Origin: a virus
Taxonomy: Duplodnaviria; Heunggongvirae; Uroviricota; Caudoviricetes
DNA: 64,000 nt
IMG/VR virus record: IMGVR_UViG_3300028992_000036
Reading direction: 5' to 3' (one strand)
Shown here: positions 1-64,000 of the stretch, piece by piece
Numbering within the stretch: position 1 is the stretch's first letter
Layout: each line of letters begins with the position of its first letter
Translations under genes and position numbers: made by a program
The notes under the pieces: generated by a model
Seen by the model: only the letters and a program-made list of their open reading frames with translations
The model's database searches: none
What the model was told of the DNA's origin: nothing

Positions 1-79
1 CGAATAAGATATCGCTTAAATGCTTTCTGGCTGTTGTTGAGTCTATTCCCCGCACGTTTGAACTGATGCGCATCGTATT

Positions 80-424
80 TCAGACCCATATATTCGCCCC
101 TACTTCAAGATGCCCAGGTCTTCCTCGTAGCCCCCAGCGGCGATGAACACTGGACACCTTTAATTTTTGACCTTCAAGGATCAGTACATCATCAAGTTGT
201 ACAGCCGCTTCTAAAGGGACAACTAACACAGCATCAAACAGCTCCAGACTCGCCTTACCACGACTACCAGAGCTATCAGCACGAACTGACGATTTCTCAT
301 TACTCTGTTCGAACTTAACCACGCCGACATTCGTCTTCCTGACGAATTGTAATTGCGCCTCACCGTAAACGTTCTTTGCGCCAAAGCGGTAGATCGCAAT
401 TTCTGTTTGCCATGAAATATTCAT
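80..424 (-). CDS. hypothetical virion-module protein (start curated to internal ATG with GAGAGAG Shine-Dalgarno; ORF-track start is TTG at 520)
   Basis: Open frame; ATG at 422-424 preceded by AGGGAGAGAGC; sits at distal end of the head/packaging gene string. Confidence 0.45.
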   Translation of the reverse strand: MNISWQTEIAIYRFGAKNVYGEAQLQFVRKTNVGVVKFEQSNEKSSVRADSSGSRGKASLELFDAVLVVPLEAAVQLDDVLILEGQKLKVSSVHRRWGLRGRPGHLEVGANIWV

Positions 425-503
425 GCTCTCTCCCTGTTGTTGTCGGTCGCTCTCATTACTGGCCAAAAAACCTTTCGACCAAAAGTAAATAATGCGACTG
501 GCG

Positions 504-1337
504 TTACGCACGGCGAACAATCATACGGTTGTTGATGTAACTGACCAGCAAGCGCCAGGTACTACGAGCCACATGCACGTTTGCAGCTTTACCGGTACGG
601 TACATGTTGGTTGTTTCACCGATGGACTCTGACAAAATGCCATCCTCTCGTGCTGCGGCTACATCATTGCCATTTGCGATCTCACACGCTTCGTTGACAA
701 CGGCAAGCATCAACGCTTCTTTGAAGTAGTCAGGGAACTCTTCAAACTTCTCCTGCGTCATCTTTTCCCAATCGACTAAATCATGCCGGTACGCTCCATC
801 TGCTTCCCACGGAATGTCATACACATTCAGCATATTTTGAGGGCGATCGTATCGGTCAAAGTCGATACGTAGAATTTTGCGGATTGAGAACGGTAAAGTT
901 TTAATTCGTCTGGTAGCCTCAATGAGACGCTTGCGCATTAAGCCTTCACCATCCGACAGCAAAGTGTCCCCATTCAGCATATCGATCGCCTGCATTTGAG
1001 CATCAGCGACAGTTGCAAACGACTGTTCTGGTATCGACAGTTCAAAACTATTCAGCAGAACATACATTTGCCGCTCTTCATGCGTCAGACCCGATGCAAC
1101 AGCCTTCACAATGACGTACCGCAGATCTCGCTCTTTCTCAGAGAGCTGGTTATATTCAGCCGACACGACAACCGGAATCGACATTTGACCGCTGGTAATT
1201 TCTAGCGGCTCGCCATCAACGAGAATAGCCCCGGTGCTGTCCTTTACTGTGTAGGTGGCAGATTCGATATCCAGCACGTTGAAGGCAAATGAAAGAGAAA
1301 CAGCTTCACCGCTACGATACGAGTCGATCTGCGCCAT
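504..1337 (-). CDS. hypothetical protein, virion module (possible head-completion/connector)
   Basis: 277-aa ORF; ATG preceded by AAGGCGGTGAG; start overlaps upstream stop (TAATG coupling); downstream of capsid genes. Confidence 0.5.
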   Translation of the reverse strand: MAQIDSYRSGEAVSLSFAFNVLDIESATYTVKDSTGAILVDGEPLEITSGQMSIPVVVSAEYNQLSEKERDLRYVIVKAVASGLTHEERQMYVLLNSFELSIPEQSFATVADAQMQAIDMLNGDTLLSDGEGLMRKRLIEATRRIKTLPFSIRKILRIDFDRYDRPQNMLNVYDIPWEADGAYRHDLVDWEKMTQEKFEEFPDYFKEALMLAVVNEACEIANGNDVAAAREDGILSESIGETTNMYRTGKAANVHVARSTWRLLVSYINNRMIVRRA

Positions 1338-1771
1338 TACTCACCGCCTTGTGCTTTCAGGATGCCGTCAATCATTTCGACAATTCCTTTCGCTTTGACA
1401 CCAACCTGATTACCAATAACTCGTAGACCGGCAATACCTTCGTTGTCTGCAATTGACTCCAGCTCTTCTCGTGTGAAAGTCTGGATCTGTTTGGCCGGTT
1501 CATCTGGTGTCCCACGTTTCATTGGCACAATGTCAGGCGCTGCTGGCTCGGTAATCAGGTCTGCTGTCAATTCACCACGATCACTGTATGCGGCAGACGG
1601 AGAAACATTTTTGCCCTCTACTGTTGACGCTCGCATTGAAGCACAAATCCTCTGCTGATCGATAAAAGGCAACTCCGCTACGGATACCCCGTTCTCGAAC
1701 TGAACGCCACACAGCATTCCCGAATAACCGGAAAATTGCGGTTCTAATAAAACAATTTTTGCTGGTTTCAT
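1337..1771 (-). CDS. hypothetical protein, virion module
   Basis: 144-aa ORF translationally coupled to the next gene; position in structural operon. Confidence 0.5.
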   Translation of the reverse strand: MKPAKIVLLEPQFSGYSGMLCGVQFENGVSVAELPFIDQQRICASMRASTVEGKNVSPSAAYSDRGELTADLITEPAAPDIVPMKRGTPDEPAKQIQTFTREELESIADNEGIAGLRVIGNQVGVKAKGIVEMIDGILKAQGGE

Positions 1772-1815
1772 AACGCTTTCTCTCCACTTGGGCGGCGAAA
1801 GCCGCCCAATATCGG

Positions 1816-2736
1816 TTATTCCTGTGCGGCAGTAACTTCTACAGTTGCTGTCGCTTTGTGGCTACCATCTTGGGTAGTAACCTCGATTGTGGCAGTACCA
1901 GCCGCAACACCAGTTACAACACCGGTTTCGCTGTCAACCGTTGCAAACTCGGTATTTTTGGATTCCCAAGTAACGGTTTTATTTGTGGCTCCTGCCGGCT
2001 CGACATTTGCTGTCAGCTGAACAGTTTTGTTTGCCTCAACGGTTGTGCTATTTGGGTCGATTTCGACGCCGGTAACAGCCACAACAGGCGCAGTTACTTC
2101 CACCGTTGCAGTTGCCTTTTTGCTGCCATCTTGGGAAACGATCTCAATCGTCGCAGTGCCAACTTCTACACCAGTAACGTTCCCGCTCTGGTCTACCGTT
2201 GCCTTATCTTCATTTTTGGAAGACCAGGTAACAGCCTTATTCGTCGCATTTGACGGCTGAACATTCGCTTTCAGACTGACTGATTTCCCTTTCTCAACAG
2301 ACGTTGATTCTGGCGTTACCGTTACGGATTGAACGGCTACCGGATTTACGGTGACTTCCACTGAAGCGGAAAGCTGGGTTTCCTGATCAGTTGCAGTAAT
2401 TTTTACTTTGCCTGGTGCTACGCCAGTTACTAATCCAGTGCCGTTAACGGTTGCAATTTGGTCATTGGCTGACTTCCAGGTGAATGAACTGGCACTCTTA
2501 CCCATACTAATACCTGCACTAAGTTGAACAGTTTTCCCAACCAAAACTGACGGTGAAGCCGGGGTTATGTTTACGGATTGGGAGAGGGGAACCGCCTGCA
2601 AACAAGCAGATAGCTGACTTTGTTGCCGCTCGGTTAAAGGTTCATCGGAGATAGAATTGGTAAATCCGGCACGGCACATATGCCCCGTAAAATCCGAAAA
2701 TGCCTCTTCCGTAATCTTCATCTTTTGTTCTGGCAT
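1816..2736 (-). CDS. Ig-like (Big_2-type) repeat protein, putative capsid decoration protein
   Basis: Three tandem ~85-aa repeats with the pattern ATVDxxGxVTGVxxGTATIxV typical of bacterial Ig-like group 2 domains; immediately downstream of major capsid gene. Confidence 0.6.
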   Translation of the reverse strand: MPEQKMKITEEAFSDFTGHMCRAGFTNSISDEPLTERQQSQLSACLQAVPLSQSVNITPASPSVLVGKTVQLSAGISMGKSASSFTWKSANDQIATVNGTGLVTGVAPGKVKITATDQETQLSASVEVTVNPVAVQSVTVTPESTSVEKGKSVSLKANVQPSNATNKAVTWSSKNEDKATVDQSGNVTGVEVGTATIEIVSQDGSKKATATVEVTAPVVAVTGVEIDPNSTTVEANKTVQLTANVEPAGATNKTVTWESKNTEFATVDSETGVVTGVAAGTATIEVTTQDGSHKATATVEVTAAQE

Positions 2737-2749
2737 TTCTCGCTCCTAC

Positions 2750-2777
2750 AAAAAGGGTGGGCGTATAGCCCACCCTT
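2750..2777 (-). terminator. stem-loop AAAGGGTGGGC-GTATA-GCCCACCCTTT after the capsid gene (possible bidirectional terminator/attenuator)
   Basis: Perfect 11-bp GC-rich inverted repeat flanked by A/T runs, between capsid stop and decoration gene start. Confidence 0.45.
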
Positions 2778-2809
2778 TAACATAGATAACTACTTATCTA
2801 CTACACTGA

Positions 2810-3685
2810 TTAAATTTTTACATTGGTCAGTGCAGCGATAGCCTTATCGTGCTTATTCGCCAGAGAGCAGTACCACTTCACACGGGTACGTACTGCGTCT
2901 TTGTTCTGTACAGTACCAATGTTTTCAACAACGATACCTGCGTTATCGCCGCCATACAGACCAGTAACGCCGTTCTCTTCTGACAGATGCAAGCAGTAGA
3001 TGCTTGCTTTGCCAGAATCAGTCGGGATGAAGTCGTTGATGATGAACGGAACGCCGTTATGACACAGCATCGGACGACCGAAGTTCTCCATCATGATTTC
3101 AGACGGACCTACGTTTACTGTACGCAGCAGCGCACGGTAAGCACGAAGGTGCTCTGAACGCATCATGATGCAGTCAGCACCAAGATCTTTCACCGCATCG
3201 ACCAGTTCGTCGAACATAGAGAAAGTCATAGATGCACCGGCGATATCGATCTTCTGATCTGCGTGCATCAGGCGTGGAATGCCGTCAAACGCTTTGTTGT
3301 TGGTGCTGGAGTCACCCAAAATCAGATTGCGACGGAACGCACGAGCCAGACCTTTAACTTTCTGACGAACCTGAATAGCCAACTGGTTATTGGTGTCGGC
3401 CATAGTGGTTGCCAGGAATTTATCAACGTCTACGTCACCAGCCAGAATACGCAGTTTCGCAACGCATTCTTCGAAGGTTGCTGCACCTTCCGGGATGGTG
3501 TCGTTAACGTCGATGAAGGTAGCCTCACTCAGCGTTTTTTCACGGTTGTACAGATATGCCTTTGAAGTAATTTTCATAAAAGGCAGGATGGCAAACAGGT
3601 CATCGCGATCGATGATGGTTTCAATCACGCCCTGTTCAAGTTCGTTGTTAGACAGCTTTTCAGCTTCTTCACGCAGTAATGGCAT
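2810..3685 (-). CDS. major capsid protein (putative)
   Basis: 291-aa ORF directly downstream of scaffold and portal genes, followed by strong hairpin; canonical order portal-scaffold-capsid. Confidence 0.6.
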   Translation of the reverse strand: MPLLREEAEKLSNNELEQGVIETIIDRDDLFAILPFMKITSKAYLYNREKTLSEATFIDVNDTIPEGAATFEECVAKLRILAGDVDVDKFLATTMADTNNQLAIQVRQKVKGLARAFRRNLILGDSSTNNKAFDGIPRLMHADQKIDIAGASMTFSMFDELVDAVKDLGADCIMMRSEHLRAYRALLRTVNVGPSEIMMENFGRPMLCHNGVPFIINDFIPTDSGKASIYCLHLSEENGVTGLYGGDNAGIVVENIGTVQNKDAVRTRVKWYCSLANKHDKAIAALTNVKI

Positions 3686-3710
3686 CTATCAATTCCCTTT
3701 GATTTAGATG

Positions 3711-4598
3711 TTACTTAAGTCCAATTTTCCCCAGACCGGAGGCCAACTTATCCATAGTCGACTTGTTCTTCGGTTGGGATATTGTGTAGGTCGATTTGGA
3801 ATGTGAGCCTACACCCTGCTTGGCTTCGCTACGCATCAATGCGTCAGCTTCCGGATCTGCCCGCACAATGCGTTCAATCGCGGATTCAAACGGCAACGGC
3901 TTACCTTCACCGTCAACCAGAACAGCTCGTTCTTTATGACCTGCCGGTTTGTCATAACCCACTACGCTACCGTCTTCACCCACTTCAAAATGAGAACCGT
4001 AGATCACGCGGGCTTTTGCCGGAGTCATCAGAACTTTGTCACGTAGGAAGAGAGAGTTACTGAAGGAAGCGCCCACGGTCATCTCGACTAATTGAGATTT
4101 CAGTGATGCGTTTTCACTTTCCAGTGCTGCATAACGTTCGTCACGCTGTGCCAGCTCTGCCTGGTGTGCTTCGATCATCTGTTTTTTAACAGCATCGAAC
4201 TCACCACGACGCTCCAGTTCAGCTTGCTCCGCCTCACGACGTGCGTTTTCTGCGGCCTGTTCAGCTTCTAAAAGCTGGCGAGCACGCGCCGGGTCGATTT
4301 CACCGTACTGAGCAAGCTGATCGGCCAATGTGCGCTCTTTCTCTTTGCGCTTCATGTTCTCTTTCAGCAGTTCAGCACCAGCTTTCTTGATTTTGCGAAG
4401 TTCGGCCAGTAACTCTTCATGAGTCATGCCAGCGTATTCGTCATCACCCTTCGGCTGCTCTTTTTGTTCACCCTGCTTGTCAGGATCTTGTGTACTCTGC
4501 TCATTATCAGCAGCTACACCGCCAGCGCCCCCACGCTCATGCGCTTCAGCAACATCCATCAGACCACGACGGGCCAAAAGCATTTGCCACAGTTTCAT
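3711..4598 (-). CDS. head scaffolding protein (putative)
   Basis: 295 aa, highly charged with long predicted coiled-coil (AELLKENMKRKEKERTLADQLAQ..., REAEQAELERRGEF...); located between portal and capsid. Confidence 0.55.
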   Translation of the reverse strand: MKLWQMLLARRGLMDVAEAHERGGAGGVAADNEQSTQDPDKQGEQKEQPKGDDEYAGMTHEELLAELRKIKKAGAELLKENMKRKEKERTLADQLAQYGEIDPARARQLLEAEQAAENARREAEQAELERRGEFDAVKKQMIEAHQAELAQRDERYAALESENASLKSQLVEMTVGASFSNSLFLRDKVLMTPAKARVIYGSHFEVGEDGSVVGYDKPAGHKERAVLVDGEGKPLPFESAIERIVRADPEADALMRSEAKQGVGSHSKSTYTISQPKNKSTMDKLASGLGKIGLK

Positions 4599-4619
4599 AA
4601 AAATTCCCTTTGTTACTTA

Positions 4620-6194
4620 TCACTCGTTCTCTTGAGTAGATGAGTCCCCATTCCCTCGGGGTTGATCTTGCCCGCTTTCTTGGGCTGCACCACGATCATA
4701 AGTAAGTACTGACTTATTTTCAAGGGTATTTAGATCATTTTTTGGCGGAAAATTCAAGAGATCTTTATCAAATTCCTTTTTCATCGCCTCAGTAATGTTC
4801 GGGAAAATCTTCTCAATAAGCATTTCCATCTGGTGACGACGTACAGAGTCCGGTGCCTGAAGTAATGACAGTTTCTCGGCAACAGAAAATTCATCTGTAA
4901 GGCCACGAATATCGAAACTTTCTGGATACGCAATTAAAGAGTGGTCTTCGTCCAGATCTACCCCCATCCATTTCGCAACCAGTAGCATGATTTGGCGTTC
5001 AGCCCTTTCCAGACGCTCTGCTTTTGTGACAAGCAAGCTATTTACACGCTGGAAGTCATACATTTTTGCGGCACCAGATGAGTTATCAATTCCCTGTGCG
5101 TTGTCCTGCTTCGTTCGCTCACCAGCGACACCAACTGAATGGTAGATTTCGTTAATCACCGTCTTAATCGTAGTGATGATCATCTGAGCTTGTTTCGGGT
5201 CTGGTGACAAATAAAACGGCTGGTTTCCACCTTCAGAATCGTAGGTGAAGACTCGCTTTGTGCCCATTTCAAGCACTTTAGTGTGGTTTTCATCACCAGG
5301 TAAAAGCGACTGTACCGGTATAGCCAACTGGCTAAATGTCTGATCCTGAATAATGGCATCAAGGTTTGACAGATAGTTTGCAACCGCACGATCAAGATAA
5401 GCGATATCATCGATCAACGATGGGCTGAAATACGGTGATTCACTTTCTCCAATACAATCAACAGGAAACACAGGAACTACGCTGAGATTATGCTCACCGC
5501 TATCCTCTAAAATAACTTTTGCCTGACGGCGACCTGCTCCACCAGCGCCCTTCTTCACTTCCTCACGGAACAGATACCACTCGTTTTGTGTCCACAGACG
5601 ATAACGTTGGTATTCCTGACCTGTAGAAGTAAAAGGATCTGCGTCATCACGAGCGACTTCCACAATTAACGCCCACAACATATTCCCGTCGTCGTCCCAT
5701 GCCACATCCAGCATTTGCTGAGGTGAAATCCAGTAGGCGTAGGCGCGAGCATCTTTCTTTTTCTCGTCAGCTACTGACTCAACATCACCACTCATCGTGC
5801 TATCGACAACAACCCATATGCGACCGTAAATAGACGACTGCAAATCAATAGCGGCCATAAATGAGTCAATAGAGGCATTCTGGCGAGTCGCACGTTTCCA
5901 GAAATTGCGGATCTGCTCTGGTGCCTCTTCGATATTTCTATGAATGTCTTCTTTAAAGAGATATTTGTTGATGAGGTTTACCACCTCACGAGTGTGGTTG
6001 AAGCGATAAGCACGCTCAACTCGCTCCTTAAACTCCTGATCTCCCTCTTTAAAGTAACGAAAGATATTGTCTGTAAACCAACCACGCCCGCCAGCGTAAG
6101 TGCTGGCGAGGAAGTCCCAATGTTCTTTTTTCTTTTCGTATTCCGGGTGGCGTCGCGCCACCAGATCCTTAATTTGTTTGTCGTTCAATTCCAT
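4620..6194 (-). CDS. portal protein (putative)
   Basis: 524-aa ORF immediately downstream of terminase large subunit; size and position typical of portal. Confidence 0.65.
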   Translation of the reverse strand: MELNDKQIKDLVARRHPEYEKKKEHWDFLASTYAGGRGWFTDNIFRYFKEGDQEFKERVERAYRFNHTREVVNLINKYLFKEDIHRNIEEAPEQIRNFWKRATRQNASIDSFMAAIDLQSSIYGRIWVVVDSTMSGDVESVADEKKKDARAYAYWISPQQMLDVAWDDDGNMLWALIVEVARDDADPFTSTGQEYQRYRLWTQNEWYLFREEVKKGAGGAGRRQAKVILEDSGEHNLSVVPVFPVDCIGESESPYFSPSLIDDIAYLDRAVANYLSNLDAIIQDQTFSQLAIPVQSLLPGDENHTKVLEMGTKRVFTYDSEGGNQPFYLSPDPKQAQMIITTIKTVINEIYHSVGVAGERTKQDNAQGIDNSSGAAKMYDFQRVNSLLVTKAERLERAERQIMLLVAKWMGVDLDEDHSLIAYPESFDIRGLTDEFSVAEKLSLLQAPDSVRRHQMEMLIEKIFPNITEAMKKEFDKDLLNFPPKNDLNTLENKSVLTYDRGAAQESGQDQPRGNGDSSTQENE

Positions 6195-6220
6195 TTGAAT
6201 AACCTTAGATAATTACCTAC

Positions 6221-7477
6221 CTATCGAGAACCACCAAGAATAACACGGTTTTTGACTGGATACCTACGATGTACTGGATAGCCCAATGCGTCTGCACTAT
6301 GCTCAATGCCACCTGTCTTATCCATATCTCGTGTTCCAGGCTTGTAGATGACTTTTTCCAGTGAATCAATCAAATGCTTGCACTTCGGATCGATATACAA
6401 CCGGATATCTCCAGATGCGGTCATCAGCATTCGGTTAACAGCATTAACACGATCCGCAATTGGCGGGTGCTTTTTCGAATAATCGACACGTAAGAATCCC
6501 TTCTCTTTGAATATGTCGACGTCAGACTCCCCGCGAGCATGTTGGCGATAAGCACCTGCCGGATCTGGAAATACCGTTATCTGTGATTTCCAGCGCCAGA
6601 AGCGTCTCTCAAGCTCATCACAAACCTCTGCCGTGTTAGAGGAAAAGAGCACCAATTCATCAATTGCCCATAGCTCACCATTTGGCTGAGGTTGCAAAAT
6701 TACTGAAGACATCGGGTCAATGTTGAAGTCCTGCCCTACCCATATAGGCAACCGAGGGTTGAACTGAAGCGGTTTTACATGCACGTTACGATCGAACGGG
6801 TAGTAAACGCGCCCGGACATGTTCTCAAAGCTCGCCAGGTACTCCTGAGCGAACGATTTCGGGTCCATATCGTTCTTAGCAGCTTCAATTTCCGCCGTAG
6901 GCACAAACGGAGAATCGGCAGTTACAAACTGCCAGCTCTTCCACTGTCCCTTTCTTTGCAGCTCTACGTTCTGGCCTATAGTCCACAGTTTGTGAAATTC
7001 CGAGAAACCTTTTGGCGTACCAATGATAAGTGCACCGCCGCGTGTCGATGAAAGAGTAGGTCGTAACACCTTGTACCAGGTGTCAGCCTTCATATCCTGA
7101 AATTCATCAAGCACTACAAAATGCAACGCTACGCCGCGCAGAGTGTCAGGCTTATCAGCACCTTTGAGGGCGATCTCCGAACCGTTCTTCAACACGATTG
7201 TCATCGTGGTGTCGTTCTTTTTCCTAACCCACTTACGAGGCAGAACTTCCTGTAGATCGTCCCACAAAATCTGGCGAGCCATCTGGTAAGTAGGAGCGAC
7301 ATACCAGACCCTTTGCTTTTTTTCCTTTGCCGCCGCACGAATAATAGTGGAGATCGACAACCGGGATTTTCCCCAGCGTCGACCAGCACAAACAACTTTA
7401 AATCGATGCGGAGACTGGAAGACTTTCATCTGTCCAGAATGCAGTTGCACAAGACTGAGCGAGGACGGGATTGCCAT
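6221..7477 (-). CDS. terminase large subunit
   Basis: Walker A VVCAGRRWGKS, Walker B LHFVVLDEFQD, C-terminal nuclease-like acidic motifs; start overlaps small-subunit stop. Confidence 0.8.
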   Translation of the reverse strand: MAIPSSLSLVQLHSGQMKVFQSPHRFKVVCAGRRWGKSRLSISTIIRAAAKEKKQRVWYVAPTYQMARQILWDDLQEVLPRKWVRKKNDTTMTIVLKNGSEIALKGADKPDTLRGVALHFVVLDEFQDMKADTWYKVLRPTLSSTRGGALIIGTPKGFSEFHKLWTIGQNVELQRKGQWKSWQFVTADSPFVPTAEIEAAKNDMDPKSFAQEYLASFENMSGRVYYPFDRNVHVKPLQFNPRLPIWVGQDFNIDPMSSVILQPQPNGELWAIDELVLFSSNTAEVCDELERRFWRWKSQITVFPDPAGAYRQHARGESDVDIFKEKGFLRVDYSKKHPPIADRVNAVNRMLMTASGDIRLYIDPKCKHLIDSLEKVIYKPGTRDMDKTGGIEHSADALGYPVHRRYPVKNRVILGGSR

Positions 7478-8109
7478 TATTCGTCCTCCCCTTCACTTCC
7501 ATCATCTGTCGCATCAAATTCGCTTAGAGCTTCTTCTTCCAACGTCTCAAGCAATTCGTCATCGATGATTTCAGGCTCGTCGTCTTCCTGACGTAATTTC
7601 GCCACCTGGGAAGGCGTAAGCTCACCAAATACCAGATTCGGAATTTCTTCCTCGTCATTTTCCGCATGATCCATGCCCAATGCTTTGGACGAAACTTCAA
7701 AGCATTTTGCAAGGGTATTACTGGCTCTCTGTAAGCTCTTGAGAGAATCCTCAATCGCCCCTAAAGGCTTACCCTCACGTTTGGCCGTAGTGACTTCGAC
7801 CATCACCATCTGCCCCAACGCATACGCCCAGCCGTCATAACGTGTACGACGTTCTTCTATCTTTTCCGCACGGGCTTTAGCGCGAAGCTCTGCGTCAGAT
7901 TTAAGAGACTCACGAACCATCTTCCCAACAGAGTCCGCGCCTTTCTCTAATCCTCGCTTTTTGAAATGTCTGGAGAGTGTTTCACGACGAATGCCGTACT
8001 CTTCCTCCAGCTTTGAGAGTGTATATTCGCCTGACGTCCATTTGGCTTCAGCTTCGGCCCACTCCGCTGGTGTCAGGCGAGTTTTTACCTCGTCTTTTTC
8101 GACCGTCAT
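7477..8109 (-). CDS. terminase small subunit (putative)
   Basis: 210 aa, N-terminal HTH-like region (RRETLSRHFKKRGL), very acidic C-terminus, immediately upstream of and coupled to terminase large subunit. Confidence 0.5.
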   Translation of the reverse strand: MTVEKDEVKTRLTPAEWAEAEAKWTSGEYTLSKLEEEYGIRRETLSRHFKKRGLEKGADSVGKMVRESLKSDAELRAKARAEKIEERRTRYDGWAYALGQMVMVEVTTAKREGKPLGAIEDSLKSLQRASNTLAKCFEVSSKALGMDHAENDEEEIPNLVFGELTPSQVAKLRQEDDEPEIIDDELLETLEEEALSEFDATDDGSEGEDE

Positions 8110-8226
8110 AGATCCCTCTAAAACACACAGAGCGCGTCCATGCGCTCTAAAACAACTTGTTTACTGCATTTTCTAACCAACTTGTTTTCTGGGTTGTTTA
8201 ATTAGGTCTGGGCATGTCTTATTAAG

Positions 8227-8281
8227 CCTGCTTCCGTATATATTTAATAAGTTACTTATTATTTATATATACAGAAGCAGG
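8227..8281. repeat. 55-bp palindrome CCTGCTTCCGTATATA...TATATACAGAAGCAGG, copy 1 of 2
   Basis: 16-bp arms with 1 mismatch around an AT-rich loop; near-identical copy at 33724-33780; embedded in a longer imperfect inverted repeat (about 8205-8310). Confidence 0.55.
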
Positions 8282-8305
8282 TCTTTAAATAAGCTCCCAG
8301 ACCGA

Positions 8306-8572
8306 TTACATCACCAGTAACTTCGCTTTGGCTCGACCTAAAGTGGTTAACCCAAGAGTTCGGCGGTGATAGCGATTGTCACTGCGTTGGCGCGTATGCC
8401 CTTTCTCCACAAGCCCCTTTTTTATCAGAGCGCGAATTGAGAACTGGATACTTTGCTTGGTTGTCTTGTACGGCAAAACTTCAAGCAATTCGTCCAGATC
8501 AAGTAGATAACCTCGCTCATAACCGAGATTGAGCGTTTTGATGATGTCCTTTTGTTTATCGGTTAACGTCAT
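8306..8572 (-). CDS. small basic protein, possible winged-helix DNA-binding regulator
   Basis: 88-aa ORF; basic helix-rich sequence; first gene of the block upstream of the terminase operon. Confidence 0.4.
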   Translation of the reverse strand: MTLTDKQKDIIKTLNLGYERGYLLDLDELLEVLPYKTTKQSIQFSIRALIKKGLVEKGHTRQRSDNRYHRRTLGLTTLGRAKAKLLVM

Positions 8573-8581
8573 GGCAAATCC

Positions 8582-9472
8582 TTATGCCGGTAAAGCAATT
8601 TCTAACGGTTTATCCAAAGGTTGTTTGTCGAATGCCAGCAGTGGCAGCGTGTCAGGCAGTCGACGACCAAAGTCAGGGTTTCGATACACCCCATACAACG
8701 GAGACGTAAAGCTCAGGTTGTGAATGTCCTTGAGCAACTTCACAATGCTGGCCTCGTCCACCAGACTGTCGGCAATGTCCTGAATCGTCGTGCCACGATT
8801 CCGCCCAGCTTTTGCCAGGGAACTGTTCTTGTGGTAGTCCGCCACCAGATCACGCAGTGCACGGCGACGACGAGACTCGCTCATTGCGAACAACTCTTTG
8901 ACGATCGCCTCGTTATCACCCGGGTCGGAACGGAAATGGCGCTGGAATACACGCAGTGCACTTTCATAGCTCTTCGGTCGCTCAGGGCGGATGAACTTAA
9001 ACCCTGCTTTCATGGCGAAGGGATTGTATTTGCTCATCGAGGACTGGATCTCAATGATTGGCCGGTCATGCATCCTGCTAACCAGGTTAATCATTCGATA
9101 AGAGACGCCTACGCCACGATACTGAGTATCCACAACTGAGCGACTGATCACCGCAAAGTTGTTATTCACGTACCGACCCCAGTACTGGTTAGCCACGGTG
9201 GTATTAGTGGTTGGTTTCAACTTAGGAAACATGCGGTGGCGAGGTGCCAACAGTAGTTTCGGGTAAGCCATAACCACGACGCCCACCAGACGGTCATCAA
9301 GTTCGCAGCGATAGTAAGTTGGCGCGAAAGGTTTGCCGTCTGTTTTGTAGTGAAGCGACTTAAGAGCGTGCCAGTCCTCTACAGTTCCCTTTGTAACAGT
9401 CATTCGCTCCAGAAAGTCCAGATGACGCGGAAACTCTTCAGGGCGGTAGCGTTTAATGATGATGTCCGTCAT
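8582..9472 (-). CDS. hypothetical protein with GNAT-like motif (QYRGVGVSYRMINLV)
   Basis: 296-aa ORF; motif resembles acetyltransferase acetyl-CoA binding motif A; stop overlaps start of downstream ATPase. Confidence 0.4.
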   Translation of the reverse strand: MTDIIIKRYRPEEFPRHLDFLERMTVTKGTVEDWHALKSLHYKTDGKPFAPTYYRCELDDRLVGVVVMAYPKLLLAPRHRMFPKLKPTTNTTVANQYWGRYVNNNFAVISRSVVDTQYRGVGVSYRMINLVSRMHDRPIIEIQSSMSKYNPFAMKAGFKFIRPERPKSYESALRVFQRHFRSDPGDNEAIVKELFAMSESRRRRALRDLVADYHKNSSLAKAGRNRGTTIQDIADSLVDEASIVKLLKDIHNLSFTSPLYGVYRNPDFGRRLPDTLPLLAFDKQPLDKPLEIALPA

Positions 9473-10134
9473 GAATGGACCTCATCGTGACTACCATTGT
9501 GATATTCCACCTTCACGCGTTCTTTGTAGTGCTTGGTGATCTGCATATCCGGGCGCAGCGCGTTCTTCAGGTCTTCGTGAGTCGTCGCCACCATTACCGT
9601 CGCACCAACCTTTCGAGCGGCACGCTGGAGGTTAGACGCCACAACCTGAGCGGTTACACGGTCGAGAACAGCGCCGAACTCGTCAGCAGCCCACACTTTA
9701 GCGCCTGACTCAATCAGTTTGGCAATCTTGAGACGATATTTCTGGCCGTCTGACATTTCAGAAGGCTTGCGAACAAACAGATATGCATCGTTCAGACCAG
9801 CCATAGATAACAACCCAAGCGCATCACTGGTCGTTTTGCCCAACTGATCGATGACGTTAACCTCATTATCGAAGGTAAAATCATCGATGGAGGCTACAGA
9901 CAGCCCTTCATCCTTCATCTGTCGTTGCAACTCGCGCAGCACAACGGATTTGCCGGAACCGGATTGGCCGGTGATGTACACCACATCGCCCTGCTTCACT
10001 TCCAGCTCCAGATTGTCGTAAAGCGTCCACTCTTTTTCGTCCAGGCCAAGCCCGAACGACTCAGCGATTTCCAACGTGCGCGTGGTTTTATTTACGCGTG
10101 TCTGAAACGATACGTTGATGATGTATTTGCTCAT
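9469..10134 (-). CDS. stand-alone ABC-type ATPase domain protein
   Basis: Walker A GQSGSGKS, signature-like SDGQKYRL, Walker B VWAADEF, H-loop VATTHE; 221 aa with no transmembrane partner nearby. Confidence 0.65.
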   Translation of the reverse strand: MSKYIINVSFQTRVNKTTRTLEIAESFGLGLDEKEWTLYDNLELEVKQGDVVYITGQSGSGKSVVLRELQRQMKDEGLSVASIDDFTFDNEVNVIDQLGKTTSDALGLLSMAGLNDAYLFVRKPSEMSDGQKYRLKIAKLIESGAKVWAADEFGAVLDRVTAQVVASNLQRAARKVGATVMVATTHEDLKNALRPDMQITKHYKERVKVEYHNGSHDEVHS

Positions 10135-10799
10135 GCAGCCATCTCCCCGGAAGAGATCTTCTCCGCATATGCCACAAATGCGTCTACCCCGCTTTCTCCC
10201 GTCATTTCTTCCATGTGGGCAAGCAAATCACCAACAACAATGGCAGAGCCAGCAGGGAGCGTTTTAAAGCCCAATACGTCGACAACACGTACTTCTTCCG
10301 CTGCAACTTCACGACTGATCTCGGTGTGTTCATCCTTCTGTCGTTTAGTTTCTTCGCCAAGATCGATAACTAGCGAGTCGGTGTCCATTTCTTCTGTCAT
10401 ACTGCCAACGAGAACATTCAACTCACGCTCTTCAAAGCCGAAAACCTCGATATCGTCCAGAACAAGCGACTCAAGCTCTTTCTGTAGCTTAATTGCATCG
10501 TAATCAATGCTGGCAAGTCGGTTATCTTCAAGGCGCTTCGCACGAACCTCGTCATCACTGAGATCATCGCGAACAATAACCGGTACGCGCTCAAGTCCAG
10601 CAAAAATTGCAGCCTCACGGCGGCCGTGGCCAGTAATAATTACGTCGTTCTTATCGACCGTAATTGGCTGGTCAAATCCGCGCTTTTTAATGGCTGCGGC
10701 TAGATCTCGGATCTGCTGTTCATCATGCTTTTTGGCATTCATCTCATAGGGAATAAGATCTGCCGGGTCGCGATATACGATTTCAAACTTTTTGGTCAT
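10131..10799 (-). CDS. ParB-like nuclease domain protein (paralog 1); start curated to MTKKFEIVY
   Basis: ParB/Srx-type N-terminal motif IITGHGRREAA; TAATG overlap with upstream paralog. Confidence 0.65.
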   Translation of the reverse strand: MTKKFEIVYRDPADLIPYEMNAKKHDEQQIRDLAAAIKKRGFDQPITVDKNDVIITGHGRREAAIFAGLERVPVIVRDDLSDDEVRAKRLEDNRLASIDYDAIKLQKELESLVLDDIEVFGFEERELNVLVGSMTEEMDTDSLVIDLGEETKRQKDEHTEISREVAAEEVRVVDVLGFKTLPAGSAIVVGDLLAHMEEMTGESGVDAFVAYAEKISSGEMAA

Positions 10800-11497
10800 T
10801 ACATACGCTCCTTGTAGTAGTCGACCAGCCACACCAGAGCCTCACCAGCGTTCTCCATTTCATTACCGGTGTTAATAGCCTGCTCTTTGATGATGTTTTT
10901 TATGGTTTCTGCAACACGATCTGACGCATCGAAAGTTACTTTGAAGCGCATGGTCTGATGTTCCGCACCCACACGTTCGGTTTTCTCTCGTTTGTCGGTA
11001 TCGACAGGCTCATCACTACCACGAGACAACGCCTCCAGTGCTTCAAGGTCGATTGCCGCCTCTTTTGCTAAAACCATCGAGATTTCGTCGTCATACGGGG
11101 CGATTTCAGACAGTTGATAGTCAAGTTCTGACTGAATTTCTTCAATGAAGCGTTGCAATGCGATTTGGTCGTCTTCACCGTATCGCTCGTTGTCCACCAG
11201 TGACATCTGTTTAGCTACGACATCGCTAATTTTGCCCACAGAAAGCACCGGAACCGTTGAAATTCCTTGCTCAATAGCAGCACGCCAGCGATGTTCGCCG
11301 CCGAGGATTTCAAAAAATCCATCTTCAAGTTCACGAGCCAAAATTGGCTTAAAAAAGCCCAATTTTTCGATAGAACCTTTCAGTTTTTCAAAATTCTGCG
11401 CACCAACCGAATTGGTGTTCCAGGTATTCGGGCGAAGGTTGGCAACATCAACCTGCAAAATCGTGATTTTTACATCCATTTTATTGCTACAATCCAC
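10799..11497 (-). CDS. ParB-like nuclease domain protein (paralog 2)
   Basis: ParB box-like ILGGEHRWRAA; 232 aa; no ParA-type partner in window. Confidence 0.65.
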   Translation of the reverse strand: MDCSNKMDVKITILQVDVANLRPNTWNTNSVGAQNFEKLKGSIEKLGFFKPILARELEDGFFEILGGEHRWRAAIEQGISTVPVLSVGKISDVVAKQMSLVDNERYGEDDQIALQRFIEEIQSELDYQLSEIAPYDDEISMVLAKEAAIDLEALEALSRGSDEPVDTDKREKTERVGAEHQTMRFKVTFDASDRVAETIKNIIKEQAINTGNEMENAGEALVWLVDYYKERM

Positions 11498-11561
11498 TAA
11501 GTAATCACTTACTTATTATAATAGCCAAATAACATACAAAAGGCACTAAGGAAAGAGGTTT

Positions 11562-13121
11562 ATGACTGTTCGGATTGTATCTAACGCAGTAAATGCGCTT
11601 ATTTCTGGCGCAGATGACAAGGTAAAGCAACTGGTGCAGCAAATGTTGAGCTACGAAGTCGAGACTGGCGACTGGAAGGGCACAAGCACGATGTTCAACT
11701 GGAGTAAAAACTCGTTCCCTGCTGGCTTTGCCAAGCCTGTAGCGGCGAACTTGAACAAGGCGGGCATCAAATGTGTTCATATCCGCAAAGACAAAGCCCC
11801 GGCGCTTGGTAAACCAAATCCGGCGGTTAACCCATTCCCATACAATCCTGATTATGCGTATCAGGATCAGACTGTGGAAACACTGGTTCGAGAGGGAATG
11901 ATGATTGCGCAGATCGCTACTGGTGGCGGGAAATCTAACGTTGCCTGCAAAGCAGCTGCACGTATCGGTCGAATGACATTATTTTTAACAACCCGCTCTG
12001 TTCTGATGTTTCAAATGGCCGAAAACTTCCAGAGATCCATCGACTACCGCGCCGAAAATGGCGAACCGTGGTTAAAAGACCAAAAGGTTGGAGTCATTGG
12101 CTCGGGTGAGTTCCAGGTATCACGACATATCAACGTCGCTACAGTTCAAACTCTTGCAAGTTTCCTCGAAGAACCACCACGCGATGCAACACCAGATAAG
12201 AAAAGCTACCACCTCAAACGTCGGGAGTTGGTGAAACGCTTCCTTTCAAGTGTCTCTCTTCTTATTCTGGAAGAGGCGCATGAGTCTTCAGGCTCAAATT
12301 TCTATGACATCGCCAGATTATGTGTGAACGCAGACTATCGTCTGGCGCTTACAGCCACGCCGTTCATGAAGGATTCGACGGAAGCCAACATGCGCCTGAT
12401 GGCGGTGGCCGGGCGAATTGAAATTAAAGTCACAGAAAAGTACCTGATTGATCGAGGCATTCTGGCAAAGCCGTACTTCCTTTATCATAAAGTTGCCTAC
12501 AAGCCAGACGAGGCCAGAATCAAGGCCGAACTTGCCAACAAACACCTCAATTTTAGAGTTGGTATGAGCACCGCCTACCAAAAGGCTTATCAGTTGGGGA
12601 TCGTGTATAATTTGGGACGTAACGAGGCCATTGTTCGCGAAGCATTGCTCTATAAGCAACATTCTCTCAATTGTATGACTCTGGTTCGTCTTAAACGCCA
12701 CGGGCAAATCCTGATGGAAATGATGAAAGAGTCCGGCCTTAGAGTTGACTTCATCTATGGGGAATCTAACCAGGCGACAAGGCAAGCAAAGCTGAACAGT
12801 TTAGCGTCTGGAGAAATAGATGTTTTAATAGGCTCGACTATTCTGGATGTCGGTGTTGATGTGCCAAGCGTTGGTGCGGTCATTCTTGCTGGTGGTGGGA
12901 AAGCAGAAGTTGAAATGAGGCAGCGTGTCGGTCGTGGCTTACGAGCCAAAAAAAATCAGGCAAACGTGTGTTTTATCACTGATTTCATTGACATTAGCAA
13001 CAAATACCTGTTGTCTCACTCTTATGAGCGAAAACACATCATCGACACCACACCTGGCTTTGCAGAAGGTGTATTGCCTATTGATGGAGCATTCGATTTT
13101 GGAGTTCTGAAACGAGATTAG
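11562..13121 (+). CDS. superfamily 2 helicase (DEAD/DEAH-type)
   Basis: Motif I IATGGGKSN, motif II LILEEAHE, motif VI QRVGRGLR; AAGGAAAGAGG Shine-Dalgarno; divergent from the ParB/ATPase block. Confidence 0.75.
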   Translation: MTVRIVSNAVNALISGADDKVKQLVQQMLSYEVETGDWKGTSTMFNWSKNSFPAGFAKPVAANLNKAGIKCVHIRKDKAPALGKPNPAVNPFPYNPDYAYQDQTVETLVREGMMIAQIATGGGKSNVACKAAARIGRMTLFLTTRSVLMFQMAENFQRSIDYRAENGEPWLKDQKVGVIGSGEFQVSRHINVATVQTLASFLEEPPRDATPDKKSYHLKRRELVKRFLSSVSLLILEEAHESSGSNFYDIARLCVNADYRLALTATPFMKDSTEANMRLMAVAGRIEIKVTEKYLIDRGILAKPYFLYHKVAYKPDEARIKAELANKHLNFRVGMSTAYQKAYQLGIVYNLGRNEAIVREALLYKQHSLNCMTLVRLKRHGQILMEMMKESGLRVDFIYGESNQATRQAKLNSLASGEIDVLIGSTILDVGVDVPSVGAVILAGGGKAEVEMRQRVGRGLRAKKNQANVCFITDFIDISNKYLLSHSYERKHIIDTTPGFAEGVLPIDGAFDFGVLKRD

Positions 13122-13123
13122 TT

Positions 13124-13402
13124 ATGAGCGAAAAGAAAACAACTTATTGTCAGGTAGCATTGTCTGATAAGGCCAATGACAAACTTGGAAAGTTTCAAGT
13201 GAAACTAAAAGAAAAAAATATCAAAATGTCTAAGGCTGAAGTCATAAATACCATTCTGGAACAATTGACAATGGCCGACTTTGACAAGGTTATATCTTCT
13301 GTCGGGGCTTCCGCTAAGACTCGTGAGAAAATCATGCGTATCTATGAGAACTCTAATATGACAAAGGAAGATCTCGAAACGCTATTAAGCAGATTAAAAT
13401 AA
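13124..13402 (+). CDS. hypothetical protein
   Basis: 92-aa ORF 3 bp after the helicase stop. Confidence 0.4.
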   Translation: MSEKKTTYCQVALSDKANDKLGKFQVKLKEKNIKMSKAEVINTILEQLTMADFDKVISSVGASAKTREKIMRIYENSNMTKEDLETLLSRLK

Positions 13403-13428
13403 TCACGCTATCAATTAGGGAGACAAAG

Positions 13429-13893
13429 ATGAAGTCTCCCATACTGTTCACTTTCTGTTCTAAAACTATCATGAAATACTCGCTTCTCCCTCTACTAACG
13501 TTACCAGTGTTGATGCTTACCGCGTGCCAATCACGCCCAATATCAATCCATGACGCCAAACCAGCACCGCAGGCCAAAGTGTTCAAGTATCAAAGCGCAG
13601 CGCCAGCTACGTTGGTGGTAATGAGAGACACAGGTTTTGTAGGAGCTGGATGTGATGCTTCCATTTTCATCAACGGCGAAACTGTCGCAAAACTGGCTAC
13701 AGGCGAAAAAGCGACTTTCCATTTAAATGCCGGAGAATTAATTGTGGGTGCATCTCTTGAAGGTGCAGGTTTATGTGCTCTAAACCCCGCTCGTCAAGAG
13801 CGAGAAACGACTCTGAAGAATGGAGACACAAAAGCGTTCAGGGTGTTCACCAGCAATTCTGGTGACATCGACATTCTGCCAACAACTCTGTGA
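13429..13893 (+). CDS. putative lipoprotein
   Basis: Signal peptide ending in lipobox LTAC; AGGGAGACAAAG Shine-Dalgarno (alternative start at 13471). Confidence 0.5.
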   Translation: MKSPILFTFCSKTIMKYSLLPLLTLPVLMLTACQSRPISIHDAKPAPQAKVFKYQSAAPATLVVMRDTGFVGAGCDASIFINGETVAKLATGEKATFHLNAGELIVGASLEGAGLCALNPARQERETTLKNGDTKAFRVFTSNSGDIDILPTTL

Positions 13894-13897
13894 TGAC

Positions 13898-14422
13898 ATG
13901 ACAACCAAAGATATTACCTACGGTATCCAAGCTGAACTCTGGCCGCGAGATTACACTAACGTTGAAAAACTACTGATGTTCTGGCGCAGAGAACAAATTC
14001 CTGTAAGGGTCACTCTCGAAGATGGCCAGGCGTTTTGCATGTACGTTTATGGCCTCATGCCATCTCGTAACAAAGTTGACCTTTGCCCAGCCCCTTTTGA
14101 CAAAGAAAATCGTATAAGGCTCCCACTTGAACGCATTAGTACAATTGAATCAGGTGTGGTTGACAGTATCGCTCACGATTTCAAAGGTCGACTAACAGTT
14201 CACCCTGATTATGTCGATAATCGGCCATCACGCCGCGATTTTTTTGCAATTTGCAACCAAGCCTACAAAGCAAACAAATCTATAAGGGTGTACATGGCGG
14301 ATGGCCGTGAAATTGAGGGGGTGTCAGCAGGCGCAGATGCTTGTCAGGTTACACTACGTGTCGAGAACGGTAGAAAAATAGTTGTTTTGTTCGATTGGGT
14401 TGAACGAATTTTGCCTTTTTGA
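13898..14422 (+). CDS. hypothetical protein (start curated to MTTKDITY)
   Basis: ATG 4 nt after the lipoprotein stop; ORF-track start at 13820 overlaps the upstream gene. Confidence 0.45.
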   Translation: MTTKDITYGIQAELWPRDYTNVEKLLMFWRREQIPVRVTLEDGQAFCMYVYGLMPSRNKVDLCPAPFDKENRIRLPLERISTIESGVVDSIAHDFKGRLTVHPDYVDNRPSRRDFFAICNQAYKANKSIRVYMADGREIEGVSAGADACQVTLRVENGRKIVVLFDWVERILPF

Positions 14423-14425
14423 GTT

Positions 14426-14734
14426 ATGAAATCGATATTGTTACCACCATTATTTTTACTTTGCTCAGTTACGGCAAATGCAATGGACTATAAGCCTGTC
14501 ATTCAGTCGCTGATGAATGACGTGTGCTCAACGTCTCAGAATGTATCAGTTTGCATGTATCAATTTTCGGCAGCCGTAAAAGCAGGAAAAGCGATAGGTG
14601 AGAATGTGGAACTGTGTAAGAAAGTGGCAAATGAAGAAAGGGCAATGTTGGATTGCGAATCTAGCGAGTCATCGGCACAGTTCGTTGATGCGCTATTTGA
14701 CACCAATCGTAAGGCTGTAGAGTCTGTTCAATAA
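14426..14734 (+). CDS. small secreted/periplasmic protein
   Basis: N-terminal signal peptide MKSILLPPLFLLCSVTANA; 102 aa. Confidence 0.5.
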   Translation: MKSILLPPLFLLCSVTANAMDYKPVIQSLMNDVCSTSQNVSVCMYQFSAAVKAGKAIGENVELCKKVANEERAMLDCESSESSAQFVDALFDTNRKAVESVQ

Positions 14735-14920
14735 ATCTATAAGGTTAATAACCGGCTAAGTCCGGCTATTATTTTTCACATCACTTCTTTATATCTACAA
14801 ATCAAATAACCTAAATATATATAAGGTCTAAAGCCGCAATCGATTATTTATTTAGGGAACACCTTCGACGATCTCGCTTTTATTTCTAGGACTTTCATCC
14901 CTGCAAAAAATTTTAAAAAA

Positions 14921-14948
14921 ACACTTGCAATCTATTTTCGCGTATCGA
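14921..14948 (+). promoter_or_regulatory. putative sigma70-type promoter TTGCAA-16 bp-GATAAT upstream of AT-rich cassette
   Basis: Hexamer match and spacing in an AT-rich intergenic region about 70 bp upstream of the 15018 start. Confidence 0.3.
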
Positions 14949-15017
14949 TAATTGAACTCGTCGAAAGCGAAGACGCTAACGACAATAAATTTTAAATTTA
15001 CATAAGGAAAAATTATC

Positions 15018-15668
15018 ATGGCTAACATTATCATTTCTAAAAAATCCATCATTGAAGCTGCTTCCATTGTATCCGATGAACTGCGCGAAAAAGCAGATCT
15101 GGCAACTCAAACATATAACGAACATTATAAAAATGGTACGCACACTAAAGCAGACAAAGCAAATATGCAAGCTGCGACCACTAAACTTGCTTACTTCATC
15201 AACAACGTCGTAAACGCAGTAGAAGACGAAAAATTATGCTCTGTTTTCTACTATGCGATTAAAGCAAGCAAACAAGCGCCAGAAGTATTTTTCCGTGATG
15301 CAATGACTAATAGTTATTCTCTGGAAAAACTGGTTTATCTGGTTAAATCAATTAAATCTGGTAAATGCGTTTATTCCATCGCTGATATGTCAGGATCTCG
15401 TGTATTCGCTTTAATCGATATGATTAACGACGAGATCGACACGTTCACCAATGGCGCTGTTTTCGATTTAATGAATGAAGCTAAAAAAGCGTGCGAAATT
15501 AAATTGGACGCTGGCTATACTCAAGCCAACCAGTTGATCAATCTTTGCGAACGTCTTGGACTTGTTGAGAAAGTCAAAGGAATGGGAAGCGCAAAAGCTG
15601 GTACACAGCAATATCGCTTTATCAAGAATGATTTCTACAATTATTTAGCTGATGCTTTTAAAGCGTAA
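15018..15668 (+). CDS. hypothetical protein of AT-rich cassette
   Basis: 216-aa ORF with Shine-Dalgarno AAGGAAAAA; markedly AT-rich codon usage versus neighbours; followed by hairpin terminator. Confidence 0.5.
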   Translation: MANIIISKKSIIEAASIVSDELREKADLATQTYNEHYKNGTHTKADKANMQAATTKLAYFINNVVNAVEDEKLCSVFYYAIKASKQAPEVFFRDAMTNSYSLEKLVYLVKSIKSGKCVYSIADMSGSRVFALIDMINDEIDTFTNGAVFDLMNEAKKACEIKLDAGYTQANQLINLCERLGLVEKVKGMGSAKAGTQQYRFIKNDFYNYLADAFKA

Positions 15669-15682
15669 TTAATGGAATCAAG

Positions 15683-15705
15683 CGCCCACTATGGGCGCTT
15701 TAAAG
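15683..15705 (+). terminator. hairpin GCGCCCACTATGGGCGC + T-tract
   Basis: Perfect inverted repeat; identical element repeated at 16179-16205. Confidence 0.5.
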
Positions 15706-15718
15706 GAGCTTTAAAAAA

Positions 15719-15922
15719 ATGGTCAGCTATGACAAGATCCGCGCAAAGTATCGCGCAAAGTATCGCGCTTATAAACTGGAATTAATCGATGATTTGATCG
15801 CGCAACGCGACCAATTAAATTTTACGTTTTCTGATTTGCTTAACAGCAAGCGAGATTGCAAGCGCAAACGTGAATACTTACGTTTAAGCGCATTAATCGG
15901 AAAACTTCAAAATTCTATTTAA
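15719..15922 (+). CDS. small basic protein (YRAKYRAKYRA repeat)
   Basis: 67-aa ORF with AAGGAGC Shine-Dalgarno. Confidence 0.4.
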   Translation: MVSYDKIRAKYRAKYRAYKLELIDDLIAQRDQLNFTFSDLLNSKRDCKRKREYLRLSALIGKLQNSI

Positions 15923-15943
15923 TTTTTTTTAAGGAGCTTAATC

Positions 15944-16174
15944 ATGTTTGTTCTTATCGCTGGCGTTAACGTCCATAATGAATATTATGTTAATCGCATC
16001 GCTGGGATCGCTGGTTACGCTGGGCGCGCAGTCGAGCTTATAGATGAAACGACGCGCAAAATTGACTTATTGAGCGACCAGGAGCGAAAAAAAGCAGACG
16101 TGAACGACGCTGATATATTTTTAATGTTAAAAGCGTTTGTAGAAATGGGATTTAAAATCAGTTTACACAAATAA
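15944..16174 (+). CDS. small hypothetical protein
   Basis: 76-aa ORF with AAGGAGC Shine-Dalgarno; followed by hairpin + T7 terminator. Confidence 0.4.
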   Translation: MFVLIAGVNVHNEYYVNRIAGIAGYAGRAVELIDETTRKIDLLSDQERKKADVNDADIFLMLKAFVEMGFKISLHK

Positions 16175-16178
16175 AATC

Positions 16179-16205
16179 GAGCGCCCACTATGGGCGCTTT
16201 TTTTC
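16179..16205 (+). terminator. rho-independent terminator GCGCCCACTATGGGCGC + TTTTTTT
   Basis: Perfect stem followed by 7 T; second similar hairpin GCGCCAtcaTTGGCGC + T-run near 16228-16252. Confidence 0.55.
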
Positions 16206-16659
16206 GTTTCCAATACACCTACCATAACGCGCCATCATTGGCGCGTTTTTATTGTCTTTAACTCACTCCAACAACATAAAAATAAGCGCCAAAATAACGC
16301 CATAGACGCGCTTTTATATCCTTACCAGTACATGCCCATTACTTAACACATTAACGCGCTTAAAACGCATTATATTGCGCTATAGAGTATGGTTAATCAT
16401 TGGCTTTTAGTCTTGCTATGTGATCCGCGTTTATTTGTCGGTGCGGATCGGCATTTTGTTTTGTTCTGTATCCGCTCGCGTATTATGTGCGCGTGATTTT
16501 TCACATAATCACACCACTTAATCACGTATGTGATTATGCTACGAAAGAAATCTGGATGTCTCAGGCGACGAAAGTCATCATAATTTCCCCCGCTCACCTG
16601 TCCGACAACCGCTGGTTGGATTCCACCAGCTTCCCGATGTTTTTTCTACACAAAGGCGA

Positions 16660-16785
16660 ATGCAGCCGTTTCCCGAAAAAATCCTGGCCGTTCCCCGTCG
16701 GCTCATGAATACGTTCCTCGCCGTTTCTGAAAATTTCCCTGCGGCAGCTGGTGGCTATAGAGAAAGGGCCGTTTCTGGCCCTCTT
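16660..16785. repeat. iteron-like array, about 5 copies of GCCGTTTCCC(TGAAAA) at about 22-bp spacing
   Basis: Repeats at about 16666, 16688, 16712, 16721, 16769; same motif family as the array at 19790-19950. Confidence 0.5.
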
Positions 16786-16790
16786 CTCAG

Positions 16791-17273
16791 TTACACGCCA
16801 TCAAGGATGTGGATGCGGTTGCTTGCGTATACATTCAGCATAAAGTTAGCGCAAAACAGTTTCCATGTATCAACGCCAGCGGTATACGTAATGTTTTTGC
16901 ATTTAATTGCATTGTTGGCGATCCGCATCCCCTGCGATACTGCTTCATCGTCGGAAAATTTGAACGACGATTGAGTTTTAATCCAGACAGAAATCTGCGT
17001 AGCGAACTCAATCAGCTTGGACTGGCAGAATCGCCCGGAGCGCACCGGAAAGACGAACGTTCCGAATCCAGAATTTACCACATATGCTTTCTCAAATACC
17101 CGCGAGTAACGACGATTGCCAATGATGTCGCGTGCAATAATGCATTTTTCTTGTGCTGACAGTTCTACCGTCTCATTGTCGCGCCATGCACCAAGTACTC
17201 GTTTTTCAATGTCAGAGAACGTTACAGCGATATTGCCATGTGCGGGTGCGTTTACAGTAGCGATAAAATTCAT
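16791..17273 (-). CDS. hypothetical protein
   Basis: 160-aa ORF; TAAGGAATTAATC Shine-Dalgarno; upstream AACAAATTGTTTTCT palindrome. Confidence 0.5.
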   Translation of the reverse strand: MNFIATVNAPAHGNIAVTFSDIEKRVLGAWRDNETVELSAQEKCIIARDIIGNRRYSRVFEKAYVVNSGFGTFVFPVRSGRFCQSKLIEFATQISVWIKTQSSFKFSDDEAVSQGMRIANNAIKCKNITYTAGVDTWKLFCANFMLNVYASNRIHILDGV

Positions 17274-17623
17274 GATTAATTCCTTATCGTAAATAACAAA
17301 TTGTTTTCTTGTTGGTGTTAATTATCGTTGTACGAATAAGGCGTCAAAGTGGAAAGTTGCGGTAGCCGGACGGGAACAGGTGGGTTTGTCGGTTGCCTGG
17401 AGGTAAGAGGTTGGTGTTATTAGCCTGAGGGAAACAGGATGGTCATTTAAGACCACCAATGCTGGTGGCCTTAATAATTATCGCCCGATTACGCTAAGGA
17501 TCTTTTCCTCAACTGATTTGTTGTTGCGACTAAACTGCCTTGCGTATCTGATGACAGAAGAGGCGTTTTGCTTTCTGACCATCTCGGCTCTTTCCTTCAG
17601 GCGTTTCTTGAAATCGCCCATAT

Positions 17624-17998
17624 TTACCACCAGGCGCAGAAGGTCAGTCTGTTATTGTGAAAGTCGTGGTTCTTAATCAGATCTTCCACAAGCTCTTTCA
17701 ACTGCCCCACATCATGCCAGTAACCTTCGTCGTACTCCTGACTGCCGAAGAAAAAACCTTCCCGAGTAGGCAAGTACTCTTCGCAATTGCTTTCGTTTAT
17801 GTGCATCAAATGAGCTTTCAGAAGACAAATGTCATTCATCGTTAATTCTAAAAGCTCACAATTTTCGACTTCACCTACGTTGCGCTCCATCCACCCAACG
17901 AGCGCATTGAACTTACGGAAGTAAGCAACCTGCTTTCTGGATGCCTCGTTATTCAGATCGTTTTTAGGCTGTGTCTCGATATAGATATCAAGTCCCAT
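17624..17998 (-). CDS. hypothetical protein (start curated to MGLDIYIE)
   Basis: Internal ATG preceded by AAGGAAACC; the ORF-track ATG at 18040 lacks a ribosome-binding site. Confidence 0.5.
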   Translation of the reverse strand: MGLDIYIETQPKNDLNNEASRKQVAYFRKFNALVGWMERNVGEVENCELLELTMNDICLLKAHLMHINESNCEEYLPTREGFFFGSQEYDEGYWHDVGQLKELVEDLIKNHDFHNNRLTFCAWW

Positions 17999-18115
17999 GA
18001 TGGTTTCCTTATTAACTTGCTTCAGTAAAATCATTTTCACAAATCAGATAAGGCAGAAAACAAATTGTTATCGGGCTTAATAAAATGGCGCGGTTTACGC
18101 GCCATTTAAAGAGGA

Positions 18116-18511
18116 TTAAGCGAATACGCTTTCAGGGATTAAGGTGTCGGCAGGAATGCCAGAGGTAATGCGCAGGCCGTACTGACCAATCCAGGTAGTG
18201 TTGGTATTCAGGCTGGAGGCGAATACGGTGTTAACCATATTCATCATGGTTTCAAACACCTCTTCATCAACCTGGCGGAAGTAGTTCTCGATTTTCAGCA
18301 GCAGCGGGTCAGTTGCATCGAGAATGGACTGGTATTGAGTCGCGTACTCGCCGCCGGAGGCATCACCTTTACGCACGATCGTACTGGCCTGGACTTCGGC
18401 ACCAGTTTCGGTGTTGTACGTAACAACGGTAATTTTTGCCACATTCTTACCTTCGGCGGTTTCAGAGGCATAGTAAACATCAACTGTCAGTTTTTCGCGT
18501 TTAACGGTCAT
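18116..18511 (-). CDS. hypothetical protein
   Basis: 131-aa ORF with CTACGGAGAG Shine-Dalgarno. Confidence 0.5.
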   Translation of the reverse strand: MTVKREKLTVDVYYASETAEGKNVAKITVVTYNTETGAEVQASTIVRKGDASGGEYATQYQSILDATDPLLLKIENYFRQVDEEVFETMMNMVNTVFASSLNTNTTWIGQYGLRITSGIPADTLIPESVFA

Positions 18512-18574
18512 TTCACTCTCCGTAGTGTCTTGATTATTTTTCTATTTTATAATCGTAGGTATGTACTTACAATA

Positions 18575-18605
18575 CAAAAAAGCCCCGTAAGGATGGCGGG
18601 GCTGT
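18575..18605 (-). terminator. rho-independent terminator AGCCCCGCCATCCTTACGGGGCT + TTTTTT
   Basis: 7-bp GC stem followed by T6 on the minus strand, downstream of the 18638 gene. Confidence 0.6.
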
Positions 18606-18637
18606 CGTACGGTCGACTAATTACCACTTGCACATTA

Positions 18638-18949
18638 TCAGGCTATTGCCATCACTGATGCTCTCTGAATTTCTTGCTGGGCCACGCGGTTAACTTCCAT
18701 CAAAGCCAGTTCGAGCTGATGTTCCGGCCACATTCTTTGAAATGCCATCCAGCCTTTTCCACGCTGGCGACGAACATTCATTACATAACGAGTAAAGGTG
18801 TTTTTATCGAAAGACACCGCTGTTTCACGGAACAGACGAATAGAGGTTCCATTGGCAACGATGTCCAGCAAAGTTAATTGAGCAACCAGCGCAGGCTTCT
18901 CTTTTCTCTTCTGGTCTTTGTCCAGACCAAGAACCAATGATTTTTTCAT
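18638..18949 (-). CDS. hypothetical protein (start curated to MKKSLVLG)
   Basis: Internal ATG with ACGGAG Shine-Dalgarno; the ORF-track start is TTG inside the palindromic motif. Confidence 0.45.
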   Translation of the reverse strand: MKKSLVLGLDKDQKRKEKPALVAQLTLLDIVANGTSIRLFRETAVSFDKNTFTRYVMNVRRQRGKGWMAFQRMWPEHQLELALMEVNRVAQQEIQRASVMAIA

Positions 18950-19103
18950 CACAACTCCGTAAACAACTTGTTTTCTCAATGGCGTAAATAATACCAGTAA
19001 GAAAACGGCTACAAAGCATATTGATCAGGTGTATGAGCGATATGCAGGTTCTTCCCTGCGGCTACAGATGAAGTTAAGCCAGCATTGCTGGCTTTGGTTG
19101 GGT

Positions 19104-19433
19104 TTACTCGAATACTTCAAGAAACTCCTGAACGTCCCAATGCTGGACGAGGTGAAGATAGACCTTAGAAATCACGTCATTTTCGCTATCGCATGTGAAG
19201 TAGTACTTCTGGCTGCGGTTGTATGTGTCCACACAAAATTCGCTCATATCCATAAAGTCAGCATCTTCACCCATGTCGCAAATCATCAAAGCAGGTGCAT
19301 CATCACGAGTCATCAGCTCCAGCACCCATCTTGAATTAATCAGAGTGGAAGACCAACCTTCCAGCTCATAGAACTGGTCAAACTCTTTTTGAGTTAATTT
19401 CTTGATTTGGTTGATGTCGATATTTGCAAACAT
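19104..19433 (-). CDS. hypothetical acidic protein (start curated to MFANIDIN)
   Basis: Internal ATG preceded by TTTAAGGATTG; the first ATG lies inside the upstream palindrome. Confidence 0.45.
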   Translation of the reverse strand: MFANIDINQIKKLTQKEFDQFYELEGWSSTLINSRWVLELMTRDDAPALMICDMGEDADFMDMSEFCVDTYNRSQKYYFTCDSENDVISKVYLHLVQHWDVQEFLEVFE

Positions 19434-19789
19434 AAAGCAATCCTTAAACAACATGTTTTCTTGATGGTGTTATTATCGCAATAACGCACAGGCGAAAAAG
19501 GATTTTATTCCGGTGAATATGGTTTTGGCAGTGAGTTTTCAGGTTCAGTACCGAGTATACTTTTTACATTATTCTGATTTAGTGGCCGAAGGTGGCTGGT
19601 GGGCAGAATAATCCTCTCCCCGAAAACCTACTGAAATCGATTGTGACCCGTTGGCTGTCTGGCACAATTACGCTGTAGCTGGGCATTCAGAGGGAATCCA
19701 GCGGTAAGCAAGTCCGCCTACGTGAGCGCCTCTCTTCTTCCCGCACATTACAGGTGGGTAGCCGCAACTCTCCCTCTCGCTATACCGGT

Positions 19790-19950
19790 ACGCCGCCGTT
19801 CCTGAACCGGCATCGAGCCTTTTCCCGAAATCCACACAGGCAACTCGACCGTTTCCCTGAAAACCTCCAGCCGTTCCCCGAAGGCAACCCAGCCGTTTCT
19901 GTAGCGGGATGCAACCTTTTCCCTGTATGGACCGAAGGCTGACCGTAGGG
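19790..19950. repeat. iteron-like array, 6-7 copies of (A/G)GCCGTTTCCCTGAA at about 22-bp spacing
   Basis: Copies at about 19795, 19818, 19848, 19870, 19892, 19915, 19941; overlapping ORFs have non-protein-like composition. Confidence 0.5.
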
Positions 19951-20995
19951 GTGTTACGGGGGATAAAATCAGGAGTTGAATAAATACGAAAAAGGAGGCG
20001 ACACCCCTCCTTCCCTCCCCACTTATACATACCTGGCTTCTTCGCTATACATGTTGTGTTTTATCTGTCTCAACCTCTCTATAGGCGTTAATGCTCACTC
20101 CTTCCAGAATGTTCTATACGGCAACTATTTCTGTTGGTGAATTGGGTGTGTTGTTCTCTCTGTCGGTGTATGTGGTTTCGTTCGTTTTGCGGTGGTTCTT
20201 CTATGGGGTGTTCTCGTCGTTTTGGTGATTGTTCTTCTCCGTGTATGGAGTAATGGCAGGTGGGCGATTCCTTTCGTTGTTGTGTTTGAGTTGTTTGTCT
20301 GGAGTGTGTGAAAGGCTTTTGCAGTTATTCGTGTATTGGGTAATGGCATTTCCCGTGATTGTTGTGTTTCGTGTCTTTTGGGATTGAGAGAAACCTTGCG
20401 GTTACAGGCTTCGTTGGGGTTTCAGTGATTCTGGTGTTCTTCGCTGTTTGGGGAATGGCGTGTCGTGGGTATCGCGCGTATGAATGTTTTCGGATTGCCT
20501 GTGAAAGTTAGGTTGGTTGTCCGGTAGCCTGGGGAGAAGAGGTGGGTCTTTTCGGTAGCCTGCCATAAAGAGGTTGGTTGTTTTTGGAAATGGCATTTGT
20601 GTTATTTAGTTGTTTTGTTATGCCTGAAAATAAGTTGTTTATATGGTTGTGTAACGCAACGGGAGCGATTTTGAGCGTGTGTTTTTGTTGGTAGTATGTT
20701 GGGTCGTCTGTGGTGAAAATTGGACGCTGTGGCGCTGTCTGCTGCGTAGAGTTACGGGTATAAGCAGTGATGTGTGAAAACGTCAATTTTTTAGACCAAA
20801 TCGGGTGAAAGCGTTGATGTTTCGTTGATCTGTTATTCAGTTGTTTTCTTGATTGTATAAACAACTATAACTTATTGATATTTAAGGATGTGATTGCGGG
20901 TATGGAAGAAGAGTAGTGGCGATCAACGGATTCTTATAGAAAAGAATCAAATTGTGACCGCCATTATCAACTGATTGATTTGTTTACTTGTGTAG

Positions 20996-21394
20996 TCAGT
21001 TCTCGAAATGAATAGGGTCAACGTAATGCCGCTCACCGCTTTTACCATTACACAGCACTGTAACTTTCGCCTTTTCACTCCAGGCTGAGTATAGAAAGTT
21101 CCCATCAGGTTGAACATGGTAACGAGAGAAGTAAACATCGCCGACTGAGGCGTCGAACATGTTCCTATCTTTTTCACTTTGGGCAAGCGAGATGGATATC
21201 ACCGAATTCCCATTTGGGGAAACGATTTTAAATTTATTCCCTATATCCATAACAATATTGTAACCAGGTAATTGCTTGTGTGTTTCCGGATCTATTTTCA
21301 TGCATCGTGGGTACACGATAGTGTTAGGCTCTTCAACTGGCGTGGCATTAGCAGAAAGCACAAAAAATATTAGTGCCAATGGTGCATATTTCAT
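20996..21394 (-). CDS. secreted protein (signal peptide)
   Basis: N-terminal MKYAPLALIFFVLSANA; GTGAGGGAT Shine-Dalgarno; 132 aa. Confidence 0.5.
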   Translation of the reverse strand: MKYAPLALIFFVLSANATPVEEPNTIVYPRCMKIDPETHKQLPGYNIVMDIGNKFKIVSPNGNSVISISLAQSEKDRNMFDASVGDVYFSRYHVQPDGNFLYSAWSEKAKVTVLCNGKSGERHYVDPIHFEN

Positions 21395-21594
21395 TTATCC
21401 CTCACAATTTCCAATTTTCCAGACCATCGTCTATTTCAGCGTCAGGGTGGAATTGTACCGCATCAAATCCTACATCGAGCACCTTTCGAATGTTCTTGAT
21501 GGTTAGACTGGCCCCCTGAATCTCCAGACAACCAGTATCACTTAAATAAGTGATAGTCTTAATACTAGTTTTTAGACTAGTCATTGGAGAACAG

Positions 21595-21960
21595 ATGATT
21601 GATGTCTTAGGGCCGGAGAAACGCAGACGGCGTACCACACAGGAAAAGATCGCAATTGTTCAGCAGAGCTTTGAACCGGGGATGACGGTCTCCCTCGTTG
21701 CCCGGCAACATGGTGTAGCAGCCAGCCAGTTATTTCTCTGGCGTAAGCAATACCAGGAAGGAAGTCTTACTGCTGTCGCCGCCGGAGAACAGGTTGTTCC
21801 TGCCTCTGAACTTGCTGCCGCCATGAAGCAGATTAAAGAACTCCAGCGCCTGCTCGGCAAGAAAACGATGGAAAATGAACTCCTCAAAGAAGCCGTTGAA
21901 TATGGACGGGCAAAAAAGTGGATAGCGCACGCGCCCTTATTGCCCGGGGATGGGGAGTAA
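21595..21960 (+). CDS. insC: IS2 transposase OrfA (InsC-like)
   Basis: Protein begins [56 protein letters not shown], matching recalled IS2 InsC. Confidence 0.8.
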
Positions 21961-22823
21961 GCTTAGTCAGCCGTTGTCTCCGGGTGTCGCGTGCGCAGTT
22001 GCACGTCATTCTCAGACGAACCGATGACTGGATGGATGGCCGCCGCAGTCGTCACACTGATGATACGGATGTGCTTCTCCGTATACACCATGTTATCGGA
22101 GAGCTGCCCACGTATGGTTATCGTCGGGTATGGGCGCTGCTTCGCAGACAGGCAGAACTTGATGGTATGCCTGCGATCAATGCCAAACGTGTTTACCGGA
22201 TCATGCGCCAGAATGCGCTGTTGCTTGAGCGAAAACCTGCTGTACCGCCATCGAAACGGGCACATACAGGCAGAGTGGCCGTGAAAGAAAGCAATCAGCG
22301 ATGGTGCTCTGACGGGTTCGAGTTCTGCTGTGATAACGGAGAGAGACTGCGTGTCACGTTCGCGCTGGACTGCTGTGATCGTGAGGCACTGCACTGGGCG
22401 GTGACTACCGGCGGCTTCAACAGTGAAACAGTACAGGACGTCATGCTGGGAGCGGTGGAACGCCGCTTCGGCAACGATCTTCCGTCGTCTCCAGTGGAAT
22501 GGCTGACGGATAATGGTTCATGCTACCGGGCTAATGAAACACGCCAGTTCGCCCGGATGTTGGGACTTGAACCGAAGAACACGGCGGTGCGGAGTCCGGA
22601 GAGTAACGGAATAGCAGAGAGCTTCGTGAAAACGATAAAGCGTGACTACATCAGTATCATGCCCAAACCAGACGGGTTAACGGCAGCAAAGAACCTTACA
22701 GAGGCGTTCGAGCATTATAACGAATGGCATCCGCATAGTGCGCTGGGTTATCGCTCGCCACGGGAATATCTGCGGCAGCGGGCTTGTAATGGGTTAAGTG
22801 ATAACAGATGTCTGGAAATATAG
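21918..22823 (+). CDS. insD: IS2 transposase OrfB (InsD-like, DDE catalytic domain; normally expressed as OrfAB by -1 frameshift)
   Basis: 301-aa ORF overlapping orfA in -1 frame; integrase-core-like region. Confidence 0.8.
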
Positions 22824-23024
22824 GGGCAAATCCAATGGTTTGCTATGTGACACCGTAATCACGCAGCTTTTCTTCCCTCCCCTGACTCCCCCATACTCCG
22901 TTTCTGTACCCAATTGAGTCCGAGATTGTATGGTGCTCGAAACAGATATTTGGTAGACACTCAGAGTCATGCTGTGTAACGAGGGTAGGGCTACTAACTG
23001 TCGTCTTATACAATTTGGTGAGTT

Positions 23025-23273
23025 TCAGCATTTTACCACCCCGTTCGGAAACAACTCATTCGCCGTAGTTGATATAACCTCCCAATTAACGCCGACATCA
23101 GCGTTATGGCATTGTCTGATTTTTTGCATCACCTGTACGCATTGTTCATCAGTGAGATCTGTCCTTACTTCAGCAATATCTTCTTTGTGCCACATAACCA
23201 TGAGTAAGGGTTCGTCTTCTGGATAGTTTTTCAGTTTCTCGATGATTTCTTTTGCTGTTCCAAACATCTTCAT
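23025..23273 (-). CDS. hypothetical small protein
   Basis: 82-aa ORF with AGGAGATG Shine-Dalgarno and upstream AAACAATTTGTTTTCT motif. Confidence 0.45.
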   Translation of the reverse strand: MKMFGTAKEIIEKLKNYPEDEPLLMVMWHKEDIAEVRTDLTDEQCVQVMQKIRQCHNADVGVNWEVISTTANELFPNGVVKC

Positions 23274-23426
23274 CTCCTAAACAATTTGTTTTCTTATATG
23301 ACTTATTATCTCAATCAACAAAAGGTAGAAAACAAATTGTTTTAGAGTTTGTTAAAGTCAGAAGGGGTTGTGTCTATATGAAAATGCCCGGCGTGTTGCC
23401 GGGCATTGCGAAGAGAGGTTGTTTAA

Positions 23427-25460
23427 TTACTTAACCTGGTGGCCAGGTTTAGCACCAGCATCCGGGCTTAACAGGAAGATATCTTTCCCGCCGGGGCCAG
23501 CAGCCATCACCATGCCTTCAGAGATACCGAAGCGCATTTTACGTGGTGCCAGGTTAGCCACCATAATGGTGTGACGACCAATCAGTGCCTGTGGATCTGG
23601 ATAAGCGGAACGGATGCCTGAGAAGACATTACGCTTTTCACCACCGAGATCCAGCGTCAGGCGAAGCAGTTTGTCAGAACCTTCTACAAACTCTGCGTTT
23701 TCAATCAGCGCCACGCGCAGGTCAACTTTGGCGAAGTCGTCAAAGGTGATAGTTTCCTGAATCGGGTCGTCAGCCAGTGGGCCAGTTACCGGTGCGGCTG
23801 TGGCTTTCACTTCTTCTTTGGATGCTTCCACCAGTGCTTCAACCTGCTTCATATCGATGCGGTTATACAGTGCCTTGAACGGATTCACTTTATGGCCCAG
23901 CAGCGGTTGCTGGATACCATCCCAGGTCAGTTCTGTATTCAGGAATGCTTCTGCACGTTCAGTCAGTTTCGGCAGTACCGGTTTCAGGTACGTCATCAGC
24001 ACGCGGAACAGGTTAATGCCCATAGAGCAAATCGCCTGCAGATCGGCATCGCGTCCTTCCTGCTTTGCCACCACCCACGGAGCCTGTTCATCAACATAGC
24101 GGTTAGCCAGGTCAGCCAGTGCCATGATTTCACGGATAGCTTTGCCAAATTCGCGGCTTTCCCATGCTTCGCCAATCACTTCAGCGGCATCAGTAAAGGT
24201 TTTGTACAGTTGCGGGTCAGCCAGTTCGCTTGCCAGCACGCCGTCAAAACGCTTGTTGATAAAGCCTGCATTACGGGAGGCCAGGTTAACCACTTTGTTA
24301 ACGATATCGGCATTCACACGCTGAACGAAATCTTCCAGGTTGAGATCGATATCATCAATGCGCGAAGAGAGTTTCGCAGTGTAGTAGTAACGCAGGCTGT
24401 CGGCGTCAAAATGATTCAGCCAGGTGCTGGCTTTAATAAAGGTGCCGCGAGACTTGGACATCTTCGCGCCGTTCACCGTCACATAGCCGTGAACAAACAG
24501 GTTGGTCGGCTTGCGGAAGTTGCTGCCTTCCAGCATGGCAGGCCAGAACAGGCTGTGGAAGTAAACGATATCTTTGCCGATGAAGTGGTACAGCTCGGCG
24601 GTGGAGTCTTTCTTCCAGTATTCGTCGAAGCTGGTAGTGTCGCCGCGTTTGTCGCACAGATTCTTGAAGGAACCCATGTAGCCAATCGGCGCGTCCAGCC
24701 AGACGTAGAAGTATTTGCCCGGTGCGTTCGGAATTTCAAAACCGAAGTAAGGTGCGTCACGGGAGATATCCCACTGTTGCAGGCCAGATTCAAACCACTC
24801 CTGCATTTTGTTTGCCACCTGCTCCTGCAACGCACCGCTGCGGGTCCATGCCTGCAACATTTCGCTGAAAGAAGGCAGATCAAAGAAGAAGTGTTCGGAA
24901 TCACGCATTACCGGTGTAGCGCCAGAAACCACTGATTTCGGCTCGATCAGTTCCGTCGGGCTGTATGTCGCGCCGCAGACTTCACAGTTATCGCCGTATT
25001 GATCCGGCGCTTTACATTTCGGGCATGTGCCTTTTACAAAACGGTCCGGCAGGAACATGCCTTTTTCCGGGTCGTACAGCTGAGAGATGGTGCGGTTTTT
25101 AATAAAACCGTTCTCTTTCAGGCGAGTATAGATAAGCTCGGACAACTGACGGTTCTCTTCGCTGTGCGTCGAGTGATAGTTGTCATAGCTGATGTTAAAG
25201 CCTGCGAAATCAGTCTGATGTTCCTGACTCATTTCGCCAATCATCTGTTCCGGTGTGATACCAAGCTGCTGTGCTTTCAGCATGATTGGCGTACCGTGGG
25301 CATCGTCGGCACAGATGAAATTAACCTCGTGGCCGCGCATTCGCTGGTAACGAACCCAGACATCAGCCTGGATGTGCTCCAGCATATGGCCGAGGTGGAT
25401 TGAGCCGTTAGCGTACGGCAGCGCGCACGTCACCAGAATTTTCTTCGCGACTTGGGTCAT
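23427..25460 (-). CDS. metG: methionine--tRNA ligase (start curated to [10 protein letters not shown]; ORF-track N-terminal extension rejected)
   Basis: 677 aa; essentially collinear with E. coli MetG as recalled (class I HLGH motif, KMSKS, C-terminal tRNA-binding domain); hairpin terminator at about 23385-23410. Confidence 0.95.
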
Positions 25461-25617
25461 AGTAGGCATTACTTCTTTGTAGTGAAAAGGGGCTTGATAG
25501 TAACAAAATGGCCTTATGTCTGCCATGTGATAACAGCATTTCTCATAAATGATTAAATGTCGTAGCTGGAGTACACTACAAGGCGACAATTGCGCAAATT
25601 AAAATAAAGGAGACGGG

Positions 25618-26718
25618 ATGAGCGAGTCCAAATCGCCGGATGCCCTGAGAGCAATGGTAGCCGGTACGCTGGCTAATTTTCAGCACCCAACCCTGAAACA
25701 CAACCTGACTACGCTTAAAGCGTTACACCATGTTGCGTTGATGGATGACACACTGCATGTCGAACTAATCATGCCTTTCGTGTGGAATAAGCCTTTTGAA
25801 GACCTGAAAGAGCAATGTAGTGGTGATCTGCTCCGTATCACTGGCGCAAAGGCTATTGACTGGAAGCTGTCGTACAACATTGCCACGCTTAAGCGCGTCA
25901 AAAACCAACCAGGCATTAATGGCGTTAAGAACATTATCGCCGTCAGCTCAGGCAAGGGCGGCGTGGGTAAATCCTCCACGGCGGTAAACCTGGCACTGGC
26001 GTTGGCTGCTGAAGGTGCGAAAGTTGGTATTTTGGATGCCGATATCTATGGTCCATCAATTCCAACCATGCTGGGCGCGGAAAACCAACGTCCAACCTCA
26101 CCGGACGGTACTCACATGGCACCTATCATGTCTCATGGCCTGGCAACCAACTCTATTGGTTATCTGGTCACCGACGACAATGCAATGGTGTGGCGTGGAC
26201 CGATGGCCAGCAAGGCGCTGATGCAGATGTTGCAGGAAACACTGTGGCCTGATCTGGACTATCTCGTTCTCGATATGCCACCGGGCACTGGTGATATTCA
26301 ATTGACGCTGGCGCAGAACATTCCTGTAACTGGTGCGGTTGTGGTAACTACGCCGCAAGACATCGCGCTGATCGATGCGAAGAAAGGCATTGTGATGTTC
26401 GAAAAAGTCGAAGTGCCGGTACTGGGTATCGTTGAAAACATGAGTGTGCATATTTGCAGTAACTGCGGTCATCACGAGCCAATTTTTGGCACCGGTGGCG
26501 CACAGAAACTGGCCGAGAAATACAACACGCAGTTGTTAGGCCAAATGCCACTTCATATCTCTCTTCGTGAAGATCTGGATAACGGAACACCAACCGTTAT
26601 TAGTCGTCCAGATAGTGAATTTACGGCTATTTATCGTGACCTCGCAGATCGCGTTGCTGCCCAAATGTATTGGCAAGGTGAAGTAATACCTGGCGAAATC
26701 GCATTCCGCGCAGTGTGA
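25618..26718 (+). CDS. mrp: Fe-S cluster carrier ATPase Mrp/ApbC
   Basis: P-loop [11 protein letters not shown], Mrp signature and CxxC motif; near-identical to E. coli Mrp as recalled; divergent from metG as in the E. coli chromosome. Confidence 0.9.
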
Positions 26719-27016
26719 TAAAAAGGTGGTGCTTTTGCCGTTACGCACCACCCCGTCAGTAGCTGAACAGGAGGGACAGCTGATAGAAACAGAAGCCACT
26801 GGAGCACCTCAAAAACACCATCATACACTAAATCAGTAAGTTGGCAGCATCACCGAGCGCCAGCGGCGAACATATGAGCTTCGGAAATACTAGACATTCT
26901 TAACTCCGTTGTTTTCTAGTTGTGGTTATTTTCACAAATAAGAAAAGATAGAAAACAATTTATTTAAGGCCACAACTTATGGCCTTTATTTATTCATGCC
27001 GAAGGATTTGTAGCGT

Positions 27017-27397
27017 CTAATTGCCGGATAAAATGGGGTGAGGTGCTTGCCAGTAGGCTCCACCGTTCCATGTGAACCCCATGCGAATAAGAGTGTTTAT
27101 TGCGGCTTTGGTAGACTCCGATTCGACACTGGCTTTACGAAACTCTTGAACCTCTTTCGCCAACTTGTATGTAATTGTGCAGGGGACGATTGCAGCCCAG
27201 CCTTTCTCATGACTGTTAATGACCATCTGGATGTGACCATCCAGAATAGGTTGATTAGGCATGTTATTGAAAATGTCTGCCTGTTTTTGAATGTGAAGAA
27301 AAAGCCTTGCCAGCGCCATTTGCTCACTACGAGACAAGGGATTATCAAGAGGGCTTTTTGCAAAAGCTGCTATACGCTGTGCATCAATGCCAAACAT
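27017..27397 (-). CDS. hypothetical protein
   Basis: 126-aa ORF, start overlaps upstream stop. Confidence 0.45.
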   Translation of the reverse strand: MFGIDAQRIAAFAKSPLDNPLSRSEQMALARLFLHIQKQADIFNNMPNQPILDGHIQMVINSHEKGWAAIVPCTITYKLAKEVQEFRKASVESESTKAAINTLIRMGFTWNGGAYWQAPHPILSGN

Positions 27398-28101
27398 CAG
27401 CGCACCTCACCATCTTTATGGCTGGAGTTAACTTCCGTCATTAAATGTCTGACGTAATCGACAAGAGAGCCGCCTGGTGGAATCTGGCATTCCTCAACTA
27501 ACTGGAAGTAGATATCCGCTGCATTACGTGTATTGCTACCCGCGCATATTCTTTCTTCCCGAAGTGCATGAAGCTCGTTGATCAAACGGTCACACTCTCC
27601 GTTACGCTGATCCACAACGGCCTCAAGCTCTGCGACGCGTTCACCTGGCGTCTTACCTTCTTTGCGTTGGATGGTAACGACGAAATCGCCAATTGCAGGG
27701 ACGTTGTAATCCAGCTCAAGGTAGTTTTTGGCACCGCTGCGGACGAACTCACCCGCGAACATGGTGGCGAACATCGCAGAGGCCACTTCTCCGTTGAAAA
27801 GTGACTCCAGATCTAACGGAGTCCCGGCAGCAAGAGCCTCTTTTGCTGTATCCATTGCATCCATGAACCGATCAAACTCACTAGCGCGCTTTTCCAGGTC
27901 TTTCCATTGCTCGCTCCAACGTTTGGCAACGAAGTCTATGAATGTTTTCGCGGATTCATCAAAATTCCCCTCAAACTTAACGATGCCTTTATCAATAATG
28001 ATCTGGCCTACCGCATCCTCTGCATAACCTTTCAATGTAAACTTGAAAGGAAAATCGGAATGGCCTGTGACGTTAAAATGCTCTAACTGGAGGTTGCTCA
28101 T
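27397..28101 (-). CDS. hypothetical protein
   Basis: 234-aa ORF in operon with downstream gene. Confidence 0.45.
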   Translation of the reverse strand: MSNLQLEHFNVTGHSDFPFKFTLKGYAEDAVGQIIIDKGIVKFEGNFDESAKTFIDFVAKRWSEQWKDLEKRASEFDRFMDAMDTAKEALAAGTPLDLESLFNGEVASAMFATMFAGEFVRSGAKNYLELDYNVPAIGDFVVTIQRKEGKTPGERVAELEAVVDQRNGECDRLINELHALREERICAGSNTRNAADIYFQLVEECQIPPGGSLVDYVRHLMTEVNSSHKDGEVR

Positions 28102-28162
28102 GTGTTTTTCTCTTATCGTTTAGTAACTACATTCTTACATAAATTAAGTAAGCATTTACCTA

Positions 28163-29848
28163 TCATTTAACGCGTTTGAAAACGTATACGCTGACTGTGA
28201 TCCCTGTGTCTTCAAACTCGTTGGTAAACGACTTCCCTCTGGCATAAACGTAATTATCCATCGTCATCCAGTCCAGTATTGGCGCAGTGCCCGGCAATAC
28301 TGCTACAAGACGCCCGCCGACTTTCAGATGCCCCAGCGCAGCCAGCGTGTGCTCTCTATGACGACCAAGCGAGTACGGCGGGTTCATAACGATTTTGTCG
28401 AACTGATAACCTGCGTTGTCCTCAGACCACTTTATGAAGTCGCAGCAAATCGTGTTCGTATACCCTTTTCCACGCAGGATATCAGCGAAGAGAGGTGCGA
28501 TTTCTATGCAGGTAACATCTTCCAGATCGGCGTCAATATAGGCCAGAAGATCCCCACGTCCGGCTTGAGGCTCCAACAGCTTCTCACCAGGCTTCAATTC
28601 AGTGGCTCTTGCAACGTACTCAGCAATCAAGCGTGGGGTAGGGTAGAACTGGTGTGATTTTGTATCCGGTATTAAACCGGTAGCCACAATCGTATTTAGC
28701 GTATGGCCGATGTCATACGGGAACTGCCAGTGCTTTTTCTCCTGCACGCCGCCAATGAAGCTCAGTGTGCGCTCAAGCTCTTCCACCTGCGACTTCTGGA
28801 GAGCTGAATCAGAGAAGTACCATACACCTTTGTCTTTGCTCAATCGCCCGTCACGAAGCGCAGTGCGAACCGGCACGGAGATCGTCTTCTGGATTAAACC
28901 GAACTGCTTTGGTGCCCGTGTTTTTGGCGCAGTTCGGCATGGCGCGGGGATTGCAGCAGGCATACTGTAAGCCAGCACCTCATTCAACTTCCAGGCCACG
29001 TCAGGATGTATTTCAAAGTGAACGTTGCCGTTCTTGAACATCTTCACGCGCATCAGATTTCCATCGACGTTCATCCAGTCACCGGTCTGGCAGTCGTTTG
29101 CCCGATACGCAGCTGATAGCACCTCAGCAGTGCGGTTGATGGTAATAAATTCTTTGTGCGCGAAGAAATGAAGCAAGACACGCAGATCGTCGATGTAGTC
29201 CTCTTTGCGATAGTTCACGCTAACGCTGTCCCGCCAGAAATCAGAAATGCAGTCAGCGATTATCAGCCGCTCGCTGAAACCATTTGTCTTATTTGTCTTG
29301 TGCACAGGACTCAGCGCCTTAAACAAGCCATACACGCGCTCAGAGAGATATTTGTGCCTGTCATTCAGCAAATTAAGCATCGTGGGTATGACCGTTTCTG
29401 CTTTGAACTCCGGTACACCAACGAACTCTTTAACCTTCATCTGGTAGCCGGTTCTGTCAGTTTTGATGACTTCCTGTTTGCCCTCTATAAACTGCTCGCG
29501 CCACTCATCTCGACGGGAAGCTGGCATGATCAGCAAAACGTTAGTCATGTCCGTGACCTTCCTCCAGTACTCGGCCCAAATATTCTGTTTCACCCATTCC
29601 AGATCGACTTTATCCAACCAACCTCGATTTAAACGCGAGCGATCTTCATCTGGTCGATGGTTTAGTTTCAGCAGGCGATTAATCATGTTGTGGCGTTCGT
29701 CGCCATAAACGAAGTTGTGAACCTGATACATGAAGGCGATCTCTTTCTCGCACTCGGCCACAATTTCGTGGATAACGTTCATTTCCTGACGATAATCGAT
29801 AGCAGTGTTTGAGCTGGCATCGTCGATGATGGAAAGGGCTGTATTCAT
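28163..29848 (-). CDS. putative N6-adenine DNA methyltransferase with large N-terminal domain of unknown function
   Basis: C-terminal 170 aa carry FYPTP, motif I LLEPQAGRGDL and motif IV NPPYS; N-terminal about 390 aa has no recognisable motifs. Confidence 0.6.
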   Translation of the reverse strand: MNTALSIIDDASSNTAIDYRQEMNVIHEIVAECEKEIAFMYQVHNFVYGDERHNMINRLLKLNHRPDEDRSRLNRGWLDKVDLEWVKQNIWAEYWRKVTDMTNVLLIMPASRRDEWREQFIEGKQEVIKTDRTGYQMKVKEFVGVPEFKAETVIPTMLNLLNDRHKYLSERVYGLFKALSPVHKTNKTNGFSERLIIADCISDFWRDSVSVNYRKEDYIDDLRVLLHFFAHKEFITINRTAEVLSAAYRANDCQTGDWMNVDGNLMRVKMFKNGNVHFEIHPDVAWKLNEVLAYSMPAAIPAPCRTAPKTRAPKQFGLIQKTISVPVRTALRDGRLSKDKGVWYFSDSALQKSQVEELERTLSFIGGVQEKKHWQFPYDIGHTLNTIVATGLIPDTKSHQFYPTPRLIAEYVARATELKPGEKLLEPQAGRGDLLAYIDADLEDVTCIEIAPLFADILRGKGYTNTICCDFIKWSEDNAGYQFDKIVMNPPYSLGRHREHTLAALGHLKVGGRLVAVLPGTAPILDWMTMDNYVYARGKSFTNEFEDTGITVSVYVFKRVK

Positions 29849-29989
29849 AATTACACCATTAAATAATTTGTTTTCTGATTGGTGTAATTATCGCAAACTT
29901 GAAAAGGCATAAAAGCTGCATTCATAGGCGTTACAGCAGATTTAAGGCGTAAAAATGGGGGCTGTCGCCCCCTGTCGACTGGTGCTGTA

Positions 29990-30556
29990 TTAGAGTGCGT
30001 ATTGCGTTTTGTGCGGCTGCTTATTCAAGTCATGGCGATGCGTGAGCTCCCGCATCATGTCTTCAAGGCGACTCTTTGTGTCGTCGAGCTGGTCGGCCAT
30101 TGCACCTAAAAGCTGGCGAACGGCCATCGGATCGTCGCTGTTTAGTGATGGCATTTTAGAACCTGCTTTAGAAGACATAAGGTTGATTGCAGACATCAAC
30201 ATCGTTAGAGAGGATTTAAGCCCGGCAATTTCACGATCTTTGCTGGCAATAATCGTCTCACTTTTGTTACCGTCATCAGTTTCTTGAGTCTCGCTCACCA
30301 TATCCAAAGTCGCTTGCAACTTATCAGCTCTCTCTTTTTCAGCAAGGTAATGAACACCGAAATGGTGTGCCAAAGCTACAATCTGAGTTGGCTCTTCAAA
30401 GGTGGAATTAAAATTAAGTATTGTAAACAGTCTCTCAAATATGGAAACGTCTTCTATTCCTCGAAGAATGGCTAACATTTTGACCAGTTCATTAGCATCC
30501 ATTTCTTCGAATAAGGCGTTTTGTTCATCAGCTATCGCTTTGCATTTCTTGCACAT
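29990..30556 (-). CDS. hypothetical protein
   Basis: 188-aa ORF with AGGAAAAACAC Shine-Dalgarno and upstream AAACAAGTTGTTTTCT motif. Confidence 0.45.
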   Translation of the reverse strand: MCKKCKAIADEQNALFEEMDANELVKMLAILRGIEDVSIFERLFTILNFNSTFEEPTQIVALAHHFGVHYLAEKERADKLQATLDMVSETQETDDGNKSETIIASKDREIAGLKSSLTMLMSAINLMSSKAGSKMPSLNSDDPMAVRQLLGAMADQLDDTKSRLEDMMRELTHRHDLNKQPHKTQYAL

Positions 30557-30853
30557 GTGTTTTTCCTAATGCTTAAACAAGTTGTTTTCTTATTGTCTTT
30601 ATTGTGATGTGGCATAAAAGGGGAGCAAGCTAAACGTAAAGGTGCAAACTCTCTATTTCGGTCAACGAAACACAAGGGCCATTTGGCCCTTGTCATTAAC
30701 ACTTTGCTTTACGAACTAACGGATAAGCGAAGTAGATCGCCAAACCAATGAGGACGCCATCAGAAATGACAGACATCATCTTTCCCGTAAAATCCACCAA
30801 CACCGCCATCACCAGAAGAGCAATGACGATCACAAGCCGGAATCTCTCAAGCA

Positions 30854-31279
30854 TTAGAGATAAGCATCCAGTGACAACTGAAGCGCCTGGGCGATCTTTT
30901 TCAGTGCCTGCTCTTCTTGTTCACCAATGCCGTCCTGATCGGCAATATCAAGGCACAGACACAGAACATCGACCGCCTCTGGAGTACCCGCAATATCAGA
31001 CAGCTCACGAATAGCCTGTGCATTAGCAGAACGAGGGGACGCTTCGTAACGAGCACGGATATTGGCGCTCATTTGGGCAATTTCACCAGCAAACGGAGAA
31101 AACGCAGGCAGAGCTGCAATTGTCTTCTCAAGAATGGCAATTTCTTTTGCGTCACATGTGCCGTCGGCATAGGAGATCATGTACGCGCCCCACACGGTGG
31201 CCTCAACCGCATCACGGTTCTCCATTTTTTTGACTTCGATAACAGCTTTACGAGTTTTCTTTTTGAAGAAACCTAACAT
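30854..31279 (-). CDS. TerB-like (tellurite-resistance TerB fold) protein
   Basis: 141 aa; paired ADG-x-x-D-x-x-E and DIADQDGIGEQEEQALKKIAQAL motifs typical of TerB family; AAAAGGAAAG Shine-Dalgarno. Confidence 0.5.
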   Translation of the reverse strand: MLGFFKKKTRKAVIEVKKMENRDAVEATVWGAYMISYADGTCDAKEIAILEKTIAALPAFSPFAGEIAQMSANIRARYEASPRSANAQAIRELSDIAGTPEAVDVLCLCLDIADQDGIGEQEEQALKKIAQALQLSLDAYL

Positions 31280-31372
31280 GTGCTTTCCTTTTATTATTTG
31301 TCAAAACAAGTTGTTTTCTAATTACATAAATTGCTTACGCAGAGATGGTCAATGCATATGCACTAACAGCCG

Positions 31373-31561
31373 TCAGAAATAACCAAGTACCGAACCAACT
31401 GGAAAAACAAAAATCCCAACTACACGAGCCAAGGTCATGCCAGCCTGAAACTGGAGATCGCCAGAGCAAACAAGTTTTATAATGTTCGATACCCAACCGG
31501 CGGCCATAAGGGCAAGAATTGCCAGCCAAATTTTTCCAAAGTGATTTGAAAACCAGTTCAT
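31373..31561 (-). CDS. small membrane protein
   Basis: 62 aa, two hydrophobic helices; ATG overlaps the stop of the upstream ORF (ATGA coupling). Confidence 0.4.
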   Translation of the reverse strand: MNWFSNHFGKIWLAILALMAAGWVSNIIKLVCSGDLQFQAGMTLARVVGIFVFPVGSVLGYF

Positions 31562-31809
31562 ACAACCGCCTTAGTCACAGCATGATCCTGAGTAACTGGA
31601 TGAACTTGAGGTATCGCATCCACCGCCATCCCATCCAGAGTGACAGGACGCTCCACTGGAGTGGTGGTAATTGTCGTCGACGAAGGTGTGGTGATGGATG
31701 AATCCGGCATCAAAAGGCTCTGACCGGCTGGAACGGCTACCGTCGCCAGTGAAACTATAATGAGAACGTAGGCCATTGGTTTCAGCCTCTTTCTTTGAAA
31801 ATTTTCCAT
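31558..31809 (-). CDS. small Thr/Pro-rich secreted or membrane protein (overlaps alternative frame of 31571-32065)
   Basis: AAGGACAG Shine-Dalgarno before ATG; hydrophobic N-terminal segment; stop coupled to downstream start. Confidence 0.35.
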   Translation of the reverse strand: MENFQRKRLKPMAYVLIIVSLATVAVPAGQSLLMPDSSITTPSSTTITTTPVERPVTLDGMAVDAIPQVHPVTQDHAVTKAVV

Positions 31810-32065
31810 TCGAACTGTCCTTGTTGTTTTTCTCCTTCACTAAAGGCCGTGCATTTTTCGCTTCGCGTGAAGAACCAGAGGCAACAATCGCCCCCACGTT
31901 CGCAACAACTGACGCTTGATTATCTAAACGTTCATTCAGCAACCGAACGGTAGTCTCTAGTTCATCAAGGCGTGACATAACACGACCGCTAAATAATTCG
32001 GCCAAAATTTGACGTAAAGAACGAGGACGTTTAGTTACAGAAGTGAAATAGGTTTGACGTGCCAT
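31571..32065 (-). CDS. hypothetical protein; N-terminal coiled-coil-like half, C-terminal Gly/Ser/His/Cys-rich tail in the frame overlapping 31558-31809
   Basis: GGATGGAG Shine-Dalgarno before ATG at 32065; N-terminal 85 aa protein-like; 3' half is dual-coding. Confidence 0.35.
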   Translation of the reverse strand: MARQTYFTSVTKRPRSLRQILAELFSGRVMSRLDELETTVRLLNERLDNQASVVANVGAIVASGSSREAKNARPLVKEKNNKDSSNGKFSKKEAETNGLRSHYSFTGDGSRSSRSEPFDAGFIHHHTFVDDNYHHSSGASCHSGWDGGGCDTSSSSSYSGSCCD

Positions 32066-32213
32066 GTGGACTCCATCCAGTGTCAGAAAGAGTTGCGGCT
32101 GGCGATTGCCAGCCGCCTTTCTCGTTCCATCCTGGAACTGTGTCTTACCGACACATTGTCATCCTGACGCCGATAAGATACATGATTTAAAATGATAGGT
32201 AAACACTTACTTA

Positions 32214-32804
32214 CTATTTATTATAAACAAAACCAATATCTTTCTTGTGAGGCATATCTGCTGCTGAAAAAGCTGCGATCTTCGCGAGTCGATCACATAT
32301 TTCATTTTCACGATGCCCGGCGTGACCTTTAACCCACTTCCAGCGAACATTATGTCGACTTGCGGCCTCATCCAGACGCTTCCACAGATCAACATTCTTT
32401 ACCGGTTTTTTGTCAGAAGTCATCCATCCATTGCGTTTCCACCATTTCATCCACTGTGTCATGCCGTTTTTCAGATACTGGCTATCAGAGTGCAAAATAA
32501 CGTTGCATGGATATTTCAAACGCTCCAGCCCGATAAGTGCCCCCATCATCTCCATGCGGTTATTGGTGGTGCTATGAAAACCATCTGAGAACTCGCGTTC
32601 CTCACCACGATACTGGAGAACGATACCGTAACCGCCCGGGCCACCCGGATTTTTAAGGCAAGAGCCATCACTAAAGATTTTCACGGTTTTAAGCTGGGGA
32701 TTGAACTCTACGACAGGCGTTGTGGGATTGGTGCGGGGGGAATTTTTGTTTTTGGCTTTTTTGCGAGTTTTTGCTTGCGATCGGGCTGGTGTCTTCGTCG
32801 TCAT
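32214..32804 (-). CDS. rnhA: ribonuclease HI with about 40-aa basic N-terminal extension (start curated to MTTKTPARS)
   Basis: Core [24 protein letters not shown]...[11 protein letters not shown]...HSDSQY...[10 protein letters not shown]...[15 protein letters not shown] closely parallels E. coli RNase HI; CAGGAG Shine-Dalgarno. Confidence 0.85.
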
Positions 32805-33386
32805 ATAAACTCCTGAATCAAGCGCCGCGCCGATTTTTCCTCGCGCGTGCGCACACGCGTGCGTGTTAATAATTATTAAAATAAACAAATTACTTCCCAG
32901 AACAGGTTTTTATAAACCTGAACTGAACGAACGAAGTGAGTGAAGTTCACCTCGAACGAAGTGAGAGGTTGTCTTTTCAGGTAATACTCTCCCAGGGAGG
33001 TGAGTATAAAAATCTCTCACCAACCTGGTCGTTTCATAACCTGAAAAGTTATGGTCTAAGTCTACTGCCAGCTTAGACTTGGGAAGTTATGGATGACAGC
33101 ACCCCAGAACCGAGATCTTCCCACACTTTATGAAGGGGAGTACTGGATTCAACCTCTCGAAACACCCCAGACTCGACAATCATAAAGTGACCCTTGTCTC
33201 TGCTCACTTTGGTTCCCCCTTCCCCGACACCTAAACGGCACCAGTTCTACGCTGGTAGTGAGCTTTTTTAAACCTGACGCCAGTGACGCTTACCCCCACC
33301 CATCAGGTCGAGTCTCCAGTCTACGACTGGAAACTATCAGATCTTAGCACTTACAATTCACTTTATGAATAGTTTGTACTTATCTA

Positions 33387-33641
33387 TCATTGTGATTGAT
33401 TATTTTCTCTACCATGTAGTTGAACATTCAAGGCAAACACCTCATTGATCAACTCACCTAAAAGCTGTTCAACAAGTTCGCGATGCTCGCCAAGATGCAA
33501 GCACTTAATTGCCCATTCGTACAAGTTGAAAGCCTGCTCACGATCTTTCATCATTTCACGAGCCTGGGCCAGAAAATCGCTCTCTACGAGCGCAACGACA
33601 TTAGTCGGGTATGACATGTTGGTTTCCTTAAAGTGGTTCAT
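33387..33641 (-). CDS. hypothetical small protein
   Basis: 84-aa ORF. Confidence 0.4.
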   Translation of the reverse strand: MNHFKETNMSYPTNVVALVESDFLAQAREMMKDREQAFNLYEWAIKCLHLGEHRELVEQLLGELINEVFALNVQLHGRENNQSQ

Positions 33642-33723
33642 AAAATCGATTTTAAAGCGTCTGGGAAGGGGTTCTAGTGGATTCTGTTGTGATGTTCAGG
33701 TCTGGAGTCTCTGATACAAAACA

Positions 33724-33780
33724 GCCTGCTTCCGTATATTAATAATTAATATGTAGTTATTTATATATACAGAAGCAGGC
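33724..33780. repeat. 55-bp palindrome GCCTGCTTCCGTATAT...ATATATACAGAAGCAGGC, copy 2 of 2
   Basis: Same arms as the 8227-8281 element; lies just upstream of the Dam-like methyltransferase gene. Confidence 0.55.
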
Positions 33781-33802
33781 TAATTACAGACGCCAGAACA
33801 AA

Positions 33803-34396
33803 CTAAGCAGCCTTCTTTGATGGTCTTTTTTTCCTGATCACATTCGCAGGATCATACCCTCCCAGACTTTTCATGACGTCCAAAGGGATCTTGCTTATAG
33901 AGTGCCCAGCGTCCTGACAGAATCCTCGAAAAACAACGAGCATACTGCCACCTGGGTTGATGTTTACTTCTACCTGACCCAGATTTACGTCAGGCTCGAC
34001 AAACGCTACGCGGCCACCAGACAGAATAATCGTCTCATTCGCACACTCTGTTGCACGCTCATACCACTTTGTATCTAGGGATTGAGGAATTAGCATCACT
34101 GTTGTAACTCCGCGAGCCTGCTCACGTATAGCCGCATCAATCCAGGGGTAGATTTTGGAGTAGGGTGGATTGAGGAAGGCAATTGTACCTGGCTGTCCCC
34201 ATTCAGATTTCAAAGCATCACGCTCAACGCCTATGAAATTAGGCAGCTTTGCATTGTCCTTGTTGCAGGCAACGTCAACATCAAATGTCACTCCAAGATA
34301 ACGTTGAATGGCAGAAAACAGCCAGTCAGGTGTTCTCCAGAGGTCACGAAGAGAGTTGTCACGCTTTCGCTGTTTGATTTTTTCGGCTGCAATCAT
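33803..34396 (-). CDS. phage-type DNA N6-adenine methyltransferase (Dam-like)
   Basis: FLNPPYS catalytic motif in a compact 197-aa protein. Confidence 0.7.
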   Translation of the reverse strand: MIAAEKIKQRKRDNSLRDLWRTPDWLFSAIQRYLGVTFDVDVACNKDNAKLPNFIGVERDALKSEWGQPGTIAFLNPPYSKIYPWIDAAIREQARGVTTVMLIPQSLDTKWYERATECANETIILSGGRVAFVEPDVNLGQVEVNINPGGSMLVVFRGFCQDAGHSISKIPLDVMKSLGGYDPANVIRKKRPSKKAA

Positions 34397-34579
34397 CTTC
34401 TTTCTCGATAGGTAAGTAAATACCTATTTTTGCATTTGATTTTATGTCTGGCAATCAAATAAAACGCGCCAGAAATGCAAACGAGAAGCTCTCTGGCGCG
34501 TTTTTGTGGTGCTGGGTATGTGATTGGCTTACCCAGTACTATAAAGCTCTCTATGGGCTTTATTTTAAGTAGGGGAACG

Positions 34580-35389
34580 TCATCCAATAGTGTACTCCGC
34601 GACAAACTTCTTAACGATCGGTGATTCTTCGTTCAATGTTAGATTTCCACCGTCTCTAACGGCAATTCCTGTCGCTGGAAATACAGCCATCATTTGCCCA
34701 GCCTGAGTTGACGCAGTGTTAAGCGGATACGGTTTTTCTGGATTGCTCATTAAAGCAATCTTAATACTATTACTTGTAGCCTTCTTTTCTGTGAGAAGGT
34801 GTCTCATGGAAATTACCGTGTAAACACTAATATCTGGACCTCCGCTAAACCAATTAAGAAGGTTTAATATCTTATCCTTTGCTTTGACAGGCGCGTTATC
34901 GTAAGCGTCTAAGAAAATATCTTTTTCTAAGCCCGCTTTATTGAAAAACGAATCATCTTTATCACTTAAAGTAAAACGAGGACCTCTTGCAGTACGAGCT
35001 TTTTTATTTGTATTGCTATCATTTGACTGTTGAACTTTTAATTCATCATTAACCTCAACACACTCTTCAACCTCAATAAATCCCAATTGTTCTGGCTCGT
35101 TTTCGGCAGCTTCAACACTTTCAGCGTTAATTACGTTTATAGGCTCATGCGCTAACTCCAACTCATTTAAAGCAGAGCTGAAATCACCTGCTTTTTCTTC
35201 ATTGAAAAGTTCTTCGGCAACATCATCAGAACTCATGGCTACGCCAGCATCTAGGCCGAGCAGCAGATCGTCAATATCATCAGTATTTTCAACCTGTGCA
35301 GCTTTTTTTACTGGTTCATCAAGTGATTGCAACATGGCTGTCAGCTCGTCCAGATCATCATTTGTCATTACATTTTCAACCGAACTCAT
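34580..35389 (-). CDS. hypothetical acidic protein
   Basis: 269 aa, extremely acidic N-terminal 120 aa; followed by bidirectional hairpin terminator at about 34455-34505. Confidence 0.45.
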   Translation of the reverse strand: MSSVENVMTNDDLDELTAMLQSLDEPVKKAAQVENTDDIDDLLLGLDAGVAMSSDDVAEELFNEEKAGDFSSALNELELAHEPINVINAESVEAAENEPEQLGFIEVEECVEVNDELKVQQSNDSNTNKKARTARGPRFTLSDKDDSFFNKAGLEKDIFLDAYDNAPVKAKDKILNLLNWFSGGPDISVYTVISMRHLLTEKKATSNSIKIALMSNPEKPYPLNTASTQAGQMMAVFPATGIAVRDGGNLTLNEESPIVKKFVAEYTIG

Positions 35390-35547
35390 GTAAGTCTCCT
35401 TCTGTTTGGTTACATTTGCGTTTCGATGGCTGCATTTTGACTAAACCTATCAGGCGGAAAAGTATTAAATACAGGCAGAAAATGATTGAAAGGCGACTGT
35501 TCTTTAAAAAAAAGCCTACTTTAAACTTTTTAAAGTAGGCTTTTGTT

Positions 35548-36105
35548 TTACACAATTTCAGAGGGTAATTTAAAAAATCCGTACTTATTACGTGCCTTAA
35601 AGAAGCATTGCATCATTAAGTTTGTGTCATATAAGGCACTATGTGCTTTGGCATGATCGTATATAAAGCCAAGAGAGAAGGCCAACTCTTCAAGGCGGGG
35701 ACGTTTACCGTCTTCTGTGGCCCACAATCCCGATAACATAGTATCTATAACAGGAACTTCTGGCAGTCTTACTCCATACCCTGAAAACTCGTGTCGAATA
35801 AATGGTATATCAAATGCTTCGCCGTTATGAGCAACCCACACACTACATGCCCCCATATAAGCGCCAATTTCGCTGGCATGATTTGACAACAAAGGTTCAG
35901 CTGCGAGCTGTTCCAATGAAATGCCATGAACGGCTTGAGCTTTCGGATCTATGTTTCTGCGAGGGTTAAAACGCATCTCCAGACTATCAATATGTCTCTG
36001 TGTCTCCAGTTCATAGCGGGTAATTGCGATTTCAATAATTTTATGACCAGCAAGGAAATCCAGTCCCGTAGACTCGATATCGATGCCTGCAACAATCGTT
36101 GTCAT
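35548..36105 (-). CDS. DnaQ-like 3'-5' exonuclease (DEDDh family)
   Basis: Exo I AGIDIESTG, Exo II VAHNGEAFD, Exo III HSALYD motifs. Confidence 0.7.
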   Translation of the reverse strand: MTTIVAGIDIESTGLDFLAGHKIIEIAITRYELETQRHIDSLEMRFNPRRNIDPKAQAVHGISLEQLAAEPLLSNHASEIGAYMGACSVWVAHNGEAFDIPFIRHEFSGYGVRLPEVPVIDTMLSGLWATEDGKRPRLEELAFSLGFIYDHAKAHSALYDTNLMMQCFFKARNKYGFFKLPSEIV

Positions 36106-36114
36106 CAGAACTCC

Positions 36115-36534
36115 TTACAACTTCTTAGCGCCCTTAAGTAGTGCGCTACGTACAAATTGAGCCGCTTTTTTCAAAGTTTCTTCACTGGTTTCACAGACAA
36201 TCGGATCTTTCCACTTACCTGACACAGTGTTGAGAATATTGATTTGGTTGCTATCCAGACAAACAGAGATATAAAGCACTGTGCCACCAGCCAGCATCAA
36301 ATGCATAGGAAACAGAGGCTTTTTACTGCCTTCACTGAACTGAGACATGGCGATGTTAATGGCTTCACCCACTTGTGTACCAACAAGCCCCTGCGCAGTT
36401 TCGAATATGGCACGAATAGCCAGACGAGCCTCTCGATCGCTCATAAGCGACCGGGAATGTTCGTCCGCTACACGAATCAAAGCCTCTGTTGTTTTCCGAT
36501 CCAGTTCATCTTCAAGCAACATTTCACTAAACAT
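36115..36534 (-). CDS. hypothetical protein
   Basis: 139-aa ORF in operon. Confidence 0.4.
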   Translation of the reverse strand: MFSEMLLEDELDRKTTEALIRVADEHSRSLMSDREARLAIRAIFETAQGLVGTQVGEAINIAMSQFSEGSKKPLFPMHLMLAGGTVLYISVCLDSNQINILNTVSGKWKDPIVCETSEETLKKAAQFVRSALLKGAKKL

Positions 36535-36595
36535 TTTTTATCCTTAACCCATTTTGAGAGTTTTATTGTCGCAATGTCGAAGAGGCGAACAATTT

Positions 36596-37240
36596 CTAAT
36601 GAACGGTCACTCGGCCACAGAACCGGTTTTCTATCTTTTCTACAGCGTTATCTAGCATTCTCATCACTGATCTGGCTCTTGCTTCAACCGTGCGATATCG
36701 GTTGGAAACGACGAAGGTTTGCAGATCTCCCCTTTGCGGATGCAGGTGAATTTTTGTCAGTTCCCCGCACATCAACGCATCAATACGAGCGACATACAGA
36801 CGGTCTAATGATGCTCGTTGTGATCGCAAGTAATCTCGCTCTGAGAGAGCGACTCCCGGGCGTAAGCCAGCAATGGCGTTAAAGTTTGAAATAGCAGTTT
36901 TGTGGCAAAACTTTTCGATATCGAGGGCTAACTCAATACACCGATCTTCATTTGTATGGCCGACCAAATCCAACGTGTAGGCCATAACATCAGCAGGTGT
37001 GCGATCGATAACAAAGCCTTCAACACCACGCGTAAGTAGCTCTATATGCTTTGCTATTTCCATTTGAATCTGAAGCCGCTCATATAGAGGCATAGAATCA
37101 CCTACTCGAACACCGAGGCGGCTCATCAAACTTCCGACACCAGCATCCACGTAAGGGATTCCGTAATGTTTGTCGATATATTTAGCCAGGGTTGTTTTCC
37201 CACTGCCCTGAGCACCAGTGATCCCAATCCGGTAATCCAT
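36596..37240 (-). CDS. P-loop NTPase, putative (deoxy)nucleotide kinase
   Basis: N-terminal GITGAQGSGKTTLAKYI Walker A typical of small nucleotide kinases; sits in the nucleotide-metabolism operon. Confidence 0.5.
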   Translation of the reverse strand: MDYRIGITGAQGSGKTTLAKYIDKHYGIPYVDAGVGSLMSRLGVRVGDSMPLYERLQIQMEIAKHIELLTRGVEGFVIDRTPADVMAYTLDLVGHTNEDRCIELALDIEKFCHKTAISNFNAIAGLRPGVALSERDYLRSQRASLDRLYVARIDALMCGELTKIHLHPQRGDLQTFVVSNRYRTVEARARSVMRMLDNAVEKIENRFCGRVTVH

Positions 37241-37716
37241 TACGACCTTCTGTATACGATCTGCGAAAAGCCAGGCTCTTCCTCGCTGGCTCGTTGGGTA
37301 TAAGCTGTTTCAACAGGCACAAAGCCTAAGTTACGCATCATGCTTGCCGGGAAGAATGCATCGGCGTTTGGTACATCAATGCCGATGTGGGAGAGCCAAA
37401 TCTCTTCAACATGCGGCATGAATAGCGAGTAAATTTGTTCCCCGCCAATCACCCACACAGGCTCTGGTAATCGCAACACATCATCCACACCAGCAGGGTA
37501 GAATCCATTTGGTACAAAGCCATGAGAGCGCGTCAAAACGAGGTTATGACGCTCTGGAAGAGGGCGTTTGAGACTTTCCATCGTTTTACGCCCCATAACG
37601 ACAGTGGCGTTTTTGGTGAGTCTCTTAAATAGCTTCAGATCGGTAGAACAACGCCAGGGGAGTTCATTCGCTATGCCGATCTCATAGTTACGGCCAACAG
37701 CAGCGATCATCTTCAT
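37240..37716 (-). CDS. dihydrofolate reductase
   Basis: MKMIAAVGRNYEIGIANELPWRCSTDLKLFKRLTKNATVVMGRKTMES parallels the DHFR N-terminus (IGxxxxxPW ... VMGRKT). Confidence 0.8.
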   Translation of the reverse strand: MKMIAAVGRNYEIGIANELPWRCSTDLKLFKRLTKNATVVMGRKTMESLKRPLPERHNLVLTRSHGFVPNGFYPAGVDDVLRLPEPVWVIGGEQIYSLFMPHVEEIWLSHIGIDVPNADAFFPASMMRNLGFVPVETAYTQRASEEEPGFSQIVYRRS

Positions 37717-38126
37717 TTGCTCACCTCATAGATGACCGGTCGATGGTGAGAGTCGGCTAAAGCGGCACGGAGTCGAGGATCGTGCACCAGCGCAGCGATA
37801 AGCAGATCGCCTTTATGCTCCGCTAATGTGCGCTTAATATGCTTCTCATAACTGGTGCCATTCGGTACGAGATGAAGCCAGTCATAATCAACGCCAAAAT
37901 CTTTCAGCCATCGTTTAGTTGGCGCTTCAAGAGTTTCAGAGCGGCTACTGATAAGCACCACTTCAGCCCCTGAGCGAGCAAAACCACGCAACATACGGCT
38001 GGTGGGGAAAATGAGTTCATCACCGGCAATGAATTGGCCTGCATCCGAGTCAGATACAGATTTACGATGGCTGGTATTTGCCAGCACACCTTCAATTTCG
38101 CATAAGACATACATACCTCTTGCCAT
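37713..38126 (-). CDS. hypothetical protein, possible HAD-like nucleotidase (start curated to MARGMYVLC)
   Basis: Weak HAD motif I-like CEIEGVL; operon context between thymidylate synthase and DHFR. Confidence 0.3.
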   Translation of the reverse strand: MARGMYVLCEIEGVLANTSHRKSVSDSDAGQFIAGDELIFPTSRMLRGFARSGAEVVLISSRSETLEAPTKRWLKDFGVDYDWLHLVPNGTSYEKHIKRTLAEHKGDLLIAALVHDPRLRAALADSHHRPVIYEVSK

Positions 38127-38127
38127 A

Positions 38128-39231
38128 TCACACCGCCACTGGAACCTTGATCCACGGTAGAGGGGCATAGCCAAGAATAAGAATCTCGTCCCATTTGAAA
38201 TCATCCAGCTCAGACCATTCATTAGGGAATATAACGACCGGATCTGAATGCTCTGGAGCCTGTCGTTGCATTAGCTCACACACACCTTCCATGTGGTTGT
38301 TGTACAAATGCACGTCAAAGCCAAAATGCACAAATGCACCGGCCATGTGACCCGTAATCTTCGCGAGAAAATGAGTGAGAATGCCATAGCCAGCAATATT
38401 GAATGGCATACCAACAAAAGTGTCTACGCTACGCTGTACGAGGCAGGAGTTGAGGATGCGTTTGGGGATTCCAAGTTCATCCAGTTCAGTTTCAGTAACA
38501 CTGCCGTCCATCTCCAGATCGTATAGCATCTTGGTGTAGATAGACTCATAACCGAGGCGACTGTGTTGAAGACCAATGTCAGTTGCCATCGTTAAACGGG
38601 TTTCAAAATCCAGTTCACGACTCCACAAAGAGAAGACAAAGTGGCAAGGTGGCAGTTTCATATCCTCAAGCTCGCCTACGTTCCATGCGTTAAGCATGAT
38701 GCGACGATCGGTAGGGTTCGTGCGCAGTGTATCGACAATACGCTGTAGCTGATCGATTTCACGGGACAGCACTACGCGATCTTCACTGATACCCAGGTAT
38801 CCCTCGACTTTGTACCCGCGTTCACGGAAAGTAGCGATCTTGCTCAGATATTCACTATGGCTCACGATGCGGGTATCTTCCCATCGACGCCACTGCTTAC
38901 CGTAAACCGGCCCCAAATCGCCATTCTCATCGGCCCATGCATCCCAAATCTTAACGCCGTTATCCTTGAGAAATTGGATGTTGCCCGTGCCTTTCAGATA
39001 CCACTCAAGTTCGACAAGCAGTGGCTTAAGATTTACCGCCTTTCCAGAAATAAGCGGCACAGTCCCACCAGTAAGCATGTAGTAAGAGGGAACGTAGCAG
39101 GTGCTTAAAGTACCAGTGCCTGTGCGATCATCAGCCTGCACGCCGCTTTTAAGCACCGTCTCAATAACTTTTGCATACGATGCGTTTGTTACCTGACCGT
39201 TCGTATGCTCACGATTCAAAAGGAGTGACAC
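38128..39231 (-). CDS. thyA: thymidylate synthase (ThyA-type) with about 70-aa internal insertion; GTG start curated
   Basis: DRTGTGTLS, ENGDLGPVYGKQWRRW, catalytic LPPCH, DTFVGMPFNIA and C-terminal GYAPLPWIKVPVAV motifs; GAGGT Shine-Dalgarno 6 nt before GTG. Confidence 0.85.
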   Translation of the reverse strand: MSLLLNREHTNGQVTNASYAKVIETVLKSGVQADDRTGTGTLSTCYVPSYYMLTGGTVPLISGKAVNLKPLLVELEWYLKGTGNIQFLKDNGVKIWDAWADENGDLGPVYGKQWRRWEDTRIVSHSEYLSKIATFRERGYKVEGYLGISEDRVVLSREIDQLQRIVDTLRTNPTDRRIMLNAWNVGELEDMKLPPCHFVFSLWSRELDFETRLTMATDIGLQHSRLGYESIYTKMLYDLEMDGSVTETELDELGIPKRILNSCLVQRSVDTFVGMPFNIAGYGILTHFLAKITGHMAGAFVHFGFDVHLYNNHMEGVCELMQRQAPEHSDPVVIFPNEWSELDDFKWDEILILGYAPLPWIKVPVAV

Positions 39232-39302
39232 AAAAACCTCACAAAGATAAGTGACCACTTATTCATTAAGTGAGTTTACATTTATTGAGGGAACAAGGCC
39301 AG

Positions 39303-39333
39303 ATAGATAAAAAAATGGTGGCCATAGGCCACC
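39303..39333 (-). terminator. bidirectional hairpin TGGTGGCCATAGGCCACCA flanked by A7/T7
   Basis: Perfect GC-rich stem with flanking homopolymer runs, downstream of the 39403 gene. Confidence 0.5.
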
Positions 39334-39402
39334 AAAAACGAATAGTTGTTTCAGAAATTTAACGCGCCAGCGCAATATACACAGATAGATAACTACCTAC
39401 AA

Positions 39403-40272
39403 TTATTTTTTGATCATTCCGTACATTGCTGAGGCTTTAGCTTGCTCAACAAAGGAGGATAAATCGACATCACTATAGGTTGGAGACTTCAGAATCTTTC
39501 CATCGGAAATTCGAAAACCGATCATCTTATCGGTGCCATCAGCATGGCGAAATCCCAGGTCAGAAGAGTCGTATTTGCAGTTGGCCACAGCATGGCGACG
39601 CTCTTCGGCATCTGCAGGCCATAATTTTGTCATGTTGGACCGATGAATTTCGCCAACCAGCTCGACGACATTGATACCGAGAAAATCAGCCAGTCGATAA
39701 GTCATCATGCACGCCACATAGATTTTGTTCATTACACGGCGCAGTTCCTGAATCAGCTCAGAATCCTTAACAGTCTTCTTCTCAAGTTTATCTGCCAGCT
39801 CTTCGAGCATACATGACGCCTCACGAGCTTCCTGAAATGGCATTGCCATATCATCGAAAACAGTGTTACCAGGCACAAAAATTGTCTGCATAAAGCGATC
39901 AATGCTCTGTTCCTGCGTGTAATAAGTCATGCCGGTAGAAATACCACCTTTGATGGCGACCATCGTACCAACACCAACGTATAAAAAGTCGGCCATTGCA
40001 TCCAGCAGTTGCTCAATATCCCCATTCATTGCGGCTGGAATACCTTCCACTACAGCTTCTTCATGAATCAGGCTTGCACGGAGACGAAGCAGCTCTGGTG
40101 TCGGCATAACGCGTCTCGGATGCTGGAAGAGTTCATGAAACTGATCGACCATCTTGTAAATACTTTCAGTGGCTACACCATGGCCTTCATGCAATTCATA
40201 TGGTTCTGGCTTAAATCCAATGAGTCGATCGGTGGCAAGTTTCAGGTGGTCAGTCAGTTTGGTAAAGTTCAT
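39403..40272 (-). CDS. hypothetical protein, possible MazG-like all-alpha NTP pyrophosphohydrolase
   Basis: EEAVVE (E-E-x-x-E) and DAMADFLYV motifs reminiscent of MazG/dimeric dUTPase family; nucleotide-metabolism operon context. Confidence 0.4.
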   Translation of the reverse strand: MNFTKLTDHLKLATDRLIGFKPEPYELHEGHGVATESIYKMVDQFHELFQHPRRVMPTPELLRLRASLIHEEAVVEGIPAAMNGDIEQLLDAMADFLYVGVGTMVAIKGGISTGMTYYTQEQSIDRFMQTIFVPGNTVFDDMAMPFQEAREASCMLEELADKLEKKTVKDSELIQELRRVMNKIYVACMMTYRLADFLGINVVELVGEIHRSNMTKLWPADAEERRHAVANCKYDSSDLGFRHADGTDKMIGFRISDGKILKSPTYSDVDLSSFVEQAKASAMYGMIKK

Positions 40273-40349
40273 GCTAGTTTTGTTCCTTCTTAATTCTTGT
40301 GATCCATTGTGGCCCAGCGTTGCCAGGCCACATAATGCTTTGTATCGGT

Positions 40350-41492
40350 TTACAGGTCTGCAAACTGGCTTAGAGAAGCCTTATCCACGGTAGAATCGAT
40401 CTGACCTACCAGATATGTGCTTTGCTCTGCCTCTTGTGGTGCAATTTGCAGTGTGTCGGTTAACAACCACTTGTTCATCCAGACCAGCGGGTCAGTGGTA
40501 ACTTCTGGAAATAAAGCCTTCAGGCCAAGACGATTCATAGCCAGATTGGTGCGGTATTTTACATAGGTTTTGAGAATATCCGCGTTTAAACCAATCATCG
40601 AACCGTCTTTGAAGAGATAGTCTGCCCAGTTCATTTCTTGTTCGGCGACTGATTTCATGGTGTCGTAAATGACGTTTTCTTCATCAGCAGCAATCTCTTT
40701 CCACAATAAACCTTCGCGACCGGTACGCATGAAGCGGATCATGCGTTCAGTTCCTTCGCAATGCAGAGCTTCATCACGGGCAATAAAGCGCATAATTTTG
40801 GTGTTACCCTCAAGCAACTTCCGTTCACCAAAGGCAAACGTACATGCAAAACTTACGTAGAAACGGATCGCCTCAAGCGCATTAATGGACACCAACGTGC
40901 GGAAAAGCTGACGATGCAAAGGGTATGGCTCCCAGCCATATTCATTTACGTACAGACGCTCAAATTCCTTCTCACCTAACGACTGGCGCTCGCAGGTCAT
41001 CCCATAAAGCCTGTCATATTCAGCAGAGATACTGATCGCTCGGTTGATGATTTCTTCATCCGTAACAATACCGTCAAAAACAATGCTCGGATCGTCCACC
41101 ATGCCACGAATAATGTGGGTGTAGCTGCGGCTATGGATAGTCTCAGAGAAAGACCACGTTTCAACCCACGTTTCCAGTTCAGGAATAGAGATAAGCGGCA
41201 GCAGCGTTGCATTTGGGCTACGTCCCTGAACTGAATCGAGTAACGTTTGATAACGGAGATTGCTCAGAAAAATGTGACGTTCGTGGTCCCGCAGCTTCGT
41301 GTTGAAGTCGATACGATCGCTCGAAATATCAACTTCTTCCGGCCGCCAGAAGAAAGACAATTGACGTTCAATCAACTTTTCAAAATCACGGTATTTTTGC
41401 TGATCGTAACGTGCCACGTTGACAGATTGTCCGAGGAACATAGGCTCTTTGGTTGCATCATTAGCACCCAAACGGAACGTTGAATATGACAT
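40350..41492 (-). CDS. nrdB: ribonucleotide reductase class Ia beta subunit (start curated to MSYSTFRL)
   Basis: Collinear with E. coli NrdB as recalled ([20 protein letters not shown]..., di-iron ligands, radical-tyrosine region). Confidence 0.95.
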
Positions 41493-41597
41493 GTGTTTTT
41501 CCTTTTTCTTTTTTATGTGTTTAAACAAGTTGTTATCTTATTTGTTTAAACAAGGCTTACAAATCAAAGAGAAGGTGGGGATACACCCCACCATATG

Positions 41598-43913
41598 TCA
41601 GATTTTGCAGGCTCCGTCGCACTCATCTTCTGGCTCGACGGCTACAGCTTGCGTCAGTGGATTCTGCGGTTCGTCGTCATCACGCTTTCCTGCCCCATCT
41701 CTGGTGTTGTGGTAGTAAAGCGTTTTAACTCCCATCTTGTAGGCGAGAAGCACATCTGACAGTAGCGTCATCATTGGGACTTTATCGCCTTCAAAGCGAG
41801 AAGGGTCATAGTTGGTATTGGCTGAAATAGCCTGGTCAAAGAACTTCTGGATGATCGCCACCTTTGTCAGATAGCCGCGGTTGTCCGGCATATCCCACAG
41901 GTATTCATACTGTTCCTTCAGTTTTTCAAACTCAGGCACGACCATCTTGACGATGCCGTCCTTAGAAGATTTCACTGACACCGGGCCACGAGGCGGTTCG
42001 ATGCCGTTGGTGGAATTAGTGATCTGGCTGGAAGTCTCGCATGGCATTTGTGCCGTCAGTGTGGAGTTGCGAAGGCCGTATTTTGCAATACGTTCACGCA
42101 GTTCTTCCCACGGCATCTTTAACTCAAAGTTGGTTTCGCCACTTTCGTCTAATGAAGAACGGTAATGGTCGATCGGCAACTGACCAATTGCGTACTTGGT
42201 CTGCTCAAACCAGTCACACTCACCTTTTGCTTCAGCAAGTCGGCAGCTGGCATCAAGAAGGTAATACTGGATAGCTTCGAACGTTTCATGCACCAGTTTA
42301 TTGCCAGCGGTATCAGAATAACGAACGCCATTTTTTGCCAGGTAATAAGCAAAGTTGGTTACACCAATTCCCAAGCTACGACGAGCTTTGGCAGGCACTT
42401 CGGCTGCCTCCATCGGATAGTCTTGATAATCCAGTAACGAATCCAGTGCAGCAACGGCATAGAACGCCACCTCTTTAAGAGACTCCAGTGAACGGATGGC
42501 TCCGAGGTTAAAAGCGGATAAAGTGCATAGCGCGATCTCACCGTTCGGGTCGTCGGTAAATGCCAGTGGACGGGTGGGTAGGGTGATCTCCATACACAGG
42601 TTTGACTGGCGGACAGGTGCAAGAGCAGGAATGAAAGCGCCATGCTCATTAATATGATCGACGTTCGCAATATAAATTCGGCCCGTGGACGCTCGTTCCT
42701 GCATCAGAGATGAGAACAGCTCAATGGCAGGTACTGACTTCTTGCGAATTGAATCATCGGCTTCGTATTTATGGTACAGCTTTTCAAACAGATCCTGGTC
42801 TGTGAAGAAGGCTTCGTACATATCAGGCACATCATGCGGGCTGAACAGAGTGATGTTCTCGCTTCTGACGAGTCGACGGTACATCAGACGGTTACTCATG
42901 ACACCGTAATCAAGATGGCGAACGCGGTTTTCATCGATACCACGGTTATTTTTCACCACCAGCAGACTTTCAACTTCAAGATGCCAAATCGGGTAAAACG
43001 CTGTTGCTGCGCCACCACGGACACCACCTTGCGAGCAAGATTTAACAGCAGTCTGGAAATGCTTCAGGAATGGAATAACTCCGGTATGGGTGGCTTCACC
43101 ATTGCGGATCTCGCTGCCCAGCGCACGGATACGGCCAAAACCAATACCAATTCCAGCACGACGTGAAACGTAGTCGATAATTGCGGCTGAAGCTGCACTA
43201 ATCCCTTTCAGACTATCGCCAGACTCAATCAGCACACAACTGGAGAACTGACGGGTTGGAGTACGGACGCCGGCCATGATTGGTGTGGGCAGAGACAGTT
43301 TGAACGTACTTGTAACGTCATAGAAACCTTTGACCATCTCCATACGTGTTTTGCCAGCGCAGTCGTCTTCCCAATTCTGGAACAGACACATGCCCACCAG
43401 CATATAGATATGTTGCGGCCCCTCATGAATCTCACCAGTAACACGGTTTTGAACGAGGTATTTGCTTTGCAATTGCACCGTAGCCGCATAGCCAAAAAGA
43501 TCGTCACGTTTAGGCTTAATGTAATTGCCGAGTTCTTCGATCTCTTCAAATGAATAATGTGTCAGCAAATCCTTGTCATAAACGCCCTTGCTAACGTTCT
43601 TGATAATGTGTTGGTAGAAGTTCGGATAGTCGTAACGACCGAAGGCATCTTTGCGGATTTTAAAAATGTTCAGGCGGGCAGCCACCTGCGAGTAATTTGG
43701 TGCATCTGGTGAGATCAAATCAGCGGCAGATTTAACCAAAGCCTCATGCAACTGGCTGGTGGTAATCCCATCAAAAATGCTGGCCGCAGCTCCCATTGCT
43801 ACAGCGGATGCGCTTACACCACGAATGCCTTCTACGCCATACATTACGACGCGGTTGTATTTTTCTTCGGATAACGGCTCTGTTTGGCCGTTACGTTTTA
43901 CGATGCTTATCAT
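41598..43913 (-). CDS. nrdA: ribonucleotide reductase class Ia alpha subunit
   Basis: 771 aa, collinear with E. coli NrdA as recalled (ATP-cone, PTRQFSSCVLIE, NLCMEI, C-terminal CxxC tail). Confidence 0.95.
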   Translation of the reverse strand: MISIVKRNGQTEPLSEEKYNRVVMYGVEGIRGVSASAVAMGAAASIFDGITTSQLHEALVKSAADLISPDAPNYSQVAARLNIFKIRKDAFGRYDYPNFYQHIIKNVSKGVYDKDLLTHYSFEEIEELGNYIKPKRDDLFGYAATVQLQSKYLVQNRVTGEIHEGPQHIYMLVGMCLFQNWEDDCAGKTRMEMVKGFYDVTSTFKLSLPTPIMAGVRTPTRQFSSCVLIESGDSLKGISAASAAIIDYVSRRAGIGIGFGRIRALGSEIRNGEATHTGVIPFLKHFQTAVKSCSQGGVRGGAATAFYPIWHLEVESLLVVKNNRGIDENRVRHLDYGVMSNRLMYRRLVRSENITLFSPHDVPDMYEAFFTDQDLFEKLYHKYEADDSIRKKSVPAIELFSSLMQERASTGRIYIANVDHINEHGAFIPALAPVRQSNLCMEITLPTRPLAFTDDPNGEIALCTLSAFNLGAIRSLESLKEVAFYAVAALDSLLDYQDYPMEAAEVPAKARRSLGIGVTNFAYYLAKNGVRYSDTAGNKLVHETFEAIQYYLLDASCRLAEAKGECDWFEQTKYAIGQLPIDHYRSSLDESGETNFELKMPWEELRERIAKYGLRNSTLTAQMPCETSSQITNSTNGIEPPRGPVSVKSSKDGIVKMVVPEFEKLKEQYEYLWDMPDNRGYLTKVAIIQKFFDQAISANTNYDPSRFEGDKVPMMTLLSDVLLAYKMGVKTLYYHNTRDGAGKRDDDEPQNPLTQAVAVEPEDECDGACKI

Positions 43914-43986
43914 GTATCACCAAATAAAGAGGGCCACTATATTTAGTGGCCCATGTTAATAGATAAGCACTTACCTATCAATGAGA

Positions 43987-44556
43987 TCAAATGAGAGACT
44001 TGAGAACATCGCGCACCTGGCGAAACTGATCTGTTTGCATACCGGTATGGATGGCAGCCACCGCATCAGCCAAATGTTCGTTTTTGTTCACGAGAACATC
44101 CTGTCCAGATTGCTTACGACGCAGCCACGGTGCTTTAGGGTGTTTTTTCGTAGCCCACTGGATAATCTCTTCTTTCGATGTAGTAAGTTTATTGCCAACA
44201 AAATGCTTGATTTCGTTTGGAGTGACCTGGATCAATGGCTTATCCACACACGCAAGTACACCGATACAAATACCGTAAGACGTCTGCGAACGAGAGTTTT
44301 GGCTCCCAACCGGTAGTTCACAAAAAACCATATTCGCCTTATCAATGATTGGCTTCGCAACACGCCATATTTCACTGGCACGGCGCAGATCGTCACTGTT
44401 CACACGAACGGTCTTTTTGTTACTCCCCGCTTTAGTCTCAACAAGAGTAAGGCCGTGAATCTCAAGTTCGTCCGTTTCAAGGTCTAAAGTGCCCACAGCA
44501 AGCCCAAAGTTGCTCATAGAGGGATCAACACCAACTACGCTGATTTTTTTACTCAT
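43987..44556 (-). CDS. RuvC-like Holliday junction resolvase (putative)
   Basis: N-terminal VVGVDPSMSNFGLAV and C-terminal EHLADAVAAIHTG resemble RuvC catalytic acidic motifs. Confidence 0.55.
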   Translation of the reverse strand: MSKKISVVGVDPSMSNFGLAVGTLDLETDELEIHGLTLVETKAGSNKKTVRVNSDDLRRASEIWRVAKPIIDKANMVFCELPVGSQNSRSQTSYGICIGVLACVDKPLIQVTPNEIKHFVGNKLTTSKEEIIQWATKKHPKAPWLRRKQSGQDVLVNKNEHLADAVAAIHTGMQTDQFRQVRDVLKSLI

Positions 44557-44565
44557 ATAGTCTCC

Positions 44566-45309
44566 TTACCATGTTCCCCATAGAGGGTTTTCCAATAATC
44601 TCGCCTCCAACGAATTGGCTACTATTGCCGTTTGCAACGTTGGTTGGGGATAGTTTGCAAAGTCTGAATACTCATTTTCCTGCGTGACACGTTTATCTAC
44701 GGCATGTTTAACGCCACTTGCTATGAAATGACGCATGATGCCCAACAGCCTCCGACTGTCTGCACTATCGTTTGCTAAAACATGAGGGAGCTGAAGTTCG
44801 ATTTCTACCATTTCTCCATACTTACCAACAAACTGTAGTTTGTCCGCACTGTACTTTTTATCCCTCCTTTGGATAAGGAAACCAGTAAAAGCATCACCTG
44901 GCGATGCCAAACTATCCACCCGCTTATTGGCAAGTCGAATAAGGTTCGTGAAAGCCATACAGTGATGCGCACCCATTCCCCCAAAGAACCCTTCGCTATT
45001 AATGTTAAGATCTTCAGTTTCATGGGATGCAATAAACCCAGGCCCGACGTTGGGAAGATATCCCCCCTCAACAAAAGGATTAATCAGGATCGGCGCAATA
45101 CATCCAGGTGGTAGTGATTTCAAACTTTGCATCAATGGTGTCTCGGATATTAGACCAAGCAACGCGGCGAATTGTACTCCGTCAATATTGTTGCTGCCCC
45201 ATAGAATACGTGGAGCCGCACCATTGGAAGTATGCCCATTGATCAGTTTTATCGACTGCATCACTGCAAATACCTGCAAAAACTGCGAGCGGCTTAATTT
45301 AAACGACAT
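44566..45309 (-). CDS. hypothetical protein
   Basis: 247-aa ORF between the SbcC-like and RuvC-like genes. Confidence 0.4.
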   Translation of the reverse strand: MSFKLSRSQFLQVFAVMQSIKLINGHTSNGAAPRILWGSNNIDGVQFAALLGLISETPLMQSLKSLPPGCIAPILINPFVEGGYLPNVGPGFIASHETEDLNINSEGFFGGMGAHHCMAFTNLIRLANKRVDSLASPGDAFTGFLIQRRDKKYSADKLQFVGKYGEMVEIELQLPHVLANDSADSRRLLGIMRHFIASGVKHAVDKRVTQENEYSDFANYPQPTLQTAIVANSLEARLLENPLWGTW

Positions 45310-47215
45310 AGCTGCGCCCCTCTTTAACTTCCAGCGTAATAGTTTCCCGGAACCATGACTTCATCTCTTTATGGGAGATAATCAGCACAGTACCTCGCTC
45401 GCGAGCTTTGGACTCCAGAATACCCATGAGGCGTTCAAGACCGGCTGTATCGAGTGCATCGTCAATTTCGTCGCCGATAAACAAATCGATGTTTTTACTC
45501 GCCCGGTTACTAACCAGATCCTGCAATGCCAAAGAACACGCAATGCGAACCTTCCGCTTCTCACCACCAGAGAGGGTTTGGAACGACTTACTTGAACCTT
45601 TCTTCTGCACACTAATGTTGAATTTGTCGCGATACTCACCTTTTTTAGTGACATCCATCGTCGACCACTCAGCAGTAATATTCCCGTCAGACAACGTATT
45701 GAGATACTCGGCAGTGCGTGTATTCAGGAAAGGCGTAACAGACGTCAAAATATGAGAACGCACCCCGGCAGGAGAGTAGACCTGACGAGCTTTTTCCAAT
45801 AGCAACGTTTGTTCCTGAATAGCCTTCAACTCATCTTTTAAGGACTTGAAGGTAGACTTACTGGATACCAGGTTATCTTCGTGTCTGGCGATAAGAGCAA
45901 TAAACGGATTAATCTCTTTTGATATACGATCGACCTCAGTACGAGCACGAGTCACAAGAGACTCAATAGCAACAACCTCCTTCTCACGATGACGCAAAGA
46001 TGAGAGTTGTTTCGTAAGCTCTTCAATCCGGGCAATGATAGCCGTTACATCAGGTGTCGTTTTAACAAGGGCAGACTCAATGCTTAACGCTTTCTCAAGA
46101 TTCGTTTTGTGTTTAGCCATTGCCTCTGCAAGTGTCTTCGCCTGACCAATTTCCTGACGTGCTTGTTCAATGAAATTCTCCTTCACCGTTGATAGATCTT
46201 CTTCGCAGTAGGCTTTGCCACAAGTAGGGCATGGTGATCCCACTTTAGTACCAACCTCTTCTGCTTTGGTCTTAAAATTACGCGCGCGGCTCATTGCATC
46301 AGCCTGACTATTTTCTGTAGCTTTGATGCTTGCCCGAATATCAGTTATCGCACCACGAACTTTGAGCAACTTGGCGTCATGTTCTTCTTTTGAGGCTAAC
46401 TTTTTGCGCTCACTTTCGATTGCCTTCTCGGTATCACGGATCTGTTCGGGAAGAGTGCGGATCTCAAGTTCAACTTCCGTTAACTCAACTTCGGCACTGG
46501 CCAGCCCAGCCAGGGCATCGTCATAACGTTTAGAACGCTCTTGCTCCCATGATTCAGAGGAGGCTTTCGCTGACTCAATTTCTGACTGTGTTGCCTCAAT
46601 GGTCGAGATTGTCGACTCCAATTTGGTTTTAACCACATCCATACGTGCGGCAGCTGCATTAGCTCGCTCACGAGCAATAGCGTAGGCGCGTGTCAGTCTG
46701 TCAACGCCAGCGGCTTCTTCTACGATGGTTTTGAGGTTTTTGTCGGACATTCCAGGTAAATCTGGCATAGCTTCTTGGCTCGCATAGATGGAAGCCATGA
46801 AAACCTCTTTAGATGCACCGATCAGACGCTCGACGAACTCTTGCGTCAGCGCATCTTTGCCTTTCGTCATATCGCCGTCTTCACCACGAACGATAAGCCG
46901 ATTTTTGAACTCTTTGTGTTTACGGTGACGAATGATCGCATATCTCTTGCCTTCATCCTCGATGGTTACTGCAACACGACAGTTCTTTTCATGGTCGGTA
47001 GACAACACATCGTCCCCCTTCACACCATGAGCTGTTTCGCCATAAAGACACCACATCAGGCTATTCATTAGCGTTGACTTTCCAGAGCCATTACTTGATG
47101 CGGAACTATCATCACTATTAACACCCTGAATGAGCACTAAACCACGCTGATCTAACTCGACCTCCGCGCTGGCGATAGCCATAAAATTCTCAACCTGGAG
47201 CTTTAAAAACTTCAT
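45299..47215 (-). CDS. SbcC/Rad50-like ATPase
   Basis: Walker A GSGKST, long coiled coil with CPTCG zinc hook, signature LSGGEKRK, Walker B LFIGDEIDDALD. Confidence 0.8.
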   Translation of the reverse strand: MKFLKLQVENFMAIASAEVELDQRGLVLIQGVNSDDSSASSNGSGKSTLMNSLMWCLYGETAHGVKGDDVLSTDHEKNCRVAVTIEDEGKRYAIIRHRKHKEFKNRLIVRGEDGDMTKGKDALTQEFVERLIGASKEVFMASIYASQEAMPDLPGMSDKNLKTIVEEAAGVDRLTRAYAIARERANAAAARMDVVKTKLESTISTIEATQSEIESAKASSESWEQERSKRYDDALAGLASAEVELTEVELEIRTLPEQIRDTEKAIESERKKLASKEEHDAKLLKVRGAITDIRASIKATENSQADAMSRARNFKTKAEEVGTKVGSPCPTCGKAYCEEDLSTVKENFIEQARQEIGQAKTLAEAMAKHKTNLEKALSIESALVKTTPDVTAIIARIEELTKQLSSLRHREKEVVAIESLVTRARTEVDRISKEINPFIALIARHEDNLVSSKSTFKSLKDELKAIQEQTLLLEKARQVYSPAGVRSHILTSVTPFLNTRTAEYLNTLSDGNITAEWSTMDVTKKGEYRDKFNISVQKKGSSKSFQTLSGGEKRKVRIACSLALQDLVSNRASKNIDLFIGDEIDDALDTAGLERLMGILESKARERGTVLIISHKEMKSWFRETITLEVKEGRSYVV

Positions 47216-47444
47216 ATAACACCTTTGATACCGTGTGTTAGCTTTTGACCTTCTTTCAATCTGAACTCCGTATGCGCCGGGAAGGATCTGCGCCTCAATA
47301 CGCCTTTTCTGGTTAACCTTCCAAGATAAAACGCTACGGGATTTCCTTGTGGCGGGTAGGGCTTGTGAAACATCACCGTCTGGCCTCGTTCAAGTCTTTT
47401 CATCGTGATGGCAAAGTCTCGAAAGCTCCCATAACGACTTTGCC

Positions 47445-48530
47445 TCACACAGCCTCCGAACTCTCCGCTTCGGTGAGGATTTCCTGACACAAAATATCCA
47501 ACTTGCTCAGATCAAATCCGCCGTCAGTATCGTGGACAATCTTGCAATAAGCAGATACCGACTCTCCCAGGCTATCGATTTTGCTGGTTTCCGTTGTGCT
47601 TGCTGTCCCTTCCATCATTGATGACTTACGGATGAAGTTGCACACGACACCTTTTGCACCCATTGTTTTGAGGATGTTCTGGTACTTAATGCCTTCTTCA
47701 TCGTTCTCAATTACGGCGCGGAAACGCACGTAGTTGCCGCGAATTTGGTCATCGGCAACATAATCTTCCAGGTTAATGAATTTAGGCGCACTGGTTTCGT
47801 AGTGACTGAAACTGCCGTCCGGGTTTACGATCATGTAACCAGCCAGAGATCCAACATCTCCCCAATTTTGATGGGTCAGCGCACCGACACTGATAACTCC
47901 AGGAATGACCTCTTTGTGGTTGTGGTAATGCCCACTAAGCACGAGACGAAAGCCGATATCCTTTAACTCCTGCGCATCGATACCGACGTCAGGCATTGTT
48001 GGAATGGCTTTGTTAATGGATGTATGGATAACAACGTCATGGTTATCACCTTCTACGCTCTTACGTAATGCTTTCAGATCGCTGATAAGCTCCGCATGAT
48101 TGTTACGCCAGCTAATCAGGTGGACAGTCACATCACCAATTTTTATTGAGTGTGGGCGCTTGCCACATACGATTACCACGCCGATAGAACTCAGCGATGC
48201 TGCTGCGTTGGCGCTATATACTGAATCGTTGGTTTCAAGATCGTGATTACCGGCCAGCATTACTACTGTCAGATCAAGCTCGTTGATAATCCACTTGTAC
48301 GTTTCAGTTACGTAATGCAAAACAGAAGGGGACACAGTTCCTCGGACGTGAAATGTATCACCGGCAACCAACATGTACTTACAACCGGCCTTCTTCATGG
48401 CGATGGCTGCTTCTTTCGTTGCTTCCAACTGTATTTCAAGTCTGGAGTTAAGCCCCTCTGCGTTCGTCGTGGAGAACGCATCCCATTTGTGGTAGTGGCA
48501 GTCAGAAATGACGCCGTATGGCAAAGTCAT
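47445..48530 (-). CDS. SbcD/Mre11-like nuclease
   Basis: Calcineurin-like phosphoesterase motifs DCHYH, AGDTFH, GNHD. Confidence 0.8.
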   Translation of the reverse strand: MTLPYGVISDCHYHKWDAFSTTNAEGLNSRLEIQLEATKEAAIAMKKAGCKYMLVAGDTFHVRGTVSPSVLHYVTETYKWIINELDLTVVMLAGNHDLETNDSVYSANAAASLSSIGVVIVCGKRPHSIKIGDVTVHLISWRNNHAELISDLKALRKSVEGDNHDVVIHTSINKAIPTMPDVGIDAQELKDIGFRLVLSGHYHNHKEVIPGVISVGALTHQNWGDVGSLAGYMIVNPDGSFSHYETSAPKFINLEDYVADDQIRGNYVRFRAVIENDEEGIKYQNILKTMGAKGVVCNFIRKSSMMEGTASTTETSKIDSLGESVSAYCKIVHDTDGGFDLSKLDILCQEILTEAESSEAV

Positions 48531-48784
48531 GTGTTTTTCCTTTGTGGTTATTTTGATACAAATTTTAAGAGCAATGAGAAGGTAAACAACTATGCATAAC
48601 GGTATGTTAGGAATGAAACGAGCGTCTTAATATACAAAACTTATAAGTAAGTATATACCTATTTATTGTGGCGCAACTTTGCTTGTCTGTATGACTAAAA
48701 ATAAGACAGGATCACTGTAGAACGCTATGAGAGCTATTTTGAGGAGGCGTAGATTCTATCTACGCCAATATACGATCTGGAGGG

Positions 48785-49429
48785 TTACAGCGCGTCAGTG
48801 GGCTTTTTACGCGCTGCGTTTATGCTTATGACGCCAGCTTTTGGACGTGGGTCAACAAGGTTAAGCTCTTCTTCGCTGTGGTATTCGAGGTCGAACTCAC
48901 GTTTTACATGTCTGATGTAGATTGCGGTGAGCAGGCTATCTTTGGTCAGAAAGTGTCCGTAGGATTTGCGGATCACTTCTTCTACCTTCTCGATTTTCTC
49001 ACCACCCATACAGAGATGATTAAACCGGCTGTGTTTCCGCAACATTTCGTCTACTGGGCCTGAGTAAACCTTGTCTACTTTCCCAAAACGGATGATTTTC
49101 CCTGTGTCTGCGGATACGAGGCAAATCAGCTTGTCTGGTGATAAACGATCTCGCCACGTCACACCTGAACGGAGTGTGTTGAAGTAGGGAGCATCCAATC
49201 CGATGATCGGTTTACGAAATGCGAGTAATGGAACGTACCTGATGCAACTGTTTAAATGAAAATTCACACCAGCCTTATCAAGTTTAATTCTGGTTTCGTA
49301 GATCGGGCACTTCGCCGCTATACCGCAGATGTCACAAAGCAACTTCTGCTTATTCAGGTTGGAATTTGATTCGATAGTGTAGGAGCCGTCTTCAAGACGA
49401 CGAACCCAGCGCGTGCGTTTTAGATCCAT
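48785..49429 (-). CDS. hypothetical protein (CxxC-containing)
   Basis: 214-aa ORF adjacent to the origin region. Confidence 0.4.
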   Translation of the reverse strand: MDLKRTRWVRRLEDGSYTIESNSNLNKQKLLCDICGIAAKCPIYETRIKLDKAGVNFHLNSCIRYVPLLAFRKPIIGLDAPYFNTLRSGVTWRDRLSPDKLICLVSADTGKIIRFGKVDKVYSGPVDEMLRKHSRFNHLCMGGEKIEKVEEVIRKSYGHFLTKDSLLTAIYIRHVKREFDLEYHSEEELNLVDPRPKAGVISINAARKKPTDAL

Positions 49430-49513
49430 ATGTCATTTTTCTGTGATTGTTAGCCGAGGCAACGATAACCCACCAGGTGCGCCGAAGGTAGTAAATGCCT
49501 GTTTTAATTATTC

Positions 49514-49605
49514 ACATATCCACAGGATAGATCCTAATAAAGAGATCCATAGATAGATCCTTATATAGATCAAATAAGATCCCCGATCGCTGTAAGCCGC
49601 GCCAC
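49514..49605 (+). promoter_or_regulatory. origin-proximal region: DnaA-box-like ATATCCACA followed by cluster of 6 GATC sites
   Basis: Resembles organisation of P1-type oriR (DnaA box + GATC-rich AT-rich stretch) immediately upstream of iterons. Confidence 0.4.
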
Positions 49606-49628
49606 GACTGGTCTGAAGTCATGTTCAT

Positions 49629-49730
49629 GTATGCTGTCAGCGGTAATTGATAGTCTGTCAGCGGTTCACCGTATGCTGCCAACTGTTTTTGGTATTCTGT
49701 CAGCGGCAAATCAAGTATGCTGTCAGCGGT
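49629..49730 (+). repeat. origin iterons: 5 copies of (G)TATGCTGTCAGCGGT at 22-bp spacing
   Basis: Direct repeats at about 49629, 49651, 49671 (degenerate), 49693, 49715, ending 20 bp before the repA ATG. Confidence 0.75.
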
Positions 49731-49750
49731 TGAATGACAAAGGTGTCCAC

Positions 49751-50845
49751 ATGTCCACAAAAAATAAAAAAGGTAAAAATAACAAAGAAGTAGAAGATAA
49801 CATCGACAACTTTGAAGAAGGTTCCCTTGAATTGTACACAGGGGAACTTGTCCCTAATAGCAACAATACAGTCCAACCAATTGCGTTGATGCGACTGGGG
49901 TTGTTCGTCCCCACGCTTAAGGGAACAAAATACAGTAAACGTAACAAGCCAAATGAGATCGATGCTTCAAAGGAGCTTGTCCAGCTCGAAGTAGCCCGTT
50001 CTGAAGGCTATTCCGATATCAAGATAACCGGTCCTCGTCTCGACATGGATCATGATTTCAAAACGTGGGTGGGCGTTGTGCGTTCGCTGGCAGAATACGG
50101 CGAACCTAACGGTCGTGTCGAGTTAAGCATCACGAAATTTGCGAAGTTTTGTGGCTATCCATCGTCACAGATCCGCAAAACACTCCGCGACCGGCTTACA
50201 AACAGTCTTTTGAAGATCATGCGTACAACTCTGTCTTTCCAGAGAACGTATGAAGAAAAGAACGTCGACGGCTCTAACAAGATCTCGCTTCTGATGGTGC
50301 ACCTCATCAATAGCGTGGACTACAACGAGCAGAAAGATACGGTGGTGTTCTATGCAGAACCGAAGCTGGCCGAACTATATCGCTTTGACCATAAGGTTCT
50401 TTTGCAGTTAAAGGTTATCAATAAGCTACCACGCAAAGAAACAGCACAGGCTCTGTACACCTTCATCGAAAGTCTTCCAACCAAGCCTGCGCCGGTATCG
50501 CTTGCTCGATTGCGTGCGCGACTCAATTTGAGTAGCAGGAATGTCAGCTCGCAGAATCAGACTATACGTAACGGCTTAAAAGCTCTCCAAGATTTGGGCT
50601 ATCTCGAATACAGCGAGATTAAGCGTGGGCGGTCGATCTATATCCAGATTCACAGCCGCAATCCAAAACTCAAAGTCGCACCGCCAAAACCTGAAGACAT
50701 CGAACCCAAAAAACCAGATGAGAAAGCCGGGGAAATTGATGCCAAACAGAACATTATCAATAAGATAACCGAACTTTCGCAGAATTTGACGCCTGAAAAT
50801 ATCAAGATGATTGAGATCCTTTCCAATAGTCTCAAACTGCTTTGA
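49751..50845 (+). CDS. repA: plasmid replication initiator RepA-like (iteron-binding); start curated to MSTKNKKGK
   Basis: 364-aa basic protein flanked on both sides by arrays of the same 16-bp iteron; architecture of P1/F-type theta replicons. Confidence 0.7.
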   Translation: MSTKNKKGKNNKEVEDNIDNFEEGSLELYTGELVPNSNNTVQPIALMRLGLFVPTLKGTKYSKRNKPNEIDASKELVQLEVARSEGYSDIKITGPRLDMDHDFKTWVGVVRSLAEYGEPNGRVELSITKFAKFCGYPSSQIRKTLRDRLTNSLLKIMRTTLSFQRTYEEKNVDGSNKISLLMVHLINSVDYNEQKDTVVFYAEPKLAELYRFDHKVLLQLKVINKLPRKETAQALYTFIESLPTKPAPVSLARLRARLNLSSRNVSSQNQTIRNGLKALQDLGYLEYSEIKRGRSIYIQIHSRNPKLKVAPPKPEDIEPKKPDEKAGEIDAKQNIINKITELSQNLTPENIKMIEILSNSLKLL

Positions 50846-51377
50846 TATGCTGTCAGCGGTGAAATGTATGCTATCAGCGGCTATTTTTCTGAAAAGTATG
50901 CTGTGAACGGTTAAAGATATGCTACCAGCGGTATAGTGAGATGAACGTATGCTGTGAGCGGTAAATCATCTATCACCACTCAATGCTCTGCCATACCTCC
51001 CCAGTGGTTACTAACCTCGAAGAGTGCATTCCATATAGGTTTGCGCTCACTAACATTCTATTGCTATTGCGCTGATTGCTTGTAGTGAAAGGCATTTGTT
51101 GCCTGCTACTCCCTGATAGAATGTATGCTGTCAGCGGTGTTTTATTGAGGAATTTTTGTTTGGATATGCTATCAGCGGTAATTAATGGTATATGTCAGAC
51201 CTTCGTATGCTGCCAGCGGTAATTTTGTTCTGGTTATACCCATACCGGGACACATTATTCATGCAATGTCTTAAGTATGCTGTCAGCGGTAAAAAATCGA
51301 GTAAAGTATGCTGTGAGCGGTGAGATAGACTCTCGATATGCTATCAGCGGTAGTTGATTGTGTATGCTGTCAGCGGT
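50846..51377 (+). repeat. downstream iteron arrays (incA-like copy-control region): about 12 copies of GTATGCTGTCAGCGGT in two clusters
   Basis: Copies at about 50846, 50866, 50896, 50917, 50947 and 51123, 51164, 51204, 51274, 51305, 51335, 51362. Confidence 0.75.
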
Positions 51378-51424
51378 GACGACTATGAAATATGACTGCG
51401 GAACGTGCCGCAGTCAGTTTGCAT

Positions 51425-51637
51425 TTAGTGTATTTTCTTTAACAGACCCCAAAGTGTTCCGGCTTTTGTAGTCAGTTTTCCTGTTTCTGGATCGTACATA
51501 CGCCATTCACGCCGCTGGTGGACGATATACCCATCTTCACGTTCCAGACGCTCAAGAATGCCAGGCTGCTTGAAACCCTTAGCACGCCAGTAGCCGCTTG
51601 TTTTCTCGATTTCCAGACCTGCCAGTGTTAATGCCAT
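51425..51637 (-). CDS. hypothetical small protein
   Basis: 70-aa ORF whose start overlaps upstream stop. Confidence 0.4.
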   Translation of the reverse strand: MALTLAGLEIEKTSGYWRAKGFKQPGILERLEREDGYIVHQRREWRMYDPETGKLTTKAGTLWGLLKKIH

Positions 51638-51972
51638 TACCCAACCTCCTTGCAGTCATCGAAAAGGTAGCTGTCGTTCTTCGCGTGAACGCCGTATACA
51701 TCACCCGATTTGTTGTAAACGAACCTATCTTTACCTACGCCAGATAGTTCGCCGTTACGTTTAGTGAGAAACGGGGAAGACAGGACGCGATCATCGCGTA
51801 CCACATAAAACTGTTCGCCACGGTCCACAACCATCGCGCCGTAATTAGCTTTAACGGCGTTGCGGATCAGGCCGTTTTTCGCTTCGACCACAAACATTTC
51901 GCACTCATAGACATGTGTGTCCGCAAAGACGGGGAGAGTGAGCAGCGCCAGTACCAGGGCTGTTTTCTTCAT
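51637..51972 (-). CDS. secreted protein (signal peptide)
   Basis: MKKTALVLALLTLPVFA signal peptide; 111 aa. Confidence 0.45.
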   Translation of the reverse strand: MKKTALVLALLTLPVFADTHVYECEMFVVEAKNGLIRNAVKANYGAMVVDRGEQFYVVRDDRVLSSPFLTKRNGELSGVGKDRFVYNKSGDVYGVHAKNDSYLFDDCKEVG

Positions 51973-52148
51973 GCCACGACTCCTTTGAAAACGCCTAATG
52001 CTGAGTCGAAGACCAGTACTACGGCCAGCGCATTGATCATCACATCATTAACAGGCGCCAGCGCTTTACGGATTGCCCCTGTGAAGATGCAGTCGAGCAC
52101 AAAGGCTATCGAGATAATAAGTAACGTGATATCTAATAAAATTTTCAC
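51969..52148 (-). CDS. possible small hydrophobic protein (59 aa, GTG start), not in ORF track
   Basis: Translation VKILLDITLLIISIAFVLDCIFTGAIRKALAPVNDVMINALAVVLVFDSALGVFKGVVA; its TGA overlaps the ATG of the downstream secreted-protein gene; weak ribosome-binding site. Confidence 0.25.
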   Translation of the reverse strand: MKILLDITLLIISIAFVLDCIFTGAIRKALAPVNDVMINALAVVLVFDSALGVFKGVVA

Positions 52149-52187
52149 GATAGGTAAATGCTAACTTATATATTTTTGCTGTAAATA

Positions 52188-52463
52188 TCACTCAAAAGTG
52201 CTGATACCCAAAATGCGCTCAAGATGGGCCGCGTCTTCATCGCTTACCAGCATTGTGTCGTCTACGTACCAGCAGCTACCGTTGTGCCAACAAACACCGT
52301 CATCATCGATATAAATAGAATCCGCATCCATTCCTGTGTATTCAACTAGATTGCGTTCAATTGCCGCTTGAATTTCTTCATCGTTCAGCCCGTCGCACTT
52401 GATCATGAACAACGGGTAAACGTCATAGTCGGTACTAGATGAAATGCGAACCAAAGTCTTCAT
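52188..52463 (-). CDS. hypothetical protein (start curated to MKTLVRIS)
   Basis: AAGGAG Shine-Dalgarno before internal ATG; upstream palindromic motif. Confidence 0.45.
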   Translation of the reverse strand: MKTLVRISSSTDYDVYPLFMIKCDGLNDEEIQAAIERNLVEYTGMDADSIYIDDDGVCWHNGSCWYVDDTMLVSDEDAAHLERILGISTFE

Positions 52464-52619
52464 GTGTTTTCTCCTTGTTGGTAAGTACTTATCTATCTTA
52501 ATGGGCGCTATAAGGCGCACAATCATTGTGTTCAGGCTGGTGGAAAGAACTTCTCCAGCGTGTGGTTGATAGCCTTATCAATGTGCATCAGGTGCCAGAC
52601 GACCATATCTTTGCTTCCA

Positions 52620-53339
<720 letters not shown>

Positions 53340-53346
<7 letters not shown>

Positions 53347-56300
53347 CCCACCATTCGTTGCATACTTTGCGTCCACGAGGCTTTAAATGCTGAATCTCCT
53401 GCGAACAACTTGTAGAGCTCAAGTTCATCTTTACGGCGTTGCAGCATGATTTCCTTGAGCATTTTTTCGAAGGCCAAATTTCGATTATGGGGATCTGGGT
53501 TGTTTTTGTATTTCGATTCGAAGTCAGGGTGATTGCGGATACTTTCAGCGATGTTCACGAACTTAACCTTTTGCTCTTCAGGTGTGGCACTCCAGCCCTG
53601 GAACCATCGCTCATTAAATGTGCGAATGATTTCATCCAGCGGGTCAGTTTCTTTTTCACCGCCATGCACCCCACGTGGGTTCGGATTTTGAGGATCAAGC
53701 TCCGCTTCTTGGTCACTAAGTTTAATGCTGTGGTTAAGCTTCACACGTTGCAAACCGTATGAACTCAGATCGACAGAATCGAGAAGCTCATCAATAGCAT
53801 CAGCATCGGGATCTTCCACTTTCAATTTCGGTATTAAAAACTTCAGGAACCAAAACAGTTTTTCCCAGCTGACCATTTCATAAGGCATGATAGAAGCCAT
53901 CTGCCCATAGATTTTAACGAACTGTTTGGCTTTAATCTTAAAGTCCACTTTAGCTTCAGCTTCAAGATCTAGTTCATGGTCAAACCGCGCTGCGGCAATA
54001 TCAATGATTGGACTGAGTGTTTGGGCGTCTTCATTCTTGAAATAACGCGTCACAAAGTCTTCAACTTCATACCACTCGTACACACCGACATCGTCCATTT
54101 CATCTTTCAACTCGTGCAGTACGTTTATATCTGTAGCTTGGGACAATGACGTTGCTGTATAGAAAGGATCGAATGCTGATTGAATATCTTCAACCGAGTT
54201 GAAAAAATCCAGGATAAACAAGTCTTCTGTTTTCTTCCCTAGCTTAGGTGCACTGCGATTGAGCCTAGATAGCGCCTGAACACACAAGACACTGGCGAGC
54301 TTCTTATCTACATACATGGCGCAAAGCTTAGGCTGGTCAAACCCAGTCAGATACTTGTTAGCAACCACTAAAAGTCGATACTCATCGGTATCAAACATAT
54401 CTTTGGTATCTGACTCGGCAAAACCATTAATATCTGCTTCGGTATATTCAATACCATCAACTTCTTTGGTTCCTGAGAAAGCAATGGCAACTTTAAACGG
54501 GTTTCCTTGCTCCTCAAGTATTCGCCTTATCGCTTTGTAGTATCGAATGGCCGCCTCAATATTTTGAGTGACCACCATTCCTTTACCTTTACCTTTGAGC
54601 TTTTTCGTATTCACGACATGCGGAACAAAATGCTCCAGCATAATCTCTGCCTTGATATCAATTGTTTGCTGGCTTCGTTCTACATAAGCTCTGAGTTTTT
54701 TCTGCGCCTTTTTGGTATCAAACTCAGGGTTATCAGCAATTGATTTCTCAATCTCATAATAACTTTTGTACGTCGTATAATTTGCCAGCACATCCAAGAT
54801 GAAGCCTTCTTCAATGGCTTGTTTCATCGAATACAAGTGAAACGGCTTGTAAGAGCCATCTTCTTGGCGTTGACCAAATTTCTCCAAAGTGCTGTTTTTT
54901 GGTGTCGCTGTAAATGCCAGGTACGACGCATTCCCGCGCATCTTACGCGATCTCATCGCCTGAAGGATTTTATCCTGAGCATCTTCTGCCTCTTCGACTT
55001 CAGACTTGCCCATCGCTCGGTTCATATTGTCATGCGCCGAACCAGACTGTGAGCTGTGTGCTTCATCGATGATCACTGCAAAGCGCTTGTCACTAAGATC
55101 GGCGATACCATCAATAATGAACGGGAATTTCTGAATCGTCGTTATAATAATCTTTTTGCCATTCTCCAGCGCCTGCTTAAGCTCAGAAGACTTATTCGCT
55201 GGGGCAATAATGTTCTTTACTTCAGAAAACTCTTTAATGTTATCCCGCAGCTGCTTGTCCAATAGGCGTCTATCGGTGACCACAATCACAGAGTCAAACA
55301 ACGGCTGCTCCAAGCTTTTTCCGCCTGCCACATCAGACGAAGCAGGATAGGTTTCAATTAGCTGATAAGCTGCCCAGGTAATCGAGTTAGACTTACCTGA
55401 ACCGGCTGAGTGTTGAATTAAGTAAGTCTGACCGACACCGTGCTGGGCGGCATGGTCTACTAATTTTCTCACCACATCCAATTGATGGTATCGAGGAAAG
55501 AACAGGGTTCGCTTGGGTAATGGATCTTTGCTTGACCCATCCAGACGCACAAAATGCTGAATAATATTCGCCAAGCTGTCTTTAGTGAATACTTCTTGCC
55601 ATAGGTATGCCGTTTTATGGCCAGATGGATTCGGCGGGTTGCCTTGTCCAAGATTGTGACCTTTATTGAACGGCAAGAAGAATGTACTGCTACCTGATAA
55701 CTTGGTGGTCATATACACTTCGTCGGTATCGACCGCCATATGCACTAGGCAGCGGCCAAAGGTCAGCAATGGCTGAGTTGCATCCCGATCATCTCGATAC
55801 TGCTTTTGGCCGTGATAACGTGCTGTTTGCCCGGTCCATGCGTTCTTCAACTCCAGCGTTATCAAGGGTATTCCGTTGATAAACAATACCATGTCGATTT
55901 CTTGTAGGGGATTTACCATGGAATAGCGCACTTGGCGAGTACAACTAAACACGTTATCTGCAAAGTTTTGCTTTACCTTCTCACTACTACTTGCCAAAGG
56001 GGCTGGATAGAGCAAATTGAAATGAGCATCGTCTACGCTTAGCCCTTTCTTAAGTAAATGAAGAATGCCATGCTTCTTAATCAGTCGGTCAAATCGTTCG
56101 AGTAACTTACGTTGCCAATCTGAGGGGTTGTTCTTTTGCAGTTTGGCCAACTCTACTTCTTGTGTCTTTTGCAGAAATTGCCAGAAAAAACGTTCATCAA
56201 TGGCATATTGCATATTAAAGTCACTAGCAGCACCAATGAAGTATCCAGCACCCAGTGACTGCTGACTCAGCCCCTCTTTGAGCTCTTCAGTACTGATCCC

Positions 56301-56357
56301 AGCCAGACATTTCTCAATGGCCGACTCTAATGCTTGTTCATTGGTTTGACTGACCAT
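53340..56357 (-). CDS. hsdR: Type I restriction enzyme R subunit
   Basis: 1005 aa; N-terminal PD-(D/E)xK ([17 protein letters not shown]), SF2 helicase Walker [10 protein letters not shown] and DEAH (VIIDEAHSS); last gene of M-S-X-R operon. Confidence 0.9.
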
Positions 56358-56371
56358 AATTGTAAGTTCCC

Positions 56372-57535
56372 TTAATCAAAATTCTTCTGTTTCATTGCCT
56401 CAGCCGCTTTTTGCAGCGGTCCTTTTAAGGCTTTTTCTAACTTTGTCATCTGCTCTAAGTGCCACGCAACCGCTTGGGGCCAAGTCTCTTTGTTAAACCC
56501 GTCAGCTTTGGTCGAAAACTGGATACGGCAAGATTTCTTCTCATCCAGCCTCATCCACTCAAGTTCTGCACCAAAAGTATGCTCAATGTCTTGTTTGGAC
56601 TGACTCAACAAATCAAAAAGGTATTTATTCTCTTCGGTAACCCCACGGCTGATCCAAAGCTCTACTCGAAGCTCTTTTTGCAGAAATATCAGGTTATACG
56701 GACATCCACTTAGCCCTGAGCCTGCTGATAACCAATGATCTTTGCTTGGGCTAATGTTGTTATAGAGTTGGCAAGAGCTTTTCTGAAACGCCTCTAAGGC
56801 ACGCTCCCAGTACTCGCGACGCACGGTATGGCGGTTTTTTAGTACCACTTCGGTGGTTTTTTCTTCCGCTTCCTTGGCATTAATGCCGATCATCAACTCT
56901 TTCGCTTCTGGCGTTGGAATGATCTGGTCAATATTAATCAGTAGCTGTTCACCCAGTGAATAAGGCGTGATTTTGAAGCAGGCAATGCTAATGCCTTGAC
57001 CCAATAACCACAGCGCGGTGCTGGTCACTTCTTTGCGAAAGTTTGCCGCAACTAACATAATGCGCTGGCTGTTACCCAGGTTGAGCTTTAACTCATCGAG
57101 ATCGGGCGCATCCAAAAACTCACATATTCTAGCAGAGGCACTTGCAGGGGTATTAAACAAGTCAACCTCTCCTGTTACAGGCTCATAGCGGTCTAAGTAC
57201 TGCTGGTAAATTTCAACGATTTGCGCTTTGGTTAAACTTGCGCAGTAGGAGGCATATTTAAGCGCCTGCCACACCACATCGCGGCCACTGTCGTCCAGCT
57301 TGTTTTCAATAATGACCAAGTTGCCATCTTTATCCAGTGCCAGTAAATCTAAGCGTTCACGGGTGTCATCAAAGCCATCGAACTCTTTTTGAATAATCAG
57401 CAGCTCTTCACCCAGTGCGGAAGGCTCGTGTGCCAACCATTCCTGAAGATTTTTGCGCTCAGTAAAGCCCAACTCACTGAATCTCTTCGTCTTAACCGGA
57501 CTAATCCTGTTGGTCTGATGATTTACCGTGAACAT
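56372..57535 (-). CDS. RM-embedded protein of unknown function; N-terminal PD-(D/E)xK nuclease-like motif (NucS/DUF91-like) plus uncharacterised C-terminal domain
   Basis: 387 aa, tightly packed between hsdS (9-bp gap) and hsdR (14-bp gap); motif ERLDLLALDKDGNLVIIENKLD...VWQALKYASY; no Walker A/B. Confidence 0.6.
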   Translation of the reverse strand: MFTVNHQTNRISPVKTKRFSELGFTERKNLQEWLAHEPSALGEELLIIQKEFDGFDDTRERLDLLALDKDGNLVIIENKLDDSGRDVVWQALKYASYCASLTKAQIVEIYQQYLDRYEPVTGEVDLFNTPASASARICEFLDAPDLDELKLNLGNSQRIMLVAANFRKEVTSTALWLLGQGISIACFKITPYSLGEQLLINIDQIIPTPEAKELMIGINAKEAEEKTTEVVLKNRHTVRREYWERALEAFQKSSCQLYNNISPSKDHWLSAGSGLSGCPYNLIFLQKELRVELWISRGVTEENKYLFDLLSQSKQDIEHTFGAELEWMRLDEKKSCRIQFSTKADGFNKETWPQAVAWHLEQMTKLEKALKGPLQKAAEAMKQKNFD

Positions 57536-57544
57536 ATTCGCTTC

Positions 57545-58873
57545 CTATTGCTCAACCATTTCTGGGGTGATCTTGATTTTTCCTGTCACGGCGCTGTTGA
57601 TCAGGGTGGTTTTATATTCTTTAAGCTTTTCGATTTGTATTTTTTGATACTCTATAGCTCGCTCAACATCACCATTTAATCTGTTAATGTACGTAATAAT
57701 TCCATCTCGTTCATTTTTAGAAGGGGGGAAAGGCACAAAAATGCTATTAAGATTCCCCACTGTAAGCTGATTAATTGTTGATGTAAGAAATGTCCCTGAT
57801 AACATTTTGAAAACATCACTATTTAGAATGCAAAATAAATACTCATTGTGTTTAGATCTGAATACCGTAGTAAAGGCCCCGAAGCTGTTTCCCTCATCAG
57901 CGTCAGATACAAATGCACACTTGCCAATTAGGTCTCGACTTCCATTCCTGGAGCATATCAAAATATCACCTTTTTTAAGCTTTAAGTGCTCAGGAATAAA
58001 GCAATTGACATAAACATTTTCCTTTTCACCATACTTAAACTTCCCTTCGTATAAGTTTGATGATCGCGCAACTAGAGTTCCGCCTTTTTCATCACTTAAA
58101 TCATTTGGCGAATAAGTTAACCCAATGATCGATTTACCAAGATATTTTAACCTCTTAACGTCCCAATGCGCTGGAATCTTACCAATCCAATCCACACCGG
58201 AGTCTTTCATTGGCACATTGGGATCAAGCCCTTGGGTCACCGCCTGTTGGATGATGATCTGCTTACGCTCTTTCAGCAGGCTAATTTGCTGCTCTTTGAT
58301 CGAAATCGCTTCGTCGATTAGAGCGGTTTTCTTGTCGAGGAAGCAGGCAATTAGAAGTTGTTCCTCGGTTGGTGGCAAAAATACCAAGGCTCGTTTTAAT
58401 TGAGGCCAATATAGGTTTCTCTGAATTGTTCCTACACCTTTTGAGCTAACTAAGTAATTAGCCACCATTGCCCCATCTCTGAACAGATAGTTACCAAAGC
58501 GGGGAACTATATCTTCCGATAAAGAAAGAACTAAGTAAGCTGGGCTGACTATTCCTCGGTAATCAGAAACACCGACTGAACCACGCCAAGCTTGCTGATT
58601 ATTTAAAACAAAGTCACCTGGATCTACCAACTGATACTTAGTCAGATCCGAACTGGTTGTATTTGTACGTTTTGCATCAACGTCATCGAATTTTATTACT
58701 CCTTTGTCCAAATAGACTGATAGAAGCTCTTCATTTTCATTATTAGAAATAGATTTTAATTTTGATTTTGCGCACAAAGGAAATGAATTCCAGTGAACTG
58801 GTATGGCCCCTATCCATTCAACACCTGAATCTTTATAAGCCTCATATTTCGGCATTTCAGAAATCTTCATCAT
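57545..58873 (-). CDS. hsdS: Type I restriction-modification specificity subunit
   Basis: 442 aa with two target-recognition halves separated by conserved coiled-coil spacer (EQQISLLKERKQIIIQQAVTQGLD...; C-terminal ...KIQIEKLKEYKTTLINSAVTGKIKI). Confidence 0.85.
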   Translation of the reverse strand: MMKISEMPKYEAYKDSGVEWIGAIPVHWNSFPLCAKSKLKSISNNENEELLSVYLDKGVIKFDDVDAKRTNTTSSDLTKYQLVDPGDFVLNNQQAWRGSVGVSDYRGIVSPAYLVLSLSEDIVPRFGNYLFRDGAMVANYLVSSKGVGTIQRNLYWPQLKRALVFLPPTEEQLLIACFLDKKTALIDEAISIKEQQISLLKERKQIIIQQAVTQGLDPNVPMKDSGVDWIGKIPAHWDVKRLKYLGKSIIGLTYSPNDLSDEKGGTLVARSSNLYEGKFKYGEKENVYVNCFIPEHLKLKKGDILICSRNGSRDLIGKCAFVSDADEGNSFGAFTTVFRSKHNEYLFCILNSDVFKMLSGTFLTSTINQLTVGNLNSIFVPFPPSKNERDGIITYINRLNGDVERAIEYQKIQIEKLKEYKTTLINSAVTGKIKITPEMVEQ

Positions 58874-58879
58874 AACGAC

Positions 58880-61303
58880 TTACCCCTGAACCTTTTTTAC
58901 TTCCGCACCAAGAATCTGCGCAATCAAACCTTCGGCTTTTTGTTCTAGGTTGATGATGTCGGTTGCGACCTCTTCTAAACTACGCAGCGGTTTATGACGG
59001 TAGAAATACTTATTGAAGCTGATTTCATAGCCAATTTTTACCGTATCTAGGTTTATCCATGCTTCATCGACATGAGGCTTCACTTCATCTAGGAAGTACT
59101 GGTAAATGCTTTGCTTTAATGGAACAGATTCTGTATCTCGCAGGTCTGAATTGGTCTCGTAAGTGATATACTCGCCTTTTTTACCGCCTTCTGCTGAAGG
59201 AACGGGGTAATAACCAAAATCTGGCAAGTCAGCGACTTCACACTCATAGCGCTCCAGCAGGTCGTTTAATTTATCACCCGTTAATTTAACTACCTTTTTA
59301 ACCACTTTCTTGGCGGTTTCGTCATACCAGCTCACCGCGTGAAGAATGGCATTTTTCTCAGGTGCTGAAAGCTTAATAGCATGGGCTTTTAGCGATTTAT
59401 CAACTTGGGTTTTAAAGCTATTGAAGTCATCAAATTCAATGCTACCGATGTCAGCCATCAGCGTTTGTGCAGTTTCAAGCAATGCTTTTAGCGCCAGCCA
59501 GTGTTTCACATCAAGCAGTTTGGCCTTAGCCTTAGCATTGAGACTGATGTCGTTATCTTCACACCAAGAAAGAATGTCTTTCTCGATGGATTTTAAGAAG
59601 CTCTTTTTCTGATCTGACCCGTAGCCAGTTTTTTCGTAAACACGTTCGCCGTGCTCTGCGTACACGTACTCCATCACTTCACTAAGTTGCTTATCAAAAC
59701 GCAGTGGGGCTATGGCATCTTGAGTAAACTTGGCTTTGCGGCGATCTGGGCGCTCGATAGTGACTTTGTAGTAGCCAAAATCGTCATTGCTGAATACCTT
59801 ACTGGCGATGCCAACAGGATCATTGTTTGCATCCAGTGCTCTTTCAACATCCTTACACGCGAGGTAAGTATCGGTAATTTCCGTGATGTGCTCAGGCGCA
59901 AATTCGCAGTTTTTGTTACCTAAGTTCTTGCGCAACTTACGGTAGAGCAAGCTGGCATCAATTAATTGCACCTTACCTTTACGCGCCTCAGGTTTATTGT
60001 TGTTCAACACCCAAATGTAAGTGGTAATGCCAGTGTTATAGAACAGGTTATTAGGTAACTGAACGATGGCATCTAGCATGTCGTTTTCAATGATGAAGCG
60101 ACGAATATTACTTTCGCCACCGCCCGCATCACCGGTAAAGAGCGATGAGCCGTTATGAACAGAGGCAATCCGGCTGCCTAATGGACTTACGCTCGGATCT
60201 TTCATCTTGTTGACCATCTCCATTAAGAAAAGCAGCTGGCCATCACTCGAACGTGGCGTGGCATCCACCACTTCGAGATTTCCCCAATAGTCTTTCAGGC
60301 TAACCTTAAAACGCGGGTCAATCACATCGCTGCCGTCTTTAATGTACTTCTGTTCAGACGCCCAACTCTTACCGTATGGCGGGTTAGACAACATAAAGTC
60401 AAAGCGAGAAGCCGCAAACTCGTCGGTAGACAAGGTTGAGCCTACCTTGATGTTCTCAGGGTTGTTACCTTTGATCATCATGTCCGATTTACAAATCGCG
60501 TAGGTCTCGTCATTGATCTCTTTGCCGTAAAGGTAAATATCTCGGCTGTCGTTCGGGTATTTCTCTTCAATGAAGTTTTGAGATTCAGTGAGCATACCAC
60601 CGCTACCACACGCAGGGTCGTAAACGGTCATGGTCAATGGTAGCTGCTCTTTCACTGGGTCAAAAACCAAGTGTGTCATCAGCTCAATCACTTCCCTAGG
60701 TGTAAAGTGCTCACCGGCTTCTTCGTTATTCTCCTCGTTGAACTTACGGATCAACTCTTCGAACACGTACCCCATACCCAGGTTAGTAAGGGCTGGCATC
60801 TTGTTGCCATCTGGGTCTTCGATCGTTTCATGAGTTAAGTTGATGTAAGGGGAAACAAACTTTTCGACGACATCAAGAAGGACTTGCTTTGAGGCCATGT
60901 GACGAATTTGCGACTTGAGGTTAAAGCATTCAATGATTTCTTTAACATTATCGCTAAAGCCAAGCAGGTACTCTTCAAAGTTGGCGAGTAATATCTGTTG
61001 GTTATTCGTTGCGGTGTTGAACAGGGATTTCAGGGTCCATTTAGATGTATTGTAAAAAACATAACCACTAGCCGCCTTCAATGGTTCATCATCAAGCTCC
61101 GTGGCTTGCATCTCTTCTTTTTGGAACTTGACCTCTTCAAGCACGGCTTCTTTGGTGGGTTCAAGTAACGTATCTAAACGTCGTAATACCACCATAGGTA
61201 AAATCACATCGCGGTACTTACCGCGAACGTACACATCACGTAAACAGTCGTCGGCAATGTTCCATATAAATGAGATGAGCTTGTTATGTACACTATGATC
61301 CAT
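58880..61303 (-). CDS. hsdM: Type I restriction-modification methyltransferase subunit with about 280-aa C-terminal extension (start curated to MDHSVHNKLI)
   Basis: HsdM N-terminal domain, motif I DPACGSGGML, motif IV NPPYG; 807 aa versus about 520-540 for classical HsdM. Confidence 0.85.
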   Translation of the reverse strand: MDHSVHNKLISFIWNIADDCLRDVYVRGKYRDVILPMVVLRRLDTLLEPTKEAVLEEVKFQKEEMQATELDDEPLKAASGYVFYNTSKWTLKSLFNTATNNQQILLANFEEYLLGFSDNVKEIIECFNLKSQIRHMASKQVLLDVVEKFVSPYINLTHETIEDPDGNKMPALTNLGMGYVFEELIRKFNEENNEEAGEHFTPREVIELMTHLVFDPVKEQLPLTMTVYDPACGSGGMLTESQNFIEEKYPNDSRDIYLYGKEINDETYAICKSDMMIKGNNPENIKVGSTLSTDEFAASRFDFMLSNPPYGKSWASEQKYIKDGSDVIDPRFKVSLKDYWGNLEVVDATPRSSDGQLLFLMEMVNKMKDPSVSPLGSRIASVHNGSSLFTGDAGGGESNIRRFIIENDMLDAIVQLPNNLFYNTGITTYIWVLNNNKPEARKGKVQLIDASLLYRKLRKNLGNKNCEFAPEHITEITDTYLACKDVERALDANNDPVGIASKVFSNDDFGYYKVTIERPDRRKAKFTQDAIAPLRFDKQLSEVMEYVYAEHGERVYEKTGYGSDQKKSFLKSIEKDILSWCEDNDISLNAKAKAKLLDVKHWLALKALLETAQTLMADIGSIEFDDFNSFKTQVDKSLKAHAIKLSAPEKNAILHAVSWYDETAKKVVKKVVKLTGDKLNDLLERYECEVADLPDFGYYPVPSAEGGKKGEYITYETNSDLRDTESVPLKQSIYQYFLDEVKPHVDEAWINLDTVKIGYEISFNKYFYRHKPLRSLEEVATDIINLEQKAEGLIAQILGAEVKKVQG

Positions 61304-61464
61304 TTTCTTTTCCTGTTCAGTGTTGGTTGCACCCCACAAAGTTGCTGCAACGGCTTCACTATAAATTTAAAATTCTGTTCTTTCTGTAACGCCTAAATGG
61401 CCGCTACATCGTTCGATTAACTTGTTCTACCCGGCGCTAGATTTAAGTTTATGACACCATAAAG

Positions 61465-61512
61465 TGAATCGCCACAGGTTTAATAGACTGAATCGCCACA
61501 GGTTTAACAGAC
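61465..61512. repeat. tandem direct repeat, 2 x about 23 bp (TGAATCGCCACAGGTTTAAYAGAC)
   Basis: Two adjacent near-identical copies 130-170 bp upstream of the hsdM start, at the right edge of the AT-rich RM island. Confidence 0.5.
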
Positions 61513-61535
61513 ACCTCAGAGTCATTTAAGATGAC

Positions 61536-61727
61536 TTAAAGAGAGGTGTACAGCTCGGTATTCAGACCAGTCCACTGACGGCCAACGCCGACAACTTCAC
61601 CGATACCTTTGTCTTCACCCAATTTGTTTACTTTGATGCCAACGTACCCAGGCTCAACACGATCGCAGCCTGTAAGACCCATTGTGCAAACAGCAGCCAC
61701 GATCACTGCCAGTAAACCTTTCTTCAT
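61536..61727 (-). CDS. small lipoprotein
   Basis: MKKGLLAVIVAAVCTMGLTGC with lipobox LTGC; 63 aa. Confidence 0.4.
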   Translation of the reverse strand: MKKGLLAVIVAAVCTMGLTGCDRVEPGYVGIKVNKLGEDKGIGEVVGVGRQWTGLNTELYTSL

Positions 61728-61730
61728 TAC

Positions 61731-61931
61731 TTACTTCCCCTTCGAATTAATTAGTGACTTCAGAAAGTTACGACCAACATTAAAGCCGATAACAGGAGCG
61801 CCAAAAGCAACAATGATTCCAAGCATTACGGCAATATCGCTTTTAGCCGAGATCAGCGACGGAACCAGCAAACAGTAGATGAAAACTACAGATATACCTG
61901 TAGCCACTGCCATCAGATAGAGTTTGATCAT
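61731..61931 (-). CDS. small membrane protein (two predicted TM helices)
   Basis: 66 aa, hydrophobic; immediately upstream of lipoprotein gene. Confidence 0.4.
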   Translation of the reverse strand: MIKLYLMAVATGISVVFIYCLLVPSLISAKSDIAVMLGIIVAFGAPVIGFNVGRNFLKSLINSKGK

Positions 61932-62021
61932 GTGTTTTCCTATGTGGCTATTGTGTGTAGATGGTGAGTAAGTGTTTATATATTTTCAAGGTATAAAGGC
62001 GTCCATTCGGACGCCTGAAAA

Positions 62022-63095
62022 TTAATCTTCTAATTCATCTGTCGGTGATGTCTTCTCGCGCCTGTCATCTATTGCCTGTAACGCAGCAATGATTTCAGCT
62101 AATGGCTTCTCCCGGTACATCTCGACGATCTGTGATTTGGTGTATTTCTTCTCGCCAATTTCCACACGCCCGCTGGCGCTCTTGGGCAGGTATCCTTCCT
62201 CCAGCATGTATTCAACCAGAGACTCGACGACGTCCAGCCCGCGAGTCGGGTCGAAGTAGAATTTCCATGAGCATTTGCCAAACGGAGGCGCGACTTTGTT
62301 TTTAATGCACTCGGCGCCAACGTCCTGTCCGATCTTCTCTTTGCCATCCTTCATGACGGATGCACCCAGACGGATGCGCACCGACGCGTAGAACTTCGGA
62401 GAGTCGCCACCCGGAGACGTAGTCGGATCGCCAAACATCACACCAATTTTGGTACGCACCTGGTTCAAGAAGATGATGCACGCGTTGTACTTACGCGCCC
62501 AAAGCGCCAGAGTAGGGAAGTTCGCACTTGTCGCGCGCGCCAGCGCCGTGTTGTCGTTCATGTTCAGCTGATCTTTGTCTTTCGCAGTGCCTTCTGCCAT
62601 CTTGTCGAACTTCTCAGCCTTCGAGTTCGGAACCATCGACGCCAGAGAGTCGGCTACGATGCAGATAGGGGCTGTTTCCGGAATAAGCTCTTCGTCGCGC
62701 ACCAGCTTGAGGATTGTGCCGATCAGCTCTACGGAGTCTTCGAAGGTATCCGGCTGTTTGTAGACCCACTGACCGTCATCCTCATCTGCGTTCAGGCCAT
62801 TGGCTACAGCCAGGCCAACGTCAAAACTGTTTTCATGATCGAGGAATACCGCCAGACCATCTTGTTTTTGAGCGGAGATCATCGCTGCTGTTGCAAGGAA
62901 CGTTTTCCCTGCACTTGGAGGACCGAATACTTCGACGATACGACCACATGGGAAGCCGCCATCGTAACGACCAGAAATAGCTTTGTTTAACGGTGGAAAG
63001 CCTGTATCAATCCAATGAGTTACTTTCTGAATTTCGTCGTTGCTACCGATTTTCTTTTTCAGAGCAAGTGCCAGTGCGGATTTTCCTTTTGCCAT
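62022..63095 (-). CDS. RecA-like recombinase
   Basis: Walker A GPPSAGKT, and FLNQVRTKIGVMFGDPTTSPGGDSPKFYASVRIRLG closely parallels RecA L2/core region. Confidence 0.85.
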   Translation of the reverse strand: MAKGKSALALALKKKIGSNDEIQKVTHWIDTGFPPLNKAISGRYDGGFPCGRIVEVFGPPSAGKTFLATAAMISAQKQDGLAVFLDHENSFDVGLAVANGLNADEDDGQWVYKQPDTFEDSVELIGTILKLVRDEELIPETAPICIVADSLASMVPNSKAEKFDKMAEGTAKDKDQLNMNDNTALARATSANFPTLALWARKYNACIIFLNQVRTKIGVMFGDPTTSPGGDSPKFYASVRIRLGASVMKDGKEKIGQDVGAECIKNKVAPPFGKCSWKFYFDPTRGLDVVESLVEYMLEEGYLPKSASGRVEIGEKKYTKSQIVEMYREKPLAEIIAALQAIDDRREKTSPTDELED

Positions 63096-63097
63096 GA

Positions 63098-63370
63098 TCA
63101 GGCTCCTTTTGTTTCGTTGATTCGTTTTAAAGCGGCGGATTCGTCGAATACAATCGCATCGTGGTTAAGGAGTCTGGATACACGAGCGAGGATTTTTACG
63201 ACCTGCTCGCTGACTAATCCAAACTCGCGATCTGTCGCTTTCATTCCGGCAGCGCCTAGAATTGACGGCAGTGCGATGACAGCGTACTCACCGTGATAAA
63301 AGACAATCTCTTTTGCCAGTTGGGCAGGGGTGGTTGTAGCGCCATTGATAATCGATTTAAGCATTAGCAA
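63098..63370 (-). CDS. hypothetical small protein
   Basis: 90-aa ORF between the RecA-like and flap nuclease genes. Confidence 0.35.
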   Translation of the reverse strand: MLMLKSIINGATTTPAQLAKEIVFYHGEYAVIALPSILGAAGMKATDREFGLVSEQVVKILARVSRLLNHDAIVFDESAALKRINETKGA

Positions 63371-63924
63371 TACCTTTCGAATGGAAGAACAAACACTTCA
63401 AGGTCTTCAAGGAACGAACGGAAATTCAGCTCGTAGCACAGTTGCTCGAATGCTTTCACGTCACGATTGCCTTTGATTGTTTCGATTTCGGTAGGCGGAA
63501 ACTTCGTCTCAATCAGGTTCATTAGCGTGATGTTTCTCTTGAACGCTTCGAGCATTCGACAGCCTGTTTTCTCGTTGAAGGCATTCTTCGCTAGTTTGTT
63601 GAAGGCGGTCTTATGGCGTCCTTTGTCAACCACGATTGAGCCGTCGTTGATGCCGCGTACCATCGTTGCGACACTTCCCCATTCATGCAGCAGCTCTTTC
63701 GCACCGCCAGCACCAATGCCACCAACACCGCTAATGTTGTCCGATTTATCGCCTTGTAATGCTTTTGCTTCCAAAAATGCGCGAGGAGTAGCGAATCCTG
63801 TCAGCTCCGCAAATTGCTCAAAATTAACCTGCTTGTTTTTGGCGTCTTCGCGCAGGCTTACCCAGCTTACGTTTTCGCGAACTAACTGAAGCCAGTCGCT
63901 ATCGCCTGTTAACAGTGAAGTGGT
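63364..63924 (-). CDS. 5'-3' exonuclease/flap endonuclease, C-terminal part (N-terminal catalytic region missing: in-frame TAA at about 63925-63927 and window edge)
   Basis: LTGDSDWLQLV and H3TH motif GDKSDNISGVGGIGAGGAKELL characteristic of Pol I-type 5' nucleases; ORF-track start is TTG. Confidence 0.55.
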   Translation of the reverse strand, partial: TTSLLTGDSDWLQLVRENVSWVSLREDAKNKQVNFEQFAELTGFATPRAFLEAKALQGDKSDNISGVGGIGAGGAKELLHEWGSVATMVRGINDGSIVVDKGRHKTAFNKLAKNAFNEKTGCRMLEAFKRNITLMNLIETKFPPTEIETIKGNRDVKAFEQLCYELNFRSFLEDLEVFVLPFERYC

Positions 63925-64000
63925 TTACTGAATTTGGCCACCTGAACAGAGGTGATATGCTCACCTCAGAACAACACAGGTGCCATAATGAAAAAAAGAA

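What the first reader, a model, noticed from the sequence alone, without database searches (positions are those of the whole stretch)
56372..57535. Uncharacterised PD-(D/E)xK-like gene embedded inside a Type I R-M operon (hsdM-hsdS-X-hsdR)
A 387-aa ORF sits between hsdS and hsdR with 9- and 14-bp gaps, so it is almost certainly co-transcribed. This is the slot occupied by the anticodon nuclease PrrC in prr loci, but X has no P-loop. Its N-terminus carries a restriction-endonuclease-fold motif (ERLDLLALDKDGNLVIIENKLD ... VWQALKYASY). The C-terminal 250 aa are unrecognisable to me; from memory the architecture may correspond to DUF91/NucS-like plus DUF4268, but that is unverified. RM-embedded genes are typically back-up defence effectors triggered when restriction is inhibited. 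I know of no characterised function for this architecture.
Basis: partly seen in the sequence, partly recalled or inferred. Interest (0 to 1): 0.85.

Follow-up and report, generated by a model that had tools for sequence, protein, structure and literature searches.

The report
MdgA-like nuclease inside Type I R-M
The gene wedged between hsdS and hsdR is real, but its family is already catalogued (PADLOC candidate PDC-S11) and one member, MdgA, was shown in 2025 to cut hypermodified phage DNA, so this is an ordinary new copy of a known defence gene on a mobile restriction cassette.

Summary
A 387-aa ORF lies on the minus strand at 56372..57535, 9 bp after hsdS and 14 bp before hsdR. It has no Walker A motif and carries D63...E77-x-K79...Q90xxxY94.

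The protein matches PADLOC PDC-S11 over its full length (E 2e-182). Payne et al. 2024 defined that candidate family by exactly this "guilt-by-embedding" in Type I R-M, BREX and DISARM.

A "NucS + DUF4268" protein, MdgA, was shown in Cell Host Microbe 2025 to be necessary and sufficient for defence against T4. It degrades glucosyl-HMC T4 DNA and is killed by E77A. The published E77A primer encodes VIV[A]NKLDD; X has V74-I-I-E77-NKLDD in the same register.

Among 80 species-level homolog loci, 41 sit between hsdM/hsdS and hsdR, in two different Type I families, and 25 have no Type I gene nearby.

Best reading: an autonomous Type IV-like, modification-dependent nuclease that covers phages whose modified DNA escapes the Type I enzyme. 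A PrrC-like guard role is unsupported but not excluded. Low novelty.

The parts
56372..57535 (-). X: 387-aa MdgA-like / PDC-S11 protein (NucS-type PD-(D/E)xK nuclease + DUF4268)
   Evidence: ORF. PADLOC PDC-S11 PDLC04913, E 1.8e-182, aa 1-383 of 387. AF2 model with pLDDT 94.5.
56915..57535 (-). N-terminal nuclease domain, about aa 1-207 (core alpha-beta-beta-beta-alpha at aa 26-98, plus an extension)
57254..57349 (-). Catalytic motif D63 ... E77-N-K79 ... Q90-x-x-x-Y94
   Evidence: D63, K79 and Y94 are invariant and E77 and Q90 >=90% conserved in 81 diverse homologs. E77 corresponds to the residue mutated in MdgA E77A.
56420..56824 (-). DUF4268 domain (aa 238-372), preceded by a long helix (aa 209-251); putative substrate-recognition module
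57545..58873 (-). hsdS, Type I specificity subunit (442 aa)
   Evidence: Pfam Methylase_S; PADLOC Specificity_I E 1.8e-128.
58880..61339 (-). hsdM, Type I methyltransferase (819 aa from TTG; 807 aa from the ATG at 61303 used by PGAP)
   Evidence: HsdM_N + N6_Mtase. PADLOC MTase_I E 3.5e-268. PGAP annotation in NZ_CP022167.1.
53340..56357 (-). hsdR, Type I restriction subunit (1005 aa) with its own nuclease motif D155..E169-L-K171 and DEAH box
   Evidence: HSDR_N, SWI2_SNF2, ResIII and T1R_D3-like domains. Motifs located.
52642..53268 (-). Truncated IS911 transposase remnant at the hsdR-distal edge of the cassette (approximate coordinates)
   Evidence: PGAP pseudogene in the near-identical plasmid NZ_CP022167.1, mapped to the window by blastn.
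61524..61727 (-). Truncated SPFH-domain gene remnant at the hsdM-proximal edge of the cassette (approximate coordinates)
   Evidence: PGAP pseudogene in NZ_CP022167.1, mapped by blastn.

Best explanation
X is a member of the MdgA / PDC-S11 family: a single-polypeptide, modification-dependent (Type IV-like) DNA endonuclease.

Proposed mechanism:
- The N-terminal NucS-type PD-(D/E)xK domain (D63, E77, K79, Q90, Y94) cuts DNA.
- The C-terminal DUF4268 module, joined by a long helix, most likely selects the substrate, namely hypermodified phage DNA such as the glucosyl-hydroxymethylcytosine DNA of T-even phages or Mom-modified Mu DNA.
- X acts on its own and does not need the Type I enzyme.

Why it sits there: between hsdS and hsdR it is co-transcribed and co-mobilised with a Type I system that attacks unmodified DNA. 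The cassette therefore covers both phages that lack the host methylation and phages that escape Type I restriction by hypermodifying their bases.

Shown here: the architecture, the fold, the conserved catalytic residues, family membership, and the embedding statistics. Shown by others for a homolog: sufficiency for defence, cleavage of glc-HMC DNA, and loss of function in E77A. Inferred: that X shares this activity and specificity, that DUF4268 is the sensor, and the complementarity rationale.
For: - PADLOC PDC-S11 full-length hit, E 1.8e-182.
- Pfam DUF4268, E 1e-39.
- Catalytic residues invariant or nearly so across the family.
[quoted passage not shown] It does not defend against T4-GT7 (unmodified cytosine). 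Purified protein degrades T4 DNA much better than T4-GT7 DNA. E77A abolishes both activity and defence. It also defends against Mu.
- The MdgA E77A primer encodes V-I-V-[A]-N-K-L-D-D. X has V74-I-I-E77-N-K-L-D-D, and this register (codon 74) is shared across the family.
- Autonomy: 25 of 80 homolog loci have no Type I gene within 7 kb, and their neighbours include housekeeping genes.
- DUF4268 behaves as a portable module. It is fused to GmrSD Type IV enzymes (PMC4619093) and to a different PD-(D/E)xK nuclease in MdgB. It also occurs as 3-5 tandem copies in some relatives.
- In homologous loci the same slot also holds bona fide Type IV GmrSD genes.
- The whole cassette is stably carried in 56 of 5426 complete E. 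coli genomes. By inference, Dam/Dcm and the cognate HsdM methylation are not substrates.
Against: - The full MdgA sequence could not be retrieved, so identity between X and MdgA is unknown. Only a 9-residue primer-encoded stretch, the numbering and the domain description link them.
- The family is broad, with members down to about 30% identity, and specificity may differ between clades.
- DUF4268 has a T3SS-chaperone/YbjN-like fold with no precedent as a modified-DNA reader. Its sensor role is a published speculation, not a result.
- Long-term linkage with two different Type I families could reflect functional coupling rather than mere co-mobility.
- No experiment exists on X itself.
Confidence: 0.65

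Rival explanations
1. PrrC-like guard. X is held inactive by the Type I complex and is released as a back-up nuclease when a phage anti-restriction protein (Ocr, ArdA, Stp-like) disables HsdMSR.
For: X occupies the same slot as prrC, between hsdS and hsdR, with tight 9- and 14-bp spacing. 41 of 80 homolog loci are embedded in Type I operons of two different families, which suggests selected linkage. 32 of those 41 have an HsdS ORF directly upstream of X.
Against: The homolog MdgA defends alone on a plasmid in E. coli and is constitutively active in vitro on T4 DNA. 25 of 80 homologs have no Type I neighbour. X has no Walker A or ABC-ATPase sensor domain and no PrrC/RloC match in PADLOC. Other genes in the same slot (GmrSD, Fic, PIN, NERD-UvrD) are autonomous systems, so the slot looks like a cargo site.
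Confidence: 0.1
2. X is an antiphage DNA nuclease of the same family, but in this clade it responds to a different cue from the one MdgA uses. Examples are another base modification (7-deazaguanines, 5-hmU derivatives, phosphorothioate) or DNA ends and structures, as in Shedu.
Against: Both tested DUF4268 nucleases (MdgA and MdgB) show the same modification-dependent phenotype, restricting T4 but not T4-GT7. DUF4268 co-occurs with GmrSD Type IV enzymes.
Confidence: 0.2
3. X is not a defence effector. It would be either an accessory subunit of the Type I enzyme or a NucS-type repair nuclease that merely hitch-hikes in the operon.
For: The nuclease domain's closest solved structure is the mismatch-repair endonuclease NucS. 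A UniRef name for one close homolog is 'Endonuclease NucS'.
Against: The NCBIfam NucS equivalog scores 23.9 bits against a 216-bit cut-off and covers only the catalytic half. HsdR carries its own complete nuclease motif and DEAH motor, so the Type I enzyme needs no extra nuclease. The family is defence-associated and a homolog is experimentally validated.
Confidence: 0.04

Closest known systems
MdgA (modification defense gene A; Cell Host Microbe 2025, PMC12366544 / bioRxiv 10.1101/2025.02.28.640651)
   Same: Single ORF with a NucS-like PD-(D/E)xK domain plus DUF4268. The catalytic Glu has the same number (E77) inside the same V-I-[IV]-E-N-K-L-D-D motif. The family is widespread across phyla.
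   Different: MdgA came from a human faecal metagenomic insert next to a short-chain dehydrogenase gene, not from inside an R-M operon. X itself is untested.
PADLOC PDC-S11 (phage defence candidate; Payne et al. 2024, bioRxiv 10.1101/2024.01.29.577857)
   Same: X matches the PDC-S11 HMM end to end (E 1.8e-182). It shows the very property used to nominate PDCs, namely embedding in a Type I R-M operon.
   Different: PDC-S11 is a bioinformatic candidate without a mechanism. Nothing separates X from it.
PrrC / RloC anticodon nucleases in prr loci
   Same: Same genomic slot, between hsdS and hsdR of a Type I operon.
   Different: X has no ABC-ATPase or P-loop domain and no anticodon-nuclease domain. 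X is a DNA-type PD-(D/E)xK nuclease. Its homologs work without a Type I partner.
GmrSD / BrxU / SspE Type IV restriction enzymes
   Same: Single-protein, methyltransferase-independent nucleases aimed at modified phage DNA. They are often embedded in other defence systems. Some carry DUF4268 (PMC4619093). They share the hsdS-hsdR slot with X homologs (L008, L016, L017).
   Different: They use a different catalytic chemistry (DUF1524 HNH/His-Me finger) and an NTP-binding DUF262 domain. X has neither.
NucS / EndoMS mismatch endonuclease (PDB 2vld)
   Different: X lacks the NucS N-terminal DNA-binding/dimerisation domain and falls far below the family cut-off. Its context is defence, not repair.

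Membership tests
PADLOC PDC-S11 | Significant full-length match to a PDC-S11 profile HMM | tested here: met
   PDLC04913: E 1.8e-182, 604.5 bits, aa 1-383 aligned to profile positions 1-373 of 375. Seven further PDC-S11 models also hit.
PADLOC PDC-S11 | Found embedded in Type I R-M, BREX or DISARM operons | tested here: met
   In the window X lies between hsdS and hsdR. 41 of 80 species-level homolog loci lie between hsdM and hsdR.
MdgA-type modification-dependent nuclease | N-terminal NucS-like PD-(D/E)xK nuclease domain | tested here: met
MdgA-type modification-dependent nuclease | C-terminal DUF4268 domain | tested here: met
   PF14088: E 1.1e-39, aa 238-372, 136 bits against a 27-bit cut-off.
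MdgA-type modification-dependent nuclease | Catalytic Glu77 in the ExK motif | tested here: met
   X has E77-N-K79. The MdgA E77A primer encodes VIV[A]NKLDD versus VIIENKLDD in X, in the same codon register.
MdgA-type modification-dependent nuclease | Full-length sequence similarity to MdgA | not tested
   The MdgA sequence is not in the held supplements. Primer-pattern scans of the metagenome and viral contig collections found nothing.
MdgA-type modification-dependent nuclease | Preferential cleavage of hypermodified (glc-HMC) DNA; defence against T4 but not T4-GT7 | not testable with these tools
   Needs plaque assays and nuclease assays on X.
PrrC / RloC | N-terminal ABC-ATPase domain with Walker A | tested here: not met
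   No [AG]xxxxGK[ST] motif. No ATPase family found in Pfam, NCBIfam or PADLOC.
PrrC / RloC | Located between hsdS and hsdR of a Type I operon | tested here: met
PrrC / RloC | Activity masked by the Type I enzyme and unleashed by a phage anti-restriction factor | not testable with these tools
   Needs genetics. The autonomy of MdgA and the non-embedded homologs argue against it.
NucS / EndoMS | Full-length match above the NCBIfam equivalog cut-off, including the N-terminal domain | tested here: not met
   23.9 bits against a 216-bit cut-off. Only NucS positions 118-201 align.
Type I R-M system (flanking genes) | HsdM (HsdM_N + N6_Mtase), HsdS (Methylase_S) and HsdR (HSDR_N nuclease + SF2 motor), all as intact ORFs | tested here: met

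The most novel reading that the evidence does not exclude
In this cassette the MdgA-like nuclease is functionally wired to the Type I enzyme rather than merely parked in its operon. It might be held in check by, or recruited through, HsdM2S/HsdR, and fire when the Type I complex stalls on or is blocked by phage DNA or anti-restriction proteins. That would make it a DNA-cutting analogue of the PrrC guard. A related reading is that DUF4268, with its T3SS-chaperone-like fold, is a new class of protein- or modified-DNA sensor.
Probability: 0.1. Interest if true: 0.7.

Novelty: new member of a known kind. Interest (0 to 1): 0.3.

Why it matters
The practical value is annotation. Thousands of 'DUF4268 domain-containing protein' genes, including those on E. 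coli phage-plasmids and in SXT/R391 ICE hotspot 5 of Vibrio, Proteus and Providencia, can now be read as probable Type IV-like restriction nucleases.

Pairing this gene with a Type I system on one mobile cassette is a neat example of complementary coverage, with unmodified and hypermodified invaders handled by one operon. It bears on phage-therapy host range for T-even-like phages.

Two questions remain open. One is how DUF4268, a fold with no precedent in DNA-modification reading, recognises its substrate. The other is whether the conserved linkage to Type I operons is only co-mobility. Neither is a surprise to specialists after the 2024 and 2025 papers.

Tried and rejected
- **Retrieving the MdgA sequence.** The held supplements contain only primers. 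Exact-pattern scans with the E77 primer found nothing in metagenome contigs or viral contigs. None of the 270 fetched homologs starts with the primer-inferred MILNQSI. The link to MdgA therefore rests on the motif, its numbering and the domain description.
- **PDB sequence search.** No hit at E<=1. Fold search was needed instead.
- **The search for related loci with the 81-sequence alignment.** It failed because no stretch was conserved enough. A 23-sequence alignment worked.
- **END nucleases paper (PMC12191111).** Checked because it mentions NucS. It describes a different family (PLD nuclease + inactive EndoIII) and was used only as an analogy.
- **H-NS/immunity preprint that mentions NucS.** Not held in the library.
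- **Literature search for 'MdgA'.** Swamped by the unrelated MDGA1/2 and apple MdGA genes.
- **Phage records.** Only three distant partial hits, so X is not a common phage gene.
- **Rejected readings.** A solitary HsdS fragment, a transposase or a regulator: none has any family support.

Full report
**1. Observation**

The ORF is real. It lies at window 56372..57535 on the minus strand, starts with ATG and encodes 387 aa. On that strand the order is:
- hsdM, 58880..61339: HsdM_N + N6_Mtase
- hsdS, 57545..58873: Methylase_S
- X
- hsdR, 53340..56357: HSDR_N, SWI2_SNF2/ResIII, T1R_D3-like

The gaps are 9 bp and 14 bp, each with an SD-like purine run. The consensus scan shows no minus-strand terminator-like site at either junction and no excess of promoter-like sites, so co-transcription is plausible but not shown. 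HsdR has its own nuclease motif (D155...E169-L-K171) and a DEAH box, so the Type I system is complete without X.

**2. What X is**

- Pfam finds DUF4268 at aa 238-372 (E 1.1e-39).
- NCBIfam gives only a weak local hit of aa 16-101 to the catalytic half of NucS (23.9 bits against a 216-bit cut-off).
- PADLOC gives an end-to-end match to PDC-S11 (PDLC04913, E 1.8e-182).
- A sequence search of the PDB finds nothing.

Across the family, E26, D63, K79 and Y94 are invariant and E77 and Q90 are at least 90% conserved. This is the RecB/NucS-type D...ExK...QxxxY set.

**3. What is already known about this family**

PDC-S11 is one of 145 "phage defence candidates" that Payne et al. derived by guilt-by-embedding. 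These are genes nested in BREX, DISARM and Type I R-M operons that were then added to PADLOC (bioRxiv 10.1101/2024.01.29.577857).

A functional metagenomic selection later isolated mdgA (Cell Host Microbe 2025, PMC12366544; bioRxiv 10.1101/2025.02.28.640651). The findings on it are:
- It is necessary and sufficient for defence against T4.
- It does not defend against T4-GT7, which carries unmodified cytosine.
- It is also active against Mu.
- Purified MdgA degrades T4 DNA far better than T4-GT7 DNA.
- MdgA E77A is dead in vitro and in vivo.

The published E77A mutagenesis primer, GTTATTGTTGCAAACAAGCTAGATGAT, reads V-I-V-[A]-N-K-L-D-D. X reads V74-I-I-E77-N-K-L-D-D. In the homolog loci this motif starts at codon 74 of the gene, so the numbering is family-wide.

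I could not obtain the full MdgA sequence. Percent identity to X is therefore unknown, and this is the main gap in the argument.

DUF4268 is also fused to GmrSD Type IV enzymes (PMC4619093) and to another PD-(D/E)xK nuclease in MdgB. Some relatives carry 3-5 tandem copies. That is the behaviour of a portable binding module.

**4. Context in this window and elsewhere**

The window is 100% identical over this region to E. coli plasmid pRHB17-C18_2 (112 kb), and it also matches pM160133_p3 (113 kb). Both are non-mobilisable plasmids with RepB, nrdAB, CobT and phage-like genes. I take this to be an SSU5/pHCM2-type phage-plasmid; that call rests on gene content and my own knowledge, not on a test.

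The cassette is an insertion. A truncated IS911 transposase and a truncated DUF7238 gene lie beyond hsdR, and a truncated SPFH gene lies beyond hsdM.

Proteins at least 97% identical to X occur in Vibrio, Proteus, Providencia, Morganella, Salmonella, Alteromonas and Marinomonas. For the 98%-identical P0072 the locus is an SXT/R391-type ICE hotspot 5. Its gene order is rumAB, an RNase_T gene, a BrxR/WYL regulator, hsdM, hsdS, X, hsdR, a SAVED-HNH + DncV-like CBASS, then traI (compare LeGault et al.). The cassette is thus a widely travelling defence module. 56 of 5426 complete E. coli genomes hold at least 80% of it.

**5. Neighbourhood survey**

A scan of one genome per species returned at least 581 relatives. 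The best 80 (55-98% identity) were analysed.
- 41 lie between an upstream hsdM and a downstream hsdR on the same strand. In 32 of these the ORF directly upstream is a Methylase_S protein.
- 14 have some Type I gene nearby in another arrangement.
- 25 have none within 7 kb. Their neighbours are heterogeneous and include gyrase, P450 and transporter genes.

The embedding Type I systems fall into two clearly different families. 18 resemble the window's long-HsdM family (phmmer E effectively zero). 23 belong to a distant family (E 1e-10 to 1e-28).

In 19 of the 41 embedded loci, additional genes sit between X and hsdR. Those scanned are GmrSD-family Type IV enzymes (L008, L016, L017), SLFN_AlbA_2/HATPase_c_4 proteins, Fic, NERD-UvrD and PIN. 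The hsdS-hsdR interval therefore behaves as a cargo slot for autonomous defence genes, often ones aimed at modified DNA.

**6. Mechanism**

The best-supported reading (confidence about 0.65) is that X is an autonomous MdgA-type modification-dependent nuclease. The NucS-like domain cuts and the DUF4268 domain contributes substrate choice. The operon combines a Type I enzyme that restricts unmodified DNA with a Type IV-like enzyme that restricts hypermodified DNA, which Type I enzymes cannot cut. The substrate-recognition role of DUF4268 and the exact modification recognised by X are inferences.

The PrrC-like guard model (about 0.1) lacks support. X has no ATPase sensor, the homolog acts alone, and many relatives are not embedded. 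The persistent linkage to Type I operons keeps it formally open.

A same-family nuclease with a different trigger (about 0.2) cannot be excluded without the MdgA alignment or an assay.

A repair or accessory-subunit role (about 0.04) is contradicted by the failed NucS membership test and the self-sufficient HsdR.

**7. Verdict**

X is a new member of a known kind, and interest is low to moderate (0.3). The residual interest lies in how the chaperone-like DUF4268 fold could read DNA modification, and in whether the Type I linkage is more than co-mobility.

Noticed in passing
window 1-64000 (e.g. RepB 49631-50845; nrdA 41598-43913): The whole window matches E. coli plasmids of about 112-113 kb (CP057685.1, NZ_CP022167.1) that are typed non-mobilisable. 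They carry RepB, nrdAB, CobT-like, AAA ATPase, RecA, exonuclease, UDG and HNH genes. This looks like an SSU5/pHCM2-type phage-plasmid, so the R-M + X cassette is phage-plasmid cargo.
   Followed up: partly
window about 52531-53268 and about 61524-61727: The cassette is bounded by gene wreckage. On the hsdR side there is a truncated DUF7238 gene plus a truncated IS911 transposase. On the hsdM side there is a truncated SPFH-domain gene. This points to insertion by an IS-mediated or recombination event.
   Followed up: partly
L083-L088 (e.g. Alteromonas CP013930.1 1278565-1297728): A 98%-identical hsdM-hsdS-X-hsdR cassette sits in an SXT/R391-type ICE hotspot 5, between rumAB/RNase_T and traI. 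A BrxR-WYL regulator precedes it and a SAVED-HNH + DncV-like CBASS follows. The phage-plasmid copy lacks both BrxR and the CBASS.
   Followed up: partly
related plasmids NZ_CP015915.1, NZ_AP027746.1, NZ_CP075739.1 (hits H2, H4, H6): In several sister plasmids the matched cassette region also contains a group II intron reverse transcriptase/maturase gene (ltrA), and the match is split into three pieces. The cassette is therefore interrupted by an intron in those copies. The insertion point was not determined.
   Followed up: no
window 58880-61339 (hsdM): HsdM is unusually long at 807-819 aa. The Pfam domains end near aa 500, leaving a C-terminal extension of about 300 aa with no family hit. This long-HsdM type accompanies the X homologs that are 74-98% identical, while the more distant X homologs sit in operons with classic HsdM of about 520-600 aa.
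   Followed up: no
L008 9549-12999; L016 8161-11507; L017 8273-12227; L043 7864-10410; L044 8155-9174; L046 5629-6195; L077 5839-7782: In homologous operons the X-hsdR interval holds further embedded genes: GmrSD-family proteins (one with DUF7834), SLFN_AlbA_2 + HATPase_c_4, Fic, NERD-UvrD helicase and PIN. A 188-aa protein in L043 has no Pfam hit.
   Followed up: partly
proteins P0173 (726 aa), P0205 (536 aa), P0228 (739 aa): Some relatives carry 3-5 tandem DUF4268 domains. P0245 (822 aa) matches X aa 9-312 but has no Pfam family at all.
   Followed up: no
L005 622-6926 (Pseudoalteromonas sp. 0303): A 93%-identical X homolog that is not embedded follows two large ORFs of 1293 and 823 aa. The 823-aa ORF has no Pfam or PADLOC hit; the 1293-aa ORF was not scanned. 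They could be another unknown partner system.
   Followed up: no
window 57545-58873 (hsdS): hsdS has markedly lower GC (38.9%) than hsdM, X and hsdR (44-46%) and than the plasmid backbone (46.5%). This is consistent with specificity-subunit swapping.
   Followed up: no
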